Shown: piece by piece, positions 1 to 64,000 of the stretch
Position numbering within the stretch: position 1 is the first letter of the stretch
Layout of the letters: each line of letters begins with the position of its first letter
Assembly: GCA_035299485.1 (NCBI GenBank)
Contig: DATGWM010000014.1
Location: forward strand, 160,370 to 224,369
Direction: 5' to 3'
Length of the DNA stretch: 64,000 nt
Origin: Fluviicola sp.
GTDB lineage: Bacteria > Bacteroidota > Bacteroidia > Flavobacteriales_D > Crocinitomicaceae
Translations under genes and position numbers: made by a program
The notes under the pieces: model-generated
Told to the model about the DNA's origin: nothing
The model's input: only the letters and a program-made list of their open reading frames with translations
Database searches by the model: none

Positions 1-376
1 CATCGCCACCATGGTGGGTGAAAATCACTTCCGGTTGAAATGCTTTCTTTTCGCGCTCAACTACCTTTATCAGGTCCAGCAAATCGACACTATCGAACCG
101 GTTGTCAGGAAAATCATGAATACTTACCGAATGATATCCGATGTGTTTTTGCGCCGCGTAGATATTGCTGCGATGAATTTCGAGCTGTTTTTCCCACAAT
201 TTCGGGTCGCGGTTTTCGGCACGGGAAGTAATGCCTTCGCCCAGGATGACTACATGTGTCACGATACCGGTATCGCTGTGAATAAGTCGGTTCATTGTGG
301 CTCCCAGACCTAGTAATTCATCGTCGGGATGAGCCACAACGACCATTACCCGTTTATTTTTTAGTAATTCTAACAT
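1..376 (-). CDS. PIG-L/LmbE family deacetylase (partial, runs off left edge)
   Basis: Not in ORF track; hand translation from ATG at 376 gives MLELLKNKRVMVVVAHPDDELLGLGA...FPDNRFDSVDLLDLIKVVE...IFTHHGGD, with the AHPDDE and THH motifs of the family. Confidence 0.85.
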   Translation of the reverse strand, partial: MLELLKNKRVMVVVAHPDDELLGLGATMNRLIHSDTGIVTHVVILGEGITSRAENRDPKLWEKQLEIHRSNIYAAQKHIGYHSVSIHDFPDNRFDSVDLLDLIKVVEREKKAFQPEVIFTHHGGD

Positions 377-1037
377 GGGCATTGACGGTATTTGTTGACG
401 GATCCAACACAGCGTTGGAAAAATCAAATTTCAGCGTCTCTGTTTCAATAAAAGCATTCGGGTAGCCTTCGCCATCGAGCATCCGAATGTAATCATAGAC
501 TTGTTCAACCGATTCCAGCGTGGCCAGGTCTCCGTCTTTCGGTCCTCTTCTTTTAAACAAGACGATCTCACCTTCCTGCACTTGCGGCACTGGGTTTTCC
601 AGTAATATGGAACCGATCATGTGGCCAATGACTTCGGAAGCGCGATCCAGGATTTCTGCTGCGGTACCGGATAAATCCAAAGGTGCTTTCAGGTAAACAG
701 GCCCCGTATCGATCCCTTCTTCTACTCTGATGGCACTTATTTTTGTGGATGAATATCCGCGTACAATCAGGTTCTGCAACGGGCTCCCACCCCGGCCGTA
801 AGGCAAATCGGTCATGTGAAAAACGATGCATTCAAACCGTGAATAAATTTCTTCGGGGATCAAATACGACCAATGTGGGATAAAAATTTTGTCGGGATTG
901 ATTTGTTCCAGGTCGGCAAGGTTAAAATCATCCTTACCGGCTATCAACATCCAGGAACTGCCAGGAAAACGGTTTTTCAGATCCGACAGTAATTGCCGAT
1001 GTACCTTTTTTTCCGAAAGAAGAATATACGTTCCCAT
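354..1037 (-). CDS. Sugar formyltransferase (methionyl-tRNA formyltransferase-like)
   Basis: FHMTDLPYGRGGSPLQNLI and EGIDTGPVY formyltransferase motifs; short and inside a glycan cluster, so not the housekeeping fmt. Confidence 0.8.
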   Translation of the reverse strand: MGTYILLSEKKVHRQLLSDLKNRFPGSSWMLIAGKDDFNLADLEQINPDKIFIPHWSYLIPEEIYSRFECIVFHMTDLPYGRGGSPLQNLIVRGYSSTKISAIRVEEGIDTGPVYLKAPLDLSGTAAEILDRASEVIGHMIGSILLENPVPQVQEGEIVLFKRRGPKDGDLATLESVEQVYDYIRMLDGEGYPNAFIETETLKFDFSNAVLDPSTNTVNAHVRITKK

Positions 1038-1056
1038 ACGCAAGCTAAGTTACAAT

Positions 1057-1806
1057 TTATAGCCTTACCGGTTTGCCTATTGTTTCCAATGCACGCTTAA
1101 TATCCAACGGTGTAAATTGAGTAAAGTGAAAAATACTCGCAGCAGCGGCCGCTCCGCAATCGGTTTGCGAAAACAACTCCGTAAAATGAGCCGGTTCACC
1201 GCCACCGCCTGCCACTACAATCGGAAGCTGACAGGATTTTCCGGCCAGTTTAACCAGGTCAATGTCAAATCCCTGCATCATGCCGTCGCGGTCTACGGAA
1301 GTGAGCACAATTTCACCCGCACCTTTTTCGCTCATGAGCGGTATGAATTCATCCACAGGGATTGCTCCTTTTTCAGTTGTGTAAATGCGGTAAACGCCGT
1401 TTTCATCCAGGTAAGCGTCAACAGCTACGGAAATGCACTGCGCGCCAAAAAAATCAGCTGCTTTGTTGACAAAATCAGGATCGTTGATGGCGGCCGTTTT
1501 GATGATCACTTTATCGGCACCAATTTTCAATAAATCCCGGATGTCTTCAATGTTGTCAATTCCACCACCAATTCCAACAGGCATAAAACATTCACGGATC
1601 ACATCGCTGACCATTTTGAGGTTCAGCTTGCGCTTTTGTTTTGTAGCGAAAATATCGAGAAAAAGCAATTCATCCACACCGCGGCTGTTGTAAACGCGCG
1701 CCGCCTGGACCGGGTTGCCCACCATTCGCGGCTGCTGAAACTGCTTTGTTTTCACCAGGCCAAATCCGTTAAAGGTCAATATCGGTATGATGCGGACCTT
1801 AAGCAT
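1057..1806 (-). CDS. hisF: HisF-like cyclase, glycan-cluster paralog
   Basis: RIIPIL, DELLFLDI, IGGGI, GADKVII, EIVLTSVDRDG, AASIFHF motifs; adjacent to hisH-like and amidotransferase genes. Confidence 0.85.
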   Translation of the reverse strand: MLKVRIIPILTFNGFGLVKTKQFQQPRMVGNPVQAARVYNSRGVDELLFLDIFATKQKRKLNLKMVSDVIRECFMPVGIGGGIDNIEDIRDLLKIGADKVIIKTAAINDPDFVNKAADFFGAQCISVAVDAYLDENGVYRIYTTEKGAIPVDEFIPLMSEKGAGEIVLTSVDRDGMMQGFDIDLVKLAGKSCQLPIVVAGGGGEPAHFTELFSQTDCGAAAAASIFHFTQFTPLDIKRALETIGKPVRL

Positions 1807-2407
1807 ATTTTTGGAAAAATTGTTTCAGCATAGCGAGTCCTGCATCCTGGCTTTTTTCAGGATGAAATTGGGTGGCAAAAATATTGTTCTGTTCGATAGC
1901 CGCCACGTAAGTTTTACCGTAATCGACCGTTGCCAGGACCACGTTCGGATCTTCCGCATCAAAATGATAGCTGTGGATGAAATAACAATCGGTTTTGTCC
2001 TGTTGAATGATGTCCGACTCACGTGTGCGCTCTACGGTGTTCCAGCCCAGGTGTGGAATGCGAAGCACGGAATCTTCCATTTTACGAACCGTTCCTGCTA
2101 CCCAGCCCAATCCTTGACAGGTATGCGGCTCTGTTCCGGTAGTCGCCAGTAACTGCATTCCAAGGCAAATGCCCAGGAACGGCTTTTTATTTTGCAGGAC
2201 TTCCTCGTGAAGCACCCCGACCAAACCCGATTCGTGCAGGTTGTGCATTCCCTGCGCAAAAGCACCCACTCCGGGTAAAATAAGCGCCGAAGCTTCCCGG
2301 ATGATTGTTTTATCATTGGAAACAACCGAATCGATCTGAAGAAAACGCAGCGCTTTTTGCACAGAAGCCACATTTCCCATTCCATAATCGATCACGACTG
2401 CACCCAT
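1799..2407 (-). CDS. hisH: HisH-like class I glutamine amidotransferase, glycan-cluster paralog
   Basis: IDYGMGN, LPGVGAF, GICLGMQLL, PHLGWN and QFHPEKS motifs. Confidence 0.9.
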   Translation of the reverse strand: MGAVVIDYGMGNVASVQKALRFLQIDSVVSNDKTIIREASALILPGVGAFAQGMHNLHESGLVGVLHEEVLQNKKPFLGICLGMQLLATTGTEPHTCQGLGWVAGTVRKMEDSVLRIPHLGWNTVERTRESDIIQQDKTDCYFIHSYHFDAEDPNVVLATVDYGKTYVAAIEQNNIFATQFHPEKSQDAGLAMLKQFFQKYA

Positions 2408-2409
2408 GC

Positions 2410-3564
2410 TTAATGTATTTCGAAATTGCGGATGAGATTGCCGTCTGCGTCGCGCACAAATTCGCCGGCATCGTTGGTAGCAAAAATCACCGGGTTGGTG
2501 TACGAGTCGATCACCTCATCGATCGCTTCTTTGGTCATTCCCGAATATTCAATGAACGATTCCACGGCGTAATGCGGGTATTTACCGTCGTATTGTTTCA
2601 CAAGCTCAATGGCTTCTTCACGCGAAATGCGCTTGTTGCGGATATCCAATGCCGCGTGATCAGAAGCACGTCCGAAACCGTATTTGACGTATTTCAGGTA
2701 ATCGTGCAAGCCCACCAGCTTTTCGTCGAGGTTTTCGTAATTGGTATACGTTCCTTCAATCGGACCGTCTTCCTTGATGCGAAAACCGTGTTGTTTCACA
2801 ACCTCCAATTGCTTGCGTGCATCCCAGAAAAAGTAGTGTCCCAGGAAAATACCCGTTACGCCAACACGGTTAATCTCTTCATCGGAAGGATAAAAATACG
2901 GTGTCAGTTCTTTTTCGGTGATCCCGTCAACACCGATCATATCCTGGATACGGTTACCAAGCAACCCGCCGAACTCCTCGAGCCATTTGCGGTTGAGAAT
3001 GCGGTTTTTCACCGAATCGAGGCTTGGTCCACCGTATTCCTGCTGTGGATTTTCACCCCAGATGATGAGCGGGATATTGAATTTAACGGCCATCAGCACC
3101 GGGATGGTAAAAATCCCGATGTGGTTGGGCCACATTTCATCGCCTACGCGCTTGAAGCTTTCCACGACCATTTTGCGATACACTTCGCTGTTTTTCTTGA
3201 AATGGATCACGTCCATGCCCATTTCGGAAAGGTTGTCGAGGTTGTGGCGTCCCAGCTCGGTTACAGCCGTGGTCTCAAAACAAACGCATAGCGGGTTAAG
3301 TCCGCAAACGTATTTCATGAAATAGGCCTGGTAAGTACTATCCTTTCCACCACTCACGGGTACAATGCAATCATAGCCGATCGCTCCGTTTTTGAGCCGG
3401 TAATGCTCTACAATTTCGTGAAAATCCGCCTCGCGCTGCTTCCAGTCGATGCCGGCATGTTTTTCCTCAGCGGCCACACACGCAGAGCAGACACCTTCGT
3501 CATTAAATGTCAGGTCCGGTTTTGTTTCCGGGTAAACACATTTGGTGCAATATCTAATTTCCAT
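2410..3564 (-). CDS. N-acetyl sugar amidotransferase (WbuX/PseA-like)
   Basis: N-terminal CxxC...CxxC, YDCIVPVSGGKDS PP-loop, IIWGEN, GFGRA; the usual partner of glycan-cluster HisH/HisF. Confidence 0.9.
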   Translation of the reverse strand: MEIRYCTKCVYPETKPDLTFNDEGVCSACVAAEEKHAGIDWKQREADFHEIVEHYRLKNGAIGYDCIVPVSGGKDSTYQAYFMKYVCGLNPLCVCFETTAVTELGRHNLDNLSEMGMDVIHFKKNSEVYRKMVVESFKRVGDEMWPNHIGIFTIPVLMAVKFNIPLIIWGENPQQEYGGPSLDSVKNRILNRKWLEEFGGLLGNRIQDMIGVDGITEKELTPYFYPSDEEINRVGVTGIFLGHYFFWDARKQLEVVKQHGFRIKEDGPIEGTYTNYENLDEKLVGLHDYLKYVKYGFGRASDHAALDIRNKRISREEAIELVKQYDGKYPHYAVESFIEYSGMTKEAIDEVIDSYTNPVIFATNDAGEFVRDADGNLIRNFEIH

Positions 3565-3576
3565 TTTTCGGGGCAA

Positions 3577-4200
3577 TCACTTTTTTTCGAGGAGGAACCA
3601 GGTAATATCGTCTTGCGGAAAAGCAGGATCTTTGCGGTAAGCAAATCCGTAATCCACCAGCTGCAAATCGCTGTACTTTTCGAGTAATTCGCCTGCAAAA
3701 TCGCGTTTGAACAAGCGTTCTTCGTGACCGCGGTAATTCAATGCCACCGGACTTGGATTATAGTATTCTGCCACAAGAATATAACGCGTTGATGCCTGGT
3801 ACAGTTTTTCGTATACAACAGGCAGCATTTCCGGGTTGATGTGGATGAGCACGCCTTTGATCAGGGACAATTCGGCGTGCTGCGTAAAACTGCTGTCGAA
3901 AACAGATCCGTGAACTACATTGGAATCGCCAATAAGTCCTTTCAATTCCGTTGCCGCCTGCTCGTTGATCTCAATTCCGGTTAATTGAATACCGGGGTAG
4001 AGCAAACGCAGCGCCTTGAGGTTCATTCCGATGTTGGCACCAAATTCCAGGCAGGAGTTTACTTTCCCTGCCCGTTGCAGCGCTTTGGAGAAAAAATGGA
4101 GGTTCGACGCCAATAGCTGGTCACCCTGGTTTCGTCCTATGTAGTCATTTCCAAATTCGTTCGCCCAAAATGCTTCCTGGGCCGTTTTGTATTCCTGCAT
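3577..4200 (-). CDS. Pseudaminic acid biosynthesis-associated methylase
   Basis: FWANEFGNDYIGRN, LEFGANIGMNL SAM-binding motif, KGVLIHINP, FKRDFAGE, DDITWFL. Confidence 0.85.
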   Translation of the reverse strand: MQEYKTAQEAFWANEFGNDYIGRNQGDQLLASNLHFFSKALQRAGKVNSCLEFGANIGMNLKALRLLYPGIQLTGIEINEQAATELKGLIGDSNVVHGSVFDSSFTQHAELSLIKGVLIHINPEMLPVVYEKLYQASTRYILVAEYYNPSPVALNYRGHEERLFKRDFAGELLEKYSDLQLVDYGFAYRKDPAFPQDDITWFLLEKK

Positions 4201-4203
4201 AAC

Positions 4204-4884
4204 TTATTCTAATCTGCTTTTATACTTCAATTCGGCAAGTTTCCAGTCTGTTGGCGTGTCAATATCCTGCACGTCCATTTCAGACAGCACCACCATACCG
4301 CTGTTCGCTGTAAATATACTATCTTTTAGTTTGTCGGGCCTTAGCCAGTACCATTGGCCTGCGTCGTGATAAACCGGTTTCAGGTCCTGTGTCCTGACGG
4401 TTTTATTTTCGGGCCAGATCATGCCTGCCTTCCCATCCCGCAACTCAAAACCACGCCAGATCGGATGGCCGTAAGCAACAGCAGCAAACACACTGTCAAA
4501 CTGCTTTTGTTCCAATAGCTGTAAGCCTTCTGACAGGTGAGTTGTGGTCATCAGCGGAGCGGTGGGATAAATGCAGCAGACTACGTCAAAAATGCGGCCA
4601 TCCTGTTGATAACAGTTAAGCACTTCTTCAATTACCTGTAATGTTGTGGCATGATCATCTGAGTTGACAGCACTGCGAAAAAAGGGCACAGTGGCTCCTG
4701 CTCCGCTTGCAATGGCCGCAATTCCCTCATCGTCGGTCGACACCATGACTTCATCAAACAAGCCGGAATCGAGTGCCGTTCGAATCACGTAAGTGATCAT
4801 CGGCTTCCCCAAAAAGGGCCGAATGTTTTTGTGCGGAATACGCTTGCTTCCACCTCTTGCAGGGATGATGGCCAGCCTACTCAT
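4204..4884 (-). CDS. pseF: Pseudaminic acid cytidylyltransferase
   Basis: AIIPARGGSKRIPHKNIRPF, VSTDD, YHDAGQWY, QDIDTPTDW; start moved to the Met at 4884. Confidence 0.9.
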   Translation of the reverse strand: MSRLAIIPARGGSKRIPHKNIRPFLGKPMITYVIRTALDSGLFDEVMVSTDDEGIAAIASGAGATVPFFRSAVNSDDHATTLQVIEEVLNCYQQDGRIFDVVCCIYPTAPLMTTTHLSEGLQLLEQKQFDSVFAAVAYGHPIWRGFELRDGKAGMIWPENKTVRTQDLKPVYHDAGQWYWLRPDKLKDSIFTANSGMVVLSEMDVQDIDTPTDWKLAELKYKSRLE

Positions 4885-6049
4885 AATAGGATTTAACGGT
4901 TTGAATGACAAATTGCTGTTCCTCCTCCGTCAACGTCGGGTACATGGGCAGGCTGATGCATTTTTGATAATAGGCTTCCGCTACCGGTAGTTCTTTTTGT
5001 CCGCCTTTTTTATTGCGGTAATACGGCATCAAATGGCACGGGATGTAATGGATTTGTACGTAAATGCCTTTTGTACGCAAGTAATTGTACAAGCCAAGCC
5101 TGTCGGCTACTTCCAGGATGTACAAGTGATAGGCATGCCCTTCTACCGAGCCGCTTTGACCGTAAACAAACGATTCACCTGCAAAGGCTTCGGCATATCG
5201 CGCGGCAATGGCCCGGCGCTTTTTCAATCCTTCATCGGCACGTGCCAGCTGCGAACGCCCTAAAGCGGCCTGGAAATCGGTTAACCGGTAATTGTATCCC
5301 AATTCCTGCATTTCCATGTACCAGAGCGGAAAATCCTGTTCACCGCCGATAGCTTCGGGTGTATGCTGGAATAATTCGGTATTGCGCGTAATGCCATGCG
5401 TGCGCAGTAAGCACAGGCGATCGTACAAGGCTTTGTCATTTGTGGTAATCATTCCGCCTTCGCCCGCCGCAATGTGCTTTACAGGGTGAAACGAAAAAAC
5501 GGAGCATTCAGCAAAAACGCCGTTCCCGGCATAGTGTTTTGTGCCCGACGAATCGGAAAAATAAGCTCCGGGAGCATGACAGGCATCTTCGATGATCCAC
5601 AGTCCGAATTCATCGGCCAACTGGCGCAGTTGTTCCATGTCGACCATTCTTCCGGCAAATTGCACCGGGATAATGCCTTTGATGCTTTTATCGGCAAGCA
5701 GCTGTTGGCGCAATACAGTCAGATCAAGCAGGTACGTTTCGGGGTCGATATCCGAAAACACGGCTTCAGCGCCACAATATTCCACACAATTTGCACTGGC
5801 GGCAAAGGTAATCGGGGTTGTGATCACTTTCTGGCCTGCTTCCACTCCGAGCGCCATCGCTGCAAGATGCAATGCTGCCGTTCCGTTGGCAACTGCAACA
5901 GCGTAGGCAGCGCCCGTATAGGCGGCAAATGCCGTTTCGAATTCCCGGATTTCAGGCCCTTGCGTCAGGTAATCGGAACGCAGCACACGCACCGTCGCCT
6001 CGATATCGGCATCCGTTATTTCCTGCTTTCCGTAAGGAATGATTTTCAT
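4877..6049 (-). CDS. pseC: UDP-4-amino-4,6-dideoxy-N-acetyl-beta-L-altrosamine transaminase (DegT family)
   Basis: IPYGKQEI, LTQGP, IIEDACHA, FSFHPVKH PLP-lysine motif, GEGGMITT, LGYNYRLTDFQAALG. Confidence 0.9.
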   Translation of the reverse strand: MKIIPYGKQEITDADIEATVRVLRSDYLTQGPEIREFETAFAAYTGAAYAVAVANGTAALHLAAMALGVEAGQKVITTPITFAASANCVEYCGAEAVFSDIDPETYLLDLTVLRQQLLADKSIKGIIPVQFAGRMVDMEQLRQLADEFGLWIIEDACHAPGAYFSDSSGTKHYAGNGVFAECSVFSFHPVKHIAAGEGGMITTNDKALYDRLCLLRTHGITRNTELFQHTPEAIGGEQDFPLWYMEMQELGYNYRLTDFQAALGRSQLARADEGLKKRRAIAARYAEAFAGESFVYGQSGSVEGHAYHLYILEVADRLGLYNYLRTKGIYVQIHYIPCHLMPYYRNKKGGQKELPVAEAYYQKCISLPMYPTLTEEEQQFVIQTVKSYYE

Positions 6050-6054
6050 AGCGC

Positions 6055-7068
6055 CTACGATTGAAATTCGGCATCTACATGTTCACGGATCAGTTTCCGC
6101 AAGCTTTCCACCGTTTCCCATTCGGTATTCTCTGCCGAGTTATAACAAAATCCCGTGGGCACTTTTTTGGCATCGAAACAGCTGATGTAATCGGCCAATT
6201 CCCAATTGGGAACGGGCGGCAATATCGAATAATAAGCCCCCAGGTCGTAGGTAAAAAACGAGTCGGAAGAAGTAATCATTTCTTCGTGGATCTTTTCTCC
6301 CGGCCGGATTCCCACGACCCGCTGCTCGCATTCAGGTCCTATGGCTTCGGCAACATCGGTGATTTTATAGGAAGGAATTTTCGGTACAAACACTTCGCCG
6401 CCCCAGGCATGTTCCAGGGCATGGAACACCATATCGACTCCCTGGTCGAGGGAAATATTGAAACGCGTCATCGTGGGATCGGTAATCGGCAGCACACCGT
6501 CTTTTCGCTTTTTCAGGAAAAAAGGGATCACCGAGCCATTCGAGCCCATTACATTACCATAGCGCACCACCGAAAAGCGGATATTGCGTTTTCCCTTGAT
6601 ATTATTGGCAGCAATAAACAATTTGTCGGAGGCCAGCTTTGTTGCTCCGTATAAGTTAATCGGGGCCGCGGCTTTGTCTGTGGAAAGCGCCACCACACGC
6701 GATACATTGCTTTCCAGGGCCGCTTCGATCACATTCTCTGCCCCATTGATATTGGTTTTCACCGCTTCCATCGGGTTGTATTCGGCAATCGGGACATGTT
6801 TCATCGCTGCTGCATGGATGACATAATCAATCCCTTCGAATGCGCGGACCAGGCGATTTTTATCGCGTACATCTCCAATAAAAAAACGGATCGACGGATA
6901 GCTGGCTTCAGGGTAATCCTGCGCCATTTCAAATTGCTTTTGCTCATCGCGTGAAAACACCACAACACGTTTCACATCAGGCGATTGCTCATAAATGCGT
7001 TTAATCAGTTGTTTACCAAGAGAGCCTGTGCCGCCGGTAATCAGGATAGATTTATCCGTTAGATCCAT
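6055..7068 (-). CDS. pseB: UDP-N-acetylglucosamine 4,6-dehydratase (inverting)
   Basis: TGGTGSLG, FSRDEQKQ, HAAAMKHVP, ALSTDKAAAPINLYGATK, RYGNVMGSNGSVIP, GIRPGEKIHE. Confidence 0.93.
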   Translation of the reverse strand: MDLTDKSILITGGTGSLGKQLIKRIYEQSPDVKRVVVFSRDEQKQFEMAQDYPEASYPSIRFFIGDVRDKNRLVRAFEGIDYVIHAAAMKHVPIAEYNPMEAVKTNINGAENVIEAALESNVSRVVALSTDKAAAPINLYGATKLASDKLFIAANNIKGKRNIRFSVVRYGNVMGSNGSVIPFFLKKRKDGVLPITDPTMTRFNISLDQGVDMVFHALEHAWGGEVFVPKIPSYKITDVAEAIGPECEQRVVGIRPGEKIHEEMITSSDSFFTYDLGAYYSILPPVPNWELADYISCFDAKKVPTGFCYNSAENTEWETVESLRKLIREHVDAEFQS

Positions 7069-7116
7069 TGAATTGTTTTTGTAGTTGTTGCTGTAACGAA
7101 TAGCTAAGTTAAAAAA

Positions 7117-8448
7117 TTAATCAGTCCGCGTCATCTCAACCTGCTTCGCATTCCTGAATTTAAGTATCAGGAAAGCCAGTATGAGCAGAAAAAGTCCCAG
7201 CATGGGTAACTTGTAACGCACGAGTGCCCCGAAATTATAGCTGTTCATCCCTACTGCTACGCCAAAGATGATGCAGTAGATAAATGCCCCGAAAAGAAAG
7301 GTGGAGCGGTATAATTCGCGCCAGAGCTTCCACCTTCCAAGGTAGAGCACCCAAAGCACGAGTACCAGGAAGAGGATTCCTTCCAGGCTGCTCAGTACCA
7401 TGAATACGTTGTGTACTTCCCATGGATACGGTCGAAACAAAGTCACCACCAACGCGCGCGGTGCCGCCACAAGAATCCCGGTAGGTGTGTACTCAATTTC
7501 GCCTATATCGTAGTAAGATCCTCCCAGTGTTTTGTGCCATGACTGGAACCCGTTGGCATGTATTTCCAGCGTTTCCGCTTTGTATTTATCGGATGAGCCA
7601 ACGATGGTCGTAGAAACGAAATAAGCTCCTGTTGCCACGATACCAATCAACACCGGCACCGAAACATATTTGATGATCTTCGATTGAATACTTCGCGAAA
7701 ACAACAAATACAAAGAGATAAAAAACCAGGGAAGCATACAAATAAGGATGTACGCTTTCAGCATGTAAAGGATATAAGACATAACTGCCAGCAATACCAG
7801 CTGAAACACGCGCGAGCCATCTCTGTGAATTATTTTATAAAACGCCAGCGCCCAGATGGATACGGCAAACAGGGTGTAGGTATCTTTTAATAGTCCGCCT
7901 CCCCAGAAAATCGTTGACGGAACCAAAAAAGCAATCGCAAACGACCATTTGTAGTTGTTGTTCAGCAACCGGTTGGCGAGCTTGAACAGCTGCCAGCCAC
8001 CGATCAGTGAGACCATCGACATAAAAAACGTGATCCCCAGGTAGGAATTGCCCGTGATCAAACCAAAAGGCGAAGTGAGCCGCACCATGAACCAACCTTC
8101 GGCCTGGCCGGCAAAGCTGAATTCCCGCATGGCATAGGCAACACCCGGAGTACCTCCTGTTCCGTCCGAAGCCACCATCATCTGTAAATAGCGTGATGCA
8201 TCCGTCATGAATACATTGTTGAGCTTCGTGATATCGTAATAATACCTGAACGAATCCCCAAACTTATAATAGTAAATATAAACGCAGGCAAAGGCCAATC
8301 CGCCGAACACTTTAATGACATAGGCGCGGAACAAAAAAGTTGAAAACGGACGCGAAGAAAGCTTGCTGTAGAGATAAACAAAAAAACCAACCGCAAGGAC
8401 TAAAAACGACCATTGTATCCAGTCAAATATGGTTGGTTGGATCAACAT
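7117..8448 (-). CDS. Polytopic membrane protein at the head of the glycan cluster (possible polymerase or GT-C-fold enzyme)
   Basis: About 10-11 hydrophobic segments, Asp/Tyr-rich first loop (GDSFRYYYD), FRPYPWE motif; function inferred from context only. Confidence 0.5.
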   Translation of the reverse strand: MLIQPTIFDWIQWSFLVLAVGFFVYLYSKLSSRPFSTFLFRAYVIKVFGGLAFACVYIYYYKFGDSFRYYYDITKLNNVFMTDASRYLQMMVASDGTGGTPGVAYAMREFSFAGQAEGWFMVRLTSPFGLITGNSYLGITFFMSMVSLIGGWQLFKLANRLLNNNYKWSFAIAFLVPSTIFWGGGLLKDTYTLFAVSIWALAFYKIIHRDGSRVFQLVLLAVMSYILYMLKAYILICMLPWFFISLYLLFSRSIQSKIIKYVSVPVLIGIVATGAYFVSTTIVGSSDKYKAETLEIHANGFQSWHKTLGGSYYDIGEIEYTPTGILVAAPRALVVTLFRPYPWEVHNVFMVLSSLEGILFLVLVLWVLYLGRWKLWRELYRSTFLFGAFIYCIIFGVAVGMNSYNFGALVRYKLPMLGLFLLILAFLILKFRNAKQVEMTRTD

Positions 8449-8596
8449 ACTTTAAATGCTCGGATTGTTTTCGTTCTCAAGGATTTCTCTTGTTTATCAA
8501 AAGCCTAACAAAGGTAGCAGATTCGGTGAGGAAACAATCATGATCGCCCAAATGATTCCGTTTTTCGTAATTTCGGCCTTTCTATTGTTGAATTTT

Positions 8597-9178
8597 ATGC
8601 AACTTATTTTCGCTTCGGGAAACGAACACAAGATCAGGGAAATCCGCCAGTTATTGCCGGCAGGATATGAATTGCTTTCACTGGCCGACATCGGTTTTCA
8701 TGAGGATATCCCCGAAACCGCTGATACCATCGAAGGAAATGCCCGCTTAAAAGCGCAGTTCCTGGCCGATAAACAGATTTCTGCCTGTTTTGCCGACGAT
8801 ACCGGTTTGGTTACTTCCGCACTGAACGGCGAACCGGGCGTTTATTCGGCACGCTATGCCGGCGAAGCCAAAAATGCGGATGACAACATGGATTTACTGC
8901 TTTCAAAACTGGACGGAAACCCGGATCGCAGCGCGTATTTCATCACGGTTATTGCTCTTTGGATGGATGGTGAAATGTATGTTTTCAGGGGCCGGATCGA
9001 CGGAACAATCCTTACCGAAAAGCGCGGAACAAAAGGCTTTGGCTACGATCCTGTCTTTCAGCCTATCGGTTATTCAAAAACCTTTGCCGAAATGACCAGC
9101 GAAGAAAAAAATGCGCTGAGTCACCGCGGGCGGGCTTTGCAGCAAATGATGGCGTTTTTGAAAAGCAAAACGCAGTAG
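8597..9178 (+). CDS. rdgB: Non-canonical purine NTP pyrophosphatase (RdgB/HAM1)
   Basis: LIFASGNEHK, FADDTGL, GEPGVYSARYAG, GFGYDPVF, KNALSHRGRA; start moved to 8597. Confidence 0.93.
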   Translation: MQLIFASGNEHKIREIRQLLPAGYELLSLADIGFHEDIPETADTIEGNARLKAQFLADKQISACFADDTGLVTSALNGEPGVYSARYAGEAKNADDNMDLLLSKLDGNPDRSAYFITVIALWMDGEMYVFRGRIDGTILTEKRGTKGFGYDPVFQPIGYSKTFAEMTSEEKNALSHRGRALQQMMAFLKSKTQ

Positions 9179-9182
9179 TTCG

Positions 9183-10151
9183 TTACCTGACAAGCTGTAC
9201 AAAACCGGTACTGATCGTTTCCTTCTGAACTATTTTATAGAAATAAACACCTTCATTGTAACCATCTCCCGTCCAGGTAAAGGGTTTATCCAATGAAGTT
9301 CTTTCAATTTCATTTCCCCATCGATTCAACAGAATTACCTCTGCATTTGCTGTTGCCGGCAATTCCCAAACATCATTTATTCCATCTGCATTCGGTGTAA
9401 ACACATTTGGAATAACAAGCGGGATTTCTTCTTTCACTTTCACAGAAACATCATCAATGTAATAATAGGCTTCCAGGTTAAAGTCATATAACTCCAGGTA
9501 ATCCGTATTGACATCCGAAAAGAAATGACAGATCGTCAGCCAGCGTTCACCTCCGGCAGCAACAAAATCGCCGGAAAATTCCACCCAATTGTTTTCATCA
9601 CATAAATATTCACCCGCAGGGGTTGTAACCTGGGGCGGATAAGGAATAACCGGAAAATCTATTCCCGAAACCTCATCGACTGTAAAAAGAGCTCCAATTT
9701 CGTCGAAACAATAAGACGCAAGCTCCGCTTTTGATAAGTAACAGGAAAAATGATATGTTACACCCGCTACTAAAGTATCGGTAAGCTGTACTTGAATAAA
9801 TTCCCGTTGATTTGCAAACCTTACCAATGCCACACCAACATAAGCTACGCCGGAATGCGCATTTTGCGTACCTATGTTATTATCCGGGGCATGCGCATAA
9901 AACACGCCACAAGGATGGTAATAATCTGCTCCTGCTGCAGGCGAGGTAAACCAATTTTCAACGGGAAGATAATTGCAGAAAGTAGGGCATTCCGTATATG
10001 CTTCAAAATCGGGATTAGGTACAAGATTCTGTGACGTTCCGTGTGTTAAAATGGTCATCAAAAACAAGAGCAGAACCCCATAACGGCGGGGAAACGGGCA
10101 AAAAATTGATTGCGATTCACGAATTTCCGGGTTGTCTTTTATTTTCTTCAT
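9183..10151 (-). CDS. Secreted protein with T9SS type B (gliding motility-associated) C-terminal domain
   Basis: QNLVPNPDFE after a hydrophobic stretch; C-terminal IPNVFTPNADGINDVW...NRWGN...GVYFYKI...GFVQLVR; start codon uncertain. Confidence 0.8.
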   Translation of the reverse strand: MKKIKDNPEIRESQSIFCPFPRRYGVLLLFLMTILTHGTSQNLVPNPDFEAYTECPTFCNYLPVENWFTSPAAGADYYHPCGVFYAHAPDNNIGTQNAHSGVAYVGVALVRFANQREFIQVQLTDTLVAGVTYHFSCYLSKAELASYCFDEIGALFTVDEVSGIDFPVIPYPPQVTTPAGEYLCDENNWVEFSGDFVAAGGERWLTICHFFSDVNTDYLELYDFNLEAYYYIDDVSVKVKEEIPLVIPNVFTPNADGINDVWELPATANAEVILLNRWGNEIERTSLDKPFTWTGDGYNEGVYFYKIVQKETISTGFVQLVR

Positions 10152-10243
10152 CAAACTCCTTTAACGTTGCGGCTTGCAAAATAGTTTGCAGAGAATCTTT
10201 CATCTGTCCATTCGGTTATGAATCAGTTCAATTCGTTTAACAT

Positions 10244-10725
10244 TTAAAGCTTCGCCTTCATCGTTTTGTTGATGGCATCGAACCAGGATCCGATTTCAAT
10301 CGGTTTGAACGTTTTCGGCACCCCGATTGCTTTTAAGGAAGAACAGCGCACCTTTTGTCCGGGCTGTAAGGTGTTGTAAACCGCATCACATACCTGCCGG
10401 CTGTATTCCGAATCTTGTTCGCTATACATTACCAGTACGGTTGCATAACGAATGGAACTTGTCCCACCAAGAATTTGCTTGTCTACCAGGTCAATTTCCT
10501 GCTTTGCCTCCGAATCTGTATTTTTAAACAACCTTCCGTGATCATCGGAATTGATACCTGCCGCATCATACAAATTAAGATGAAGCATACAGGTGCCCGC
10601 ATCAATTACTTCTTTCGAAATCCATTCTCTGATTTTGCATCAACAACAGTTAAATCCTGAGCTGGCAATTGAAACGAAACCACCAGAAAACCAATTGGTA
10701 AAAACAGATGTTTCATCTTGTTCAT
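10244..10725 (-). pseudogene. Apparently frameshifted gene for a secreted hypothetical protein
   Basis: Signal-peptide frame MNKMKHLFLPIGFLVVSFQLPAQDLTVVDAK stops early; one extra A in the A4 run (T4 at 10633-10636) joins it to the 114-aa ORF as ...DAKIREWISKEVIDAGTCMLHLN... Confidence 0.55.
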
Positions 10726-10808
10726 TTTTTTACAAACATACTGAAATTGCGGTTTCTTAAATTCTCAAACCCGTTATTGCAGAGGTTTGGAATTTCGATT
10801 GAGGTCAT

Positions 10809-10816
10809 TAACTTTG
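10809..10816 (+). promoter_or_regulatory. Bacteroidota -7 promoter element for icd
   Basis: TAACTTTG matches TAnnTTTG, 33 nt before the icd ATG. Confidence 0.6.
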
Positions 10817-10849
10817 TGATCGAAAATTATACACTTTATTTATAATCGC

Positions 10850-12079
10850 ATGTCTAAAATTAAAGTAGCAAACCCTATCGTAGAGCTGGATGGTGATGAA
10901 ATGACACGTATCATCTGGAAATTCATTAAGGATAAACTCATTCTTCCTTACCTGGATGTGGATATCAAGTATTATGACCTTGGGATCGAAAAAAGGGATG
11001 AAACCAATGACCAGATCACGATAGAAGCTGCCGAAGCGATTAAAAAATACCAGGTTGGTATCAAATGCGCTACGATCACGCCGGATGAGCAGCGTGTGCA
11101 GGAATTCAACCTGAAATCGATGTGGAAGTCGCCGAACGGAACAATTCGTAATATTTTGGACGGAACGGTTTTCCGCGAGCCGATCGTGATGCAGAATGTA
11201 CCGCGCCTGGTAACCAACTGGACAGCTCCGATTATTGTGGGCCGTCACGCTTTCGGAGATCAGTACCGTGCTACGGATGCTGTTTTCAAAGGTAAAGGAA
11301 AACTGACGATGACCTTCACCCCGGAAGACGGCGGAGAAGTACAGACATTCGATGTGTACAATTTCAAAGGGGACGGCGTTGGTATGGCAATGTACAACAC
11401 CGACGAGTCGATCGAAGGATTTGCGCGCAGCTGCTTCAACATGGCGTTGACCAAAAAATGGCCGCTGTACCTTTCTACGAAGAACACGATTTTGAAAAAA
11501 TACGACGGCCGTTTCAAGGATATTTTTGAAAGCATTTACCAAAATGAATTCAAAGCGCAGTTCGACGCTGCCGGAATTACGTATGAGCATCGTTTGATCG
11601 ACGACATGGTAGCCTCTGCCCTGAAATGGAACGGAAATTTCGTTTGGGCTTGTAAAAACTACGACGGTGACGTTCAATCGGATACCGTTGCTCAAGGATT
11701 CGGCTCCCTCGGTCTGATGACTTCGGTTTTGATCACTCCTGACGGAAAAATCATGGAAGCCGAAGCAGCTCACGGTACCGTAACACGTCACTACCGCGAC
11801 CACCAGGCCGGTAAGAAAACATCCACCAACCCGATTGCTTCGATCTTTGCCTGGACCCGTGGTTTGGCTTTCCGTGGAAAACTGGACGGAAACCAGGAAC
11901 TGATCAACTTCTGCGAAACATTGGAGCGCGTTTGCATCGAAACGGTTGAATCAGGTGTGATGACCAAGGACCTGGCTGTGTGCATTCACGGAAACAAAGT
12001 GAATCATGGCGAGCACTATGTTTACACGGAAGAATTCCTGGATGCATTGGATAAAGGATTGATTGCTAAAATGGCGTAA
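10850..12079 (+). CDS. icd: NADP-dependent isocitrate dehydrogenase
   Basis: [57 protein letters not shown]. Confidence 0.97.
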
Positions 12080-12100
12080 TCGCTTTTCAGATATATTGCG

Positions 12101-12131
12101 AAAAGGCGTTGGGAAACCGGCGCCTTTTTTT
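12101..12131 (+). terminator. Intrinsic terminator after icd
   Basis: AAAAGGCG...CGCCTTTT stem followed by a T-run. Confidence 0.8.
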
Positions 12132-12315
12132 GTTTACAGAACCCACGTAATATTGCAAAATCACGTGTACTTATTTGACATGCCAATTTGCAATATTACG
12201 TGAACGCTCTATACTTGAATTGCAACTTTTTGACCCTTATAATGTACGCACAAAGTTTCCCGTCTTCTATTCCCCGGTTCCTCTGATTTTCACTACCTTC
12301 GTGCAAAACAATTCA

Positions 12316-12849
12316 ATGAACCGTCTGATTAGCCTTTTAGTAATCACCTTAAGTTTCTCCGCATTCGGGCAAAATTTCCTGGACCAGCACACTGGTGCTT
12401 ATCAAGGCACCTTGTACTTTAATTTCCCGAAGGATATTGACTCTGTTGGATTTACATTGGTGCTGGAACCTGCTGCAGAATCCGGGCAATGGACAAATAC
12501 CATTCACTACTTATTTCCCCGAAAAAGCTTGAATGATCTAAGGGTGTATCGTATCTTCAGAGACTCCGTTTACAGTGACGACTTTCATTTTCTGCGCGAG
12601 GAAGGTGATGGTATTGTCACTACTGAAACACGGATCGGGAACACTTTTTACACCAGTTACCAGGATGGTCACCTGTTCTATGACATTCAAACAACCTATG
12701 GAACCGATTACATTGATTACCAGTTAAACGGATACTCCGTTGCTTTGGGCGAGGAAAGCAGTAACGATGGGACCCACCCGCGAAACGTCACTTCTTATCC
12801 GCTAATGGTGGTTCAAAAAGCCCGTTTATACAAGCAAAAGGACGAATGA
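12316..12849 (+). CDS. Secreted hypothetical protein
   Basis: Signal peptide MNRLISLLVITLSFSAFGQ; stop overlaps the next start (ATGA). Confidence 0.65.
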   Translation: MNRLISLLVITLSFSAFGQNFLDQHTGAYQGTLYFNFPKDIDSVGFTLVLEPAAESGQWTNTIHYLFPRKSLNDLRVYRIFRDSVYSDDFHFLREEGDGIVTTETRIGNTFYTSYQDGHLFYDIQTTYGTDYIDYQLNGYSVALGEESSNDGTHPRNVTSYPLMVVQKARLYKQKDE

Positions 12850-14243
12850 AAACCTACCAGGTTCTTCTTTTTTTCATCTGTGTATTGGTTGGCTGCCGCA
12901 CCATCGAACCGATTGCACCTGCCGTAACCGAACAAAAAGCACCGATGCCCGAACAGCCGGTCTCGACCATTGTATTGCCCATTGCCGTGGACATCAGCAG
13001 CTATTACAAACTCGCTGACGAGCAGGTCGATTACAAGTTTGACGGCGGAGAGCAACACTGCAGCGGCGTTTCCTACAGCTATCACTTTGAACGTGATCCG
13101 ATGAAACTCGCTGTCAATGATCGTACGGTCGATATCAATGTTTCCGGAAAATACCGCCTGAAGCTGAATTATTGCCCCGATTGTTCAGCTTTGTTTTCAG
13201 ACGAACCACACTGCATCATTCCGCGTCTATATTTCAGCTGCGGGTATGACGAACCAATGCGCAGGATGAAGCTGCAGTACCGGTCGGAATTTGGGCTTAC
13301 AAGTGATTACGGTATTCGCACCACCACCAAACTCACAGAACTCAAGGCCATTGATCCTTGCGAAGTCAGCTTCATCGAGTACGACATCACGGATGAATTG
13401 GTCAAAGAAGTCCGAAAGGAACTTGTCAAACTCGCAACCGACATCGATAAGCAAACAGCTGCCATTTCCTTCAAAAAAGAAGCTGCAGACCTCTGGAACC
13501 AGGCGGTGACATCCATTGAAATTCCCGGCTATGGCTTTATCCAGTTGCAGCCGACAACGTTGCAGTTGACCAATCCGGTGATTCGGAACAACATTTTGAG
13601 CACTTCGCTCGTGATGGAAGCAAAACCCCGTTTTTTCACACAGAAGCCGGAAGACCAGGCCATTGAGCTTCCGCCGCTGCAACTCACCGAATCGGTTCCG
13701 AACGACACCTTAAAACTGACAGCTGATTTGCACCTGCGCTACGATTCGCTTTCAGGCATTATGAACCGTTATATGAGCGGGACTAAACTGCTGATCAAGA
13801 AACGCGAGATCATTTTGGACAGTGTGCGTATTGCCGGGGCCAACGACCAGCAGCTGATCTTCAAAGTAGGGTTTTCGGGCGACAAAAAAGGCGTCTTGTA
13901 CATTACCGGGAAGCCGGCCTTCAACACCCTGCTGCAGCAAATTGAACTCACCGAGGTTGCCTTCGACATAGAGACCAAAAGCACCCTGCTAAAAACCGCA
14001 GAATGGCTGTTTTCGGACCGCATCCTGGATGAAATAACCAAAAACAGCAAGCAGGACCTCAAACCGCAACTCGACTTGCTGCTCACGGAGCTCAACAAGT
14101 CACTGTACATCGAAAAAGAAGGATTCATTGTGACCGGAAAAATGACCGATTTGTTGGTCGACCAGGTTTACCCCGAAACCGAACAGCTGATCGTACGCGT
14201 TTCCAGCAAAGGAAAACTGAGCCTGAGCAATATCAGGAATTGA
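12846..14243 (+). CDS. DUF4403 family lipoprotein
   Basis: Lipobox LVGC, 465 aa, long beta-rich protein with GKKGVLYITGKP-type region; family recognised by overall pattern. Confidence 0.65.
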   Translation: MKTYQVLLFFICVLVGCRTIEPIAPAVTEQKAPMPEQPVSTIVLPIAVDISSYYKLADEQVDYKFDGGEQHCSGVSYSYHFERDPMKLAVNDRTVDINVSGKYRLKLNYCPDCSALFSDEPHCIIPRLYFSCGYDEPMRRMKLQYRSEFGLTSDYGIRTTTKLTELKAIDPCEVSFIEYDITDELVKEVRKELVKLATDIDKQTAAISFKKEAADLWNQAVTSIEIPGYGFIQLQPTTLQLTNPVIRNNILSTSLVMEAKPRFFTQKPEDQAIELPPLQLTESVPNDTLKLTADLHLRYDSLSGIMNRYMSGTKLLIKKREIILDSVRIAGANDQQLIFKVGFSGDKKGVLYITGKPAFNTLLQQIELTEVAFDIETKSTLLKTAEWLFSDRILDEITKNSKQDLKPQLDLLLTELNKSLYIEKEGFIVTGKMTDLLVDQVYPETEQLIVRVSSKGKLSLSNIRN

Positions 14244-14595
14244 CCATGTGCTTTGCCACCGGCGGGAAACAATTGTAGAGTGCCGTTTTCAACGCTTCTT
14301 CCATCTCCAGCGAATCAATCGCCGTTTTCATACAGCGCAGCCATTCTTCGCCTGCTTCCGGTGTGATCCGGTGCGGGAGGTGTCGCATGCGCATGCGCGG
14401 ATGCCCGTAGACTTCTGTGTAATGCTGAGGCCCGCCCAGGAACTGGGTCAAAAAAGCCTCCTGTTTTTGCCTGATCAGCTCCTTATCCGTTTGAAACAAC
14501 GGGCCAATCACCGGTGAATCAAACACCAGGTCATAAAACCTGTTTACCAGTAAATGCAAGCGTTCCTTCCCTATTCTATCGTATAACGACTCCAT
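14233..14595 (-). CDS. Group II truncated hemoglobin
   Basis: SLYDRIG, VNRFYD, FLTQFLGGPQHY, GHPRMRMRHLP, EWLRCM. Confidence 0.9.
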   Translation of the reverse strand: MESLYDRIGKERLHLLVNRFYDLVFDSPVIGPLFQTDKELIRQKQEAFLTQFLGGPQHYTEVYGHPRMRMRHLPHRITPEAGEEWLRCMKTAIDSLEMEEALKTALYNCFPPVAKHMVNS

Positions 14596-14735
14596 CCGTT
14601 CAACTATTATTTTTCGCCTCTCGTAACCGGTTTAACAATTCTGTCAAAAAAACTGGCACAAAGTTAGTTAGGGAGCCGAAAGAATCGCGCAGAATTGTCT
14701 GCTATTCTGGTAAAAACTGTATTTTTGTGTCCACG

Positions 14736-15926
14736 ATGAAATTGCTGTTGCTCACTTTGTTACTACTGGTTCAATTGGTTGTCTTTTCACAGGAAGAGGC
14801 AGCTCCGTCTGTTTCCGATGCTATTTCGGACTGTGCGGGAGCATCCAACATACTTCAGCCCGGAAGTTATTCCCTGCAGTTCACCGGTAAAGGTGGCGCT
14901 ATTAAAGACTTAGCCGCTTATCCTTCCCTGTCGAATGTGACGGAAAAAAACTCTCTCTGGTGTTCATTCATCGCACCGTACAATGGCCGTTTCACCCTTA
15001 CTGCCGATGCAACCATGGGGCCGTTGCAAATGATCATCTTCGAAAACGAGACCAAAGACATTTGCGAAGACATCTACAAGGGAAAAGCCGAAATCCGTCG
15101 TTTGATCCTGTCGAAAGATCAGCACGTAGGCCTCGACCTCGTAACGTCAGATAACACGCTCTACCCGATCGACATGATCGCCGGAAAGCACATTATGCTG
15201 TGTTTTCTGAATGTGCCGAAAGAAAAGCCGACACTGGAGCTGCACATTACCTTTGAACCGACCGACGGTGAAATGAAAGAACCGGGCCAGGGCGAAGACA
15301 GCAAAATTGTGGATTTGCGCAAACAGCCGGGCGATCCTGCACTTAATATCCTGATCCGCGATGTGGAAACCGGTAATCCGGTAATGGCCAACCTGTCTAT
15401 CACCGGAATCAAGGATATCCAGGCGCTTTACAACGGTTCTGACTTTTACATTTCCGTTGATCGTTCCGGTAAAATCCAATTGAAAATTGATGCGGAAGGT
15501 TATTTCTTCGTTGATCGTGAAGAACCCGTTTCAGCGAACTCGGATAACGAGATTGTGGTTTGGATGGAACCGTTAGGCGAAGGAAAAAGTATGCAGATCG
15601 ACGAGATCGAATTCGTTCCGGGATCCAGTGAATTCCTGTCGACATCCGAAACGAAATTACGGCGTCTAAAAGACTTCCTTGCACTCAATTCTGCCGTTAA
15701 AGTAGAAATCCAGGGACACGTTCACGCAAGTGGAGAAAACACCTTCGCCGGGCAAAAATTGTCGGAAGCACGGGCCAAACGCGTTGTGAACTACCTCGTT
15801 GAAAACGGTATCGATAAAAGCCGTTTGACAGCGGTCGGGCTTGGCAATACCAAACCTATTTACCCCGACGCAAAGTTTGCTTACGAAGAGCAGGCCAATC
15901 GCCGTGTGGAAGTAAAAGTACTCTAA
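14736..15926 (+). CDS. OmpA family protein (N-terminal beta domains, C-terminal peptidoglycan-binding domain)
   Basis: Signal peptide; C-terminal VEIQGHV...LSEARAKRVVNYL...G.G..KP...NRRVEV. Confidence 0.88.
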   Translation: MKLLLLTLLLLVQLVVFSQEEAAPSVSDAISDCAGASNILQPGSYSLQFTGKGGAIKDLAAYPSLSNVTEKNSLWCSFIAPYNGRFTLTADATMGPLQMIIFENETKDICEDIYKGKAEIRRLILSKDQHVGLDLVTSDNTLYPIDMIAGKHIMLCFLNVPKEKPTLELHITFEPTDGEMKEPGQGEDSKIVDLRKQPGDPALNILIRDVETGNPVMANLSITGIKDIQALYNGSDFYISVDRSGKIQLKIDAEGYFFVDREEPVSANSDNEIVVWMEPLGEGKSMQIDEIEFVPGSSEFLSTSETKLRRLKDFLALNSAVKVEIQGHVHASGENTFAGQKLSEARAKRVVNYLVENGIDKSRLTAVGLGNTKPIYPDAKFAYEEQANRRVEVKVL

Positions 15927-16071
15927 GAATTTCCCATTTTCTTTACCCGTTCCCGGCTTTTCAGTCGGTTGATAAACAATTGCCTCCTATTTGATCTCCT
16001 TTTAAAAAAGATCACTAACTTGTTCTCCTCAAAGACGTTAGAATACAATTATTCACTTAAAAACCAACAAC

Positions 16072-16419
16072 ATGGCTACTTACGAAGAAGCTTTTGAACG
16101 CTTTACCACTGAGCTGAACGAAATGGGATTCACTCACCATCCGCCCCTGTATCATGCAATTGCGAAACACCTTGGACCATCTATTCATGACGAGGATTCG
16201 TCACTTGTTGCCTGCGATCAGCCAAAAGAAATAGAAACGGTCAAACGCGAATTCCTGATTGGTAAACTCGGGCTGGAAGACGGGCCGGCGCTTGATGCAG
16301 CTATTGAACAGGTCTGTAAAGCCCTTGGAGGATCAAATACCCAAAAGCACAGGGTGTCGTTTTATTATCTGCTGGTGGCTATTCTTCAGAAAGAACACCT
16401 GTTTATCAATATCAAATAG
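16072..16419 (+). CDS. DUF2853 family protein
   Basis: LGPSIHDEDSSLVAC...EIETVKREFLIGKLGL...KHRVSFYYLL pattern. Confidence 0.8.
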   Translation: MATYEEAFERFTTELNEMGFTHHPPLYHAIAKHLGPSIHDEDSSLVACDQPKEIETVKREFLIGKLGLEDGPALDAAIEQVCKALGGSNTQKHRVSFYYLLVAILQKEHLFINIK

Positions 16420-16449
16420 CACTTGCCGGAAGGAGATTATTTATATCAA

Positions 16450-16479
16450 AAAAATGCCTCCGGTTTCGGAGGCATTTTT
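16450..16479. terminator. Bidirectional terminator between DUF2853 and hutU
   Basis: Perfect 13-bp stem AAAAATGCCTCCG/CGGAGGCATTTTT between convergent genes. Confidence 0.85.
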
Positions 16480-16500
16480 GTTTTCTAATATTCAGTGATT

Positions 16501-18513
16501 TTATTTCGTCACTTCCGCAAACACCGATGCTAAAACAGCTTCGTCTACCAACTCCGGAATCGTTACCTTCAATCGAGGCTCCTGCTCCATCGCACGTTTA
16601 ATGGCAAAAATAGCGCCTTCATTGCGCGCCCAGTTGCGTCGGGCAATGCCATTGTTCACATCCCAGTGCAACATCATCGTGAGACGTCTGTGAGCGTCTT
16701 CAGAACCATCCAGGAGCATCCCGAAACCACCGTTGATCACTTCGCCCCAACCTACGCCACCGCCGTTGTGGATAGAAACCCAGGTAGCGCCGCGGAATGA
16801 ATCCCCGATCACATTCTGGATCGCCATATCAGCTGTGAAGCGCGAGCCGTCATAAATATTGGATGTTTCACGGTAAGGCGAATCCGTTCCCGAAACATCG
16901 TGGTGATCGCGGCCTAACACAACAGGGCCTATTTTGCCGCTGGCGATCGCTTTATTGAACGCAGCAGCGATTTTCATACGTCCTTCCGCATCAGCGTACA
17001 AAATGCGCGCCTGTGAGCCTACAACGAGCTTGTTTTGCTGTGCGCCTTTGATCCATTGAATATTGTCGGCCATCTGCTGCTGAATTTCAGCCGGACTGTT
17101 TTTCATCATTTCTTCGAGTACTTCACATGCCATTGCATCGGTTGCAGCCAAATCTTCCGGCTTGCCTGAGGCACATACCCAACGGAACGGCCCGAACCCA
17201 TAATCAAAGCACATCGGTCCCATGATATCCTGTACGTACGAGGGGTATTTGAAATCAATTCCGTTATCAGCCATAATATCCGCTCCGGCGCGCGAAGCTT
17301 CCAGCAAAAAGGCATTCCCGTAATCAAAGAAATACGTTCCCTTTGCCGTATGTTTATTGATCGCTGCTGCATGGCGCACCAGGGTCGATTGTACTTTCTG
17401 ACGGAATAATTCCGGTTCTTCGGCCATCAGCCTGTTCGATTCTTCGAAACTGATGTCTACCGGGTAATAACCACCCGCCCACGGATTGTGCAAAGAGGTT
17501 TGGTCTGATCCCAGGTCAATGTGGATGCCTTCCGCATCGAATTTTTCCCAAACGGAGACCACGTTGCCCAGGTAAGCGATCGAAACCACTTCCTTATTCG
17601 CCTGTGCTTCGCGAACACGGCTTACCAGCTTATCCAAATCATCGATGATCTCGTTCACCCAGCCCTGCTCATAACGAATGCGCGTGATTTTAGGGTTCAC
17701 TTCGGCACAAACCGTGACGCAACCGGCAATAGTCCCTGCTTTTGGCTGCGCGCCCGACATCCCGCCAAGCCCGGATGTGACAAACAATGATCCTTTCGGT
17801 TCTTTCTTTATTTTGCGGAAACCGTTCAATACGGTGATCGTGGTTCCGTGTACAATTCCCTGCGGACCGATGTACATGTACGAGCCCGCAGTCATTTGCC
17901 CGTATTGAGTCACTCCCAGGGCATTGAATTTCTCCCAATCATCCGGTTTTGAGTAATTCGGGATCATCATTCCGTTGGTCACCACAACACGAGGCGCATC
18001 TTTGTGTGAAGGGAACAATCCCATCGGGTGGCCCGAATACATCACGAGCGTTTGCTCATCGGTCATTTCCGACAGGTATTTCATGCACAGGCGATACTGG
18101 ATCCAATTCTGGAAAACAGCCCCGTTACCTCCGTAGGTGATCAATTCGTGCGGATGTTGAGCCACAGCATGGTCCAGGTTGTTCTGGATCATCAGCATAA
18201 TGGCCTTTGCCTGTTCCGATTTTCCCGGGTAATCCGAGATCGGGCGGGCATACATCGTATAATCCGGGCGGTAGCGGTGCATGTAAATTCTTCCGGTAGT
18301 TTCAAGCTCTTCCAAAAAGTCAACGATCAGCTCCTGGTGTTGCTCCTTAGGGAAATAACGCAGGGCGTTTTGAAGTGCCAGTTTCTTTTCTTCGGTCGAC
18401 AGGATTTCCTTACGCTTCGGGGCGTGATTGACCGCAGGATCAACCGCTTTTTTAGCCGGGATGGCAGCCGGTATGCCTTCTTGAATTGCTTTTTGGAACT
18501 CGGATACGTGCAT
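16501..18513 (-). CDS. hutU: Urocanate hydratase (long form)
   Basis: ELITYGGNG, QMTAGSYMYIGPQGIVHGT, GLGGMSGAQPKA, GRDHHDVSGTDSP, SIHNGGGVGWG. Confidence 0.96.
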   Translation of the reverse strand: MHVSEFQKAIQEGIPAAIPAKKAVDPAVNHAPKRKEILSTEEKKLALQNALRYFPKEQHQELIVDFLEELETTGRIYMHRYRPDYTMYARPISDYPGKSEQAKAIMLMIQNNLDHAVAQHPHELITYGGNGAVFQNWIQYRLCMKYLSEMTDEQTLVMYSGHPMGLFPSHKDAPRVVVTNGMMIPNYSKPDDWEKFNALGVTQYGQMTAGSYMYIGPQGIVHGTTITVLNGFRKIKKEPKGSLFVTSGLGGMSGAQPKAGTIAGCVTVCAEVNPKITRIRYEQGWVNEIIDDLDKLVSRVREAQANKEVVSIAYLGNVVSVWEKFDAEGIHIDLGSDQTSLHNPWAGGYYPVDISFEESNRLMAEEPELFRQKVQSTLVRHAAAINKHTAKGTYFFDYGNAFLLEASRAGADIMADNGIDFKYPSYVQDIMGPMCFDYGFGPFRWVCASGKPEDLAATDAMACEVLEEMMKNSPAEIQQQMADNIQWIKGAQQNKLVVGSQARILYADAEGRMKIAAAFNKAIASGKIGPVVLGRDHHDVSGTDSPYRETSNIYDGSRFTADMAIQNVIGDSFRGATWVSIHNGGGVGWGEVINGGFGMLLDGSEDAHRRLTMMLHWDVNNGIARRNWARNEGAIFAIKRAMEQEPRLKVTIPELVDEAVLASVFAEVTK

Positions 18514-18583
18514 GATGAACAATTTTCCTCAAAATTAACACGAAATTCAGCTTCCGGAACCTTTCACCGAAAAATGACCGCAC

Positions 18584-18618
18584 AAAAAAGGGCCATCCAC
18601 CTGAGTTGGATAGCCCTT
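18584..18618 (-). terminator. Intrinsic terminator after the T9SS cargo gene
   Basis: Minus-strand stem AAGGGCTATCCA/TGGATGGCCCTT followed by a T-run. Confidence 0.7.
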
Positions 18619-18642
18619 CTTCTTAAATGTTTTGAATATTAT

Positions 18643-21261
18643 TTATCGTGTCACTGTCACCGTTCCCTGGTAAACCAGTTTTTTATCCGATAAAATATCT
18701 TTTGCGCGAATCACCCACGTGTACGATCCGTTTTTCACGATCTCGCCATGGTAAGTTCCGTCCCACTCGGCATCGATGTCGTGTGATTCCCAGATCATTT
18801 CGCCCCAGCGGTTGTACACCACCAATTCGAAATTGTATCGGTCAACACCTTCCATGTGAATGCCCCATGTCTGGTTAAACTCATCTCCATCCGGCGTAAA
18901 CGTATTCGGAACATACAGCAACACCTCCGGCAATACCGGAATGGTTCTGATCGCCGTATCCTTACAGCCAAGGTAAGAAGTAGAGATCAGCGTTACATCG
19001 TAATATCCGGTCAATCCGTCAGGGAAAACCGTGACCATGTCTGTGTTCGTAGAAGCACCCGGAGTTCCACCGTTTACCGACCATTCATAGGTGTCAGCAC
19101 CGAATGAATAATTGGTCAATGTCACTACAGTGTTGAACATCGTTACCGGGTCAGGACTCCATTTGAAATCGGCAATCGGTTTTGAATGCACATTCAGGTA
19201 ATCAACAAATGTCGTAGAATCGATACAACCATCCGGAGATGTTACGATCAACTGTACATCGTAAACTCCAGCGTAAAGTGCTTCCGGAGTTACAATATCC
19301 GAATTAAAGAACTCCTGCCCGTCACTGATTCTCCAGTAATTGGCGGCAGACATAGCAGGATCCGTTTGATTGGTCAGCGTAAACAAGGCAGGCTCACATT
19401 TTACAGGCTCATCAACTGCGATCAAAGGCACAGGCACCGGAAGTGCGGTAATCTGTGTATTGATCACAAACGGAGTCGATTCGCAAGCGTCATCAACTGT
19501 CACCGTGTAAGTCGTTGTAACGAGCGGAGATTCGGTAATGGATGATGAAACACCATTTTGGTTAAAACCTGTGGACCATGTATAGTTGTAAGGCTGGCCG
19601 ATTCCTCCGCTCCCGTTAACGGTAATCGTAGCCGGGTAACCCGGACAAACAGATTGCGTCGGTGTAATCGTTGCGCTCAGCGGCGGACGAACGGTTACGT
19701 CGATAGACGCCGGCAATGAAGCACAACCATTCTGGTTCACAGCCACTACCGTATAAGTGGTCGCTGCAAGCGGGTTCACGTCCTGGTTTGGCAGCAATGA
19801 AGCTGAGTGTGACCAGTTGTAGGTATAAGTAATCCCACCGATTGCCGAAGCGACCAACGAAGCAGTACCATTCTGGCAGATCAACGTGTCATTGGAAACG
19901 CTTACTACGACAGGTGCAGGATCAATTACGGTTACAGGAATACATTTCTGGCATCCGAGGGCGTTTCTTGCACATACGTTGTAGTTACCGGCAGCAAATC
20001 CGCCTTGGGTATTGGTTGGAACCCAGGTCACACCGTTATCGTAGCTGTATTCGGTAGCTCCAACAGAAGTAATGGTAATCTGGCCGTCGGCAAGGCCTGC
20101 ACAGCTAGGGCTGGTTTGCGCTGCAGAGGCAGACAATTCCGAAACCACAACCGTTACCGTATCACGGAAAGTACCGCATACCGTACTTGTTTCACGCAGG
20201 ATGAATTTATAGGTTCCCGGTTGGTTCACCGTTACCGTTGGGTTCATGCTACTGAAGTTCGGACTGAAGTTTGCCACAGCAGGAGGAGATAATCCCGGAG
20301 GAACAATCGCCTGCCAGTTGGATGAGTTTGAAGCCGAGCTTGGCACACCGTTCAAAAAGATCGGTGACCCCAAACAAACAGTCTGGTCCGGACCCGCATT
20401 TGGAGTTGGAGGTGAAACAACAGTGATTGTGAATGAAATCGTATCGATAAAGTATGGCGTTCCCGGAACCGCAGCCTGCTCGATCTCTACCTGGTAAGTT
20501 GTCGTAACAGTTGGTGTAACGGTAACGTTAGGGCCGGCATTTACGTTCGGAACCCCATTGGTTACCAACCATTCATAAGTTGGCGAAGGAAGGCCACCAT
20601 TGTTGATCACTACGTTTGCGGAAGATCCAAGACAAATGGTTTGGTTACCGGCAGCGGGGTCACATGAAACAGTTGCAGTTCCTGAGAAATCAAGATTTAC
20701 CGTTCCGCTCAGACCACTGTAGTTGGATAAACACAATACAAATGACTGGCCTGCAGTTACTGTCAAAGGAGCTTCGTAGCTTGTCCATGAACCATTCGGA
20801 GGAAGGTTTCCTGCTGAGGCCATTCCGGTGTTACCGTTACAGCTTCCGTTCCAGTTACAGGCAACAGGAGCCAGTGTATTTCCATTGATCCCCGCACAGG
20901 CGTTTCCGTTAATGTTCGGCCACATGATCCAGTCAAAACATCCTGAATTTGTAGGGTTCCCACTTGCGTCAACACCAATCATGGACCACTCCAATGTTCC
21001 GCCGCTCACCACATTGATGGTAATAAACGTAGAACTGGTTTCACCACTCAGCAAACAGCCGGAATTGGAGCCATTCGGATTGATAGACGGGTTGGAAACA
21101 CTTCCCGAAGTAAAATCGATAATATTGGTTGCAGGGTTATTCGGCTCAATGGCAAAACTCGGAGTTGTACACCCCGGAACGGCATCTACGCAGTCATTTG
21201 GTTGTGCCCAGGAAACGACGGTTAATAAGCTGCAAAAAATTAAAAGTAATTGTGTTCTCAT
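18643..21261 (-). CDS. Large Cys-rich secreted PKD/Ig-domain protein with T9SS type B C-terminal domain
   Basis: Signal peptide, PNAGPDQTVC and SprB-like repeats, PKD-like segments, C-terminal YVPNTFTPDGDEFNQTW...YNRWGE...WDGTYHG. Confidence 0.88.
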   Translation of the reverse strand: MRTQLLLIFCSLLTVVSWAQPNDCVDAVPGCTTPSFAIEPNNPATNIIDFTSGSVSNPSINPNGSNSGCLLSGETSSTFITINVVSGGTLEWSMIGVDASGNPTNSGCFDWIMWPNINGNACAGINGNTLAPVACNWNGSCNGNTGMASAGNLPPNGSWTSYEAPLTVTAGQSFVLCLSNYSGLSGTVNLDFSGTATVSCDPAAGNQTICLGSSANVVINNGGLPSPTYEWLVTNGVPNVNAGPNVTVTPTVTTTYQVEIEQAAVPGTPYFIDTISFTITVVSPPTPNAGPDQTVCLGSPIFLNGVPSSASNSSNWQAIVPPGLSPPAVANFSPNFSSMNPTVTVNQPGTYKFILRETSTVCGTFRDTVTVVVSELSASAAQTSPSCAGLADGQITITSVGATEYSYDNGVTWVPTNTQGGFAAGNYNVCARNALGCQKCIPVTVIDPAPVVVSVSNDTLICQNGTASLVASAIGGITYTYNWSHSASLLPNQDVNPLAATTYTVVAVNQNGCASLPASIDVTVRPPLSATITPTQSVCPGYPATITVNGSGGIGQPYNYTWSTGFNQNGVSSSITESPLVTTTYTVTVDDACESTPFVINTQITALPVPVPLIAVDEPVKCEPALFTLTNQTDPAMSAANYWRISDGQEFFNSDIVTPEALYAGVYDVQLIVTSPDGCIDSTTFVDYLNVHSKPIADFKWSPDPVTMFNTVVTLTNYSFGADTYEWSVNGGTPGASTNTDMVTVFPDGLTGYYDVTLISTSYLGCKDTAIRTIPVLPEVLLYVPNTFTPDGDEFNQTWGIHMEGVDRYNFELVVYNRWGEMIWESHDIDAEWDGTYHGEIVKNGSYTWVIRAKDILSDKKLVYQGTVTVTR

Positions 21262-21265
21262 GTTT

Positions 21266-21619
21266 TTAGTCGTTTTCGCAGTTAGTGAACGGGTAAGGAT
21301 TTACTTGATCTACGCCATGTAAACCAACTTGAATGCAGGTAGCCTGCCCGGCATATTCACCCAGCCATGAAGAAAATTCGGCCGGTGTAAATGACGTTAA
21401 GTCTTTTGTCAGCAGAAAAGCTCTTTTTGAAGACCAATCCAGCCGCACAACAGCTACATAAGGATTGCTGCGCAGAGATTCTTCCAATGCACGAAAAGCA
21501 GGCTCGTCATTCATGTCAAGCATGCACTGCGCAAAGAATTTCGGTGGCTGGCTGTTTTCTTGTGCATTCGAAGCAAACGATAGTCCGAAAAAACAAATAA
21601 TAACAATCAAGGTTTTCAT
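21266..21619 (-). CDS. Small secreted hypothetical protein
   Basis: Signal peptide MKTLIVIICFFGLSFASNAQ; stop 4 nt before the T9SS cargo start, probably the same operon. Confidence 0.7.
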   Translation of the reverse strand: MKTLIVIICFFGLSFASNAQENSQPPKFFAQCMLDMNDEPAFRALEESLRSNPYVAVVRLDWSSKRAFLLTKDLTSFTPAEFSSWLGEYAGQATCIQVGLHGVDQVNPYPFTNCEND

Positions 21620-21737
21620 AAGCAATGTATATTCTTTAGCTATTAAACGTGCATTAAAGCAGAAGGTTGTCTGCAAGATCATAGGTTTATTGCAGTATTA
21701 AGGCAAATTTACAGAATCTTCACATTGTGTTAAATAA

Positions 21738-21767
21738 AAATAGGAGAGCATTCTTGCCCTCCTATTT
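21738..21767 (-). terminator. Terminator after eno
   Basis: AAATAGGAG/CTCCTATTT stem 20 nt beyond the eno stop. Confidence 0.7.
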
Positions 21768-21787
21768 CACTGAATAACTAAATCCTT

Positions 21788-24170
<2,383 letters not shown>

Positions 24171-24186
24171 GCTGTGATTTTTTTTG

Positions 24187-24194
24187 CAAAATTA
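24187..24194 (-). promoter_or_regulatory. -7 promoter element for carA-eno
   Basis: TAATTTTG on the minus strand, 16 nt before the carA ATG. Confidence 0.6.
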
Positions 24195-24282
24195 GAATAT
24201 AAAAGTCATTCGAAAGGTAAGGGTTCATAAAAAAGAATGAAAGTTGAAAAATCGTTTCAGCAAATCTCAATTGTCCCACCTG

Positions 24283-24594
24283 TTAATCAATTTTGTTTTG
24301 ATAAAATACGACTCCTACACGCTGAATATGTTCAACAAGGTCAGGATTCGAAATCTGGCTGAATACCGACAAATCAATGGTATAGGGCAATAGTAAATTG
24401 TCAAGGGATTCATCAATACGGAATTGAATATCCAAATTCAATTGTTCTCCAATAAGTGTAAGGTCAATGTCAGAATTATGCCGATAATTCCCTTTGGCCC
24501 TGGAACCATAAATAATGACTTTTTCCACTTCCGGATATTCAGCAAATACACTTCGGATTTTATCAATATTCTCTGCACTTAAACCAAATTCCAT
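24283..24594 (-). CDS. Minimal nucleotidyltransferase (MNT) antitoxin
   Basis: IYGSRAKG...SDIDL motif, about 100 aa, YTIDL. Confidence 0.9.
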   Translation of the reverse strand: MEFGLSAENIDKIRSVFAEYPEVEKVIIYGSRAKGNYRHNSDIDLTLIGEQLNLDIQFRIDESLDNLLLPYTIDLSVFSQISNPDLVEHIQRVGVVFYQNKID

Positions 24595-24596
24595 GA

Positions 24597-25061
24597 TCAA
24601 AATAATGACTGTTGTTCCCCTGATCTTTTTTCTTCCATAGTATTTCTGAATTCAAAAAAAGCGGCATAGTAATGATTCATGATTTTCATGAAAATCTCAT
24701 TAGCGGTATCTTCATTGTAAGTATGTGTGGTCAAATTTCTACTCTTTATCATATCCATCCATACTTCACCATCATTAATCAATTGAAGTTTAAACGCCTC
24801 TCTTGTAGCATCTCTAGAGCCAGCAACTGATGGATTTCCTTGGAAATGCGCATAATCCTTCATTACATTCCAGCCGAGCTCATGAGTATATTCAAAGCGC
24901 TGTATCAAAGATTCTTTACGCATTTCATCCATCAATTCCCATGTATCATCATCCTCGACATCATGAGCTGTGTTCCGGATAAATTCAACTGCCTCTTTCA
25001 GTTTTCCAAAAGCTTTCTGATAATTCGAAAACCGTTGTTCCCATCTTATGTCTTCTTCCAT
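24597..25061 (-). CDS. HEPN protein (HI0074 / nucleotidyltransferase substrate-binding family), putative toxin
   Basis: DIRWEQRFSNY, LIQRFEYTHEL.W, RNLTTH (Rx4H motif); adjacent to the MNT gene. Confidence 0.9.
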   Translation of the reverse strand: MEEDIRWEQRFSNYQKAFGKLKEAVEFIRNTAHDVEDDDTWELMDEMRKESLIQRFEYTHELGWNVMKDYAHFQGNPSVAGSRDATREAFKLQLINDGEVWMDMIKSRNLTTHTYNEDTANEIFMKIMNHYYAAFFEFRNTMEEKRSGEQQSLF

Positions 25062-25125
25062 CCTCATTCAGCTATTGATTAAACCATTTTCTAAATGCTA
25101 AAATAATCATTGCTATTTACTTCAT

Positions 25126-25164
25126 AAAAAAAGGGTCTCACCGATAAACGACAAGACCCTTTTT
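25126..25164 (-). terminator. Terminator of the ribosomal cluster after rplQ
   Basis: AAAAAGGGTCT/AGACCCTTTTT stem with a T-run on the minus strand. Confidence 0.8.
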
Positions 25165-25180
25165 CAATTATCATTGATCA

Positions 25181-25858
25181 TTACTGATCATCTTTTTTTT
25201 CTTCTTCATCAGCAGACGGCTCTTCCGTTGCTTCCGGAGCGGCTTCTTCCACTGCTTCCTCAGCTACCGGAGCTTCTTCAACCACTTCTGCGGCTGATAC
25301 TTCCTCCACTACTTCTGCTTCTACAGCCGGAGCTTCTTCTACTTCCGCAACCGGTGTCTCTTCAACTACTGCTTCCGGTGCAGCTTCTTCTGTTGCTGTT
25401 TCAACAGCAGGAGCTGTGGTTGCTTTCGCACCGCCACCTGATCCGCCACGACGTGAACGACGTGTAGTTGTTTTCTTCGTTTCACCAGCTCCGTAGATTT
25501 CGTTGAAGTCTACCAGCTCGATCAAACACATTTCAGCGTTATCACCCAAACGGTAACCTGTACGGATGATACGTGTGTACCCGCCCGGACGGTCAGCAAT
25601 TTTAGGAGCGATTGTGCGGAAAAGCTCTGTTACGGCTTCTTTACTTTTAAGGTAAGAGAAGGCAGTACGACGAGCGTGTGTGCTATCGTCTTTTGATTTG
25701 GTCAAAATCGGCTCTACATACACACGCAACGCTTTTGCTTTTGCGATGGTTGTATTAATACGCTTGTGTTCGATCAACGAACAAGCCATATTCGACAACA
25801 TAGCAGCTCTATGCGCTGTTTGTCTACCGAGATGATTGTGTTTTTTTCCGTGTCTCAT
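25181..25858 (-). CDS. rplQ: 50S ribosomal protein L17 with long acidic C-terminal extension
   Basis: [27 protein letters not shown]; Ala/Glu/Val-rich tail. Confidence 0.97.
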
Positions 25859-25950
25859 TTTTGTAAATTTCGTAAGTAACGGTTAGCTGAAACTACTATC
25901 GCCTCATTTCAGCCACCTATCACGACATTGTTTAATTGTTTATTGCGATA

Positions 25951-26943
25951 CTAGTCTTTATCCAATTTGTACTTCGCTACGTTCATACCGAAGTTCAATC
26001 CTTTTGCGTCAACAAGGTCTTCCAACTCTGTCAATGACTTCTTACCGAAGTTACGGAACTTCAACAAGTCATTTTTGTTGTAAGAAACCAGGTCACCCAA
26101 TGTTTCAACATCTGCAGCTTTCAAACAGTTCAGGGCACGTACGGAAAGATCCATATCTACCAATTTTGTTTTCAGCAACTGACGCATGTGCAATGAAGTT
26201 TCGTCGAACTCTTCTGTCTCTGATTTCACTTCGCTGTCCAATGTGATACGCTCATCAGAGAACAACATGAAGTGGTGGATCAAAATTTTCGCTGCTTCTT
26301 TCAATGCATCTTTCGGGTGAATTGAACCGTCGGTTGTTACTTCAAGGACCAATTTTTCGTAATCTGTTTTTTGCTCAACACGGTAGTTTTCGATCGTGTA
26401 TTTCACATTAACGATTGGTGTAAAAATCGAGTCAATAAAGATCGTTCCGAACGGAGCATTTCCTGACTTGTTTTCTTCAGCCGGCAAGTAACCTCTTCCT
26501 TTGATGATTGTCAGCTCGATCTCCAGTTTTACGGAAGATTCCATGTTACAAATCACCAAATCCGGGTTCAATACCTGGAACGCTGATGTAAATTTACCAA
26601 GGTCGCCGGCAGTCAGTTTATCCTGACCTGAGATCGAAACCACAACGGATTCGTTGTCTGTTCCTTCGATCTGCTGCTTGAAACGAACTTGTTTCAGGTT
26701 CAAAACGATTTCGGTAACGTCTTCAACGACACCTTTCAACGTTGCGAACTCGTGGTCTACACCTTCGATGCGCACTGAAGAAATGGCGTAACCTTCCAAT
26801 GAAGAAAGTAAGATACGACGCAATGCGTTTCCTACAGTGATTCCATATCCTGGCTCAAGCGGGCGGAACTCGAATTGTCCTTTGCGCTCATCAGACTGGA
26901 TCATAATTACCTTGTCAGGCTTTTGAAAATCTAAAATTGCCAT
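25951..26943 (-). CDS. rpoA: RNA polymerase alpha subunit
   Basis: [40 protein letters not shown]. Confidence 0.98.
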
Positions 26944-27038
26944 TTTATTTTCTTCTTTTTAATTGTTTCACAGTTGCGCGGTCTGACTGATTGAAGAAAG
27001 TCGGCCGGACCCTTTAGCTGCGATTCAATAGTTAATGA

Positions 27039-27647
27039 TTACTTAGAGTACAATTCGACGATTAGTTGCTCCTTGATGTTTTCAGGGATCATTTCGCGTG
27101 ATGGAACGCTCAACAGTTTTCCTGCATGCTGAGACGGATTCCAATCCAACCAATCGTAACGTTTGTTGGAAGCTGTCAAAGAAGACGTGATTGCCTCCAA
27201 TGATTTTGACTTCTCACGTACACTTACCACATCACCAACGCGCAATGTGAAAGAAGGGATGTTTACCACTTCACCGTTTACCACGATGTGTTTGTGAGTT
27301 ACCAACTGACGCGCTGCACGTCGTGTAGGAGCGATACCTAAACGGTAAACAGTGTTATCCAGGCGCAATTCGCACAATTGTAACAATACTTCACCGGTAA
27401 TCCCTTTCATGCGGGATGCTTTTTCGAACAAATTAGAGAACTGACGCTCTAAAATACCGTAGGTATATTTTGCTTTTTGTTTTTCACCAAGCTGGATAGC
27501 GTATTCTGACTGCTTTCCACCTCTGCGTTTGTTAGGACCGTGCTGACCTGGGCCATACTGTCTTCTGTCTAATGCTTTGTCCGGGCCAAAGATCGGTTCG
27601 CGGAAACGACGTGCGATCTTGGTCTTAGGACCTGTATATCTTGCCAT
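27039..27647 (-). CDS. rpsD: 30S ribosomal protein S4
   Basis: [31 protein letters not shown]. Confidence 0.98.
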
Positions 27648-27661
27648 ATTAAAATTAAATT

Positions 27662-27714
27662 AAAGGGGGATTATGAATTAAGGCTTTTCCTTCGATAACC
27701 GGGTTCCCCTTTTT
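27662..27714 (-). promoter_or_regulatory. Structured leader between rpsK and rpsD (candidate S4 autoregulatory leader)
   Basis: Nested hairpin AAAGGGG..TTATGAA..AAGG/CCTT..TTCGATAA..CCCCTTT ending 14 nt before the rpsD start. Confidence 0.5.
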
Positions 27715-27727
27715 GATTATTACATTA

Positions 27728-28114
27728 TTATACGCGACGTCTTTTTGGCGGACGACAACCATTGTGGGGTAGCGGAGTCACATCAACGATCTCGATTACT
27801 TCGATTCCGCTGTTGTGGATGGAACGTATTGCGGATTCACGACCGCCACCAGGGCCTTTCACGAAAACTTTCACTCTACGTAATCCGAAGTCATGTGCTT
27901 CTTTAGAGGCGTCTTCTGCTGCAACCTGCGCTGCATAAGGCGTGTTCTTTTTAGATCCTCTGAAACCCATTTTTCCCGCTGAAGACCAAGAAATCACTTG
28001 TCCAGCATTGTTCGTCAAAGAAATAATCACGTTGTTGAAGGTAGCTTGAATATGCGCTTCACCCAATGCGTCTACTTTGACTTTTTTGGTATTCTTCTTA
28101 TTTGACTTTGCCAT
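27728..28114 (-). CDS. rpsK: 30S ribosomal protein S11
   Basis: [40 protein letters not shown]. Confidence 0.98.
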
Positions 28115-28122
28115 GTTAACTA

Positions 28123-28497
28123 TTATTTAGCTGCTTTTTTCTTGTTAGCAACTGTTTTTCTCTTACCTTTTCTCGTACGAGAGTTGTTTTTTGTTCGTTG
28201 ACCTCTTAACGGAAGTCCAGCACGGTGACGAATTCCACGTGTGCAACCGATATCCATCAAACGTTTGATGTTCAACTGGATCTCAGAGCGCAATTGTCCT
28301 TCTGTCTTGATTTCTGCAATAGAATTACGGATCAACGAAATCTGATCGTCGTTCCAATCCTGAACTTTAATGTTCTCATCGATGCCATTAGAAGTCAAGA
28401 CTTGCTTAGCCGTGCTTCGGCCAATTCCGTAGATGTAAGTCAATCCGATTACACCTCGTTTGTTTTTTGGTAGATCTATACCTGCAATACGTGCCAT
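28123..28497 (-). CDS. rpsM: 30S ribosomal protein S13
   Basis: [35 protein letters not shown]. Confidence 0.98.
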
Positions 28498-28499
28498 AA

Positions 28500-28616
28500 T
28501 TACCCTTGTCTTTGTTTAAGTTTAGGATTCTTCTTGTTAATCACGTAAACTCTTCCTTTTCGTTTAACGATCTTGCAGTCCGCTGAACGTTTTTTTACTG
28601 AAGCTCTTACTTTCAT
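28500..28616 (-). CDS. rpmJ: 50S ribosomal protein L36 (form without Zn ribbon)
   Basis: Hand translation [38 protein letters not shown] (38 aa). Confidence 0.96.
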
Positions 28617-28642
28617 GTTCCTATTTTTTTATTCTGGTTTCC

Positions 28643-28861
28643 TTACTTGTAACGGAAGGAAATACGTCCTTTTGTTAAATCGTACGGTGACATCTCTACT
28701 TTCACACGGTCTCCCGGAAGAATTTTGATGTAGAACATTCTCATTTTACCCGAAATATGGGCCGTAATGATGTGTCCGTTTTCCAATTCCACCCGAAACA
28801 TCGCATTCGATAATGCTTCGATGATCGTACCATCCTGTTCAATTGAGCTTTGCTTAGCCAT
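28643..28861 (-). CDS. infA: Translation initiation factor IF-1
   Basis: [36 protein letters not shown]. Confidence 0.98.
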
Positions 28862-28864
28862 AAT

Positions 28865-30202
28865 CTAAAAACCTGATAATTCGTTAGCTGCTCTTCGTCC
28901 GCGAACCCGCGTACCTTCCATCAAACCGTCCATGTGACGATTCAACAGGTAAGATTCAATCTGCTGAAGCGTATCCAATACAACTCCCACCATGATCAGT
29001 AGTGACGTTCCACCGAAGAACATTTCAAATCCTGAGGTAATACCTGCAGCATGTGCAATGGACGGAAGGATTGCGATCATCGCCAGGAACAATGAACCAG
29101 GCAAGGTGATACGCGACACCAAAGTATCGATGAAGTTTGCTGTCTCTTCACCCGGACGAACACCAGGGATAAACCCACCGTTTCGTTTCAGGTCATCAGC
29201 CATTTTACGAGGATTGATCATGATCGCCGTATAGAAATACGTAAAGATGACGATCAGCAAGCCCAATAAAATGTTGTAGGTTAAACCGTAAATATCACTC
29301 AGGTTTGTCTGGAACCAGGTAGGTTTTCCGTTTCCGCTTCCGCTGAAGATCATTACCGGAATGGTCATGATCGCCTGCGCGAAGATGATCGGCATTACAC
29401 CTGATGCGTTTACTTTCAACGGAAGGTAACTGCGCGCTCCCTGTGCATCTGCTGCACGTGCTCCCACAACTCGTTTAGCTGTATTGAGCGGAATTTTACG
29501 CACACCCTGAACAATCAGGATGGTACCTACCACGATCAGCATAAACACTACTACCTCGAGTACGATCAAAAGCGGTTGTCTCATAGCCACTTCCGAAAGG
29601 AAAGACTGAGGCAGACGCGCAAGGATACCTACTGTAATCAATAATGAAATACCGTTTCCGATTCCTTTGTCAGTAATACGCTCACCCAACCAAACAGCAA
29701 ACATGGAACCAGCCACCATTACGATAATGGACTGGGCCCACCACAACGTACCTGCGTCAACAGGCAACGCGCCTTTTTGGCCGATGTACAGCGACAGGTA
29801 ACTTGGTGCCTGGGCTGCACAAATGATGATGGTCAAAATTCGAGTGTAGTTGTTGATTTGCTTACGGCCAGACTCGCCTTCATTCTGCATTTTCTGTACT
29901 GCCGGAACGGCCATACCCAATAATTGCATGATGATCGACGCACTGATATACGGCATGATTCCCAACCCCATAATGGATGCGTTGGTAAAACCTCCTCCAG
30001 AGAACAATGATAATAACGTTTCTAGCGTTCCCGCACCACCTGCTTCTTTTTGAGCGGAGGTGAGCGCTTCATAATTCACACCCGGAAGAACGATAAAAGA
30101 TCCGATACGGTAAACAAGAATAAGAGAAAGCGTGAGTATAATACGCTTTCTCAATTCTTCAACCTTCCAGATATTCTTTATGTTTTGTATAAACCGTTTC
30201 AT
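28865..30202 (-). CDS. secY: Preprotein translocase SecY
   Basis: GIMPYISASII, GIGNGISL, SGVMPIIFA, GFIPGVRPG, FGGTSLLI. Confidence 0.98.
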   Translation of the reverse strand: MKRFIQNIKNIWKVEELRKRIILTLSLILVYRIGSFIVLPGVNYEALTSAQKEAGGAGTLETLLSLFSGGGFTNASIMGLGIMPYISASIIMQLLGMAVPAVQKMQNEGESGRKQINNYTRILTIIICAAQAPSYLSLYIGQKGALPVDAGTLWWAQSIIVMVAGSMFAVWLGERITDKGIGNGISLLITVGILARLPQSFLSEVAMRQPLLIVLEVVVFMLIVVGTILIVQGVRKIPLNTAKRVVGARAADAQGARSYLPLKVNASGVMPIIFAQAIMTIPVMIFSGSGNGKPTWFQTNLSDIYGLTYNILLGLLIVIFTYFYTAIMINPRKMADDLKRNGGFIPGVRPGEETANFIDTLVSRITLPGSLFLAMIAILPSIAHAAGITSGFEMFFGGTSLLIMVGVVLDTLQQIESYLLNRHMDGLMEGTRVRGRRAANELSGF

Positions 30203-30225
30203 AGAAAAAATGTCGGCAAAGTTAA

Positions 30226-30672
30226 TTAGATTTCTGAAACATTACCACCCTGAGCTTCAATTCCTGATTTTGCAGTACTTGAAAACTTGTGAGCTGTTAC
30301 ATTTACTTTCGCTTTCAATTCACCGCGACCCAATACTTTCACAAGGTCATTGCGGGAAATCAAACCGTTTTCACGTAACACTTCCGGTGTAATTTCAGTG
30401 ATATTCTTACGCTCAACAAGCGACTGAATAGCATCTAAATTAATTGCTTTGTACTCAACGCGGTTAATGTTCTTGAATCCGAATTTAGGCACACGGCGCT
30501 GTAGCGGCATCTGACCTCCTTCGAAACCAATTTTTGTGGAATAACCTGAGCGTGATTTTGCTCCTTTGTGACCACGTGTAGATGTTCCACCGTGACCAGA
30601 TCCTTGTCCGCGAGCGATTCTTTTTTCAGAAAGAACCGAACCTTTGGCAGGGGTTAAACTATTTAAATTCAT
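30226..30672 (-). CDS. rplO: 50S ribosomal protein L15
   Basis: RGQGSGHGGTSTRGHKG, GFEGGQMPLQRRVPKFGF. Confidence 0.97.
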   Translation of the reverse strand: MNLNSLTPAKGSVLSEKRIARGQGSGHGGTSTRGHKGAKSRSGYSTKIGFEGGQMPLQRRVPKFGFKNINRVEYKAINLDAIQSLVERKNITEITPEVLRENGLISRNDLVKVLGRGELKAKVNVTAHKFSSTAKSGIEAQGGNVSEI

Positions 30673-30691
30673 CGTCAATTCGATTTTAGTA

Positions 30692-30868
30692 TTATTCTAC
30701 CACTTTGATCAAATGCTCGACCTTCTTGATCATACCAAGAATCTGTGGTGTTGCTTCTTTCTCTACTATTTGGTTCAACTTGCGGAATCCCAACGCCTGG
30801 ATAGTTCGTTTTTGACGCTCAGGACGTTTGATAGCACTGCGAACCTGCTGAATTTTAATTGTTGCCAT
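30692..30868 (-). CDS. rpmD: 50S ribosomal protein L30
   Basis: Hand translation MATIKIQQVRSAIKRPERQKRTIQALGFRKLNQIVE... (58 aa) between rpsE and rplO. Confidence 0.95.
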   Translation of the reverse strand: MATIKIQQVRSAIKRPERQKRTIQALGFRKLNQIVEKEATPQILGMIKKVEHLIKVVE

Positions 30869-30880
30869 ACTATTCTAAGA

Positions 30881-31396
30881 TTAACCGTTAAACACTTTGT
30901 CCAAGCTAATTCCACGCTGACGTGCAACTGTAACTGCGTCACGCATGTTTGCCAATGCATCCATGGTTGCTTTTACCACGTTGTGTGGGTTAGATGAACC
31001 TTGAGATTTCGCTAATACATTGTGTACACCAACTGACTCCAATACTGCACGCATCGCACCACCTGCGATTACACCTGTACCTTCTGTAGCCGGTTTCAAC
31101 AATACTTCTGCTCCACCGAATTTTCCTTTCTGTGCGTGAGGCACTGTTCCTTTAAGAATCGGAACTTTGATCAGGTTTTTCTTCGCGTCGTCGATACCTT
31201 TGGTAATTGCTTCTGTTACTTCTTTCGCTTTACCAAGGCCATGACCTACGATACCGTGCTCGTCGCCTACTACAACGATAGCTGAGAAACTGAACGTACG
31301 ACCACCTTTTGTTACTTTGGTCACACGGTTTACAGCTACCAATTTATCTTTAAGCTCAATTTCTGAGGCTTTCACTCTGTTTAATGCTTGTGCCAT
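30881..31396 (-). CDS. rpsE: 30S ribosomal protein S5
   Basis: [26 protein letters not shown]. Confidence 0.98.
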
Positions 31397-31401
31397 TACT
31401 C

Positions 31402-31755
31402 TTAAAATTTAAGTCCGCCTTCTCTAGCTGAATCGGCTAATGATTTAACGCGACCGTGGTACAAATAACCATTACGGTCAAACACTACTGACTCTACGCC
31501 AGCCTTCACTGCTTTTTCAGCGATTTCTTTTCCTACAACAGCCGCCTGATCAACTTTGTTTTTCTTGCTAGCTGCTTTGTTGTTGTAAGAAGATGCTGCA
31601 ACCAGAGTAACTCCGTTTGTATCGTCGATCAACTGCGCATAAATCTGCTTGTTGGAACGAAATACAGACAAACGAGGCAACTGCGCTGTACCAGAAATTT
31701 TCTTTCTGATTCTACGCTTAATTTTTGCTCTTCTGTTTAATTTACTAAATGCCAT
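31402..31755 (-). CDS. rplR: 50S ribosomal protein L18
   Basis: [27 protein letters not shown]. Confidence 0.98.
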
Positions 31756-31770
31756 AACTTCTAAATAAAA

Positions 31771-32325
31771 TTATTTTTTACCTGCAGATTTACCCGCTTT
31801 TCTTCTAATCTCTTCTCCTACGAAGCGAATACCTTTTCCTTTGTATGGTTCAGGTTTACGAAGGGAACGAATCTTGGCTGCTACCTGACCCAAAAGTTGC
31901 TTGTCGTATGACTCGATGGTCACAACCGGAGCTTTACCTTTTTGAGTATCTGCAGATACCTTAATTTCTTTAGGAAGTTCGATAGCGATCGGGTGAGAGT
32001 ATCCAAGTGACAACTCCAACAGCTGACCTGTTGCAGTAGCACGATAACCTACTCCGATTACCTCCATTTCCTTTTTGTACCCTTCGGAAACACCAACAAC
32101 CATGTTACTAATCAAAGAACGGTATAAACCATGCTTTGCTCTATGATCTGGCGCATCAGACGCGCGGGTAAAAGTGATTTCAGAACCTTCGATGTTCAGT
32201 GTTACACAAGAATCGATTTCTTGCTGCAACTGTCCTTTCGGTCCTTTCACGGAAACCAAGTTTCCTTCCACTTTTACTTCAACTCCACTCGGGATTGTTA
32301 CTGGGGATTTACCTATCCTTGACAT
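31771..32325 (-). CDS. rplF: 50S ribosomal protein L6
   Basis: MSRIGKSPV, GVGYRA, PEPYKGKGIR. Confidence 0.98.
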   Translation of the reverse strand: MSRIGKSPVTIPSGVEVKVEGNLVSVKGPKGQLQQEIDSCVTLNIEGSEITFTRASDAPDHRAKHGLYRSLISNMVVGVSEGYKKEMEVIGVGYRATATGQLLELSLGYSHPIAIELPKEIKVSADTQKGKAPVVTIESYDKQLLGQVAAKIRSLRKPEPYKGKGIRFVGEEIRRKAGKSAGKK

Positions 32326-32345
32326 TACTTGCGAATTGTTTCAAA

Positions 32346-32744
32346 TTAATACACGTAGCAGAGAACTTCTCCACCAACGTTTTCTTTTCTTGCTTCTTTG
32401 TCAGTGATCACACCTTTTGAAGTAGAAACGATAGCGATTCCCAATCCGTTCAATACACGAGGCATTTCAGCGGAGCCGCTGTATTTACGAAGTCCTGGGC
32501 GTGATGCACGCTCGATCTTGGTGATCGCCGGAACTTTCGTAGATGGGTTGTACTTCAAAGCGATTTTAATCACTCCTTGTTTGTCATCGTCTTCGAATTT
32601 GTAATTCGCGATGTAACCTTGATCGAAGAGGATCGCAGTCATTGCACGCTTTACGTTTGAACCAGGGATTTCCACCATTTTCAAACGAGCCGCACTTGCG
32701 TTACGAATTCGGGTCAGATAATCTGCAATAGGATCTGTATACAT
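32346..32744 (-). CDS. rpsH: 30S ribosomal protein S8
   Basis: DPIADYLTRIRNA, SRPGLRKY, STSKGV. Confidence 0.98.
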   Translation of the reverse strand: MYTDPIADYLTRIRNASAARLKMVEIPGSNVKRAMTAILFDQGYIANYKFEDDDKQGVIKIALKYNPSTKVPAITKIERASRPGLRKYSGSAEMPRVLNGLGIAIVSTSKGVITDKEARKENVGGEVLCYVY

Positions 32745-32803
32745 GTCCTTTTTCTTTTATTAAATTACTGGTAGAGTTTCAATCCGTCAACTGACGGCGA
32801 CTT

Positions 32804-33073
32804 TTACCAACTTGCCTTTTTAACACCCGGGATCTTTCCAGCCAAGGCCATTTCACGGAAAGTAACACGTGAAATACCGAACTGGCGCATATAACCACGA
32901 GGACGACCGGTCAACCCGCAACGGTTGTGCAAACGAACTTTCGAAGAGTTCGCAGGCAATTGCTGCAATGCATCCCAATCACCGGCAGCTTTCAATTCAG
33001 CACGTTTTGCGGCGAATTTCGCTACCATTTTTTCTCTTTTGCGCTCACGCGCTTTCATTGATTCCTTAGCCAT
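32804..33073 (-). CDS. rpsN: 30S ribosomal protein S14 (89-aa form without Zn ribbon)
   Basis: [29 protein letters not shown]. Confidence 0.97.
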
Positions 33074-33078
33074 CTTAC

Positions 33079-33630
33079 TTATTTTTTAATGAACGGGAAT
33101 CCGAATGCATCCAACAATGCTCTTCCTTCTTCGTCGCTCTCAGCTGATGTAACAAATGTGATATCCATTCCTAAGATCTTGTTCACCTTGTCGATGTCGA
33201 TTTCAGGGAAAATGATATGTTCTTTAACACCTAAGTTAAAGTTACCGCGTCCGTCAAATCCTTTGGCACTAACACCACGGAAGTCACGTGTACGAGGCAA
33301 AGCGATAGAAATGAAACGATCCAAAAAGTCGTACATTTTATCTCCGCGAAGCGTAACTTTCGTACCGATTGGCATTCCTTTACGCAATTTGAAGTTTGAA
33401 ACGTCTTTTTTAGAATTCGTTGCCACCGCTTTTTGCCCTGCGATGCGTGAAACATCTGCGATAGCATGGTCAATGATTTTCTTGTCAGCAACCGCATCAC
33501 CCAATCCCTGGCTGATAACGATCTTCTGCAATTTAGGTACGCGCATGACTGTTTTGTACCCAAATTTCTCAACCAATGCAGGGACGATCTCTGCACGGTA
33601 CTGATCTTTTAGTCTTGGTGAATAACTCAT
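33079..33630 (-). CDS. rplE: 50S ribosomal protein L5
   Basis: [26 protein letters not shown]. Confidence 0.98.
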
Positions 33631-33947
33631 TACTTGATCTCCTCTCCAGATTTTTTAGAATAACGTACTAACTTTCCTTTGGCGTTTTCTTTACGACCGA
33701 TACGGGAAGCTTGTCCTTTTACGACTACCATCAGGTTAGAAATATGGATTGTACCTTCTTTCTCGATGATTCCACCTTGTGGTTCGGAAGCACTTGGCTT
33801 CGTGTGACGTTTTACAACGTTCACTCCTCCAACGGTAGCACGTTCTTTTGCTCTATCAATCGTTAGAACAGTTCCTTCCTGTCCTCTTGACTCACCGCTT
33901 AGTACTTTAACAGTGTCGCCAATTTTGATGTGTAATTTCTTTTGCAT
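33630..33947 (-). CDS. rplX: 50S ribosomal protein L24
   Basis: [26 protein letters not shown]. Confidence 0.97.
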
Positions 33948-33957
33948 GACTAACTAA

Positions 33958-34326
33958 TTAAAGTACCTCAGGAGCAAGTGAAACAATTTTCATGTAGTTG
34001 TTTTCACGAAGCTCACGAGCTACAGGTCCAAAAATACGGGTTCCTCTCATCTCCCCCGCCTGATTCAAGATAACGCAAGCGTTATCATCGAAACGAATGT
34101 AAGAACCGTCGGCTCTGCGAACCTCCTTTTTTGTTCTTACAATAACCGCCTTGGCTACCGATCCTTTTTTTACGGCACCAGAGGGCATTGCGCTCTTAAC
34201 AGCTACGACAATCTTGTCTCCAACCGATGCATAACGACGTTTTGTGCCACCCAATACACGGATGACCAATACTTCCTTTGCACCTGAATTGTCAGCAACT
34301 GCAAGTCTTGATTCTGATTGTATCAT
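33958..34326 (-). CDS. rplN: 50S ribosomal protein L14
   Basis: [37 protein letters not shown]. Confidence 0.98.
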
Positions 34327-34335
34327 TGCAATATA

Positions 34336-34593
34336 TTATTTTGCTCTTTCAATAATTTCTACCAACCTCCAGTTCTTGCTTTTAGACAGAGGACGTGTCT
34401 CCATGATCTTCACCGTATCACCGATATGGCAATCGTTGTTTTCATCGTGGGCGACAAATTTAGTAGTTTTTTTCACAAACTTACCGTACTTCGGGTGTTT
34501 TACTTTACGTTCAACAGCTACAACGATTGATTTTTCCATCTTATCGCTGGTAACAGTCCCGATACGTTCTTTTCTTAAATTACGCTTTTCCAT
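34336..34593 (-). CDS. rpsQ: 30S ribosomal protein S17
   Basis: [25 protein letters not shown]. Confidence 0.98.
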
Positions 34594-34623
34594 TTCAAGC
34601 TTCTTTTAATGAACCCCTCAGCA

Positions 34624-34821
34624 TTAGGCTGATTGAGTCTCACGTTTTTTCAATTCAGTTTTCAAACGAGCGATTGTACGGCGAACGTCGCGGATTTGGA
34701 TCGGGTTCTCCAAAGGAGTCACTGCGTGTCCGATCTTCATCTTTGTCAACGATTCGGTTGAATTCGCCAAACGTGTTTTCAGGTCTTCAACTGAAAGTTT
34801 ACTAATTTCTTGTTGTTTCAT
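34624..34821 (-). CDS. rpmC: 50S ribosomal protein L29
   Basis: LENP..IR..RR.IAR..T motif; position in the S10 operon. Confidence 0.95.
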   Translation of the reverse strand: MKQQEISKLSVEDLKTRLANSTESLTKMKIGHAVTPLENPIQIRDVRRTIARLKTELKKRETQSA

Positions 34822-34829
34822 CGCTTCAA

Positions 34830-35258
34830 TTATTTACCAGGTATAACATAATCGTTACGCACTACAAACTTGCACTTTACAGGAAGTTTCTGTGCCGCCA
34901 GGCGCAATGCTTCTTTCGCGATTTCGTACGGAACGCCATCAGCTTCAAACATAATACGACCTGGTCTTACGACTGCCACCCAGTGGCTAGGAGCACCTTT
35001 ACCTTTACCCATTCGCACCTCAGCAGGCTTAGCTGTTACAGGCTTGTCAGGGAAAATACGGATCCACACTTTACCTTCACGTTTCATGTAACGCGTAACT
35101 GCGATACGTGATGCTTCGATCTGGCGTGATGTGATCCATCCTGGCTCCAACGTTTTTAGTCCAAACGAACCGAACGCGATGGTTGCGCCACGTTGAGCTT
35201 CACCACGGTTACGACCCTTTTGTACTCTTCTAAATTTGGTTCTCTTTGGAGATAACAT
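34830..35258 (-). CDS. rplP: 50S ribosomal protein L16
   Basis: [24 protein letters not shown]. Confidence 0.98.
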
Positions 35259-35281
35259 CTTTCGAAAATTTTAAATGGTAA

Positions 35282-36055
35282 TTACTTCTTCTTACGGTTG
35301 TCACCACCGCGGCTTCCACCACGATTGTCTTTTCCACCAGGACGACGGTTTCCGCGTTCACGGTCACCAGATGGAGCACCACCTTTAGCGCCTTGAGCGG
35401 CCATTCCGACATTTGGAGAAAGATCACGACGACCGTAAACTTCACCTTTACAGATCCATACTTTGATACCGATCAAACCGTAAGTAGTCAATGCCTCACC
35501 TACTGCGTAATCGATGTCAGCTCTGAACGTATGTAACGGAGTACGTCCATCCTTGTACATTTCCGAACGAGCCATCTCTGCACCGTTCAAACGACCTGAA
35601 ATTTTCACTTTGATCCCTTCGGCACCCATTCGCATGGTTGAACCGATCGACATCTTAATTGCACGACGGAAAGAAATACGAGCTTCCAACTGACGAGCGA
35701 TTCCATCCGCTACCAAACGAGCGTCCAATTCCGGACGTTTTACCTCGAAAATGTTGATTTGGATTTCTTTTTTCGTCAATTTTTTCAACTCCTCTTTCAA
35801 TTTGTCGACTTCCTGACCACCTTTTCCGATAATCACACCCGGACGAGCCGTGTTGATGGTTACCGTAACGAGCTTGAGGGTACGCTCGATGATGATCTTT
35901 GCAATGCTTGCTCTGGATAAACGGGCGTGCAGATATTTACGGATTTGATCGTCTTCAACGATTTTATCGCGGTAGTTATCTCCACCGTACCAGTTAGATT
36001 CCCATCCGTGGATGAAACCTAGTCTATTACCTATTGGATTCGTTTTTTGTCCCAT
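35282..36055 (-). CDS. rpsC: 30S ribosomal protein S3
   Basis: [44 protein letters not shown]. Confidence 0.98.
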
Positions 36056-36066
36056 TTTCCTTACAA

Positions 36067-36480
36067 TTAATTTGTGCTGCTAACGCCGTCTTTTGAACCG
36101 ACAACGATAGTAACGTGGTTAGACCGTTTACGAACTCGGTAAGCTCTACCCTGAGGAGCAGTCTGGATACGCTTAAGCATACCTGCACTTCCGACCTCGA
36201 TAGTCTCTACCACTAATTTTTCATCTTCAATGCTTTTACCTTCGTTTTTCGCTTCCCAGTTTGCAATTGCTGAACGCAATAATTTGGATAAGCTCAATGA
36301 AGCATCTTTTGCATTGTGTTGCAATATGTTTAGAGCTTTGTTGACTTCAACACCGCGTACAAGATCTGCAACCAATCTCATTTTGCGCGGAGAAATAGAA
36401 GAGTTGTTCAACTGCGCGATAGCAGTTCTGCTCTTCTCTTCTTTTAATTTATCAGCTCTTAATCGTTTTCTAGCGCCCAT
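36067..36480 (-). CDS. rplV: 50S ribosomal protein L22
   Basis: [28 protein letters not shown]. Confidence 0.97.
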
Positions 36481-36496
36481 GTCACTTGAATTTTAA

Positions 36497-36775
36497 CTAT
36501 CTTTTTTTATCCTTTTTGTTACCACCATGACCACGGAAGTTACGCGTCGGAGAGAATTCTCCCAATTTGTGACCTACCATGTTCTCTGTAACGAACACAG
36601 GAATAAACTTATTCCCGTTATGTACGGCAAATGTCAATCCGACAAAGTCAGGAGTGATTGTAGAAGCGCGTGACCAGGTTTTGATTACTGCTTTGCTTCC
36701 ATTTGCTTGCGCGTCATCCACACGTTTTGACAACTTATAGTGAACGAACGGCGGTTTTTTCAACGAACGACTCAT
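36497..36775 (-). CDS. rpsS: 30S ribosomal protein S19
   Basis: [29 protein letters not shown]. Confidence 0.98.
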
Positions 36776-36778
36776 ACC

Positions 36779-37606
36779 TTATTTCTTTCTTCTTTCGATG
36801 ATGAACTTATCTGAATACTTCTTCTTAGAACGTGTCTTATACCCTTTAGCAGGCATACCGTTACGTGAACGTGGAAGACCCCCGGCATTTCTACCTTCAC
36901 CACCACCCATCGGGTGATCTACAGGGTTCATAACCACACCACGAACGCGAGGACGACGACCTAACCAGCGAGAGCGACCTGCTTTCCCTGAAACCACCAG
37001 TGAATGCTCTCCGTTAGAGACAGCACCGATAGTGGCCAGACAAGTTACCAGGATCATACGTGTTTCACCAGAAGGCAATTTGATGATCGCGTAACGACCA
37101 TCACGAGCGTTCAATTGTGCATACGTTCCAGCACCACGAGCGATCGCACCACCTTTTCCAGGGTGCAGCTCGATGTTGTGGATAACCGTTCCCAGGGGAA
37201 CGTCGGATAAAAATAGTGCGTTACCAACGTTGGGTGCAGCTGTTTTTCCGGATACTACTTTATCACCTACTTTTAATCCTTCAGGTGCGATAATGTATCG
37301 TTTCTCACCATCCACATAATAAAGCAATGCGATACGAGCAGTACGGTTCGGATCGTACTCGATTTGCTTCACAACAGCAGGAATGTCATGCTTGTCGCGC
37401 TTGAAATCGATGATACGGTACTTCTGCTTGTGACCACCGCCAATGTAACGCATGGTCATACGACCATCGTTGTTCCGACCACCAGACTTACCAGTGCTAC
37501 CAGTTACGAGGCTCTTTTCAGGAACGTTCGTAGTAACTTCCGAGTAAGTACTGTTGATCTTGTGTCTTTGCCCTGGAGTTGTAGGCTGAAATTTTCTAAG
37601 ACCCAT
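36779..37606 (-). CDS. rplB: 50S ribosomal protein L2
   Basis: [32 protein letters not shown]. Confidence 0.98.
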
Positions 37607-37622
37607 CAGTTTTTCTTAAAAA

Positions 37623-37913
37623 TTAATTAAACAAATCAATCGTTTCTCCTGTAGCAACGGTAACGATGGCTTTCTTCCATACTTTACTTGGTTGCTCAAC
37701 GATACCTCTATTCGTAAATTTCGTAGAGGATTTACCACCGCCATAAGTGAGTGTGCGTACGTTAACAACGTTAACTCCGTACATCTTTTCGACGGCGCTT
37801 TTAATTTCGAGCTTATTAGCCGTTCTCTCAACAACGAATGCAAAGCTGTTGCTCTTTTCAGTAGCTTCAGTTGCTTTCTCGGTGATGAGGGGCTTTTTAA
37901 TAATACTTTTCAT
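37623..37913 (-). CDS. rplW: 50S ribosomal protein L23
   Basis: KPLITEKA, ANKLEIK.AVE, WKKAIVT. Confidence 0.96.
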   Translation of the reverse strand: MKSIIKKPLITEKATEATEKSNSFAFVVERTANKLEIKSAVEKMYGVNVVNVRTLTYGGGKSSTKFTNRGIVEQPSKVWKKAIVTVATGETIDLFN

Positions 37914-37918
37914 TGCAA

Positions 37919-38545
37919 TTAGTTTAGAATCTTTTCGATTACTGAAATTGAACTTTCGGTAAGTACTACTTTTTTCGCGTTCAATACATCGTATGTATTT
38001 ACGGAATCAGCAGGTACTACTTTCACGCGTTGCAAGTTGCGGGAAGACAAGTAAACGTTGTCGTTTCCTGCTCCTACAATCATCAACACCTTGTCATTTG
38101 CCAGGTTCAAGTTGGTCAATAACGATTTGAATTCTGCTGTTTTCGGTGTTGCCAGGGCCACATCTTCCAAAATCATGATTGAATCCATTTTCGCTTTGTA
38201 AGCAAATGCTGACTTACGAGCCAAACGCTTCAATTTGATGTTGAGTTTGAAGTGGTAGTTACGCGGACGTGGTCCGAAGATACGGCCACCACCGATACGC
38301 GTACCGGATTTAACGCTACCTGCACGGGCACCACCGGTACCTTTTTGCTTTTTAATTTTTCTGGTAGATCCAGCGATCTCCGCTCTTTCTTTAGCTTTAT
38401 GCGTTCCCTGACGACGATTTGCCAGGTGCTGCTTAACGTCTAAGTAAATTGCGTGGTCATTCGGCTCAATACCGAAGATCTCATCCGACAAGGATACTTT
38501 TTTGGAAGTAGCCTTTCCTTTGCTGTCAATTACTTTTACTTCCAT
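37919..38545 (-). CDS. rplD: 50S ribosomal protein L4
   Basis: RQGTHKAK.R, QKGTGGARAGS, GGGRIFGPRPR. Confidence 0.98.
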   Translation of the reverse strand: MEVKVIDSKGKATSKKVSLSDEIFGIEPNDHAIYLDVKQHLANRRQGTHKAKERAEIAGSTRKIKKQKGTGGARAGSVKSGTRIGGGRIFGPRPRNYHFKLNIKLKRLARKSAFAYKAKMDSIMILEDVALATPKTAEFKSLLTNLNLANDKVLMIVGAGNDNVYLSSRNLQRVKVVPADSVNTYDVLNAKKVVLTESSISVIEKILN

Positions 38546-39162
38546 TATTTCTCAATTGTTACGGTTGCACCTTTAGGACCAGGGATTGATCCTTTTACGA
38601 TAAGAAGGTTTCTGTCGGTCATGACTTTCAAAACCTGAAGGTTTTCCATCTTCACACGTTTGTTGCCCATCTGTCCGGCCATGCGCATTCCTTTGAATAC
38701 ACGTGCAGGATAGGAACATGCTCCGATTGAACCCGGTGCACGCAGACGGTTATGCTGTCCGTGTGTAGACTGTCCAACCCCGCCGAATCCGTGACGCTTC
38801 ACAACACCCTGGAAACCTTTTCCTTTAGATGTTCCTACTACACCAACGTATTCGCCTTCTTCGAACAACTCTACGTTAACAATATCTCCGAGACTAAGTG
38901 CGGTTTCAAAACCTTTGAACTCCACCAAACGAGATTTCGGTGTGGTGTTCGCTTTTTTGAAGTGACCTTTCAATGCATTCGGCGTGTTTTTTTCTTTACG
39001 CTCACCGAATCCCAACTGAATGGCTTCGTACCCGTCTTTCTCTTGTGTTTTAACCTGAGTTACTACACAAGGACCAGCTTCTATTACCGTGCATGGTGTT
39101 GCCTTACCCTCGGCACTGTAGACGCTAGTCATTCCGATTTTTCTACCAATAATTCCAGGCAT
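38545..39162 (-). CDS. rplC: 50S ribosomal protein L3
   Basis: [40 protein letters not shown]. Confidence 0.98.
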
Positions 39163-39216
39163 ACTTTACTAATTATTATTTATAAATTATTAAAGTGATG
39201 TAAATGTTTCCATATA

Positions 39217-39241
39217 GGGTCGCGATTTATCGCGACCCCAC
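39217..39241 (-). repeat. REP-like palindrome between rpsJ and rplC
   Basis: Minus strand GTG-GGGTCGCGATAAATCGCGACCC: perfect GC-rich inverted repeat starting within a GTGG tetranucleotide, no U-tract. Confidence 0.45.
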
Positions 39242-39252
39242 AGGACATTTCA

Positions 39253-39558
39253 TCACACTTTAATTTCTACATCAACTCCACTAGGAAGTTCCAATCGCAT
39301 CAACGCATCAACTGTTTTTGAAGAAGAGCTGTAGATGTCCAGCAAACGCTTGTAAGAACACAGTTCGAACTGCTCACGCGCTTTTTTGTTAACGTGTGGT
39401 GAACGCAATACAGTGTAAATACGCTTGTGTGTCGGAAGTGGAATAGGACCACTTACTACCGCTCCCGTAGCTTTTACGGTTTTCACGATTTTCTCAGCCG
39501 ATTTGTCAACCAGGTTATGGTCGTACGACTTCAATTTGATTCTAATTTTCTGACTCAT
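39253..39558 (-). CDS. rpsJ: 30S ribosomal protein S10
   Basis: [32 protein letters not shown]. Confidence 0.98.
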
Positions 39559-39569
39559 TACCTGATTAA

Positions 39570-41672
39570 TTAAGCGGAAACTTTTCCATTAGCTTTAACT
39601 ACTTCGTCTGCTACGTTCTTCGGAGCCTCAGCAAAGTGAGAGAATTCCATAGAAGAAGTTGCACGACCTGAAGACATCGTACGCAATTGTGTTACGTAAC
39701 CGAACATTTCAGAAAGAGGAACATCAGCTTTTACAACTTTAGATCCGTTCTTGTCATCCATTCCACGCACTACTGCACGACGACGGTTCAAGTCACCTAC
39801 GATATCACCCATGTTTTCTTCCGGAGTAACGACTTCAATTTTCATGATCGGCTCCAAAAGGATAGGGCGACATTTTTTCAATGCTTCACGGTAAGCCATT
39901 TTCGCTGCCAATTCGAATGACAATGAATCTGAATCGACCGCGTGGAAAGATCCGTCGATCAATTCTACTTTCATAGACTCAACCGGGAAACCTGCAAGAA
40001 CACCGTTCTTCATAGATTCTTTGAAACCTTTCTCTACAGAAGGGATAAATTCACGCGGAATGTTACCTCCTTTGATCGAGTTAACGAATTCAAGACCCGT
40101 TTTCTCAAGGTTCTCCTGCGGAGAAATTTTCACAAGGATATCGGCAAATTTACCACGACCACCAGACTGCTTTTTGTAAACTTCACGGTGTTCAACCGGA
40201 GCAGTAATGTCTTCACGGTAAGAAACCTGAGGAGCTCCCTGGTTTACTTCTACCTTGAACTCACGACGCAAACGGTCAACGATAATATCCAGGTGAAGCT
40301 CACCCATACCGCTGATGATTGTTTGTCCTGTCTCTTCGTCTGTGTTTACACGGAAAGTCGGATCTTCTTCAGCCAATTTGTTCAAACCGATACCCAGTTT
40401 ATCCTGGTCAGCCTGCGTTTTAGGCTCGATCGCAATACCGATTACCGGGTCAGGGAAGTTCATTGATTCCAGAACGATCGGGTGACCTTCTGCACACAAT
40501 GTATCTCCTGTACGGATATCTTTAAATCCAACTACCGCACCGATATCTCCCGCACCAAGCTCTTCGATTGAGTTTTGCTTGTTAGCGTGCATCTGGAAGA
40601 TACGTGAGATACGCTCTTTGCTGTCTGTACGTGTGTTGTATACATAAGAACCTGCAGGAAGAACTCCGGAGTAAGCGCGGATAAAGCACAAACGACCTAC
40701 ATAAGGGTCAGTTGCAATTTTAAACGCCAACGCAGCGAAAGGCTCATCGTAAGAAGGCTTGCGCGAAGCCGGCTCATCTGTTTTAGGGTTTGTTCCTTCG
40801 ATTGCCTCAACATCCAACGGAGAAGGAAGAATTTCCATCACCATGTCAAGCATCGCCTGAACACCTTTGTTTTTGAATGAAGAACCACACATCATCGGAA
40901 CTACTTTTCCTGAGATTGTTGCTTCACGCAACGCGTTCAGGATTTCGCGCTCTGTCAATGAGTTCTCGTCTTCGAAGAATTTCTCCATCAATGTCTCGTC
41001 GAATTCAGCTACCGCTTCCAACAACTCAGAACGCAATTTACGTGCGTCTTCGATGATATCAGCAGGAATTTCAACTTCCTGGAATGTCATTCCCTGGTCA
41101 GCATCGTTCCAAACGATACCTTTCCAGTTGATAAGGTCTACTACTCCTTTGAAGTTGTCCTCATCACCGATGTTGATCTGCAATGGCAACGCGTGGCTAC
41201 CCAACATTTCTTTTACCTGGCGACAAACATTCAGGAAGTCAGCACCCTGACGGTCCATTTTGTTTACGAAACCGATACGTGGTACGTTGTAGTTGTTTGC
41301 CAAACGCCAGTTCGTTTCAGACTGAGGCTCCACTCCGTCTACTGCAGAGAAAAGGAACACCAATCCGTCAAGAACGCGCAATGAACGGTTTACCTCTACG
41401 GTAAAGTCAACGTGTCCCGGAGTATCGATAATGTTGATATGGTATTTCTGACCACGGTAATTCCAATTAACTGTTGTAGCAGCTGAAGTAATGGTAATAC
41501 CACGCTCCTGCTCTTGCTCCATCCAGTCCATTGTAGCACCACCGTCGTGTACTTCACCAATTTTGTGGTTTACACCTGCGTAGTAAAGAATACGCTCGGT
41601 AGTTGTTGTTTTCCCGGCATCAATGTGCGCCGCGATACCAATATTTCTTGTAAATTTAAGATCTCTTCCCAT
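39570..41672 (-). CDS. fusA: Elongation factor G
   Basis: [42 protein letters not shown]. Confidence 0.99.
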
Positions 41673-41678
41673 GACTTA

Positions 41679-42149
41679 TTAGAATCTAAAATGTGAGAAT
41701 GCTTTGTTAGCTTCAGCCATACGAAGTGTATCTTCTTTCTTTTTGAAAGCAGCGCCTTCTTCTTTTGAAGCAGCAATAATTTCAGAGGCCAATTTACCAG
41801 CCATTGATTTCTCGTTACGTTTACGAGCGTAACCGATCAACCACTTCATAGCCAATGATTGCTTACGTCCTTCACGAACCGGAGTAGGGATCTGGAATGT
41901 AGCCCCACCAACACGGCGTGAACGTACTTCTACAGAAGGAGTAACGTTATCCAATGCTTTCTTGAATACTTCCAATGCTTCTTGTTCTTCTACTTTTTTG
42001 TCTACGATCTCAATTGCATCGTAGAAAATCTTAAATGCCAGGTTCTTTTTACCCGAATACATCAAGTTGTTAACGAACTTTGTTACTACAACGTCATTAA
42101 ACTTTGGATCCGGGAGGATGGCAATTTTTTTCGCTTTTCTTCTTCTCAT
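41679..42149 (-). CDS. rpsG: 30S ribosomal protein S7
   Basis: [27 protein letters not shown]. Confidence 0.98.
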
Positions 42150-42164
42150 CTCTTCAAAGTTTTA

Positions 42165-42545
42165 TTATTTCTTAGCTTTTGGACGTTTTGTTCCATACTT
42201 CGAACGACGCTGTGAACGGCCTTCAACACCAGCTGTATCTTCTGCACCACGAACGATGTGGTAACGAACCCCTGGTAAATCTTTAACCCTTCCACCACGT
42301 ACAAGCACCAAAGAGTGCTCTTGTAAGTTGTGACCTTCACCACCGATGTAAGCATTCACTTCTTTACCGTTGGTAAGTCGAACACGCGCTACTTTACGCA
42401 TAGCTGAGTTCGGCTTCTTAGGTGTAGTGGTGTACACACGCACACATACTCCTTTGCGCTGCGGACAAGAATCCAAAGCCGCTGACTTTGACTTCTTAAC
42501 AACCGCAGTCCTTCCCTTGCGCACTAACTGTTGGATAGTTGGCAT
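42165..42545 (-). CDS. rpsL: 30S ribosomal protein S12
   Basis: [32 protein letters not shown]. Confidence 0.99.
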
Positions 42546-42610
42546 ACAGTACTCAAATTTTGTTTGTTAATAAATATACTTTCACCCCAGAGAACACTCT
42601 TTGGGGGGTG

Positions 42611-42640
42611 CAAAGATAGTGAGAAATAAATAGGATGCAA
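42611..42640 (-). promoter_or_regulatory. Primary-sigma promoter of the str/S10 cluster
   Basis: Minus strand TTG (42640-42638), 19-nt spacer, TATCTTTG (42618-42611), followed by a leader hairpin CACCCC..GAG/CTC..GGGGTG. Confidence 0.75.
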
Positions 42641-42786
42641 GTGGTTTAGGAAAAAAGTGCTGTTTTTGAACAAATTAATGTTGATGAAGCTTTTTGAAAA
42701 AGTGGGAACCAGGATTCGGGGAACTGGGGAACCAGGATTGGCCCAACATGGCTCCCCAGCTCCCTAATATCCAGTTCCCTTAAAAA

Positions 42787-43851
42787 TCATACCCGGTAAC
42801 AAACCGCATTGATATTCATTCCGGCACCTACCGAAGCAAAAAGAATCACATCTCCGGATTGAATACTGTAGCCGTTCATCTTGCCGTTTTTCACCATATT
42901 ATACAGTGTTGGGATGGTGGCAACAGAACTATTGCCCAATTTATGAATGTTCATCGGCATTAAGTGTTCAGGCATTTCGCTTTCGCCGTACAATTTGTAC
43001 AATTCGCGTACAATCGCTTCGTCGAGCTTTTCGTTTGCCTGATGGATGAATATTTTTTTGATCTGTTTGATGGAAACTCCGGCTTTGTCGATGCAGTCTT
43101 TCATGGCAAGCGGAACATGCTTAATGGCGTATTCGTACACCTTTCTTCCTTTCATTTTCACATAACGAATCCGTGGATCGGACTCCGGGAAGTTGGATTT
43201 CCCCAGGTTCAGGTAATCAATTTCATCCGTGCAATGACTTTGCGCACTCAATGAAAGCACACCGCTTTCGGTTGCGTCTTTCAACTCAATAATGGCTGCT
43301 CCTGCTCCATCGGCAAAAATCATACTGTCGCGGTCATGCGGATCCAGGACCCGACTCAATGCTTCTGCCCCAATCACCAGGCACCGTTTTGCCATTTCAA
43401 CCTGCAGGAAGGCATGGGCCTGAATCATTCCCTGCACCCAACCCGGACAGCCGAACAAGACATCATAAGCAACGCAATTAGGATTTACAATTCCCAATTT
43501 ATGCTTTACCCGCGAAGCGATGGAAGGAACAACATCGGTTTGAATGGTATGTTTGATAACATCACCAAAATTGTGTGCAACGATGATTTGATCAATTTCC
43601 TCGCGCGAACACCCGGCATCTAAAATGGCTTCTTCAGCAGCCAATGCTGCCATATCAGAGCACTGCAAATCGGCTGATGCATAGCGGCGCTCCTGAATAC
43701 CGGTAATGGACTCAAATTTTCGCGCAATAACTTCCGGTGCTAATTCTATTTTCTGGTGCTTCTCATCGTAAAACTCATTTACCATGAAGTCGCGGTTGGT
43801 CTTTACAATGGTAGGAATGTAGGCCCCTGTACCTGTAATAATACTTCTCAT
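42787..43851 (-). CDS. fabH: 3-oxoacyl-ACP synthase III family protein
   Basis: GTGAYIP, TGIQERR, FGCPGW catalytic Cys, FADGAGA, FIHQAN, GNSSVAT, SVGAGM. Confidence 0.85.
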   Translation of the reverse strand: MRSIITGTGAYIPTIVKTNRDFMVNEFYDEKHQKIELAPEVIARKFESITGIQERRYASADLQCSDMAALAAEEAILDAGCSREEIDQIIVAHNFGDVIKHTIQTDVVPSIASRVKHKLGIVNPNCVAYDVLFGCPGWVQGMIQAHAFLQVEMAKRCLVIGAEALSRVLDPHDRDSMIFADGAGAAIIELKDATESGVLSLSAQSHCTDEIDYLNLGKSNFPESDPRIRYVKMKGRKVYEYAIKHVPLAMKDCIDKAGVSIKQIKKIFIHQANEKLDEAIVRELYKLYGESEMPEHLMPMNIHKLGNSSVATIPTLYNMVKNGKMNGYSIQSGDVILFASVGAGMNINAVCYRV

Positions 43852-43951
43852 TTTTCAGTTTGATTTTAAAGTAATCGTTTGAGGAGAAGTTGGGGGCGTC
43901 ATGCGTCAGCCAGTGGCTGATTCATCTACGGGGTGATTGTTTCAACGATTA

Positions 43952-43959
43952 CAAAATTA
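43952..43959 (-). promoter_or_regulatory. -7 element upstream of the fabH-like gene
   Basis: TAATTTTG on the minus strand, 100 nt before the ATG. Confidence 0.55.
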
Positions 43960-44176
43960 GTATTATTCAGTAAATATCGTACAAAACAAGGGGCCGGTAT
44001 TTTAAAGTATCATAAAAAACGTATATAGGAATGGACTTAAGACTTTGATTGCACCGTTCAAACAAAAACACAATTGATTGACGGTGATTTCGCGATACCG
44101 AAAATATGCAATTTTGCAATTTCGTAAAATTACGAAGAAGCCCCATTTTTACTGAGATTCAAAGGAATCTACAAAC

Positions 44177-45097
44177 TCACCTGCTCACACAAAAACGCAA
44201 ACAATTTGTCTCACCGTTTTGCCCTGTCAATTTCAACATATACATTCCGTCCGGAAGCTGAGACATAGGAAGATCAGAAGACTGCTTCGTAAGCATTCCG
44301 GCTTCCATTTGCTGGCCTGCCAGGTTAAAGATACGGTAGGTCGCACTTCCTTCAAGGACAGTTACATGCAACAGATCATCCGCCGGGTTGGGTGCAATTG
44401 TTGCAGCGAACGTATTGTTTTCTTTCAGGCCAAGATGGGTAAGCAGGTACTCACAATCTTCACCGGAAGGGTTGTACTCCAGGCTGTCATCCGAAAAGCA
44501 CTTGAAGGAATACTGGAAAAATTCGACAATAAGATTCGAATCGCAGTTTCTCGGCGTCGGGAACAGGAAATCCTCCATAGCCCCGAAGCGGGAATTTACC
44601 GCCCCGATTAAACCGTAAGAACTTCCAACAGAGTCGACCAGGTTGATCTGAGTAGCCTGCTCGCCATTCAAATCCACAGTTCCGACTGATTCGACTTTGG
44701 TATAGGAAGAATCATTGCACGTAAACCAGGTAACACCATTTTGGATCAGCCATGAATCTCCCGGTGAAGCAGAAAAGTCATACAGGACATTGAAATGATT
44801 ATTATCCCAGTAATAAACAGTGTCACTTGAGGCACGCGTATACCATTCACCGAAAGGATCGGCAACATGCTCTAAATCGCCTCCGGGTCCGGTAATAAAA
44901 AAGGCGTGTTTGGTGGCGTTAAGTTTCTGACAGGTATATCCCTGCAAAACCGTATCGCCGTCTTGCTCGATTTTGATAAACCCGTATTCCTGGAGCGTCC
45001 AGTAATCGTAGTGCCATACGGGGTTTGATTTCACCCATACCTGCGAAAACAAGGCAAAGGTGAAGAGAATGAACACGGTAGATATTGTTGTTTTCAT
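44177..45097 (-). CDS. Secreted protein with T9SS type A sorting domain
   Basis: Signal peptide MKTTISTVFILFTFALFSQ; C-terminal IAPNPADDLLHV...IFNLAGQ...GMYMLKL. Confidence 0.85.
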   Translation of the reverse strand: MKTTISTVFILFTFALFSQVWVKSNPVWHYDYWTLQEYGFIKIEQDGDTVLQGYTCQKLNATKHAFFITGPGGDLEHVADPFGEWYTRASSDTVYYWDNNHFNVLYDFSASPGDSWLIQNGVTWFTCNDSSYTKVESVGTVDLNGEQATQINLVDSVGSSYGLIGAVNSRFGAMEDFLFPTPRNCDSNLIVEFFQYSFKCFSDDSLEYNPSGEDCEYLLTHLGLKENNTFAATIAPNPADDLLHVTVLEGSATYRIFNLAGQQMEAGMLTKQSSDLPMSQLPDGMYMLKLTGQNGETNCLRFCVSR

Positions 45098-45257
45098 AAG
45101 CGCGTTTTATGCGATGATACGACAGGTTTCCAAAGGTTGTAGGCAGGTTGATTAACAAACCATGAACAACAAGTTACGACAAACGAACAACTTTCGGTTG
45201 GTCAGCTTTGGCTTCAACTTATCAACTGAAAACTGTCAAACTGACCAACTGCTAATC

Positions 45258-46868
45258 CTATCTGCTCACACAAAAACGGATGCTGCCTGTTTCACAGTTT
45301 TCGCCGGTCAGTTGCAGGAGATAACATCCTACGGAAAGTCCGGCAATGTTCAGATCTGTGTGTTCCTTTAACATACCTGCCTCGATTTCCTGGCCAGTCA
45401 GCGCTGTGACGCGGTAATTGAAATTTCCTTTTGGAAGGATGACATGCAAGAGTTCATTTGCCGGATTCGGATAGGCCTGGATTTCATTCCAATCAAGGCC
45501 GTTGAGTCCCAAACCTGCAATTTCAAAACAAGCCGAAGTGTCTGTGCATTCGCCATTGGAAATGACAACGGCATAGTTTCCGTTACCGGGAATCGTGAGC
45601 ACCGAATCGGTCGCATTCGGAATCGCCGTTCCTGTGGCGCAATCGATCCATTGAAAGGTATAAATAGGACCTGCATGAGCAAAGAGCTGTCCGTTGAGTG
45701 TATCCACTTCATTCACATTGGCCAGGTAAAGGCAATTCAGGTATTTCCGCACGTGCGTATGCGTTGTATCGGGGCCGTTTTGCATAAAGGCGTCCGTACT
45801 GAACGAATGGGTTACAAAATAGGTATTGTAGGCGTCGACAGCCACATCCCAGACTTTTGCGTTTTGAGGATTATATTCGGTACCGAACTGATCTGTGGCC
45901 ATGTAAAGATTAGAGTTGGGCGCCCAGGAATCGGCAGCCATATTCCATTTAAAGCAAAACACATAACCCCAGGGGCCAAGCTCGGTGTTCGAGATAACAT
46001 AGATCAGGTTCCCTTCCTTATCCTCGACCAGCTTTCCGCTTACACCGGTTTCGGAAACGGCGTAAATCACCGTATCCTTTATGACCGTATTATTGTCTTT
46101 AATGGCGCACAGATGGATTTCCGTATAAGACAGTCCGCGAAGCACCGTAAGGTAAATGGAGTCGTTGTCAGCCACCACAAAATCATGTATCGGGTTAAAA
46201 ATATTGTTCTGAGTTTCACCAATCGTATCCCAGGTTGCAGCGGTTTGATCGTATCTCCTGAATGTGAATACGGTTTGTGCAGGTAACGGCGACGGAACAT
46301 AATGGGTATTCACTCCTACGGGGCGATTGTCATTATCCAGCGCGAATTTGGTGAATCTTCCAGAAGACAGGTCTGTCCAGCTTCCGCTTTCAAAACGAAA
46401 AACCGACCCGCCATTCGTAAAACCAGGATCGATAAAATGTACATAAACCGTATCGCCGGCGCCCAGGTAAATCTCAGCATTCTGGAATTGAGCGGTCAAT
46501 GGTGAAAACGCTGTTGTATAAGCGTCTCCCGGAGAAGCATTCAAATCGTAGGTTTCCAAAACAAACTGGTTCGACACTTTTCGCAGCACAAAAACAGAAT
46601 CGTCAGTGACGGCGAAGTCGAGGCCGTTCGTCCCGGTGAGTACATTATTCCAGGTATCATTCTCCAGTTTATCAATGCGAAATTGATTCGTCGCAAAGTT
46701 CTTCTGCATGGAATAAAGAATATTGGTAGATGGTTGGACCATCAATTCGCCGTTGGTGTGTTCATGATACGTCAGGGTATCGTTGCAGGCATAAGTCCAT
46801 TGAGCGTTGGCGGGAATTGCAAATACAACTGCAATCAGCAACAGGTGGTAGCGAAGTTTCAGCTTCAT
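45258..46868 (-). CDS. Secreted protein with T9SS type A sorting domain
   Basis: Signal peptide ...IPANAQ; C-terminal AYPNPANELLHV...TGQEI...GCYLLQL. Confidence 0.85.
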   Translation of the reverse strand: MKLKLRYHLLLIAVVFAIPANAQWTYACNDTLTYHEHTNGELMVQPSTNILYSMQKNFATNQFRIDKLENDTWNNVLTGTNGLDFAVTDDSVFVLRKVSNQFVLETYDLNASPGDAYTTAFSPLTAQFQNAEIYLGAGDTVYVHFIDPGFTNGGSVFRFESGSWTDLSSGRFTKFALDNDNRPVGVNTHYVPSPLPAQTVFTFRRYDQTAATWDTIGETQNNIFNPIHDFVVADNDSIYLTVLRGLSYTEIHLCAIKDNNTVIKDTVIYAVSETGVSGKLVEDKEGNLIYVISNTELGPWGYVFCFKWNMAADSWAPNSNLYMATDQFGTEYNPQNAKVWDVAVDAYNTYFVTHSFSTDAFMQNGPDTTHTHVRKYLNCLYLANVNEVDTLNGQLFAHAGPIYTFQWIDCATGTAIPNATDSVLTIPGNGNYAVVISNGECTDTSACFEIAGLGLNGLDWNEIQAYPNPANELLHVILPKGNFNYRVTALTGQEIEAGMLKEHTDLNIAGLSVGCYLLQLTGENCETGSIRFCVSR

Positions 46869-47080
46869 AAGGTTTTCATTTAAGTAGTTCAGGCTTTTAA
46901 CAGCAAGTTAAAAATACAAACTATCAGCAAAAAACAAAGGTAAATGGATCGTTCATTAACATTCCCAGCACATTTTTGAATAAACAATACCTCCAGGTGA
47001 GTGTTTACACCTAAATGGCGGCACAGCAACAAATGTTGAAATCATCGGGATGTTCCCCGCGAAATCTACCCCCAAACATT

Positions 47081-47088
47081 TATCTTTG
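47081..47088 (+). promoter_or_regulatory. -7 element immediately before pcrA
   Basis: TATCTTTG only 5 nt before the ATG at 47094. Confidence 0.65.
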
Positions 47089-47093
47089 CATCT

Positions 47094-49391
47094 ATGGATT
47101 ATCTGGATACCCTAAACGAAAGCCAACGTGTTGCAGTAGAGAATATTGAAGGTCCTACGATGGTGATTGCCGGCGCAGGATCAGGCAAAACGCGTGTGTT
47201 GACCTACCGTATTGCTTACATGATGCAGCACGGAGTGGACCCGTTCAACATCCTGGCGCTAACCTTTACGAATAAAGCAGCGAAAGAGATGACCGAACGA
47301 ATCGGTTCTATCGTTGGCGGAGGCGAAGCAAAGAACATCACCATGGGTACGTTTCACTCGGTTTTCGCGCGAATTTTGCGCTTCAATGCCGACCGACTGG
47401 GCTATCCGCAGAATTTTACCATTTACGATACACAGGACACCAAAAGCCTGTTGAAGGATATTGTCAAGGAACTGAACCTTGACGACAAGATCTACAAGCC
47501 AAGTATGGTTTACGGGCGCATTTCGGCAGCAAAAAACAACCTGATCTCGCCGGAAGCCTATGCTGAAAACACAGACATCATTGCCGAAGACCGCCAAAGC
47601 CAGCGGCCGGAACTGGCGCGGATTTACAAGGCTTACGCCGTTCGTTGCTTCAAAGCGGGGGCCATGGACTTCGACGACCTGTTGTACCAGACCAACGTAC
47701 TGCTGCGCGATTTCCCCGATGTCTTGCATTATTACCAGCAGAAGTTTCGCTACATCCTGGTGGATGAGTACCAGGATACCAACTATGCGCAGTACCTGAT
47801 CGTGAAAAAACTGGCAGCAGTGTATGAAAATCTCTGCGTGGTGGGCGATGATGCGCAAAGTATCTACTCCTTCCGCGGGGCGAATATCCAGAATATTCTG
47901 AATTTCCGAAACGATTACCCGGATTTCAAGCTGTTCAAGCTCGAGCAGAATTACCGCAGTACGCAAACAATTGTGGAAGCGGCCAACAGCGTGATCTCAC
48001 GCAATAAGGAACAGATCAAAAAAAGCGTCTGGACCGAAAACGACCAGGGGTTACCGATCAAGGTTATCCGCACCATGACCGATAACGAGGAAGGAAAAAT
48101 CATTGCCAACAAAATCTTTGACATCAAGCATGCCGAGACAAGCAAGTGGAGTGATTTTGCTATCCTTTACCGCACCAACCGCCAGTCGCGTTCGTTTGAG
48201 GAAGCGCTGCGCCGGTTAAACATGCCGTATAAAATCTACGGCGGATTGTCGTTCTACCAACGCAAGGAAATCAAGGATTTGATGGCCTATTTCCGCCTGA
48301 CTGCAAATCCGCGGGATGAGGAAGCGTTGAAGCGCGTGATCAATTATCCGAAACGGGGAATCGGTAAAACATCGTGGGAAACAATTGTGATCGCGGCGAA
48401 TAACTACAACGTTGCGTTGTGGGACGTGATTTCCGATTTCATGACCTACCCGGTTGATATTCCCGGAGCGACGCGGTCGAAAATCAGTGATTTTGTGACC
48501 ATGATCCAAAGCTTTTCGGCACAATTGCTCACCCAGCCGGCTTACGACCTGGCACAACATATTGCCAAGTCTTCCGGTATTCTGAAGGAGTTGTACACTG
48601 ACAAGGATAAAGGACCGGAAGAAGTAGAACGCTACCAGAACATTGAAGAATTACTGGCCGGTATCAAAGAATTTACCGTGCAACGCGGTGAAGACGAGCA
48701 GGCCATTCTTTCGGATTACATGATCGATGTGGCATTGCTGACAGATGCTGATACCGACAAAGAGGATGACAAAAACAAGATCACGATGATGACCATCCAC
48801 TCCAGTAAGGGTCTGGAATTTCCGCACGTGTTTTTGGTAGGTTTGGAAGAAAACCTGTTCCCGTCACAGCTGTCGATCAACTCGCGGTCGGAGCTGGAAG
48901 AGGAACGCCGCCTGTTTTATGTGGCGGTTACCCGTGCTGAAAAAACCTGTACGATTTCGTATGCATCTTCGCGGTTTCAGTGGGGAAATCTTGTCTCTTC
49001 GGAACCAAGCCGTTTTATCGCCGAGATCAACCAGGATTATCTGAGCTTTGAAAATCCGTACGGCGCTGCGATGGGTGGGGGCCGTTCATTGAATTCCGGC
49101 AGGCCGGTTACCGAACGCGGTTTTGTAGGCGGTTTGAATAAAAAAGCGGTAACACCTTCTACCGGTTCGTTGAAAAGCCTCAGTGATCTCAGCAGCAAAC
49201 CGGCCACTTCAGAAGCAATGAATCTTGATCTGAAAGTTGGCTATAATGTCGAGCATGATCGTTTTGGAAAAGGAAAGGTGACCAAACTGGAAGGAACCGG
49301 CGTTGATAAAAAAGCTACAATCTTTTTCCCGCACGCCGGAGCAAAAACACTGCTGCTGCGCTTTGCAAAACTGACAGTTCTAGAAGATTAA
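47094..49391 (+). CDS. pcrA: UvrD/PcrA superfamily 1 DNA helicase
   Basis: AGAGSGKT, ALTFTNKAA, VDEYQDTN, VGDDAQSIYSFRGA, LEQNYRST, ERRLFYVAVTRA, C-terminal Tudor-like domain. Confidence 0.95.
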   Translation: MDYLDTLNESQRVAVENIEGPTMVIAGAGSGKTRVLTYRIAYMMQHGVDPFNILALTFTNKAAKEMTERIGSIVGGGEAKNITMGTFHSVFARILRFNADRLGYPQNFTIYDTQDTKSLLKDIVKELNLDDKIYKPSMVYGRISAAKNNLISPEAYAENTDIIAEDRQSQRPELARIYKAYAVRCFKAGAMDFDDLLYQTNVLLRDFPDVLHYYQQKFRYILVDEYQDTNYAQYLIVKKLAAVYENLCVVGDDAQSIYSFRGANIQNILNFRNDYPDFKLFKLEQNYRSTQTIVEAANSVISRNKEQIKKSVWTENDQGLPIKVIRTMTDNEEGKIIANKIFDIKHAETSKWSDFAILYRTNRQSRSFEEALRRLNMPYKIYGGLSFYQRKEIKDLMAYFRLTANPRDEEALKRVINYPKRGIGKTSWETIVIAANNYNVALWDVISDFMTYPVDIPGATRSKISDFVTMIQSFSAQLLTQPAYDLAQHIAKSSGILKELYTDKDKGPEEVERYQNIEELLAGIKEFTVQRGEDEQAILSDYMIDVALLTDADTDKEDDKNKITMMTIHSSKGLEFPHVFLVGLEENLFPSQLSINSRSELEEERRLFYVAVTRAEKTCTISYASSRFQWGNLVSSEPSRFIAEINQDYLSFENPYGAAMGGGRSLNSGRPVTERGFVGGLNKKAVTPSTGSLKSLSDLSSKPATSEAMNLDLKVGYNVEHDRFGKGKVTKLEGTGVDKKATIFFPHAGAKTLLLRFAKLTVLED

Positions 49392-49441
49392 TCCAGCACC
49401 TTTGCCTTCTGGTTCGGGAAGGAATTGTGAATGTCGGGCAA

Positions 49442-49957
49442 TTACCTCCAACCCTCAGGCAGTTCCTGTTTTTCCAGGAAACGTTCTTTCAAGGGCCGCC
49501 ATTCATGCATGATGATGTCTTTTATTCCCAACTCTTTGAATTTAGCATCAATCGCAGACTGATGGTGTTCTTTAGAATAAATGAACAGCTCATCTGTTTT
49601 GGCATTGATGATCAAGAGTCCCGGATAAGCACCGCTTAACTGCGGCCAGTATTCATTCGTATTTTCAAGAACAATGATGGAATCAGCAATCCCCACTTTA
49701 GTTAGAGCGGTAAATTGAAATTCGTTGTCGAACAATTTGAAATCCGGGCCGGAAATAACGGGATCATGGACAACCAAAAACCAGTCATTCATGTCGGAAT
49801 TGGTCGGTGAAAATACTTCGTAAGGTTCCAGCAAAGGCACCCGCCATACGTCACCGTCTTTGGTATAGGAATAGAAATCACCCGTTTTTTCTGCGTCCGA
49901 ATGACCGGAACACGCCGTCAGAAGCAGTGTACCAAGAATAAGCGGAAGTAGCCTCAT
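49442..49957 (-). CDS. Hypothetical lipoprotein
   Basis: Lipobox LLLTAC at residue 16. Confidence 0.7.
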   Translation of the reverse strand: MRLLPLILGTLLLTACSGHSDAEKTGDFYSYTKDGDVWRVPLLEPYEVFSPTNSDMNDWFLVVHDPVISGPDFKLFDNEFQFTALTKVGIADSIIVLENTNEYWPQLSGAYPGLLIINAKTDELFIYSKEHHQSAIDAKFKELGIKDIIMHEWRPLKERFLEKQELPEGWR

Positions 49958-49975
49958 CCAAAATCCGGATTTCGC

Positions 49976-50710
49976 CTACCAAAAAAAGAGTTCCTGGATC
50001 ACACGTTCACCATAGGGCTCACCTTTCAACTTTTCGGTCATTTCGGCTTTTAATGTCTCGGTGGTATAGTCTTTTCCCTTCTTTTTCGGTGGCGTCAATT
50101 GCTCTGGAGTAGGATTGACAATTTCCACGTTTGTTGCGAAGAACACTACCCCACCGTCTTCCGTCGCCAGGCCAAGTACAGCTCCCGGCAATCCGCGTAC
50201 GCATTCAGGGCCTACTGTTGGAATGATATCCGTTGTAAACCAGGCATGAATGCGTGTGGAATCATTCTTTTGCCAGATCGCACGCGTACATTCATAGCCG
50301 GCTATTTTACGGGTCTTGTCGGTGATTTTCCAGGTACGGTCCACCAATGAATCACTGATGGTCAGTTGCGTACCCCACATATCCATGTACACCACACGCT
50401 CGTCACTCGCACGATTGGAATAAACCGTGTTTTTAACCGTAGCCCAGCTCATCGGATCTTGTTCTTCCGGGGCAATATAACTGAACATCGAGATCGAATC
50501 GTTGAAGTACAAGGCAAACTTGTCGGTCTTGATCTTATCTGCTTCCTTCAGCCATTCGCGCATACGCTCGTCGTCGAATTTCTTGTACAAATTCGTTCTG
50601 CGCTCGTAGGTAATTTTACCATACTGCACCAACTGGCCCTGGCTTAGGGCAGACTGCACGGTAAACAGTGCAATCAATGCGAGGATAATACTACCACATT
50701 TCATTTTCAA
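49976..50710 (-). CDS. GLPGLI family protein
   Basis: W.ITDKTRKIAGYEC..A, AWFTTDI, GP...GLPGAVL; paired with an outer-membrane barrel gene. Confidence 0.88.
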   Translation of the reverse strand: MKMKCGSIILALIALFTVQSALSQGQLVQYGKITYERRTNLYKKFDDERMREWLKEADKIKTDKFALYFNDSISMFSYIAPEEQDPMSWATVKNTVYSNRASDERVVYMDMWGTQLTISDSLVDRTWKITDKTRKIAGYECTRAIWQKNDSTRIHAWFTTDIIPTVGPECVRGLPGAVLGLATEDGGVVFFATNVEIVNPTPEQLTPPKKKGKDYTTETLKAEMTEKLKGEPYGERVIQELFFW

Positions 50711-53447
50711 CTTCTTTTACGTGATTATTATTGAATTTCAGTGTCATTTTCGCCATGAAATAGCGACGAATTACAGTGCTGCGCTGATCCACGATGACGT
50801 TGTTGTTCACCGTTCGGTAATTGCTGATATTCTGGTTCAGGATATCGTAGGCTTCAATTCCGAAAAGCAGGTTTTCTGTTTTCAGGAATGAACGCTGGAT
50901 CGATGCATTCCAGATAACATAGTTCACATTGTAACTGCTGGTTCGACCGGTATTGATCGTATACGTAGCATCCGTGTTGATGAACCAGCGATGTGGCAAA
51001 GTCCAGCTCACATCGGCGCTGAAATTGTAATTGGTATACGGCTGGTTGCTGAATGTACTCAGGGTGTTGCTAGGTGCATTGTAATCAAAACTTACGCCCA
51101 AACCAAGCATGAGTGAGTCACCGTTGTAGTTCAGATCGGCTCCGGAACCTACTCCCAGGTTACGCGAAAGGTTTTGCTGCAGGTCGATGTAGTTTTCGGT
51201 GGCTGAAAAGTTACCGTTCACATTGATGTCCAATCGCAGGTCTTTCACTTTCTCGATCGGAATACCCGTGCCTCCCCAAACTGAACCGTAGTCGGCGTGG
51301 TCTACGTTGATTGCCTGTGATTCGGTTCGTCCGAAAGCATCATAAGTTGTCGATGTACTGAAAGCATCTTTTTGACGTGTATAGTACATTCCGGCATAAA
51401 CGTAGAATCCTGAAAGCCCTTTCCACATGTTGTAATTGGCCGTAATTGTATGCGCGTAATTCGGTTTCAAATCAGAGTTCCCGATCTGTACGAAATTCGG
51501 GTTGGAGTTGTCACGCACGGGCTGCAACTGTGTTACGGATGGCAGGCTTGAGTTGGTATTGTACTGTATTCTCAAACGGCTCGACTGGGTGAACTTGAAT
51601 GTAAGGATCACACGTGGAAGCACATTGGTCAATCCCTGGTTGATCAGGGTATCCGTGAACAGGTTGCGGTTGTCAATACCAATGTTACGTACACGGGCAC
51701 CCACCGAAACCCTTGCTTTTGCATTCTCGAAAATTCCGAATGCTCCTACACGGTGCTGCTGACGGTCGGTAGAGAACTGGTTCGAGAACGTTGAATCGAT
51801 GTCCGTATAGCTTCCGTTGACAGGCTCAAACGTTGTTTTACGCTGATCGTTGTGATTGTCATAAAACTCGTAATCAAACTCAGCCTTGAATTTCTTGCCG
51901 ATCGGTTCAACATAGTTGATGTAACCTGTTTGCGAAAGGCTTTTGTAGCGGTTTTCTTTTTTCTGGTCGAAGCTGGAATTAACCGTTTGCGTGGCAGCAT
52001 CGATGTCTTCGGTCAATAACGATCCGTCGGAACTGTTGTCGTCGGACACCATGTTATAACGCGCCAGCAATTTGCGGTTCTTCTTCCTGAAATCTTTGTA
52101 ATAACGAAGGGTTGTATTCATGGAAAGTCCATCGGCAATCGACGAGTTATCGATCGATGTATACCGTGACAATGAATCATTGAATGCCCGGAAATCGGTA
52201 CGTGATACAGAAGTTTGGTTCGATTGATTGATTGTCAGCTTCGGTTCGAATTCGATGCGCGACAAGGAATCAAGCTCCTGGACAAATTTCACACCGATGC
52301 TGTGTTGCTTGTAGTGTTCTTCTTTGTTGGAAGTCACATCGGTGAAATAAGTTGTATCGGTCAGGATATACTGTGAACGGCTGCTTCCTACCGTTGTAAT
52401 CTGGTTATCCGCATACGAATAATTCACACGTACTTTTCCGCCTTTCCACAGTTTCTGGTCGAGGTAAAATCCGGCCTTGAAGGTCTGCGGAACACCATTA
52501 TCCGTGTTTATTGATCCAGACGTTCCCGAATAATCCGGGTCATCCGATTCATTCATCCAGTCTCCGCCATCTTCGAAACCGAACTTAAAGAGATCACGGA
52601 AGTTCAAATCGGCTTTTGGCGTATTGGAACCCAACGCGTAAACGGCAATTTTCTGTTTGTTGTTGTATTTATTGAGCAAGAGATCGCCTTCGTAAAAGCC
52701 TTTGTTGCTCGGAATAAAGCGGTCGAGTCCACCAGCCAGGTTCACTTTTCCGAAATAGCCTTTTTTGGCTTCTTCCTTGAGTTTGAGATCAAGTACCTGG
52801 ATCTTTTCATCGCTCCCGTCTTCACTGTCTTTTTCGTAGACTTCAACGGTTTTCACACCGTCTGCAGCAAGGTTTTTCGTGGCGATAGTGGGGTCGTTTC
52901 CAAAGAACTCGTCACCGTCTACCAGTACCTGCCCGATTTCTTTTCCTTGAGAAGTGATTTTTCCGTTTTCGTCGATCTTCATTCCGGGAAGTTTCCGGAT
53001 CAGGTCTTCCACAACAGCATTCTCTTTGACTTTGAAGGAGTCGGCCACGAAAACAAGGGTGTCACCGCGGTAATAAACCGGGTTCTTATTGGCGTAGATC
53101 ACCACCTCACCCAAACCGGTCGATTTCTCGGGCATCGGAATTTGCCCCAAATCGTAAGAATTGTTTTCAGCACTTCCAAGGAAGTAAGATGTGTAATCAC
53201 CGTACTGCGGATGACGAATAACCAATTGCACCGTATCCAATGGAAATGAAAAGGAAAAATACCCGTTTCTGTCCGTTCGTTTAAAATCAAGTAAAGTAGA
53301 ATCACTTACGCGTGTGGCCATCACGATGGCATTGTTCACCGGCTGATTAAAGTTGGTATCGATTACTGTTCCCGAAACGGTCATTCGTTGTTGTGCGTAC
53401 GACGAAAAGCAGAGGAGCAATAGGGCAAAAAGTAAACGCTGTTTCAA
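50691..53447 (-). CDS. Outer membrane beta-barrel protein (TonB-dependent-receptor-like, N-terminal carboxypeptidase-regulatory-like domain)
   Basis: TTG start, signal peptide, GDTLVFVADSF, VEDLIRKLPG, LVDGDEFF, GNSDLKP, RYFMAKMTLKF; family usually paired with GLPGLI proteins. Confidence 0.85.
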   Translation of the reverse strand: MKQRLLFALLLLCFSSYAQQRMTVSGTVIDTNFNQPVNNAIVMATRVSDSTLLDFKRTDRNGYFSFSFPLDTVQLVIRHPQYGDYTSYFLGSAENNSYDLGQIPMPEKSTGLGEVVIYANKNPVYYRGDTLVFVADSFKVKENAVVEDLIRKLPGMKIDENGKITSQGKEIGQVLVDGDEFFGNDPTIATKNLAADGVKTVEVYEKDSEDGSDEKIQVLDLKLKEEAKKGYFGKVNLAGGLDRFIPSNKGFYEGDLLLNKYNNKQKIAVYALGSNTPKADLNFRDLFKFGFEDGGDWMNESDDPDYSGTSGSINTDNGVPQTFKAGFYLDQKLWKGGKVRVNYSYADNQITTVGSSRSQYILTDTTYFTDVTSNKEEHYKQHSIGVKFVQELDSLSRIEFEPKLTINQSNQTSVSRTDFRAFNDSLSRYTSIDNSSIADGLSMNTTLRYYKDFRKKNRKLLARYNMVSDDNSSDGSLLTEDIDAATQTVNSSFDQKKENRYKSLSQTGYINYVEPIGKKFKAEFDYEFYDNHNDQRKTTFEPVNGSYTDIDSTFSNQFSTDRQQHRVGAFGIFENAKARVSVGARVRNIGIDNRNLFTDTLINQGLTNVLPRVILTFKFTQSSRLRIQYNTNSSLPSVTQLQPVRDNSNPNFVQIGNSDLKPNYAHTITANYNMWKGLSGFYVYAGMYYTRQKDAFSTSTTYDAFGRTESQAINVDHADYGSVWGGTGIPIEKVKDLRLDINVNGNFSATENYIDLQQNLSRNLGVGSGADLNYNGDSLMLGLGVSFDYNAPSNTLSTFSNQPYTNYNFSADVSWTLPHRWFINTDATYTINTGRTSSYNVNYVIWNASIQRSFLKTENLLFGIEAYDILNQNISNYRTVNNNVIVDQRSTVIRRYFMAKMTLKFNNNHVKEVENEMW

Positions 53448-53618
53448 GGATTTTGGTTTTATTGGTTTAATCTAATGCAATAGTACAAACTATACCCCTT
53501 AGGGGGGAATGATTTAGTAACATCGGCACGAAGATATTATGAATGGGAATAAATCAGGGATTTTTGTTTGGTTACATTCGTTAAAATTTGTTAGGCCTCT
53601 TTTTTTACATTTATTTAC

Positions 53619-53981
53619 TCAGGTAATTCCCTGTTCCGACACGCCATTGAAAAGATCTTTCATTGCGATCGCGATGATTCCCAAGACATTGACAGTTGTG
53701 GTGGAAAGCAGGGCTATGAGGACGCCGTCGCTCAACTCGTATTGTTTACTGTTCATCACCAGCTCACCGACTTTCCAGAGCCAGGCGCTCACCAGCAGGG
53801 ACGCCCAAATGGCGAGGCAATACCGCAGGCGCGTATTGGTAACAAAGCGATTTACCTTTGCTTTTGTGAGGTCTTTATCGAGCTTTTCAACACTCCTTGA
53901 AGCGCGGGTCATTGCATTTTCATCAAGTGGTTCGTTGTCTCTCCCCGGAAGCCGGTTCAGATCAAGAATAGTGGGTTCCAT
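53619..53981 (-). CDS. Two-TM membrane protein downstream of the Panacea antitoxin (candidate toxin)
   Basis: Two hydrophobic helices, LSDGVLIALLSTTTVNVLG motif; starts 6 nt after the Panacea stop. Confidence 0.6.
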   Translation of the reverse strand: MEPTILDLNRLPGRDNEPLDENAMTRASRSVEKLDKDLTKAKVNRFVTNTRLRYCLAIWASLLVSAWLWKVGELVMNSKQYELSDGVLIALLSTTTVNVLGIIAIAMKDLFNGVSEQGIT

Positions 53982-53987
53982 GGTGAT

Positions 53988-54443
53988 TCAGACAGCTGGT
54001 TTTAACATGGGCTCATAATGGGCCCTGATAAGGGCGTCGGGAATTTTCCGGTTGGCTTTTGAAACGAATGTTTCGCTCCAGGGAGTGCCCTCTTTGTGGG
54101 TTAGTGCACTTAGGTAAACACCATCGAATTCACCGTACATTTCCCAGATTTTGTCGAGGAAGGCGGCATCTTCGGAAGAAATCACTTCGGTAGATGTATA
54201 GGGAATCGGTTCGTTGACCTCCAGTTTGCCGTATTTTTTCAGGCTTTCGTAGAGCGTGGGGAATACCGGGCCATAATCCCAGGCCTCCGGCTCTTCGTTT
54301 ATCAGGCGTTTACCATCTGAAAGCGCCAGGTACCAACCATACGAAACATAAGTTAGTTTGATGAGTTTCATTGGTGTCAATGCTCCGAGTTTGGAGTATT
54401 GTTTCACAAAATAATTGGCGACTGTGGATGGACTGTAAGGCAT
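53988..54443 (-). CDS. Panacea domain (DUF4065/SocA/GepA-like) antitoxin
   Basis: VANYF, LTPMKLIKLTY..YGW, PEAWDYGPVFP.LY, LSALTH..GTPW signature; start moved to 54443. Confidence 0.9.
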   Translation of the reverse strand: MPYSPSTVANYFVKQYSKLGALTPMKLIKLTYVSYGWYLALSDGKRLINEEPEAWDYGPVFPTLYESLKKYGKLEVNEPIPYTSTEVISSEDAAFLDKIWEMYGEFDGVYLSALTHKEGTPWSETFVSKANRKIPDALIRAHYEPMLKPAV

Positions 54444-54497
54444 TGTGAACTGAGGTTTATTCTTCTCACGAAGATAATGACTTTTCAAGATAAATAC

Positions 54498-54513
54498 AAG
54501 CATCTGTTTCATT
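54498..54513 (-). repeat. 16-bp motif AATGAAACAGATGCTT, copy 1
   Basis: Exact inverted copy of 55870-55885; abuts the TTG..20 nt..TATCTTCG promoter-like sequence of the Panacea gene. Confidence 0.8.
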
Positions 54514-54544
54514 GCTAAAGAACCATTTCCGTTTCTGGATTCAT

Positions 54545-54579
54545 AAAAAAGAAGCGGGCTATGGGCTCCCCGCTTCTTT
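54545..54579 (-). terminator. Terminator of the ssb cluster
   Basis: 11-bp stem AAAGAAGCGGG/CCCGCTTCTTT with a T-run on the minus strand. Confidence 0.8.
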
Positions 54580-54593
54580 CTTCTGCATACCGC

Positions 54594-54917
54594 CTATGAT
54601 TTCAAAATCACGACCTGGCGGACTTCTACTTCTGTAACTTTTCGCGGAGTTCCTCCTGCACTCATATACGTTCGGTTGACCAGCCGGCCGGTCACGGCAA
54701 CACGTTTTCCGCTGCGACAGTATTTGTTGACAAACTCAGCCGTCGTGCCCCAGGCAAACATGCTGAACCGATGAATACGGGTGCTTAACCTTTCCGGTTC
54801 CTCATCGTCTGTCCGCACCGAAAAACGCGCCACCATGGCACCACTTTCAAAAACCGTGATCAACGGATTTTTTCCGAAGTCACCGACGATCGTTACCTGA
54901 TTCCGAATAGCGTTCAT
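54594..54917 (-). CDS. ssb: Single-stranded DNA-binding protein paralog 3 (diverged, OB fold only)
   Basis: NQVTIVGDFG, ARFSV, AWG, GKRVAVTGRL, TEVEV. Confidence 0.75.
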   Translation of the reverse strand: MNAIRNQVTIVGDFGKNPLITVFESGAMVARFSVRTDDEEPERLSTRIHRFSMFAWGTTAEFVNKYCRSGKRVAVTGRLVNRTYMSAGGTPRKVTEVEVRQVVILKS

Positions 54918-54926
54918 GGATCTTGG

Positions 54927-55241
54927 TTAAAGGATGATGAGATCGTTGACTTCTATTTCGGAGATCATCTGGCGCTTTCCGTTCTCGAGGCGATAAAACC
55001 GCGAGACCAACTTCCCTTCTATTGCCAGGTTTGCTCCCTTCGTGCAAAGTTCTTCCAGGACGGTTACCCATCTTCCCCAGGCGGTCATGCGGTGCCAGTT
55101 TTGCCTGACACACACATTTCCGTCTTCATCGAGGTATGACTCATTGGTCGAGAGGGAAAACTGAGCGACTTTTCTGCCTCCCGGCAGCACCGCGATACGT
55201 GGATCGGAGGTCATCTTACCAATGAGATTGACATAATTCAT
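54927..55241 (-). CDS. ssb: Single-stranded DNA-binding protein paralog 2 (OB fold only)
   Basis: MNYVNLIG, AQFSLSTNE, NWHRMTAWG, KGANLAIEGKL, EIEV. Confidence 0.85.
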   Translation of the reverse strand: MNYVNLIGKMTSDPRIAVLPGGRKVAQFSLSTNESYLDEDGNVCVRQNWHRMTAWGRWVTVLEELCTKGANLAIEGKLVSRFYRLENGKRQMISEIEVNDLIIL

Positions 55242-55291
55242 GTGAAACTGCTGTGTTGTGGTTGCGTGATTGTTCATGACGAAAACTGTTT

Positions 55292-55636
55292 TTAGTTAAC
55301 TGCTTTTGGTGTCAGGACTAAGAACCCGTTCATTTCAATTTCCGTACTGAAGCGTTTTTCACCGGCTTTGGTTTCGTATGTCTTGTTGACCAATCGGCCT
55401 TCAACGATCACCTCGGTGCCCTTCTTCAGTAATTTCTCCACATTCTCCACCTGTTTCCCCCAGGCAACAACGTTGTGCCATTGCGTGTTCTCGATCCACT
55501 CGCCGTTTTTGTCTTTGTATGGTTCACGGGTCGCAATACTCATTTTAGCCACTTGTGTTCCCGATTGGAATTTTGTGATTTCAGGTTCTCTTCCCAGGCG
55601 ACCGATCAAGCTTACTTTGTTACGTAATGTGTTCAT
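55292..55636 (-). CDS. ssb: Single-stranded DNA-binding protein paralog 1 (OB fold only)
   Basis: NKVSLIGRLGREPE, SIAT, TQWHNVVAWG, KKGTEVIVEGRL, TEI. Confidence 0.9.
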   Translation of the reverse strand: MNTLRNKVSLIGRLGREPEITKFQSGTQVAKMSIATREPYKDKNGEWIENTQWHNVVAWGKQVENVEKLLKKGTEVIVEGRLVNKTYETKAGEKRFSTEIEMNGFLVLTPKAVN

Positions 55637-55847
55637 AATGTTTGTGTTTTAAACGTTTGTAAATAATTTGTTTTGTTGCGATCAGTCCTTGTAACTGATT
55701 GACGATGCAAAGTTGTAGCGGCCTGAAAACCGGATTCGGTTAAAATTCAATTACTGTCGATTATTTTTCGTTTGTAAACGGTTATTATCGTTTTTAATAT
55801 TGATTAACAGTATATTGTATTTAAAAATAATGTCCGATACAAAAGAA

Positions 55848-55885
55848 AATGAAACAGATGATAGAAGATAATGAAACAGATGCTT
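55848..55885 (+). repeat. Tandem 13-bp direct repeat AATGAAACAGATG (period 22), motif copies 2 and 3
   Basis: Copies at 55848-55860 and 55870-55882; the second extends to the 16-bp match with 54498-54513. Confidence 0.8.
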
Positions 55886-56044
55886 TTTACTATTTCAACC
55901 TATAGTGGAGTGAACAATTTTGAAAGACAATTCGGAGAGTTTTATGGGAATTATCCGCTATTTCCTTTACAAATTACTAGTAAATATCCCATTGCCGAAT
56001 TAATAGAAGCTCAAGAACTTTGTAGAAATTAAAAAACAAATTTT

Positions 56045-56389
56045 ATGTCATTTACACCAAAAGCCGAGCTACTCTATAAAGATGGCTCAAACCCAAAACA
56101 TTACTGCATTGCAGCTTCATTTGTTGAAACGGCAAATTACGGATTCGTAACTGCCTCCGAAGTACAAGATCATCCAGAAGAAGAAGATGGATATCTCGTT
56201 ACATACACTGTTGGCGACAATTCAAGAGGGGGTGATGAAATGGATGCTGATCTTGGAACCATTACCTTGGTCACAAGCACAGGATTCGTTGACGTTGAAT
56301 TTTACGATGAGCAATCTCATTTTTTAGGTAAAAAGCGTATCCGTACTGAAGAAGCACAAAAAGATACTAGACCAATTGAAGAGCGCTAA
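56045..56389 (+). CDS. Small acidic hypothetical protein
   Basis: 114-aa ORF with an A-rich translation initiation region and its own terminator; no signal peptide; charged tail GKKRIRTEEAQKDTRPIEER. Confidence 0.7.
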   Translation: MSFTPKAELLYKDGSNPKHYCIAASFVETANYGFVTASEVQDHPEEEDGYLVTYTVGDNSRGGDEMDADLGTITLVTSTGFVDVEFYDEQSHFLGKKRIRTEEAQKDTRPIEER

Positions 56390-56397
56390 TTTAGTGC

Positions 56398-56430
56398 AGC
56401 AGCAGAATTAAAAAATTCTGCTGCTTTTTT
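56398..56430 (+). terminator. Terminator between the small gene and the kinase
   Basis: Perfect 12-bp stem AGCAGCAGAATT/AATTCTGCTGCT followed by TTTTT. Confidence 0.85.
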
Positions 56431-56461
56431 GTACTTTGTGATGCCTAAGCGCTATAGCACT

Positions 56462-58543
56462 ATGAAAATCGTATTATTATTTCTTTCATTGATATGTGGT
56501 TTTTGTTTCGGACAAGAGACAGATGAACTGTCTTCGAAATTCAAGCATACAAATCAAGATCGTTTAAAGATGGCTTATGCATCTGAGCTTGCATGGAAAT
56601 TGCGAGATCAAAATCCAGATTCATCACTCTTTTATGCAAAAATTGCTCTACAATTATCTAAAAAATTGGGCGACAAAAAAACAGAAGCGTATAGCCTTTC
56701 TGACATTGGAACTTATTACAAACACCAAGAGCACTATACAGAAGCTCAAAAGTATTTTAAGAAAAGCTTACGTATTCGAAAAACCATTGGCGAGAATAAC
56801 GATATTGCCAGTGGTTATAATCAATTAGGACTATTATTCCGTCAACAGGAACAATACGATTCCGCAGTAGTCTATTTTCGAAAAGGAATCGACCTACTAC
56901 CTCATGAAAAATCCACTTTAAAATCCAATTTATTAGATGGATACGGCATGAGCCTACTTAATTTGGGGCAGTACAAACATGCATTACACTATATTCAACA
57001 ATCGTTGAAAATTGCAGAAGAATTGGAAGATTCTCTTTCCATAGCCAAATCACATCAAAATCTTGGAGTAATATATGTGAAACAGGGAGTTGCCAAATTG
57101 GCCTTGACAGAATTCAAATCAGCGGAACAGCTTTTTTCGATATTGAAGAATCAAAATGGGCTTTTGGAATCAATCATAAATCAAGCTTCGATCAATCAGC
57201 AACTAGGAAAGATCATAAATGCTGACAAAATGTACCAAAAAGCGGAACTGCTTAGTATTAAACACGGATTTCAAGATAACCTTCCTACCATATGGTTCAA
57301 TCGAGCAGAATTATTTTTAGAAAGTGACCCAAAAAAATCCATTTATTTCTATAAGAAAGCCTTAAAAAATGCTACTTCGTATGAAAAGCCTTTACTTAAA
57401 ACCGAATGTTTACTAGGGCTGATGGACGCATCAATTCGAGCAGACCAATTAAATGCTACGAAACAATGGAAATTACAGTTAGAAGAACAACCTCAACTTA
57501 ATCGCACAGCCATAAGAAAAGATTTCCTCGAATTATGCGTAAAATATTATCGCAAATCAGGAGACCTTGAGTCAGCTTTCAGATATAGCCAGGATTTATT
57601 AAAGGTCCGAGATAGTTTAGATAAGATCGTACTAAACAACCTTGAAACACTCTCTCTTCTTGAAAAATCACGAAACAAGGAAAAAATTGCTCGGGAAGAA
57701 ATAAATCGGCTGAAAGTAATAAAACAATCAGAAGAAGATCAGTCTCAAATGTGGTTTTTAACAATGGGAATAATCATGATACTCCTAATCGTTTCATTAA
57801 TCACGTTTTTCTTGATTTATAAAATCAGATTGGATAATAAGAATGCTGTCCTCAGGGAACAAGAGTTACAGCAAGAAATGACCGATTTAATTCATGAATC
57901 AGACCTTCGTGTAATGGAGGAGTCATTGTTAGTTGAAGGTAAAACCCGCAAAAACATTGGAAAAGATTTACACGATAATTTAGGTAGCAAGTTAGCCGTT
58001 GTACAAATCATGTTGGATTCTTTCCGCAGAAAAACAGAAGAATCTCGAATGGATCTTCAAGAAAAACTAGTAAAAGCAATTCAACTAATAGAAGACTCCT
58101 GTAATGACCTTAGGACCATATCAAGAAACATGGTTAATACAGGGATAAGTGAAACCAGTTTAGCAGACAGTGTCGACACCCTATGCCGATTCATATCTGA
58201 AAATTCGCAAATAGAGATAGTCTTTCACTATGAAAATGATATTGTTTTACAAGAAATGCATTGGCGAAAGAACATTTTATCCACCATTTCTTTGCTTTTA
58301 CACAACATTATTAAACATTCAGATGCATCCAAAGCAGAAATCACTCTATTAGGTGATGAAACACAACTTTCTATCATAATCAAAGACAATGGTAAAGGTT
58401 TCGACACAAATAAACTAGACCAAGTTGAAGGTGTCGGACTGCGAAATGCGAGAGAAAGAGTCGAAATAATGAAAGGCACAATTCAAATGACATCCGAAAA
58501 AGGAAGTGGAACCAATATACTCATACAATTACCCTCAAAATGA
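56462..58543 (+). CDS. TPR-containing sensor histidine kinase (HisKA_3/NarX type)
   Basis: Signal sequence, multiple TPRs (IASGYNQLG, IAKSHQNLG), TM helix, GKDLHDNLGS H-box, NIIKHSDA, IKDNGKGF, GVGL, GSGT. Confidence 0.92.
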   Translation: MKIVLLFLSLICGFCFGQETDELSSKFKHTNQDRLKMAYASELAWKLRDQNPDSSLFYAKIALQLSKKLGDKKTEAYSLSDIGTYYKHQEHYTEAQKYFKKSLRIRKTIGENNDIASGYNQLGLLFRQQEQYDSAVVYFRKGIDLLPHEKSTLKSNLLDGYGMSLLNLGQYKHALHYIQQSLKIAEELEDSLSIAKSHQNLGVIYVKQGVAKLALTEFKSAEQLFSILKNQNGLLESIINQASINQQLGKIINADKMYQKAELLSIKHGFQDNLPTIWFNRAELFLESDPKKSIYFYKKALKNATSYEKPLLKTECLLGLMDASIRADQLNATKQWKLQLEEQPQLNRTAIRKDFLELCVKYYRKSGDLESAFRYSQDLLKVRDSLDKIVLNNLETLSLLEKSRNKEKIAREEINRLKVIKQSEEDQSQMWFLTMGIIMILLIVSLITFFLIYKIRLDNKNAVLREQELQQEMTDLIHESDLRVMEESLLVEGKTRKNIGKDLHDNLGSKLAVVQIMLDSFRRKTEESRMDLQEKLVKAIQLIEDSCNDLRTISRNMVNTGISETSLADSVDTLCRFISENSQIEIVFHYENDIVLQEMHWRKNILSTISLLLHNIIKHSDASKAEITLLGDETQLSIIIKDNGKGFDTNKLDQVEGVGLRNARERVEIMKGTIQMTSEKGSGTNILIQLPSK

Positions 58544-59214
58544 TTAAACAAAAACCCTCTGTATTTATAGCAGACGATCACCAGATCGTAATTGACGCCA
58601 TTCGTTCCGAACTAGAAGATTTCGGAGAATCACTTCATTATTTGGGGAGTGCTACAAACGGTAAAGATGTTATTGATGTACTGAACCAGAAAAAGATTGA
58701 CCTCTTGATACTTGACATTAGTATGCCAGAACCTGATGGTCTTGAAATACTTCAGTACATTAAAGAGAACGGTATCAGAGTAAAAGTGCTTGTGTTAACA
58801 ATGCACGATGATCTCGCTCATGTTTCTGCAATGATGCGTCATGGCGCACATGGCTACATACTCAAGAATGAAGGTGCGCGATACGTTGTTGATGCAGTTA
58901 GCCATATTCTCGCTGGCAACAACTATTTTCCTAATGAAATATTGCAAAAATTGGCTGATGGTTTTGCTTCTGACTACTTTTCTATAAGTGATACTCCTGA
59001 AGAAAAAATCCGGAAATCAATTTCTGACGATGATGCACAGGTATTGGAATTATTAACCCTTGAGTATACCTCTAAGGAGATTGCGGATAAGATGAATGTT
59101 ACTAAGAAAGCTATAGATGCACGATTGAAGAAATTACGTGATAAAACCGGAACAACATCTGAAAAAGGATTGGTGGCTTTTGCTGTTCGAAACGGTTTTT
59201 CAGCAAAAGGATAA
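58540..59214 (+). CDS. NarL/LuxR family response regulator
   Basis: IADDHQIV, LILDISMPEPDG, VLTMH, GAHGYILK, C-terminal HTH TSKEIADKM; ATGA overlap with the kinase. Confidence 0.93.
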   Translation: MIKQKPSVFIADDHQIVIDAIRSELEDFGESLHYLGSATNGKDVIDVLNQKKIDLLILDISMPEPDGLEILQYIKENGIRVKVLVLTMHDDLAHVSAMMRHGAHGYILKNEGARYVVDAVSHILAGNNYFPNEILQKLADGFASDYFSISDTPEEKIRKSISDDDAQVLELLTLEYTSKEIADKMNVTKKAIDARLKKLRDKTGTTSEKGLVAFAVRNGFSAKG

Positions 59215-59343
59215 TACAAGAATTTTAGTAAAAATCCCCTGAATCAATCTGCTTATTGAGTAAAAATACCAATAATTCATCATCTCATTTTTTATCATAG
59301 ACCGAGCCACTAACATTGTCTTGAAAATTTAAAAACCAAGTCA

Positions 59344-60297
59344 ATGTCAATGTATGAAAAAAGAAAAGCTCTTCTAATTGGAGTTAATGAATATGATTAT
59401 TACAATCGATTAAAAGGTTGTGAGAATGATGTTAGGATGATGGAAGAGGTCCTACAATGTCATGAGAAGGGAGATCCAAATTTCTCTATTTCCAAAGTTC
59501 TCAACGAGACTAACGATCACATAAAATCAGAAATCATCACACTTCTTAAAAGAGATGCAACGATGGCTCTTTTATACTTTTCTGGCCATGGAAACGTAAC
59601 TGATGAGGGTGGATTTATTTGTGGTCGAGACGTCTCAAAAGAAAACTCAGGAGTTTCGATGGATTGGATTATTGAGCAAATCAATAAATCTATTATTCCT
59701 GAAATTACTGTAATTCTTGATTGTTGCTTTGCTGGTGAAATAGCAAATGAAGAAACTGATGGTACTGTTTTCACAAGACTTAGAAAGGGTGTTACGATAC
59801 TTGCAGCGACCACAGAAAATGATACTGCTACAGAATTTTTGCGGAAAGGTGTATTCACTTCAATCCTTTATAACGGATTAAAAGGAGCGGCAAAGGACAT
59901 ATTGGGACATGTAACTGCTGTAAGTCTTTATAGCAACTCAGAATCTATACTTTCCCCATGGGAACAACGCCCTGTCTTTAAGTCATTTGTGAAGCAATTA
60001 ACACCCTTACGTTTTTGTCTACCAACGGTAAGAAAACGAATCCTTCGTCAAATGGTTCATGAACCATATTTTTCATCCAAAGAGAAATTAATTTCTCTTG
60101 ATTCCAAACTGTTAAAAGATGAATTCGGAACAATTGGCCAAGAAGAATTATACGCACTCGCTTCATTTGAAAAAGCTGGACTCCTAGAGTGTCCTGATAG
60201 AATCCCATTATTACAAGCAATTATTGAAAATAAAACCTGTGGATTATCTCCTTTCGGTAAACATGTTTGGGAGCTTTTCAGCAAAAGAAATATCTAA
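59344..60297 (+). CDS. Caspase-like (peptidase C14) protease
   Basis: RKALLIGVNEY, LKGCENDV, YFSGHG (His82), ILDCCFAG (Cys128), GVFT; about 80-aa C-terminal extension. Confidence 0.9.
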   Translation: MSMYEKRKALLIGVNEYDYYNRLKGCENDVRMMEEVLQCHEKGDPNFSISKVLNETNDHIKSEIITLLKRDATMALLYFSGHGNVTDEGGFICGRDVSKENSGVSMDWIIEQINKSIIPEITVILDCCFAGEIANEETDGTVFTRLRKGVTILAATTENDTATEFLRKGVFTSILYNGLKGAAKDILGHVTAVSLYSNSESILSPWEQRPVFKSFVKQLTPLRFCLPTVRKRILRQMVHEPYFSSKEKLISLDSKLLKDEFGTIGQEELYALASFEKAGLLECPDRIPLLQAIIENKTCGLSPFGKHVWELFSKRNI

Positions 60298-60316
60298 TCA
60301 ACTAAAAGCAAATTAA

Positions 60317-61330
60317 ATGAGCTCATACAGCAATAAAAGCACTTTACATGTACGAATTAAAAATTTTGTATCATGGATTGCTCCTCCAAAAGAAACTCGT
60401 GAGGCCATCAAAAAAAGATCCGACGAAGTAAGAGAGAAAATTAAAGCCGAAGCCGAAAAAGATGGAATAACCATTTCTCAAATGCCATATTCGGGCTCGT
60501 TTTCAACAAAGACTGGTTTAAGGCGCAATATGCGTGGAAATACGATTTTAGATGGTCAAGATGTTGACATACCATTTGTAGTTAAAAAAGATACTGAAAC
60601 AGAATTTGGTCCATTAATCAAACGATTTAAAAAGTATGCCCAGACTTGTTATCCAAACCATGAAATTGAAGAAACAAAAAGTTCCGTTAACATCGTATTC
60701 GAAAAAGACAATCTAACATTCGACATTGTTCCTATGTTCGAAGCAGATAAAGCTTCTTATCAAACATTAATTAGGGGCAACGGTGAGATAATTACAACCT
60801 CCATTGAAAAACATCGGGAATTTATTCGCAATCGTACTAAAGAAACAAAAGAATCTGATGGTATTGTAACATTCAATGACTGTATACGGTTACTGAAGTG
60901 GTGGAGAAGAGTAAAAGAAATTGAATGTGATGAAAACCTTTGCTTACCTAGTTTCTTAATCAATCTTCTCGGGGCACAAGCATATAACAATTGTAGTGAT
61001 GATACTACATACCCCCAGACATTAGCAAATTGGTTTTCATTCCTGGCAAGTACTGTCAGAAAAAAAGAAACTATTTGGTTTGACGACTATTACTCCAAAC
61101 CTGAACCTGACGAATATAAATCTTGGAATGTAATAGATCCAGTCATGCCTGGTAACAACATCGTCAAATCATGGCCAGGATATCAAGTCGATCAATTGGC
61201 AGATTGGCTACAAGAAGCTGCAGAAACTATGAACAGAGCAATTGTTGCTGACATGCAGGAACGTCACGCAGATAGCCTTGTCCATTTACAGCAATTATTC
61301 GGAACCATATTCTCTTCCCATTGCGATTAA
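60317..61330 (+). CDS. cdnC: CBASS CD-NTase, CdnC-like oligonucleotide cyclase
   Basis: SGSFSTKTGL, DVD, FDIVP catalytic motifs; TSIEKHREFI, RLLKWW, PSF, IDPV.P.NN match E. coli CdnC as I recall it. Confidence 0.9.
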   Translation: MSSYSNKSTLHVRIKNFVSWIAPPKETREAIKKRSDEVREKIKAEAEKDGITISQMPYSGSFSTKTGLRRNMRGNTILDGQDVDIPFVVKKDTETEFGPLIKRFKKYAQTCYPNHEIEETKSSVNIVFEKDNLTFDIVPMFEADKASYQTLIRGNGEIITTSIEKHREFIRNRTKETKESDGIVTFNDCIRLLKWWRRVKEIECDENLCLPSFLINLLGAQAYNNCSDDTTYPQTLANWFSFLASTVRKKETIWFDDYYSKPEPDEYKSWNVIDPVMPGNNIVKSWPGYQVDQLADWLQEAAETMNRAIVADMQERHADSLVHLQQLFGTIFSSHCD

Positions 61331-61346
61331 TCCTAATAAATAAATT

Positions 61347-61829
61347 ATGAGTGTATACACATTTAGCGGAACGGACAGTTATTCCGAGGCCGATGTAAAA
61401 GCCGTTATGCAAAATACCTATGAGGATATTATTGGGTTTGCGAATCGAAAGACGATAAGCTATGGTACAGCAGAATTGTGGATAGAAGAATTAACCTATG
61501 CTTTGAATAGAAAAATCGTCAAATTCTTTGAAGTCCAGTTGAAAAATCCTTCTGGTGAAATTTTCAAGAGTCATAGATATCATGTTGACTCCTATGGCTA
61601 TTTGTCCTCCGGATCATCATCCGGAGGAATAAACTACCATTCCTATCCTTCTGATACCACTGCTAGTTTATACATAGATTTTTTAGATAGTCTTTCCAAA
61701 AGCGATATCGATGAAATAATTAGAGATCGAGGTTGGGGAACAGGCTCTGCAATGAAAGGTAATGAGATTCACGACCGAAATTACGTAAGCAATAATTTGA
61801 GAATACAACGAACGGAAATAACAAAATAA
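61347..61829 (+). CDS. cap7: Bacterial HORMA domain protein
   Basis: 160 aa between the CD-NTase and the AAA ATPase; N-terminal YTFS.T.SYS and C-terminal DRNY...RIQRT resemble bacterial HORMA1. Confidence 0.8.
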   Translation: MSVYTFSGTDSYSEADVKAVMQNTYEDIIGFANRKTISYGTAELWIEELTYALNRKIVKFFEVQLKNPSGEIFKSHRYHVDSYGYLSSGSSSGGINYHSYPSDTTASLYIDFLDSLSKSDIDEIIRDRGWGTGSAMKGNEIHDRNYVSNNLRIQRTEITK

Positions 61830-61831
61830 CC

Positions 61832-62722
61832 ATGGAAGTTAAATTACAAGAACAGAAACATCCCAACAAAGCAGCGGAGTTAGCTTTTGATGAATTAATC
61901 GCTATTGACGGACAGAAAGAGATTTTACTTAATTCACTCGAACTGTTCTTCCATAAGGAGAAGATTGAACGATGGCGCCAACACCATCATTCAAGTGGAT
62001 TAAACTTCTTGAGTCACCTTAACAACGGAACTTCATTGATCATTTTATCCGGAGATGTTGGTTGCGGTAAGACAGCGCTTGCTCATTCCATTGGTACACC
62101 ACTTGGAAAACGAATTGATAAACGAATCACTGTTTTCGAAACACCGTCAAATATACGGGGAGCGGGTAGAGTCGGAGAAATATCGAATCGCATCACTGAT
62201 GCTTTTGAACAAGTCAAATCCAAATTAACATCCGACCAGACAGGAATTCTGATTATAGATGAGGCTGATGATCTTGCAACAGATCGTGATCAGAATCAGG
62301 CACATCATGAAGATCGCGCAGGACTTAATGTTCTGCTTAAACAGATCGATTTAATTGCACGAGAAAATGTTGCACTAGCCGTTATTCTGATAACGAACCG
62401 TCTTAAAGTACTAGATCCAGCTATTATACGTCGAGCCACTCAAATAATTGAGTTTGGAAGACCTGATGAAGCTGCAAGAAAATTGGTTTTCCAACATATG
62501 TTTAACGGTTCAGATTTGTCCGAAAAGGATTACGATGAACTTGTTAAAGCCAGCACTCATCCCAAAACACCTTATAGCTTTTCTGATCTTATTCAAAAGG
62601 TTGGAAGGCAATCATTATTTAGTGCGATTCAAAGTGATCAACCATTCGGTAAAGACATCTACCTGACAACGATAAAGAATACGAAACCCTCACCAATTCT
62701 GAAACAAGATGAAAACAGATAA
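61832..62722 (+). CDS. cap6: TRIP13/Pch2-like AAA+ ATPase
   Basis: GDVGCGKT Walker A, RGAGRVGE, IIDEADDL Walker B, HHEDR, TNRL.VLDPAI.RR. Confidence 0.92.
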   Translation: MEVKLQEQKHPNKAAELAFDELIAIDGQKEILLNSLELFFHKEKIERWRQHHHSSGLNFLSHLNNGTSLIILSGDVGCGKTALAHSIGTPLGKRIDKRITVFETPSNIRGAGRVGEISNRITDAFEQVKSKLTSDQTGILIIDEADDLATDRDQNQAHHEDRAGLNVLLKQIDLIARENVALAVILITNRLKVLDPAIIRRATQIIEFGRPDEAARKLVFQHMFNGSDLSEKDYDELVKASTHPKTPYSFSDLIQKVGRQSLFSAIQSDQPFGKDIYLTTIKNTKPSPILKQDENR

Positions 62723-64000
62723 GTCAACAATTGTCATCGCTCACTACGGCTTGGACAGAAGAATCACAAGAGAAGAATGTCTGGCGACTCTAGCACCAGG
62801 AGAAAAAGAGGGAGCTATTTTCATCGATTTTGAAGCTGGTAATGCTAAGCTCAGCGAACTTTATGAGTTATCGTTTGATAATATAGCACTATTCCAACAG
62901 CGCAAATTTGCTGAATTAGTGAAGCCTAAGCTAGATGAGTATCCGGATGCAAGAATTGCATATTTTGGATATGTTCCAATCCCTATTGCATTTCACTTCG
63001 GTTACCTACTTGGCAATACGCATCCCTACACAATTTACCAGCTCCACCATAAAACCAATAAGTGGTATAAGGAAACTCAAAAGCCATCCGAAGACTATGT
63101 GTTTTCAATACAACCATTACTACTCCCGACTGAAAATCAAAAAGGAAAAGGTGAGGTTGTTATCCGTGTGGGAACTTCTTTCGAAATTGACACACAGTCA
63201 ACGTATGAAGTTATTTCCAATCCTGAAAACGAATTTGACATTAGCCTAACCCAACCGCATGTAGACTCCTTATATGATCAGAAGAACATATCAGATGTAG
63301 TTGAAGCCTTTCAGGAGGTTTTAAATGCATATGCGAATAAATTGAGTGACCGGGAGAAAATTCATTTGTTTATTGCCTCTTCGTGTGGACTGCCATTTGC
63401 TTTAGGGACCAGGATTAATCCGAACATTTATCCATATATACAGACTTATCAATTTAGCAGAAATGAATCACCAAAATATAAAGAGGCTGTTCTAGTTACA
63501 AAGGAAGTCGATGATCGTATTATTCTTTCCGAAAGCGATCGACTGATTGCAAAAGGCATCCGGGACAAATGGTATGACCAGCTGGAAAACGGATTGAAGC
63601 CATTTATAGAGACAATCGCAGGGAAAAAATCGGACAATTGGTTACAAATGCTATGTACTGACGAAGAGTACCAAACCGTCAGTCAACATCTATGTCACCC
63701 TTGGAATTCCGTTACGGATATAAACAAAACCAGTCTTAAACATGATTCCATTGACACAGAAAGAGTGGATGTTGATGATAGCTTTGAATACATTGAGAAA
63801 ACAAATACTTGGCTTCTCGATGATGGATTTTTGTTTGGACTGAGCAATAGACTCAACAAAAAGCCAGAAACGGATGTTATGCAGGCAGCTCGATTGTTTT
63901 TCTTCCATGAGGCCCTTCACTACAGCATTGAAGGACATCGATTAACTAGAGAAATCGCCAACGGTATTGGCCAATTTCCAAAGGTTATAGAAGAAGCCGA
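62709..64000 (+). CDS. SAVED domain fused to a C-terminal HExxH putative metallopeptidase (partial, runs off right edge)
   Basis: Not in ORF track; 430 codons without a stop. SAVED motifs IAYFGYVPIPIAFHFGYLL and IHLFIASSCGLPFALGTRIN; FFFHEALHY (HEALH at 63906-63920) followed by KVIEEAD. Confidence 0.85.
   Translation, partial: MKTDKSTIVIAHYGLDRRITREECLATLAPGEKEGAIFIDFEAGNAKLSELYELSFDNIALFQQRKFAELVKPKLDEYPDARIAYFGYVPIPIAFHFGYLLGNTHPYTIYQLHHKTNKWYKETQKPSEDYVFSIQPLLLPTENQKGKGEVVIRVGTSFEIDTQSTYEVISNPENEFDISLTQPHVDSLYDQKNISDVVEAFQEVLNAYANKLSDREKIHLFIASSCGLPFALGTRINPNIYPYIQTYQFSRNESPKYKEAVLVTKEVDDRIILSESDRLIAKGIRDKWYDQLENGLKPFIETIAGKKSDNWLQMLCTDEEYQTVSQHLCHPWNSVTDINKTSLKHDSIDTERVDVDDSFEYIEKTNTWLLDDGFLFGLSNRLNKKPETDVMQAARLFFFHEALHYSIEGHRLTREIANGIGQFPKVIEEA

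What the first reader, a model, noticed from the sequence alone, without database searches (positions are those of the whole stretch)
59344..60297. Caspase-like protease at the head of CBASS, resembling TIR-associated caspases but with no TIR gene
The His82/Cys128 dyad is intact and the stop lies 19 nt before the CD-NTase start. From memory, segments such as CH..GDPNF, GAAKDILGHVT, PWEQRPVFK and the C-terminal KTCGLSPFGKH resemble the caspase family found beside TIR genes (type IV Thoeris, activated by a TIR-made ADP-ribose derivative). No TIR gene is present in the window. The protease may have been rewired to a CD-NTase product or to proteolytic activation.
Basis: partly seen in the sequence, partly recalled or inferred. 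Interest (0 to 1): 0.72.

Follow-up and report, generated by a model that had tools for sequence, protein, structure and literature searches.

The report
Thoeris-type caspase rewired to CBASS
A caspase-like protease normally switched on by a TIR enzyme in one bacterial anti-phage system (type IV Thoeris) here has no TIR partner and instead sits, conserved and intact, in front of a different alarm system (CBASS), so the same killing protease seems to have been plugged into a second signalling pathway.

Summary
Window 59344-60297 (+) encodes a 317-aa C14 caspase with an intact His82/Cys128 dyad. Its stop lies 19 nt before a type III CBASS: CD-NTase, HORMA, TRIP13 and a SAVED-HExxH effector.

The recalled likeness to type IV Thoeris caspases is real:
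- It aligns end to end (33% identity, Cys128 on Cys129) with a caspase beside a TIR that is 63% identical to the tested PsTIR.
- About 60 of 80 distant relatives sit beside such TIR genes.

The closer relatives (39-89% identity) form one TIR-less clade. Ten loci including the window carry a SAVED protein of this family beside the caspase; eight also show CD-NTase, HORMA and TRIP13. dN/dS is 0.06. The changes that separate the two clades are enriched in the C-terminal putative sensor domain.

Two caveats apply. The window's CBASS is about 77% identical to cassettes that work without any caspase. The most constant neighbour of the caspase is an upstream TPR sensor kinase and LuxR regulator, which elsewhere precedes TIR, 8xMP or kinase modules.

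Best reading: a second-tier protease effector activated through the SAVED protein. This is inferred, not shown. It is a new variant of known kinds (type IV Thoeris; the SAVED-CHAT to PCaspase cascade).

The parts
55979..55990 (+). One-mismatch copy (AGTAAATATCCC) of the 12-nt box found twice upstream of the caspase. It lies 55 nt before the 114-aa ORF.
   Evidence: 6 matches at up to 1 mismatch in the window, against 0.89 expected. A role as a regulator site is inferred.
56045..56389 (+). 114-aa ORF of unknown function. It is conserved at the head of the caspase loci and is followed by a terminator-like hairpin at 56398-56425.
   Evidence: It has no Pfam hit. Homologues (27-79% identity) hold the same position in L083, L085, L086, L087 and L090.
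56429..58543 (+). Sensor histidine kinase with a signal peptide or TM segment, TPR repeats, a second TM segment, and HisKA_3 and HATPase_c domains.
   Evidence: Pfam. The same gene precedes the caspase in all complete CBASS-linked loci and in about 26 TIR-linked or other loci.
58540..59214 (+). LuxR/GerE-type response regulator. Its start overlaps the kinase stop by 4 nt.
   Evidence: Pfam Response_reg and GerE. It is 83-86% identical in L083 and L090.
59227..59270 (+). Two exact copies of AGTAAAAATMCC, 32 nt apart, in the 129-nt spacer between the regulator and the caspase. This is a candidate regulator-binding site and promoter region.
   Evidence: Related TAGGG-N4-CCCTA-like boxes occur in the same spacer of L083, L085, L086 and L103. 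No terminator-like site lies in the spacer. Function is inferred.
59344..60297 (+). Caspase-like C14 protease of the type IV Thoeris effector family. The caspase domain spans about 1-224 (His82, Cys128) and the C-terminal domain about 225-317.
   Evidence: dN/dS is 0.06 against L090.
60317..61330 (+). CD-NTase (CBASS oligonucleotide cyclase).
   Evidence: NCBIfam CBASS_cyclase_a scores 266.5 bits against a cut-off of 200. PADLOC Cyclase E 4.8e-121.
61347..61829 (+). Bacterial HORMA protein.
   Evidence: Pfam bacHORMA_1, E 2.1e-20.
61832..62722 (+). TRIP13-like AAA+ ATPase.
   Evidence: PADLOC TRIP13, E 1.7e-91. Pfam AAA.
62709..64000 (+). SAVED sensor fused to a C-terminal HExxH domain, 596 aa in all. 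The gene overlaps the TRIP13 stop by 14 nt and runs 500 nt past the window end (L002:9079-10869).
   Evidence: Pfam SAVED E 2e-36. PADLOC 'Effector Peptidase' PDLC00754 E 3e-127. H400-E401-x-x-H404 and A430-DYQAD are conserved.

Best explanation
The gene encodes an active caspase-like protease of the type IV Thoeris effector family: a caspase domain plus a C-terminal domain of about 95 aa. In one Bacteroidota lineage this protein lost its TIR signal generator. It became the fixed companion of CBASS operons whose sensor-effector is a SAVED-HExxH protein.

Proposed course of events:
1. The upstream TPR kinase and LuxR regulator set transcription of the operon (inferred).
2. On infection, HORMA and the CD-NTase make a cyclic oligonucleotide (established for type III CBASS).
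3. The SAVED protein binds the signal and assembles (established for other SAVED effectors).
4. The SAVED protein then switches on the caspase (inferred). It could do so by cutting it, as SAVED-CHAT cuts PCaspase. It could instead hold caspase molecules together.
5. The caspase degrades cell proteins after arginine, as PsCaspase does, and aborts the infection (by analogy).
For: Family membership:
- Full-length homology to TIR-linked caspases.
- The neighbouring TIRs match PsTIR and EcTIR at E 2e-43 and 3e-42.

Conserved pairing:
- In ten loci including the window (window, L090, L083/84, L085, L086, L087, L089, L060, L104) a caspase at 39-86% identity sits beside a SAVED protein of this family and no TIR.
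- In five of them the two genes are 4-17 nt apart.
- In L083/84 no CD-NTase, HORMA or TRIP13 lies between the pair and a neighbouring type II CBASS. L104 shows none before its contig ends.

One origin:
- The CBASS-linked caspases form one clade (SH-aLRT 97). Its sister is a TIR-linked, kinase-linked caspase.

Selection and operon structure:
- dN/dS is 0.06-0.18 and the dyad is invariant.
- The operon is tight, with gaps of 19, 16 and 2 nt and a 14-nt overlap, and has no terminator-like site.

Signs of a changed input:
- 13 of 23 clade-discriminating positions fall in the C-terminal 93 residues (binomial p = 0.006). Rousset et al. propose this domain as the N7-cADPR sensor.
- The SAVED partners in L104 (RVALL) and L089 (SEMLH) have lost the canonical HExxH, so there the caspase would be the only protease.

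Precedent:
- SAVED-CHAT activates PCaspase.
Against:
- The window's whole CBASS cassette is 66-78% identical to a caspase-less cassette in a Flavobacterium (L092). L093 and L094 also lack a caspase, so this SAVED-HExxH effector can act alone.
- The cassette behind the caspase has been swapped. L090 shares the caspase (86%) and the SAVED protein (76%) with the window, but its CD-NTase, HORMA and TRIP13 are only 22-41% identical. That argues against tight protein-protein co-evolution.
- The same kinase-regulator-caspase unit also precedes TIR, 8xMP membrane proteins, or a LytTR/VWA/PP2C/kinase set. Adjacency could reflect a shared insertion site.
- The HExxH domain has no Pfam or PDB relative, so its protease activity is itself an inference.
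Confidence: 0.45

Rival explanations
1. Direct ligand rewiring. The C-terminal domain of the caspase now binds the CD-NTase product itself, as PsCaspase binds N7-cADPR. The caspase and the SAVED-HExxH protein would then be two parallel effectors of one signal.
For: - The family is known to be switched on by a small nucleotide, probably through the C-terminal domain.
- Clade-specific changes are enriched in that domain.
- In four loci the caspase gene directly precedes the CD-NTase gene.
Against: - The cyclase has been swapped or is missing while the caspase stays. L090's CD-NTase is 41% identical. L083/84 has only a neighbouring type II CD-NTase. L104 shows none on its contig.
- The constant neighbour is the SAVED protein, not the cyclase.
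- In a Pycsar plus type IV Thoeris operon no cross-activation was seen.
- A cyclic tri- or dinucleotide is much larger than N7-cADPR and chemically unlike it (general knowledge).
Confidence: 0.2
2. Independent neighbour. The TPR kinase, LuxR regulator and caspase form their own unit. The site behind it is a hot spot where different defence cassettes land. The caspase would be controlled by something other than CBASS, or act in regulation as CapP does.
For: - The kinase-regulator pair accompanies the caspase in TIR, CBASS, 8xMP and LytTR/VWA/PP2C/kinase contexts.
- The window's CBASS belongs to a lineage that elsewhere carries CapW or CapH/CapP-like regulators in place of the kinase, regulator and caspase.
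- The cassette is a mosaic.
Against: - A Thoeris-type effector with no activator would be useless, yet it is kept at dN/dS 0.06.
- All sampled members of the TIR-less clade have a SAVED protein of one family next to them, across 39-86% caspase identity. Gaps are often 4-17 nt, which suggests coupled translation.
- One switch of partner explains the tree.
Confidence: 0.2
3. Remote TIR control. The caspase still answers to N7-cADPR or a similar signal made by a TIR protein encoded elsewhere in the genome.
For: The genome has TIR_2 domains on contigs C3, C4 and C10. Two of them weakly match the HMM of caspase-adjacent TIRs (E 3e-10 and 5e-9).
Against: - Those proteins are 339 and 1820 aa with several domains, not the roughly 125-aa ThsB-like type, and none is linked to the caspase.
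- The published definition of the system needs the TIR within one gene of the caspase.
- The whole clade lacks TIR neighbours.
- The sensor domain has diverged.
Confidence: 0.07
4. Decaying relic of a type IV Thoeris system that lost its TIR.
For: A TIR is absent.
Against: - The frame is intact and the dyad is invariant.
- dN/dS is 0.06-0.18 at dS above 1.
- The clade spans sequences down to 39% identity, all full length.
Confidence: 0.03

Closest known systems
Type IV Thoeris caspase effector (PsCaspase and EcCaspase; Rousset et al., bioRxiv 10.1101/2024.10.24.620036, Science 2025)
   Same: - Same protein family over the full length: about 317 aa, a caspase domain plus a C-terminal domain of unknown fold.
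- The catalytic Cys is at the same place (C128 here, C129 there).
- 33% identity to an E. coli plasmid homologue whose TIR is 63% identical to PsTIR.
- Shared motifs include WEQRPVFK and CxL[ST]xxG.
   Different: - No TIR gene within one gene, or anywhere in the window.
- It belongs to a separate TIR-less clade.
- The C-terminal domain carries most of the clade-specific changes, and the loop after the catalytic Cys is acidic instead of Gly/Ser-rich.
- It is placed at the head of a CBASS operon.
- Activation by N7-cADPR is untested and unlikely.
SAVED-CHAT to PCaspase proteolytic cascade (Steens et al., bioRxiv 10.1101/2023.06.23.546230, Science 2024)
   Same: - A SAVED sensor fused to a protease-like domain, plus a separate caspase-like protease, in one cluster.
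- That paper notes versions linked to a CD-NTase, some in Bacteroidota.
- It is the best mechanistic precedent for activation of a caspase by a SAVED protein.
   Different: - The SAVED partner here carries an HExxH domain with no detectable relation to CHAT.
- There are no PCi, PCc-sigma or PCk genes.
- Whether the caspase is related to PCaspase beyond the C14 fold was not tested.
- The signal comes from a type III CBASS rather than from Cas10.
Type III CBASS with a SAVED effector (PADLOC 'Effector: Peptidase' PDLC00754)
   Same: CD-NTase, HORMA, TRIP13 and the SAVED-HExxH protein are all present and typical. They are 66-78% identical to a caspase-less Flavobacterium cassette.
   Different: - An extra caspase gene sits 19 nt upstream.
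- A two-component system stands where relatives have CapW or CapH/CapP-like regulators.
DdvA-DdvS control of a CBASS and CRISPR island in Myxococcus (PMC11506125)
   Same: An envelope-spanning TPR sensor sits upstream of, and presumably controls, nucleotide-signalling defence operons.
   Different: Here it is a histidine kinase and LuxR regulator pair, not an anti-sigma and ECF sigma pair. Control is only inferred from position and from repeated boxes in the spacer.

Membership tests
Peptidase C14 (caspase/metacaspase/paracaspase fold) | Match to the family profile above the curated cut-off | tested here: met
   PF00656 scores 64.9 bits against a cut-off of 21.4.
Peptidase C14 (caspase/metacaspase/paracaspase fold) | His-Cys catalytic dyad in the conserved GHG and DxCxxG contexts | tested here: met
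   H82 and C128 are invariant in 27 homologues.
Peptidase C14 (caspase/metacaspase/paracaspase fold) | Caspase-hemoglobinase fold | tested here: met
   The AF2 model has pLDDT 91.6. Foldseek matches MALT1 and caspases at E 8e-14, TM about 0.55-0.7.
Type IV Thoeris caspase effector protein family | Full-length homology, including the C-terminal domain, to caspases of published or TIR-adjacent systems | tested here: met
   33% identity over 317 aa, E 3e-52, to the caspase of E. coli pCREC-591_1, which sits next to a TIR 63% identical to PsTIR. 35-38% identity to the caspases of L004 and L009, whose genomes are in Table S1 of Rousset et al..
Type IV Thoeris caspase effector protein family | Match to the DefenseFinder profile Thoeris_IV__ThsA_Casp4 | not testable with these tools
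   That profile is not in the libraries on hand. PADLOC 2.0.0 predates the system and gives only a generic 'caspase' hit.
Type IV Thoeris system | A ThsB-like or TIR_2 gene within one gene of the caspase (the MacSyFinder rule of Rousset et al.) | tested here: not met
   None of the domain-scanned ORFs around the locus is a TIR. The genome's TIR matches lie on contigs C3, C4 and C10.
Type IV Thoeris system | Activation of the protease by N7-cADPR | not testable with these tools
   This needs biochemistry.
Type III CBASS | CD-NTase plus HORMA plus TRIP13 plus an effector in one operon | tested here: met
   The genes are contiguous from 60317 to L002:10869.
SAVED-CHAT/PCaspase cascade | SAVED fused to a CHAT protease | tested here: not met
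   The C-terminal domain has HExxH and no CHAT or C14 match. The PADLOC SAVED_CHAT hit covers only the SAVED part.
SAVED-CHAT/PCaspase cascade | A separate caspase-like protease encoded in the same cluster | tested here: met
   The caspase gene lies in the same operon, and is directly adjacent to the SAVED gene in five related loci.
SAVED-CHAT/PCaspase cascade | Cleavage and activation of the caspase by the ligand-bound SAVED protease | not testable with these tools
   This needs biochemistry. No complex prediction was available.

The most novel reading that the evidence does not exclude
The SAVED protein acts as a cyclic-nucleotide-triggered platform, like an inflammasome. On binding the signal it assembles, as other SAVED effectors do. 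It recruits the caspase through its C-terminal domain and activates it by induced proximity, so the HExxH site is dispensable. This would explain why two caspase-linked SAVED partners (L104 and L089) have lost the HExxH motif while keeping the rest of the domain. It would also mean that one caspase family can be driven either by a TIR-made small molecule or by a protein scaffold.
Probability: 0.15. Interest if true: 0.85.

Novelty: new variant of a known kind. Interest (0 to 1): 0.62.

Why it matters
[quoted passage not shown] This locus and its nine relatives give a concrete, clonable case. A protease family whose activator is known (N7-cADPR from a TIR) has changed partner to a CD-NTase/SAVED pathway, apparently once.

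That makes three questions directly testable:
- How do effector modules move between nucleotide-signalling immune systems?
- Do bacterial caspases work as second-tier executioners behind another sensor-protease?
- What does the unstudied SAVED-HExxH effector do? Its family holds 396 clusters at 50% identity.

The linked TPR kinase and LuxR regulator also point to a two-component type of control of abortive-infection operons. The CBASS regulators met in the relatives and papers read here are CapW, CapH/CapP and CapK/CapS, not two-component systems.

Tried and rejected
- The metagenome scan with the caspase gave one locus only, L090.
- A search of 400 genomes of the phylum for the SAVED-HExxH protein found only the window's own genome, so the system is rare.
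- The full-length SAVED model matched only SAVED domains in Foldseek. The C-terminal domain alone had no Pfam hit at E up to 10 and no PDB sequence hit. Its 'peptidase' label rests on HExxH conservation alone (138 of 147 representatives).
- No solved structure of a type IV Thoeris caspase or of PCaspase was found. Pocket residues therefore could not be compared.
- Table S2 of Rousset et al. is cut in the stored copy. PsCaspase itself could not be aligned beyond its first residues (MRKALVVGI). An E. coli plasmid homologue was used instead.
- The paper on the TadIV-1 sponge gives no caspase pocket residues.
- The sigma-70 promoter scan is uninformative: 24 sites found against 27 expected, and Bacteroidota promoters differ.
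- I considered that the caspase is a CapP-like regulatory protease. I rate this low because its TIR-linked relatives are proven effectors.

Full report
**1. What is there**

Window 59344-60297 (+) is an ATG-started ORF of 317 aa. Evidence that it is a caspase-like protease:
- It matches Pfam Peptidase_C14 at 64.9 bits against a cut-off of 21.4.
- It has His82 in YFSGHG and Cys128 in ILDCCFAG. Both are invariant in an alignment of 27 homologues.
- An AlphaFold2 model (mean pLDDT 91.6) shows a caspase domain followed by a compact C-terminal domain from about residue 225.
- Foldseek puts the MALT1 paracaspase and animal caspases on top (E 8e-14).

The gene is the first of a tight co-oriented row:

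| Gene | Coordinates | Junction with the previous gene |
|---|---|---|
| Caspase | 59344-60297 | - |
| CD-NTase | 60317-61330 | 19-nt gap |
| HORMA | 61347-61829 | 16-nt gap |
| TRIP13 | 61832-62722 | 2-nt gap |
| SAVED protein | from 62709 | 14-nt overlap |

The window cuts the SAVED gene. In the genome it is 596 aa (L002:9079-10869). It consists of an N-terminal SAVED domain and a C-terminal domain of about 330 aa with H400-E-A-L-H404 and an invariant ADYQAD motif. No terminator-like hairpin lies inside the row.

Surroundings:
- G+C drops from 0.49 to about 0.35 at about 55.5 kb, so the region is an island.
- A complete type II CBASS follows about 760 nt after the SAVED gene. It has a CD-NTase, Cap2, Cap3 and an HNH-SAVED Cap5.
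- Upstream lie a 114-aa ORF with its own terminator, a TPR/HisKA_3 sensor kinase (56429-58543) and a LuxR-type response regulator (58540-59214).

**2. Is it a Thoeris-type caspase?**

Yes, as a protein.
- A scan of one genome per species returned 80 loci with relatives at 29-47% identity.
- Clustering their neighbours gave one dominant family: a protein of about 130 aa directly beside the caspase in 48 loci. Pfam calls it ThsB_TIR. A TIR_2 family occurs in 10 more loci.
- With an HMM screen, 60 of the 80 loci have a TIR within 2.5 kb. Pfam adds L004 and L005.
- The TIR sequences that Rousset et al. cloned (PsTIR, and EcTIR in part) match my neighbour-TIR HMM at E 2e-43 and 3e-42. PsTIR is up to 74% identical to individual neighbours.
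- Two of my loci come from genomes listed in their Table S1 as type IV Thoeris: Kordia jejudonensis SSK3-3 (L004) and Alicyclobacillus acidiphilus NBRC 100859 (L009).
- On E. coli plasmid pCREC-591_1, NCBI annotates a 124-aa TIR protein (63% identical to PsTIR) followed by a 317-aa caspase family protein. The window protein aligns with that caspase end to end (33% identity, E 3e-52). Cys128 falls on Cys129, the residue mutated in PsCaspase.

Rousset et al. propose that domain as the N7-cADPR sensor.

As a system it fails the published rule of a TIR within one gene. None of the domain-scanned ORFs around the locus is a TIR. The genome's TIR_2 matches lie on contigs C3, C4 and C10, in proteins of 269-1820 aa. 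This is the only member of the caspase family in the genome.

**3. Is the CBASS pairing more than chance?**

I retrieved contexts for closer homologues.
- L085 (57% identity), L089 (39%) and L090 (86%) repeat the window's order.
- L086 (49%), L087 (45%) and L060 (47%) have caspase, SAVED, CD-NTase, HORMA, TRIP13.
- L083/84 (62%) has caspase and SAVED only, followed by a type II CBASS.
- L104 (41%) has caspase and SAVED before the contig ends.
- In five of these loci the caspase and SAVED genes are 4-17 nt apart.

On a maximum-likelihood tree of 87 caspases the CBASS-linked ones form one clade (SH-aLRT 97). Its sister is L088, a caspase with the same kinase-regulator pair and a TIR_2 gene. All other TIR-linked sequences lie outside. 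With database homologues added, the clade holds 40 sequences.

The gene is under purifying selection. dN/dS is 0.06 against L090, 0.18 against L083 and 0.11 for L086 against L087, at dS above 1.

Of 23 positions that separate the two clades, 13 lie in the last 93 residues (p = 0.006). The loop after the catalytic Cys also differs. It is Gly/Ser-rich in TIR-linked proteins. In the CBASS clade it is acidic and variable in length, and ends in a conserved LRKG.

These data fit a single change of activating input followed by long retention.

**4. What complicates the picture**

(a) The SAVED-HExxH protein does not need a caspase.
- Three homologues at 63-76% identity sit in CBASS operons without one. 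L092 and L094 are type III. L093 has a CD-NTase and an E2 protein.
- They are preceded by a WYL (CapW-like) gene, or by a divergent Peptidase_M78 gene with a small ORF beside it, which I take to be CapH/CapP-like.

(b) The cassette is a mosaic.

| Compared with the window | Caspase | SAVED | CD-NTase | HORMA | TRIP13 |
|---|---|---|---|---|---|
| L092 (no caspase) | absent | 76% | 77% | 66% | 78% |
| L090 | 86% | 76% | 41% | 22% | 38% |
| Other caspase-linked loci | 39-62% | 28-35% | 40-44% | 24-33% | 42-51% |

- On the SAVED tree the window and L090 nest inside the tight, mostly caspase-less clade. The other caspase-linked SAVED proteins are deep, long branches.
- The deep lineages were found through the caspase, so their caspase linkage is partly a sampling effect.

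(c) The steadiest neighbour of the caspase is the TPR kinase and LuxR pair.
- It is present in every CBASS-linked locus that is not cut at the caspase end, and in about 26 of the others.
- Behind this kinase-regulator-caspase unit one finds TIR, 8xMP membrane proteins (L010, L011, L059), or LytTR, VWA, PP2C and Ser/Thr kinase genes (L103).

(d) The HExxH domain has no relative in Pfam or the PDB.
- A profile search of 1.84 billion representatives finds 396 clusters. Most are about 550-650 aa. Of ten odd-length members scanned against Pfam, five had SAVED and the others had no significant domain.
- HExxH is intact in 138 of 147.
- Two caspase-linked members lack it: L104 has RVALL and L089 has SEMLH.

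**5. Mechanism**

Shown by sequence:
- an intact Thoeris-family caspase;
- a complete type III CBASS;
- operon-like packing;
- a conserved, single-origin pairing of the caspase with SAVED proteins of one family.

Known from the families:
- HORMA, TRIP13 and the CD-NTase make a cyclic oligonucleotide on infection.
- SAVED domains bind it and drive assembly.
- PsCaspase and PCaspase cut many proteins after Arg.

Inferred: the caspase is a second-tier effector switched on through the SAVED protein, either by cleavage or by recruitment. I favour this over direct binding of the cyclic nucleotide. The SAVED protein is the constant neighbour, while the cyclase is swapped or absent.

The independent-neighbour reading stays serious because of points (a) to (c). 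It must, however, explain why an effector without an activator is kept at dN/dS 0.06 across a clade in which every sampled locus has this SAVED family next door.

**6. Regulation (in passing)**

The 129-nt spacer before the caspase holds two exact copies of AGTAAAAATMCC, 32 nt apart. A one-mismatch copy lies 55 nt before the 114-aa ORF. The window has 6 such matches against 0.89 expected. The same spacer in L083, L085, L086 and L103 has TAGGG-N4-CCCTA-like boxes. These are candidate sites for the LuxR regulator.

**7. Verdict**

In the literature I could search, caspases beside CBASS are mentioned only as predictions of unknown role. The only worked-out cascade uses SAVED-CHAT. This locus is therefore a new variant of known kinds, of moderate to high interest and easy to test.

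Earlier notes of this scan on the SAVED-HExxH gene and on the two-component pair agree with what I found independently.

Noticed in passing
L002:11627-15990 (about 1.3-5.6 kb beyond the window's end): A complete type II CBASS follows about 760 nt after the SAVED gene: a CD-NTase (341 aa), a Cap2 E1/E2 protein (575 aa), a Cap3 JAB protein (166 aa) and an HNH-SAVED Cap5 (371 aa). The same pair of systems is adjacent in L083/84, where the first system is reduced to caspase plus SAVED.
   Followed up: partly
window 59227-59238, 59259-59270 and 55979-55990: A 12-nt box, AGTAAAAATMCC, occurs twice exactly in the regulator-caspase spacer and once, with one mismatch, upstream of the 114-aa ORF. The window has 6 matches against 0.89 expected. 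TAGGG-N4-CCCTA-like boxes sit in the same spacer of related loci. These are candidate LuxR-regulator operators.
   Followed up: partly
L010:9023-9496, L011:8982-9488, L059:8100-8528; L103:10012-15663: The same TPR kinase, LuxR regulator and caspase unit is followed in some Bacteroidota by an 8xMP octameric membrane protein (PF24838) with no TIR. In L103 it is followed by LytTR, VWA, PP2C and Ser/Thr kinase genes. These look like further undescribed partner sets for this caspase family.
   Followed up: partly
L104:9981-11756 and L089:12407-14188: Two caspase-linked SAVED partners have lost the canonical HExxH (RVALL and SEMLH) but keep the DYxAD motif and the rest of the domain. Across 147 cluster representatives, 9 lack HExxH.
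   Followed up: partly
L090 (compost metagenome contig RCUH01000001.1) against the window: The operon is a mosaic. The caspase (86%), regulator (86%) and SAVED protein (76%) are close to the window's, but CD-NTase, HORMA and TRIP13 are only 41, 22 and 38% identical. This implies recombination inside the operon.
   Followed up: partly
L092:5530-6525; L093:5280-6402; L094:4692-5820: Caspase-less relatives of this CBASS carry other genes where the window has the kinase, regulator and caspase. L092 has a WYL/WCX (CapW-like) gene. L093 and L094 have a divergent Peptidase_M78 gene with a small ORF, which looks CapH/CapP-like.
   Followed up: no
window 56045-56389: A 114-aa ORF with no Pfam match and its own strong terminator (56398-56425) is conserved at the head of the caspase loci (27-79% identity in five loci). 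Its function is unknown.
   Followed up: no
genome contig C10:189000-194459 (-): An open frame of 1820 aa carries three TIR_2 matches. It is the strongest TIR hit in the genome (E 9e-27) and is unlinked to the caspase.
   Followed up: no
window about 55,500: G+C falls from 0.49 to 0.34-0.40 and stays low to the window end. This marks the left edge of the defence island.
   Followed up: no

Follow-up and report, generated by a model that had tools for sequence, protein, structure and literature searches.

A caspase gene at the head of a type III CBASS operon with a SAVED-HExxH effector in a Fluviicola-like genome

Could a caspase and a SAVED-fused HExxH protein encoded in the same CBASS operon act together as coupled proteases? 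The question arises from a 64,000-nt stretch of a Fluviicola-like Bacteroidota genome (hereafter the window). Near its 3' end, five co-oriented genes were found where the initial annotation had placed them, coding for a caspase, a CD-NTase, a HORMA protein, a TRIP13 ATPase and a SAVED-HExxH protein. They are separated by gaps of 19, 16 and 2 nt, followed by a 14-nt overlap. The first four ORFs code for 317, 337, 160 and 296 residues, respectively, and the effector gene is open at the 3' end of the window. The catalytic motifs of the caspase, the cyclase, TRIP13 and the effector are all intact. The operon sits in a low-GC defence island.

The operon is almost certainly a complete type III CBASS, composed of a CD-NTase, one HORMA protein and TRIP13. 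The CD-NTase (60317..61330, + strand) matched the PADLOC profile Cyclase PDLC00791 (E = 5e-121) and the NCBIfam family CBASS_cyclase_a (NF041116; 266 bits for a cut-off of 200), and it carries an intact GS...DVD motif. It is followed by a HORMA protein of the single-HORMA type (61347..61829, +; bacHORMA_1, E = 2e-20), 55-66% identical in eight collinear relatives, and by a TRIP13/Pch2-like AAA+ ATPase (61832..62722, +; PADLOC PDLC00914, E = 2e-91) with Walker A (GDVGCGKT) and Walker B (ILIIDE) motifs. These profile matches bear out the earlier proposal of a type III CBASS with a SAVED-fused HExxH protein in the place of NucC.

The window encodes the first 430 of the 596 residues of this effector (62709..64000, +; SAVED, E = 2e-36), the gene running 499 nt further to window-equivalent position 64499. 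As had been anticipated as possible, more genes lie beyond the window: the 3' end of the effector gene is directly followed by a separate type II CBASS. The SAVED domain spans residues 64-261 (62898-63491). An HEALH motif (H400-E-x-x-H404) is found at 63906-63920, with E428 (63990-63992) as a putative third metal ligand. The HExxH motif and E428 are nearly invariant in 75 family representatives, and HExxH is present in all 16 intact effectors examined. In Foldseek searches, the AlphaFold2 model of the effector (pLDDT 92.9) matched the SAVED domains of Cap5, Cap14, SAVED-CHAT and CalpL (9eyj). The matches covered the SAVED half only, and searches of Pfam and the PDB, profile search included, found no relative of the HExxH half. 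The assignment of that half as a peptidase, based on the conserved HExxH+E motif and on the PADLOC label, is therefore soft. The SAVED-gated metallopeptidase of the initial annotation is present as a SAVED-HExxH protein, but it is a catalogued CBASS class and not a new one, as it matches the PADLOC Effector 'Peptidase' profile PDLC00754 (5.7e-186, positions 4-592 of 598). This large family is used by several CBASS types, also including Cap2/Cap3-type, E2-type and minimal CBASS, and proteases were already listed among the putative effectors of CD-NTase+HORMA+Pch2 operons (Ye et al., bioRxiv 10.1101/694695).

The first gene of the operon codes for a caspase-like cysteine protease (59344..60297, +; Peptidase_C14, E = 1e-17). 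Its catalytic residues H82 (59587-59589) and C128 (59725-59727) are invariant across 41 family members, and the best Foldseek matches of its AlphaFold2 model (pLDDT 92.6) were MALT1 and caspases 11, 9 and 1 (E about 1e-12). A protease with an intact dyad was thus correctly recognized, but it is not a generic caspase: sequence comparisons place it in the type IV Thoeris caspase family. Its distant relatives have ThsB-type TIR genes before or after them, as in the TIR-linked loci L022 and L024. It shares 34-35% identity with TIR-linked caspases over 97-98% of its length, as well as their two-domain layout, and its C-terminal domain keeps the family-wide polar residues Q208, K213 and R223. No TIR gene was found in the locus, so the CD-NTase is the only signal synthase present there.

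These features raise the possibility, which we consider unlikely, that the CD-NTase nucleotide gates the C-terminal domain of the caspase directly, with the SAVED-HExxH protein answering the same messenger. The retained layout and polar residues are compatible with it, and the C-terminal domain of the Thoeris caspase has been proposed to bind the signal (Rousset et al., 10.1101/2024.10.24.620036). However, residues in common with TIR-linked relatives favour the same class of ligand rather than a cyclic oligonucleotide, the absence of a TIR gene holds for the locus only, and another cyclase, when tested, did not cross-activate the Thoeris caspase of a different composite operon (PMC13069673).

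The five-gene description stands, but it left out the two-component system upstream, which is the tightest partner of the caspase. It is almost certain that the CBASS is joined, at the 19-nt gap, behind a front module of four genes. The module begins with a small ORF of 114 residues (56045..56389, +), conserved in all nine loci of the caspase clade and devoid of Pfam or PDB matches. Nucleotide homology to loci L014 and L016 begins at 55943/55944, just before this ORF, and a strong terminator-like hairpin of its own lies directly 3' of it (56398-56425). Its product is not TIR-like (hhalign probability 0.1%). Next comes a sensor histidine kinase (56429..58543, +; Pfam TPR_12 7e-27, HisKA_3 5e-9, HATPase_c 6e-12). 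Its N-terminus is signal-like and its TPR region probably periplasmic, and it also has a transmembrane helix (residues 438-469), HisKA_3 (H515) and HATPase_c. The NarL/LuxR-type response regulator (58540..59214, +; Response_reg 3e-24, GerE 9e-6) has an intact phospho-acceptor Asp motif (DLLILDISMP). It is 83-86% identical to its counterparts in L014 and L016, and 40-44% in L018-L021. The TIR-less caspase completes the module.

The intergenic region between the regulator and caspase genes (59215..59343, +) is a candidate regulated promoter. A -7-like box of the Bacteroidota type, TAACATTG, occupies 59311-59318 of it, and AGTAAAAAT occurs twice, at 59227 and 59259. When the intergenic regions of the other loci are aligned, the TAnnaTTG box is seen again, together with an AGG...CCT-type motif, and in several of these loci the regulator gene is closely followed by a terminator-like hairpin. 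All these promoter elements are candidates. From the position and conservation of the two-component pair, we infer that it regulates this CBASS. In the literature searched, we found no description of a classical histidine kinase and LuxR pair as a CBASS regulator.

How general is this association? Starting from the effector, a caspase was detected in 2 of 90 loci; 78 of the 80 metagenome loci and all 10 genome loci had none (hmmsearch --max, E <= 10; a distant-caspase control scored 27 bits). The slot of the caspase is taken in relatives by CapW-like (WYL/WCX) or CapP-like (M78) regulators. Seen from the effector side, the caspase is therefore rarely linked to this CBASS subtype, an outcome that the initial annotation had named as contrary to its proposed cascade, and the 88 caspase-free loci imply that the effector family cannot depend on a caspase. 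The tight joining of the caspase, with its intact dyad, to the CBASS of the window nevertheless holds.

Starting from the caspase gives another picture. The kinase-linked caspases form one clade in the tree (support 99, starred), in which no added pro-peptide or loop was seen. In all nine loci of this clade, a small and partly biased sample since the loci were found via the caspase, the small ORF, the TPR kinase, the LuxR regulator and the caspase occur together within different flanks. Eight of the nine encode a SAVED-HExxH effector, from three effector lineages and in three gene orders. In L020 and L021 the caspase adjoins the SAVED gene (7-9 nt), with the cyclase, HORMA and TRIP13 genes coming after. 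In L016 and L017 the caspase-SAVED pair is kept with a 4-nt gap in the absence of dedicated cyclase, HORMA and TRIP13 genes. In L105, the front module precedes genes for LytTR, VWA, PP2C, protein kinase and DUF4407 proteins, and there is no CBASS.

Chance proximity of an unrelated caspase gene, or of a decaying Thoeris remnant, to an ordinary CBASS is very improbable. Defence islands do juxtapose unrelated systems, as illustrated by the type II CBASS directly downstream, and most effector-selected loci have no caspase. Nevertheless, the arrangement is kept in nine loci with caspase identities of 39-86%, the clade is monophyletic with always the same upstream genes, the dyad is invariant and the intergenic gaps are 4-22 nt. 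The effector identities of 30-76% further speak against the nine loci being duplicates of a single mobile element that spread recently. We are highly confident of the identity of the parts and their conserved linkage, taken together. This is apparently a conserved and rare CBASS variant with no earlier description, recurring in a small group of Bacteroidota; our literature search found no report of a caspase combined with a SAVED-HExxH CBASS.

We tentatively favour a coupled or cascade mechanism of the two proteases. The response regulator would drive the promoter before the caspase gene, so that the caspase and CBASS genes would be co-expressed. Upon infection, HORMA would activate the CD-NTase, with TRIP13 acting to reset it, and the cyclic oligonucleotide would bind the SAVED domain and turn on the HExxH domain. 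The caspase would be a second executioner protease whose coupling to the SAVED-HExxH protein would be physical or proteolytic. Most simply, the caspase might be activated by that protein, a direction proposed by analogy with SAVED-CHAT and PCaspase, a CBASS-derived module in which the stand-alone caspase is switched on by a protease fused to SAVED (Steens et al., 10.1101/2023.06.23.546230).

Coupling remains plausible because SAVED-HExxH proteins of three lineages accompany the caspase in three gene orders, and because the caspase-SAVED pair survives rearrangement. In the trees, caspase-linked effectors do not group together but occupy three starred clades, each embedded among caspase-free effectors. 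The L016 caspase groups with those of the window locus and L014, and its effector with those of L018 and L019. This mismatch indicates that the effector cassette was replaced, again by SAVED-HExxH and never by another effector type, although homology-driven recombination could also favour such like-for-like swaps. The effectors of the window locus and L014 share six private substitutions relative to eleven caspase-free sisters, and the location of all six in the HExxH half weakly favours coupling; at one of these sites, position 416, the L020/L021 clade, which is independent, has changed too. Direct gating of the caspase by the CD-NTase nucleotide would explain neither the specificity for SAVED-HExxH effectors nor the loci with no nucleotide synthase (L105) or no dedicated one (L016 and L017).

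Several observations count against coupling. The effector needs no caspase elsewhere, the peptidase assignment is soft, and eight of nine is a small count in loci found through the caspase. In characterized relatives from type IV Thoeris, activation depends on a small molecule rather than on cleavage (Rousset et al., 10.1101/2024.10.24.620036), and the clade has gained no pro-peptide or loop. The cassette appears interchangeable, as homology to caspase-free relatives starts exactly at the cyclase ATG, which marks a module junction. The caspase is more closely associated with the kinase pair, and the cargo of L105 is not a CBASS. It is possible, if somewhat doubtful, that the front module is self-contained, as a regulatory leader or a kinase-controlled defence system, and that the CBASS is an exchangeable cargo under a common promoter. 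The two proteases would then be independent, with at most synergy and no cross-activation. The junction, L105, the constant kinase and regulator, the CapW-like or CapP-like CBASS regulators at that position in relatives and the self-sufficiency of the effector family all fit this arrangement. There are precedents as well: Pycsar and type IV Thoeris synergize when encoded in a single operon, without the cyclase cross-activating the caspase (PMC13069673), and DdvA/DdvS are known examples of envelope-type regulation of CBASS islands (PMC11506125). An exchangeable cargo nevertheless leaves unexplained the recurrence of SAVED-HExxH CBASS in eight loci and the persistence of the caspase beside the SAVED gene despite order changes or loss of the cyclase set, and it offers no obvious activator for a Thoeris-type caspase that lacks its own signal generator.

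The operon shares its core, gene order and tight coupling with type III CBASS made of CdnC/CdnD, HORMA, TRIP13/Pch2 and NucC (Ye et al., bioRxiv 10.1101/694695), but its effector is SAVED-HExxH instead of the NucC endonuclease, and it starts with a caspase gene preceded by a two-component system. Caspase-free PDLC00754 CBASS (L004-L013, L025-L050) have a collinear cyclase-to-effector cassette (66-79% identity) with the same HExxH+E motif, but CapW-like or CapP-like modules upstream and neither caspase nor kinase. Type IV Thoeris combines a TIR protein with a two-domain caspase of the same family (catalytic C129 in PsCaspase, C128 here), whereas the present locus has no TIR gene and its caspase clade is tied to the kinase, the regulator and a SAVED-HExxH CBASS. 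The closest parallel for a SAVED-fused protease with a stand-alone caspase-like protease is the SAVED-CHAT/PCaspase system of the Haliangium type III-B CRISPR/CBASS hybrid, a module traced to CBASS that also occurs beside CD-NTase genes (Steens et al., 10.1101/2023.06.23.546230). Here, however, the SAVED partner is of the HExxH (metallo) type and not CHAT, its companion is a Thoeris IV-type caspase, PCc-sigma, PCi and PCk (sigma factor, inhibitor and kinase partners) are absent, and the cleavage cascade described there is paralleled at the level of genes alone. The CalpL-CalpT-CalpS system (SAVED-Lon, type III CRISPR) is related through the SAVED domain of CalpL, a structural match to that of the effector. 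CalpL, too, is a protease gated by SAVED, and the gene of its dedicated protein substrate lies close by; the system differs by its protease class, its anti-sigma/sigma transcriptional output and the lack of a caspase. Lastly, the front module resembles the CBASS regulators CapW, CapH+CapP, CapK+CapS and DdvA/DdvS, the last of which senses outside the cytoplasm (PMC11506125), in being located immediately before the cyclase operon, whereas the putative regulator here is a histidine kinase and LuxR pair.

The five co-oriented genes of the operon encode a caspase (59344-60297; Peptidase_C14, E = 1e-17), a CD-NTase (60317-61330; PADLOC PDLC00791, 5e-121; NF041116 equivalog, 266 bits vs a cut-off of 200), a HORMA protein (61347-61829; bacHORMA_1, E = 2e-20), a TRIP13/Pch2 ATPase (61832-62722; PADLOC PDLC00914, E = 2e-91) and a SAVED-HExxH effector (62709 to the window end; SAVED, E = 2e-36). 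ORF listing and profile searches agree on the order, coordinates and gaps of the initial annotation, which had also anticipated genes past the window: the effector gene continues to 596 aa in the genome, with a separate type II CBASS beyond it. H82 and C128 of the caspase are invariant among 41 aligned homologs, the GS...DVD active-site motif of the cyclase is intact, TRIP13 has both Walker A and Walker B, and the effector HEALH motif occupies residues 400-404. With a CD-NTase harbouring an intact active site, HORMA, TRIP13/Pch2 and an effector bearing a SAVED sensor, the locus is a type III CBASS by gene content, and it is predicted to protect against phages via a signal-activated effector.

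The full-length effector matches the PADLOC 'Peptidase' model PDLC00754 (5.7e-186, model positions 4-592 of 598). It thus belongs to an already known class of CBASS effectors, with a chemistry that is only predicted. The PADLOC class reportedly derives from the classification of Millman et al. in 2020. Clustered at 50%, the family comprises 781 representatives (E < 1e-30 for 142), most between 575 and 620 aa long, and it is also found in Cap2/Cap3-type, E2-type and minimal CBASS. Proteases were noted early on among the putative effectors of CD-NTase+HORMA+Pch2 operons (Ye et al., 10.1101/694695).

The AlphaFold model of the effector (pLDDT 92.9) has an N-terminal half similar to the solved SAVED domains of Cap5, Cap14, 3TM-SAVED, SAVED-CHAT and CalpL (Foldseek, E about 1e-12 for Cap5, Cap14 and SAVED-CHAT). 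For the C-terminal half, no Pfam relative was detected at E <= 10 and no PDB sequence relative with a 16-sequence profile; the fold search with the whole model, dominated by the SAVED half, returned SAVED matches only. Residues H400, E401, H404, E428, D431, Y432 and D435 are nearly invariant among 75 family representatives, and the HExxH + E motif is retained in 16 of the 16 intact effectors of the compared loci. By its sequence, the arrangement of H400, E401, H404 and E428 is a gluzincin-like HExxH+E pattern, and the predicted succession of two strands, the HExxH helix and the Glu helix would be compatible with a gluzincin. It is therefore reasonable to consider the C-terminal half as a putative metallopeptidase. 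Broken copies were also found, with an in-frame stop after residue ~100 in locus L010 (7998-9797) and effectors matching in several pieces in L069, L077, L079 and L100, which fits with a toxic effector being inactivated from time to time.

The caspase belongs to a family of fixed length (~317-323 aa in 140 matches). Its model (pLDDT 92.6) shows a caspase/paracaspase fold, with MALT1 and caspases 11, 9 and 1 as top structural matches. Its conserved C-terminal domain of ~105 aa gave no match, and a search for other architectures containing this domain returned the same family only. The window caspase shares 34-35% identity over 97-98% of its length with the TIR-linked members P0056 and P0090. 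In a Treponema locus (L024, 34% identity) the caspase is followed by two ThsB_TIR genes, and in an Enterococcus locus (L022, 35%) it is preceded by a 125-aa ThsB_TIR-like ORF; as judged from these neighbours, both have the layout of type IV Thoeris. In that system, the TIR protein makes N7-cADPR, which switches on a caspase that is promiscuous and arginine-specific (catalytic residue C129); the signal has been suggested to bind the C-terminal domain of this caspase (Rousset et al., 10.1101/2024.10.24.620036). Another distant family member (33%) occurs in L023 (4001-6261). It precedes genes for an 8xMP-family protein and for another C14 caspase unrelated to it, so that the locus has two caspases but no TIR or CBASS.

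The operon lies in a low-GC island with its left edge at about 55500-55950. Near window position 55,500 the GC content drops to about 0.35 from about 0.46, and it rises again about 13 kb further on. The island harbours, in order, a 114-aa ORF, a TPR/HisKA_3 sensor kinase, a LuxR-type regulator, the five operon genes and a type II CBASS. The latter is separate and complete, 750 nt downstream of the effector, and comprises a CD-NTase, Cap2 E1/E2, Cap3 JAB and a SAVED-HNH nuclease (6627-10990 of L003, the host locus extending past the window, or 65257-69620 in window numbering).

We sampled nine loci from the caspase side, namely the window and those of caspase homologs at 86, 62, 57, 55, 49, 45, 43 and 39% identity. 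The succession of ~115-aa ORF, TPR kinase, LuxR regulator and caspase is found in all nine, and eight carry the SAVED-HExxH effector (577-596 aa) with its motif intact. The caspase is followed by the cyclase, HORMA, TRIP13 and effector genes in the window, L014, L018, L019 and L106, and by the effector, cyclase, HORMA and TRIP13 genes in L020 and L021, while in L016/L017 only the effector gene follows, adjoining a type II CBASS. The type II CBASS of L016/L017 is that of the window island, at 84-86% identity, and a CD-NTase + E2 pair directly follows the type III set in L021 and L106. Thus, a second CBASS adjoins four of the nine caspase-linked loci. The ninth locus, L105 (8012-13663), is devoid of CBASS: the ORF, kinase, regulator and caspase precede genes for LytTR, VWA, a PP2C phosphatase, a 752-aa Ser/Thr kinase and DUF4407, which may form another cargo system placed behind this leader.

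Unrelated systems do adjoin each other in defence islands, but as the arrangement is conserved across nine loci, a chance juxtaposition of the caspase and the CBASS appears very improbable. Gating of the caspase directly by the CD-NTase product would fit the precedent of the Thoeris caspase family. Nevertheless, it explains neither the specificity for this effector nor L105, and we consider it unlikely. Full-text literature searches turned up no account of a CBASS that combines a SAVED-HExxH effector with a Thoeris-type caspase, in agreement with the initial annotation, nor of a two-component system upstream of CBASS.

The 114-aa ORF (56045-56389) that heads the nine kinase-regulator-caspase loci has its own strong terminator and a conserved C-terminal motif, IRxEEAQQETRPI. 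The sensor kinase harbours a signal-like N-terminus, TPR repeats, H515 and an ATPase domain, and since the repeats are located between two hydrophobic segments, the TPR region is probably periplasmic. The phospho-acceptor motif of the response regulator is intact, and a terminator-like hairpin follows the regulator gene in several loci. The 129-nt spacer before the caspase gene contains recurring AGG...CCT-like motifs and, in the window, two exact copies of AGTAAAAAT (59227-59267, 32 nt apart), which are candidate regulator sites. A TAACATTG box (59311-59318), 26 nt before the caspase ATG, is a candidate promoter element resembling the Bacteroidota -7 element; the sigma-70 promoter scan is not informative for Bacteroidota. 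Elements similar to AGTAAAAAT and TAACATTG align in the spacers of other loci. As the caspase and cyclase genes are separated by only 19 nt, the CBASS genes are probably transcribed from a promoter before the caspase, and we infer that the kinase/regulator pair would regulate the operon.

A 56-aa ORF (MERKPLGTKAGTGETCPESGIW...; L003 5962-6132, or 64592-64762 in window numbering) follows the effector gene. The window locus, L014, L016/L017 and L019 share it at 71-84% identity, while none of the caspase-free loci has it. Its best database match, like that of the caspase, is from Fluviicola taffensis. However, we rejected it as a system-specific partner because its family is found very widely and is strongly conserved from phylum to phylum, for instance in Chryseobacterium and Bradyrhizobium; its only match is a weak, YjzC-like one.

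Starting from the effector gave another picture. Among 10 genome loci selected by effector similarity (63-77% identity, all Bacteroidota), none has the caspase or the kinase pair, and eight are collinear with the window from cyclase to HORMA, TRIP13 and effector, at 66-79% identity. The regulators upstream in these genome loci are a WYL/WCX (CapW-like) gene or a divergent module of three genes, the last coding for an M78/IrrE-like (CapP-like) peptidase. This module occurs in many caspase-free loci, namely in L007 (3602-5379, minus strand), L008-L012, L025, L029, L036, L037, L047, L049 and L050, and codes for proteins of 200-225 and 117-145 aa with no Pfam match and an M78/IrrE-like peptidase of 257-267 aa. 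Genes of ~317 aa downstream of some effectors in caspase-free loci were considered as other caspases and rejected, as they code for CD-NTases. Of 80 effector-selected metagenome loci, two have the caspase, both in records already known via the caspase. A filter-free HMM search (E <= 10) across 3,491 ORFs found no further caspases; as a sensitivity control, a distant C14 scored 27 bits. Of the type III loci, 18 are complete and extend far enough upstream for this comparison; one of them has the caspase. The linkage of caspase and CBASS is consistent from the caspase side (8/9) but rare from the effector side (2/80 and 0/10), the latter sample being larger and mostly metagenomic. The absence of the caspase from nearly all effector-selected loci indicates that the effector does not need it.

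Comparisons of individual genes revealed a mosaic. L014 is close to the window in the caspase (86% identity), regulator (86%) and effector (76%), vs 41% for the cyclase and 38% for TRIP13. The caspase-free loci, which lack the caspase and regulator, share 71-77% identity in the effector, 68-77% in the cyclase and 66-79% in TRIP13. For L016-L021, the values are 45-62% for the caspase, 40-83% for the regulator and 30-35% for the effector, with 39-43% for the cyclase and 40-51% for TRIP13 where present. At the nucleotide level, the stretch homologous between the window and the caspase-free loci starts precisely at the cyclase ATG (60317) and stops at the effector end (64487); the homology with L014 and L016 starts at 55943/55944 and extends through the caspase.

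This sharp junction at the cyclase, the kinase linkage in all nine loci and the L105 cargo speak for a kinase-controlled caspase front module with CBASS as an exchangeable cargo. Such a module also fits a Pycsar + Thoeris IV operon, in which synergy occurs without cross-activation (PMC13069673). It leaves the near-constant SAVED-HExxH CBASS cargo unexplained, however, and we regard it as possible but less likely than not.

In the caspase tree, all nine kinase-linked sequences group together in a clade (99*) that is distinct from the TIR-linked one (97*). Within it, the eight caspases linked to CBASS make up a subclade, and L105 belongs to the sister subclade. No clade-specific insertions, pro-peptide, loop or residue switches of note were found in the kinase-linked caspases. 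In the effector tree (78 rows), caspase-linked effectors make up three starred clades, each nested among caspase-free effectors, a topology that forces at least three gains or losses. The L016 caspase groups with those of the window and L014, and its effector with those of L018 and L019. This conflict indicates that an effector cassette was exchanged, and the newcomer is again a SAVED-HExxH protein. Six private substitutions set the window and L014 effectors apart from eleven caspase-free sisters. All six are located in the HExxH half, and one of these positions, 416, is also altered in L020 and L021. This signal is suggestive only.

What the parts are, and that they make up a conserved composite locus, is well established; a mechanism can be proposed only tentatively. 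The effector specificity, the adjacency of the two genes after rearrangement and the retention of the pair without the cyclase set would be best explained if the caspase and the SAVED-HExxH protein were coupled, either physically or by proteolysis. We therefore favour coupling, while giving it less than an even chance; the SAVED-CHAT/PCaspase cascade provides a precedent (Steens et al., 10.1101/2023.06.23.546230). The main objection is that, judging from gene content, the effector would work without a caspase almost everywhere. In its full form, the proposal would be that a Thoeris-type caspase has been rewired into CBASS, where it is activated by, or assembles with, a SAVED-metallopeptidase gated by a cyclic oligonucleotide, in a metalloprotease-to-caspase death cascade under the control of an envelope-sensing two-component system. 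This complete scenario is speculative. If true, it would represent the first classical kinase + regulator pair shown to control CBASS, and the first effector family to switch from small-molecule to proteolytic activation. Conversely, if the caspase is independent, the front module would amount to a novel type of leader cassette, with defence genes as its cargo.

Peptidase effectors of CBASS (Ye et al., 10.1101/694695) and CBASS-associated caspase-like proteases (Rousset et al., 10.1101/2024.10.24.620036) have been predicted, with unknown roles. The window locus and its eight relatives, which unite a TIR-less Thoeris-family caspase, a SAVED-gated HExxH protein and a sensor kinase pair, offer a compact, conserved and clonable test case. 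They bear on the substrates of SAVED-metallopeptidase effectors, on the activation of bacterial executioner caspases by routes other than TIR-made nucleotides, and on abortive-infection operons under an extracytoplasmic sensor.

Compared with CBASS regulated by CapW or CapH+CapP, the window is devoid of the WYL regulator or HTH + M78 pair, which are present in sister loci. The divergent M78 module of the latter exceeds the described CapH+CapP pair by one gene and accompanies the effector in combination with different cyclase types. Like type IV Thoeris, the window locus has a caspase of the Ths-caspase family, C-terminal domain included, which falls in the same tree but in a different clade. 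In contrast with that system, no adjacent TIR signal synthase gene was detected in a profile search restricted to the island ORFs, and the conserved 114-aa ORF, considered as a cryptic TIR, was rejected (hhalign probability of 0.1% vs ThsB-type TIRs, no PDB or Pfam match). Lastly, the locus resembles SAVED-CHAT/PCaspase in that a SAVED-fused protease, here a putative one, is encoded together with a stand-alone caspase, but the domain fused to SAVED in the window protein is of the HExxH type rather than CHAT.

Follow-up and report, generated by a model that had tools for sequence, protein, structure and literature searches.

A SAVED-HExxH Protein Encoded in a Type III CBASS Operon of Fluviicola sp. 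Is a Candidate Cyclic-Oligonucleotide-Gated Hydrolase

Introduction

What does a sensor of cyclic oligonucleotides control when it is fused to a domain that carries an HExxH motif? The question is raised by a gene that runs off the end of a 64,000-nucleotide stretch of Fluviicola sp. DNA (contig DATGWM010000014.1, positions 160,370 to 224,369), which we call here the window. CBASS is known to kill cells with nuclease, phospholipase, pore-forming, TIR or nucleosidase effectors. In the literature searched, we found no characterised CBASS effector of the metalloprotease type. A preliminary interpretation of the window from its letters alone (the sequence-only reading) proposed that the gene encodes an unannotated CBASS effector, in which an N-terminal SAVED domain is followed by a zincin-like one. 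Here, we describe the complete gene, its operon and its homologues, and weigh what its C-terminal domain may do.

Results

The effector gene and its SAVED domain

The gene starts with an ATG at position 62709 of the forward strand, overlaps the stop of the preceding TRIP13 gene by 14 nt, and is the last gene of the operon. As its reading frame stays open to the end of the window (62709..64000, 430 codons), it was absent from the list of open reading frames, as had been supposed. Followed into the contig, the frame extends some 499 nt beyond the window and encodes a protein of 596 aa. The SAVED domain that had been assigned to about the first 265 residues was recovered independent of the method used: Pfam PF18145 matched residues 64-261 (E 4e-36), NCBIfam NF033611 matched residues 4-264 (E 5e-41; 62718..63500, forward strand), and in Foldseek searches the domain matched the SAVED domains of Cap5, Cap14 and 3TM-SAVED at E 1e-13, and that of SAVED-CHAT at E 1e-9. 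Clearly, a genuine SAVED domain, a sensor of cyclic oligonucleotides, makes up residues 1-265. The nearest SAVED structures are 7rwm, 7rwk and 8fm1, which represent effectors of the Cap5/Cap4 type; as they bind cyclic dinucleotides, the ligand of the window protein is uncertain. In Cap5 (HNH-SAVED) and Cap4 (nuclease-SAVED), as would be the case here, the sensing of CD-NTase products by SAVED gates a toxic domain. However, their effector domain is an N-terminal nuclease, whereas the window protein has an unrelated, HExxH-bearing domain in its C-terminal part.

The view that the gene is unannotated had to be given up. Residues 4-592 of the protein match positions 4-592 of the 598 in the PADLOC model PDLC00754 ("Effector, Peptidase"; E 5.7e-186), which is a full-length match, and the C-terminal domain alone matches SAVED_peptidaseM48 (PDLC02018, E 1.5e-11). 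A CBASS effector role is common to both PADLOC classes and the window gene. The SAVED-HExxH family is already present in defence-gene catalogues as a CBASS effector, under PADLOC labels that are bioinformatic only, and no experimental work on it was found in the literature searched.

The CBASS operon

Upstream of the effector gene, genes for a CD-NTase, a HORMA protein and a TRIP13-like protein are contiguous on the same strand, which bears out the earlier placement of the effector in a CBASS operon. The CD-NTase (60317..61330, forward strand) is CdnC-like: it scored 266.5 bits with NF041116 (cut-off 200), matched PF18144 (E 2.5e-15) and the PADLOC Cyclase model (E 4.8e-121), and its closest PDB sequence is CdnC of E. 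coli MS115-1 (6p80, E 6e-22). The bacterial HORMA protein (61347..61829, forward strand) scored 73.7 bits with PF18138 (cut-off 35.6), and the TRIP13-like AAA+ ATPase of the Cap6 type (61832..62722, forward strand) matched PADLOC TRIP13 (E 1.7e-91) and Pfam AAA. Judged by gene content, the operon is a type III CBASS operon, having a CD-NTase, HORMA with TRIP13, and a SAVED-bearing effector, and the SAVED-HExxH protein is the predicted effector of this anti-phage system. It shares the sensor/regulator trio with the type III CBASS of E. coli MS115-1 (CdnC-HORMA-TRIP13-NucC). In the latter, the effector is a separate nuclease activated by cAAA, NucC; in the window, by contrast, this place is taken by SAVED-HExxH, and genes for a kinase, a regulator and a caspase-like protein lie ahead of the operon.

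The same four-gene operon was present in 21 of 34 genome loci and, whole or truncated by contig ends, in about 30 further metagenome loci. The SAVED-HExxH gene also accompanies type II (Cap2/Cap3) and short E2-type CBASS, and in the loci examined it was the sole effector candidate in each CBASS type in which it was found. The family comprises 241 clusters at 50% identity and is common in Bacteroidota and beyond.

The C-terminal domain

Residues 270-596 (about 330 aa) are confidently folded in the predicted model (pLDDT 95). The HExxH motif, H400-E401-A-L-H404 (63906-63920), opens the segment HEALHYSIEGH, which ends with H410 (63906..63938, forward strand). R395, five residues before H400, is encoded at 63891-63893, and the block E428-E-A-D431-Y-Q-A-D435 starts at 63990..64000 of the forward strand and runs past the window, whose end is straddled by the codon of D431. 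As the sequence-only reading had noticed, acidic residues follow the motif at a distance of 24-27 residues: E428, E429 and D431 lie 24, 25 and 27 residues after H404. In the model, HExxH is at the C-terminal end of helix 390-405, and the E428 block is at the N-terminus of helix 424-449; the predicted topology is that of a beta-hairpin, a helix, the HExxH helix, and then the helix with E428/D431/D435, and the C-terminal part is beta-rich. An HExxH followed by a helix with Glu or Asp is the classic signature of zincin peptidases.

Conservation of the motif in homologues had been set beforehand as one result on which the assignment would stand or fall, and the protein came through this comparison, as homologues with as little as about 22% identity keep HExxH and the acidic residues. 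In 127 sequences that represent clusters at 50% identity, the block R395-x4-H400-E401-x2-H404 ... E428-x2-D431-Y432-x-A434-D435 was near-invariant: H400 was kept in 123, E401 in 126 and H404 in all 127, E428 in 124, and D431 and D435 in 126 each, while position 410 was His or Gln in 120/127 and R395 was present in 115/127. Clearly, the HExxH motif of this family is far beyond chance. Among the conserved residues, E428, D431, D435 and H/Q410 are candidate third metal ligands. The spacing of R395 and H400 also fits the Rx4-6H motif of HEPN RNases and the domain is largely helical, as if the protein were a SAVED analogue of the CARF-HEPN proteins Csm6/Csx1. We set this identity aside as very improbable: E401 and H404, which a HEPN domain does not need, are as invariant as H400, R395 is followed by the hydrophobic LFFF where HEPN has polar residues, the Foldseek matches included zincins and no HEPN, and CapP-like M78 peptidases likewise have an Arg five residues ahead of HExxH.

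While the motif proposed in the sequence-only reading held, the zincin fold proposed with it was not recovered. Foldseek searches of PDB and BFVD with the C-terminal model gave nothing at E<=0.001; the top match among the weak ones in PDB was the putative Zn peptidase 3c37 (E 1.6, TM 0.15-0.19), and zincins made up 6 of the 40 weak PDB matches, none of them significant. The C-terminal domain alone had no match in Pfam, NCBIfam or PHROGs, and when 83 family members were compared with Pfam at E<=5, the matches were single and scattered, with no peptidase family among them. PDB sequence and profile searches with whole-protein and core-domain alignments returned SAVED matches or noise only.

Comparisons with particular peptidase families were made with hhalign. 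The M48 (HtpX/Ste24) name of the PADLOC model was not reproduced: PF01435 had no match in the 83 members at E<=5, and the comparison with E. coli HtpX, LoiP, BepA and YcaL scored 19 in an alignment limited to the motif, while the negative controls, 13 unrelated proteins, scored 9-22; SprT, which also has HExxH, was included for comparison. As the score is indistinguishable from those of the controls, we reject the M48 label. M78 did no better by this measure: Pfam PF06114 matched neither the effector nor the 83 members, and the comparison with 10 CapP-like M78 sequences gave a probability of 0.4% and a score of 17.3, within the range of negative controls. At the level of motifs, we compared the HExxH motif and the M78 motif E-x-E-A-[ND]-x-F-A with their counterparts in the effector. 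The blocks R-x4-H-E-x-x-H-x5-H-R and E-E-A-D-Y-x-A occur in both in the same order and align colinearly, and the score was reached by 7/200 and 10/200 column shuffles. This is suggestive of motifs nearer to those of M78 (ImmA/IrrE/CapP) than to those of M48, at motif level only. However, Glu follows HExxH after 23-24 residues in the effector family and after 27-31 in M78, the effector domain is much larger with its beta-rich C-terminal part, and no IrrE/ImmA structure was among the Foldseek matches.

Six Arg residues (R395, R489, R490, R493, R539 and R564) were near-invariant in the 127 representatives, which is odd in a peptidase and would fit a substrate that bears phosphate. Together with aromatics they surround the acidic/His cluster, and with a fold that in Foldseek was unlike that of any solved peptidase, they argue for a hydrolase or transferase that depends on a metal and has a non-protein substrate, such as a nucleotide, an NAD-like cofactor or nucleic acid, and that would kill by depletion or degradation. 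Such a non-protein substrate seems unlikely to us, given the zincin signature, the resemblance of the motif blocks to those of M78 peptidases, and the enrichment of the weak Foldseek matches for zincins, not for nucleases or NADases.

In one sub-clade (L057c, P0203, P0205, P0246 and P0247) the first His of HExxH is replaced, and the EADYQADV block is retained; the L057c gene sits within an intact kinase-regulator-caspase-CBASS operon. This would fit a C-terminal domain whose main role is that of an adaptor or scaffold without catalysis: the signal-bound protein would recruit another protein, here the caspase-like one, or activate it allosterically, and HExxH would be vestigial or structural. 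The retention of H400, E401 and H404 in 123-127 of the 127 representatives speaks against such a role, as does the distribution of the caspase-like gene described below.

The caspase-like gene and its neighbours

The operon is preceded on the forward strand by a block of four genes. A 114-aa ORF heads this block (56045..56389); it is conserved in this position, and matches to its HMM, X115, were found in loci L061, L122 and L130. It is followed by a histidine kinase gene with TPR, HisKA_3 and HATPase domain matches (56429..58543), which is conserved with the caspase-like gene, and by the gene of a LuxR/GerE-type response regulator (58540..59214), which lies upstream of the caspase-like gene in all caspase-linked loci. 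The kinase begins with a signal-like segment, and another hydrophobic segment lies past the TPR region, so that the TPR part is probably extracytoplasmic. The last gene of the block (59344..60297) encodes a caspase-like protein (Peptidase_C14) that has an additional C-terminal domain and keeps the catalytic His/Cys dyad motifs YFSGHG and DCCFAG. This protein is homologous to TIR-adjacent caspases, whose gene pairing is that of type IV Thoeris, being 34% identical over 97% of its length (E 2e-54) to a caspase encoded beside a ThsB_TIR gene.

In the case of type IV Thoeris, N7-cADPR has been proposed as the signal read by the C-terminal domain of the caspase. The likeness of the window protein to the TIR-adjacent caspase is of full length and includes this domain. 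The loci nevertheless differ: neither the ORFs between 56045 and the window end, nor the downstream part of the contig, nor seven related caspase-linked loci yielded a TIR, and the caspase-like gene is found instead with SAVED-HExxH and with the TPR-kinase/response-regulator pair. All seven distinct readable neighbourhoods of closer caspase homologues (39-86% identity), and the window, carry SAVED-HExxH, the TPR histidine kinase and the response regulator, and the caspase-like and SAVED-HExxH genes remain adjacent even when the cyclase gene is moved or absent. The persistence of this adjacency, and the retention of a putative nucleotide-signal domain by a caspase-like protein with no TIR beside it, lend some weight to the non-protein substrate considered above; in caspase-linked operons, the HExxH domain might make a second small-molecule signal, which the caspase C-terminal domain would read as it is proposed to read N7-cADPR in type IV Thoeris.

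The linkage of the two genes in 7/7 neighbourhoods and the window also fits the adaptor role. Seen from the effector family, however, the caspase is not a fixed partner: it was carried by none of the 34 genome loci, by 2 of the 24 metagenome loci that could be read on either side, and by 3/80 loci overall. As about 90% of the loci with readable flanks have neither a caspase nor another effector candidate, the SAVED-HExxH protein must act alone at most loci, and we consider an adaptor role to be quite improbable.

Discussion

The reading that we prefer, at even odds (a probability of about 0.5), is that the effector is a zinc hydrolase gated by a cyclic oligonucleotide, most likely a peptidase. 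It draws on operon parts that scored above curated thresholds, the SAVED fold, the near-invariant motif and the PADLOC "Peptidase" label; the missing significant zincin match among structures, the missing Pfam peptidase match, hhalign scores at control level, the six Arg residues and the sub-clade without the first His weigh against it. Upon infection, HORMA would activate the CdnC-like CD-NTase, and TRIP13 would reset it. The product would be a cyclic oligonucleotide, probably 3'3'3'-cAAA (cA3), which we infer only from the cyclase being closest to the cAAA-making CdnC. SAVED would bind this signal, and the effector would probably oligomerise, as other SAVED effectors do. Binding would turn on the C-terminal domain of about 330 aa, in which H400-E401-x-x-H404, H/Q410 and E428/D431/D435 would form a hydrolytic site with a metal, probably Zn. 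The most likely chemistry would be the cleavage of peptide bonds in its putative targets by a gluzincin-like site, with motifs that most resemble those of M78 (ImmA/IrrE/CapP), and the infected cell would stop growing or die.

In the lineage of this genome, the adjacent caspase-like protease would be a likely partner or substrate of the effector. One tentative, rather doubtful extension of the preferred reading is a relay of two proteases, in which the signal-activated SAVED-HExxH protein would switch on the Thoeris-IV-type caspase by cleavage, by binding or through a second small molecule, the whole unit being under the transcriptional control of the envelope-facing TPR kinase and the LuxR-type regulator. 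In type III-B CRISPR, a cascade from SAVED-CHAT to PCaspase is described in the summary given in bioRxiv 10.1101/2024.10.24.620036. SAVED-CHAT (8tl0) resembles the window protein in having an N-terminal SAVED domain, structurally similar as noted above, and a C-terminal protease-like domain, and in being encoded alongside a second, caspase-like protease. They differ in the output domain, a cysteine-protease CHAT in the former and, in the latter, a domain with HExxH whose fold is unmatched, and in the source of the signal, which is CRISPR Cas10 for SAVED-CHAT and would be the CD-NTase for the window effector; the cleavage relay of the window pair is hypothetical. If true, it would be the CBASS counterpart of the CRISPR cascade, with a metalloprotease-like domain of unseen fold.

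As the C-terminal domain has no solved structural relative, its structure and its substrate would reveal an effector mechanism new to CBASS. According to a preprint on type IV Thoeris, it is unknown what CBASS-associated caspase-like proteases do, and the association of a Thoeris-IV-type caspase with the effector and a two-component system offers a testable route to this question. The linkage of the caspase-like protein with the effector may point to a second protease cascade among bacterial immune systems.

The SAVED–HExxH Gene and Its Operon

The effector gene (62709-64000, + strand) begins at an ATG with a 14-nt overlap with the stop of the gene before it. As the sequence-only reading had noted, it has no stop inside the window: 430 codons run to the window end, and the extension of the frame in the contig gave a full-length protein of 596 aa. 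The SAVED domain proposed for the N-terminal part was confirmed by the matches of residues 64-261 to Pfam SAVED (E 4e-36) and of residues 4-264 to NCBIfam SAVED (E 5e-41), and by the full-length model, which matched Cap5, Cap14 and 3TM-SAVED (E 1e-13 to 1e-11) and SAVED-CHAT (E 1e-9) in Foldseek searches. The HExxH motif is H400-E401-A-L-H404, and acidic residues are placed past H404 exactly as described, 24-27 positions on (E428 at +24, E429 at +25, D431 at +27). The effector, called unannotated in that reading, is already catalogued: PADLOC PDLC00754 ('Effector / Peptidase') covers it end to end (E 5.7e-186), and its C-terminal 329 residues by themselves match this model (E 9.5e-98) as well as PDLC02018 'SAVED_peptidaseM48' (E 1.5e-11). 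The family has 233 matches in a 90%-identity database, the best 120 of which are all at least 59% identical, and 241 clusters at 50% identity. Full-text literature searches found no characterised SAVED-metallopeptidase CBASS effector; as far as could be found, the family is catalogued yet unstudied.

On the same strand (+), the effector gene is preceded by genes for a caspase-like Peptidase_C14 protein (59344-60297), a CD-NTase (60317-61330; NF041116, 266 bits vs. a cut-off of 200), a bacterial HORMA protein (61347-61829) and a TRIP13-like AAA+ ATPase (61832-62722; PADLOC TRIP13, E 1.7e-91). Judged by its gene content, the CD-NTase–HORMA–TRIP13–SAVED set forms a type III CBASS in which the SAVED protein occupies the effector slot. 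Among solved cyclases, the one closest in sequence to this CD-NTase is CdnC of E. coli MS115-1 (6p80; E 6e-22), which makes cAAA, and thus cA3 is a reasonable guess for the effector ligand. A 114-aa ORF, a TPR-HisKA_3 histidine kinase, the TPR region of which is probably extracytoplasmic, and a LuxR-type response regulator (56045-59214) lie 5' of the caspase gene, as they do, in a conserved block, in every caspase-linked locus. This kinase/regulator block stands where other CBASS operons have CapW or CapH/CapP-type regulators. Directly beyond the window, downstream, there is a second CBASS, of type II (L003:7627-11990), which encodes a CD-NTase (341 aa), a Cap2-like E1/E2 protein (575 aa), a Cap3-like JAB protein (166 aa) and an HNH-SAVED Cap5-like effector (371 aa), which makes this region a defence island.

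Fold and Relatives of the C-Terminal Domain

The effector was modelled by AlphaFold with very high confidence, at a pLDDT of 94 over the full length and 95.3 over residues 268-596. Past SAVED, the model predicts first a long linker helix and small helices, then a beta-hairpin (359-370) and one more helix (372-382). These are followed by the HExxH helix (390-405), by a loop with H410 and by a long helix (424-449) that opens with E428-E-A-D431-Y-Q-A-D435; the remainder consists of more helices and a beta-rich C-terminal part. Pfam assigned no peptidase family and no recurrent other domain family to the C-terminal domain of the effector or to any of 83 family members, PHROGs gave no match, and sequence and profile searches of the PDB returned SAVED matches or noise only. 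The domain had been proposed to be zincin-like; Foldseek with the C-terminal model found nothing at E<=0.001 in the PDB or BFVD. The weak PDB list nonetheless opened with 3c37 (E 1.6), a putative Zn peptidase, and five further zincin chains (deuterolysin, two lethal-factor entries, selecase and jannalysin) were among its 40 entries, which is a hint, not evidence.

The M48 label of PDLC02018 could not be reproduced: in hhalign comparisons of the family profile with E. coli HtpX, LoiP, BepA and YcaL, the motif alone was aligned, with a score of 19, within the 9-22 range of 13 unrelated control proteins. A distance of 24 residues between His and Glu would also be atypical of M48. As genes for CapP-like M78 peptidases adjoin many related CBASS operons, a direct comparison with M78 was possible. 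Two blocks aligned in the same order, aRLFFFHEALHYSIEGHR of the effector with gRFTLAHELGHFFIDEHR of the CapP-like peptidases, and IEEADYQAD with IENEADYFAS, at separations of 23 residues in the effector vs. 27-31 in the peptidases. The overall hhalign score (17.3) was not significant, and the observed block scores were reached by 7/200 and 10/200 column shuffles. M78 is taken here as the best motif-level analogue of the C-terminal domain, not as its family.

Conservation of the motif in homologues, on which the sequence-only reading had made its proposal depend, was evident among 127 representatives aligned to the family HMM: H400 was kept in 123, E401 in 126, H404 in all 127, E428 in 124, D431 in 126, Y432 in 122 and D435 in 126, while the H410 position held H or Q in 120. 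The favoured reading, to which we give a probability of about 0.5, is that the protein serves CBASS as a stand-alone effector, namely a zinc hydrolase gated by a cyclic oligonucleotide and most likely a peptidase. R395, F476, R489, R490, R493, W497, P524, R539 and R564 were conserved as well. Peptidases do not usually have so many invariant arginines, which leaves room for a substrate other than protein; a less probable alternative is thus a metal-dependent enzyme that acts on a nucleotide or nucleic acid and possibly makes a second signal for the caspase. R395-x4-H400 could be read as the motif of a HEPN-like RNase; this is very improbable, since E401 and H404 are as invariant as H400, the intervening residues are hydrophobic and the fold search returned no HEPN structure. 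A small sub-clade (L057c, P0203, P0205, P0246 and P0247) has S, A, R or Y in place of the first His but keeps H404, the EADYQADV block and, except in P0247, E401; one such effector (L057:9907-11688) belongs to an intact kinase–regulator–caspase–CBASS operon. That the effector is a largely non-catalytic adaptor is nevertheless unlikely.

Genomic Contexts of the Effector

The CD-NTase–HORMA–TRIP13–effector operon was present in 21 of 34 loci from species-representative genomes, and partially in about four more; elsewhere, the effector comes after a ~405-aa CD-NTase and a small E2-like gene, or adjoins CD-NTase–Cap2–Cap3. Among the 24 metagenome loci readable on both flanks, 12 were type III, 9 had SAVED–HExxH in other contexts and 3 lacked SAVED. 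Typical CBASS regulators lay upstream of the effector operons: WYL proteins, HTH+ImmA pairs, or a divergent cassette of three genes, one of them for a CapP-like peptidase. Such a cassette, presumably a regulator module, recurs in front of many related CBASS systems (L008, L016-L021 and L025, at about 3.6-6.2 kb) and encodes proteins of ~225, ~117 and ~267 aa, the last of which is an HExxH...EADYFA (M78/CapP-like) peptidase. The HExxH domain also exists without SAVED, for example in a 413-aa protein encoded last in a 448-581-413 aa operon (L042:2510-6842; also L043-L045). None of the three proteins had a Pfam match or a convincing PADLOC match beyond effector-domain models, and this operon is possibly another uncharacterised defence system with the same output domain.

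Link to the Caspase-like Protease

Homologues of the caspase gene were found in 0/34 genome loci of the effector and in only 3/80 metagenome loci. The reverse dependence held throughout: caspase homologues at 39-86% identity were linked to a SAVED gene in the window and in all seven distinct neighbourhoods read, within a block of a ~115-aa ORF, TPR kinase, response regulator, caspase and SAVED protein of ~590 aa. CD-NTase–HORMA–TRIP13 lay between caspase and effector, past the effector, or was absent. HExxH was kept in 6/7 caspase-linked effectors, which are spread over four or more distinct clades in the effector tree. A conserved 56-aa ORF (MERKPLGTKAGTGETCPESGIWKVV...), located outside the window about 90 nt past the effector stop (L003:6962-7132), was confined to the closer caspase-linked loci (70-84% identity), where it lies either between caspase and cyclase or past the effector, and was absent from about 100 caspase-free loci. 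The locus of the closest relative (L046:8822-13263) has, after the effector, a short CBASS (DncV-like CD-NTase and E2-CBASS), followed by a 368-aa Peptidase_C14 protein, a second caspase-like gene in a CBASS context, and a Y4kD_C protein.

At 34% identity, the caspase family adjoins a ThsB_TIR gene instead, as in type IV Thoeris. The window caspase aligned with this TIR-linked member from end to end (E 2e-54), so that the C-terminal domain and both the His and the Cys motif were covered, whereas the window and the seven neighbourhoods of closer homologues have a SAVED–HExxH gene in place of TIR. According to a preprint on type IV Thoeris (bioRxiv 10.1101/2024.10.24.620036), the caspase of that system is activated by N7-cADPR, its C-terminal domain being the proposed sensor, and what the caspase-like proteases associated with CBASS do is unknown.

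Inspected neighbours in caspase-free loci included no other effector candidate; thus, the SAVED–HExxH protein must be capable of acting by itself in those loci. In the lineage studied here, it probably cooperates with the caspase-like executioner or acts upstream of it.
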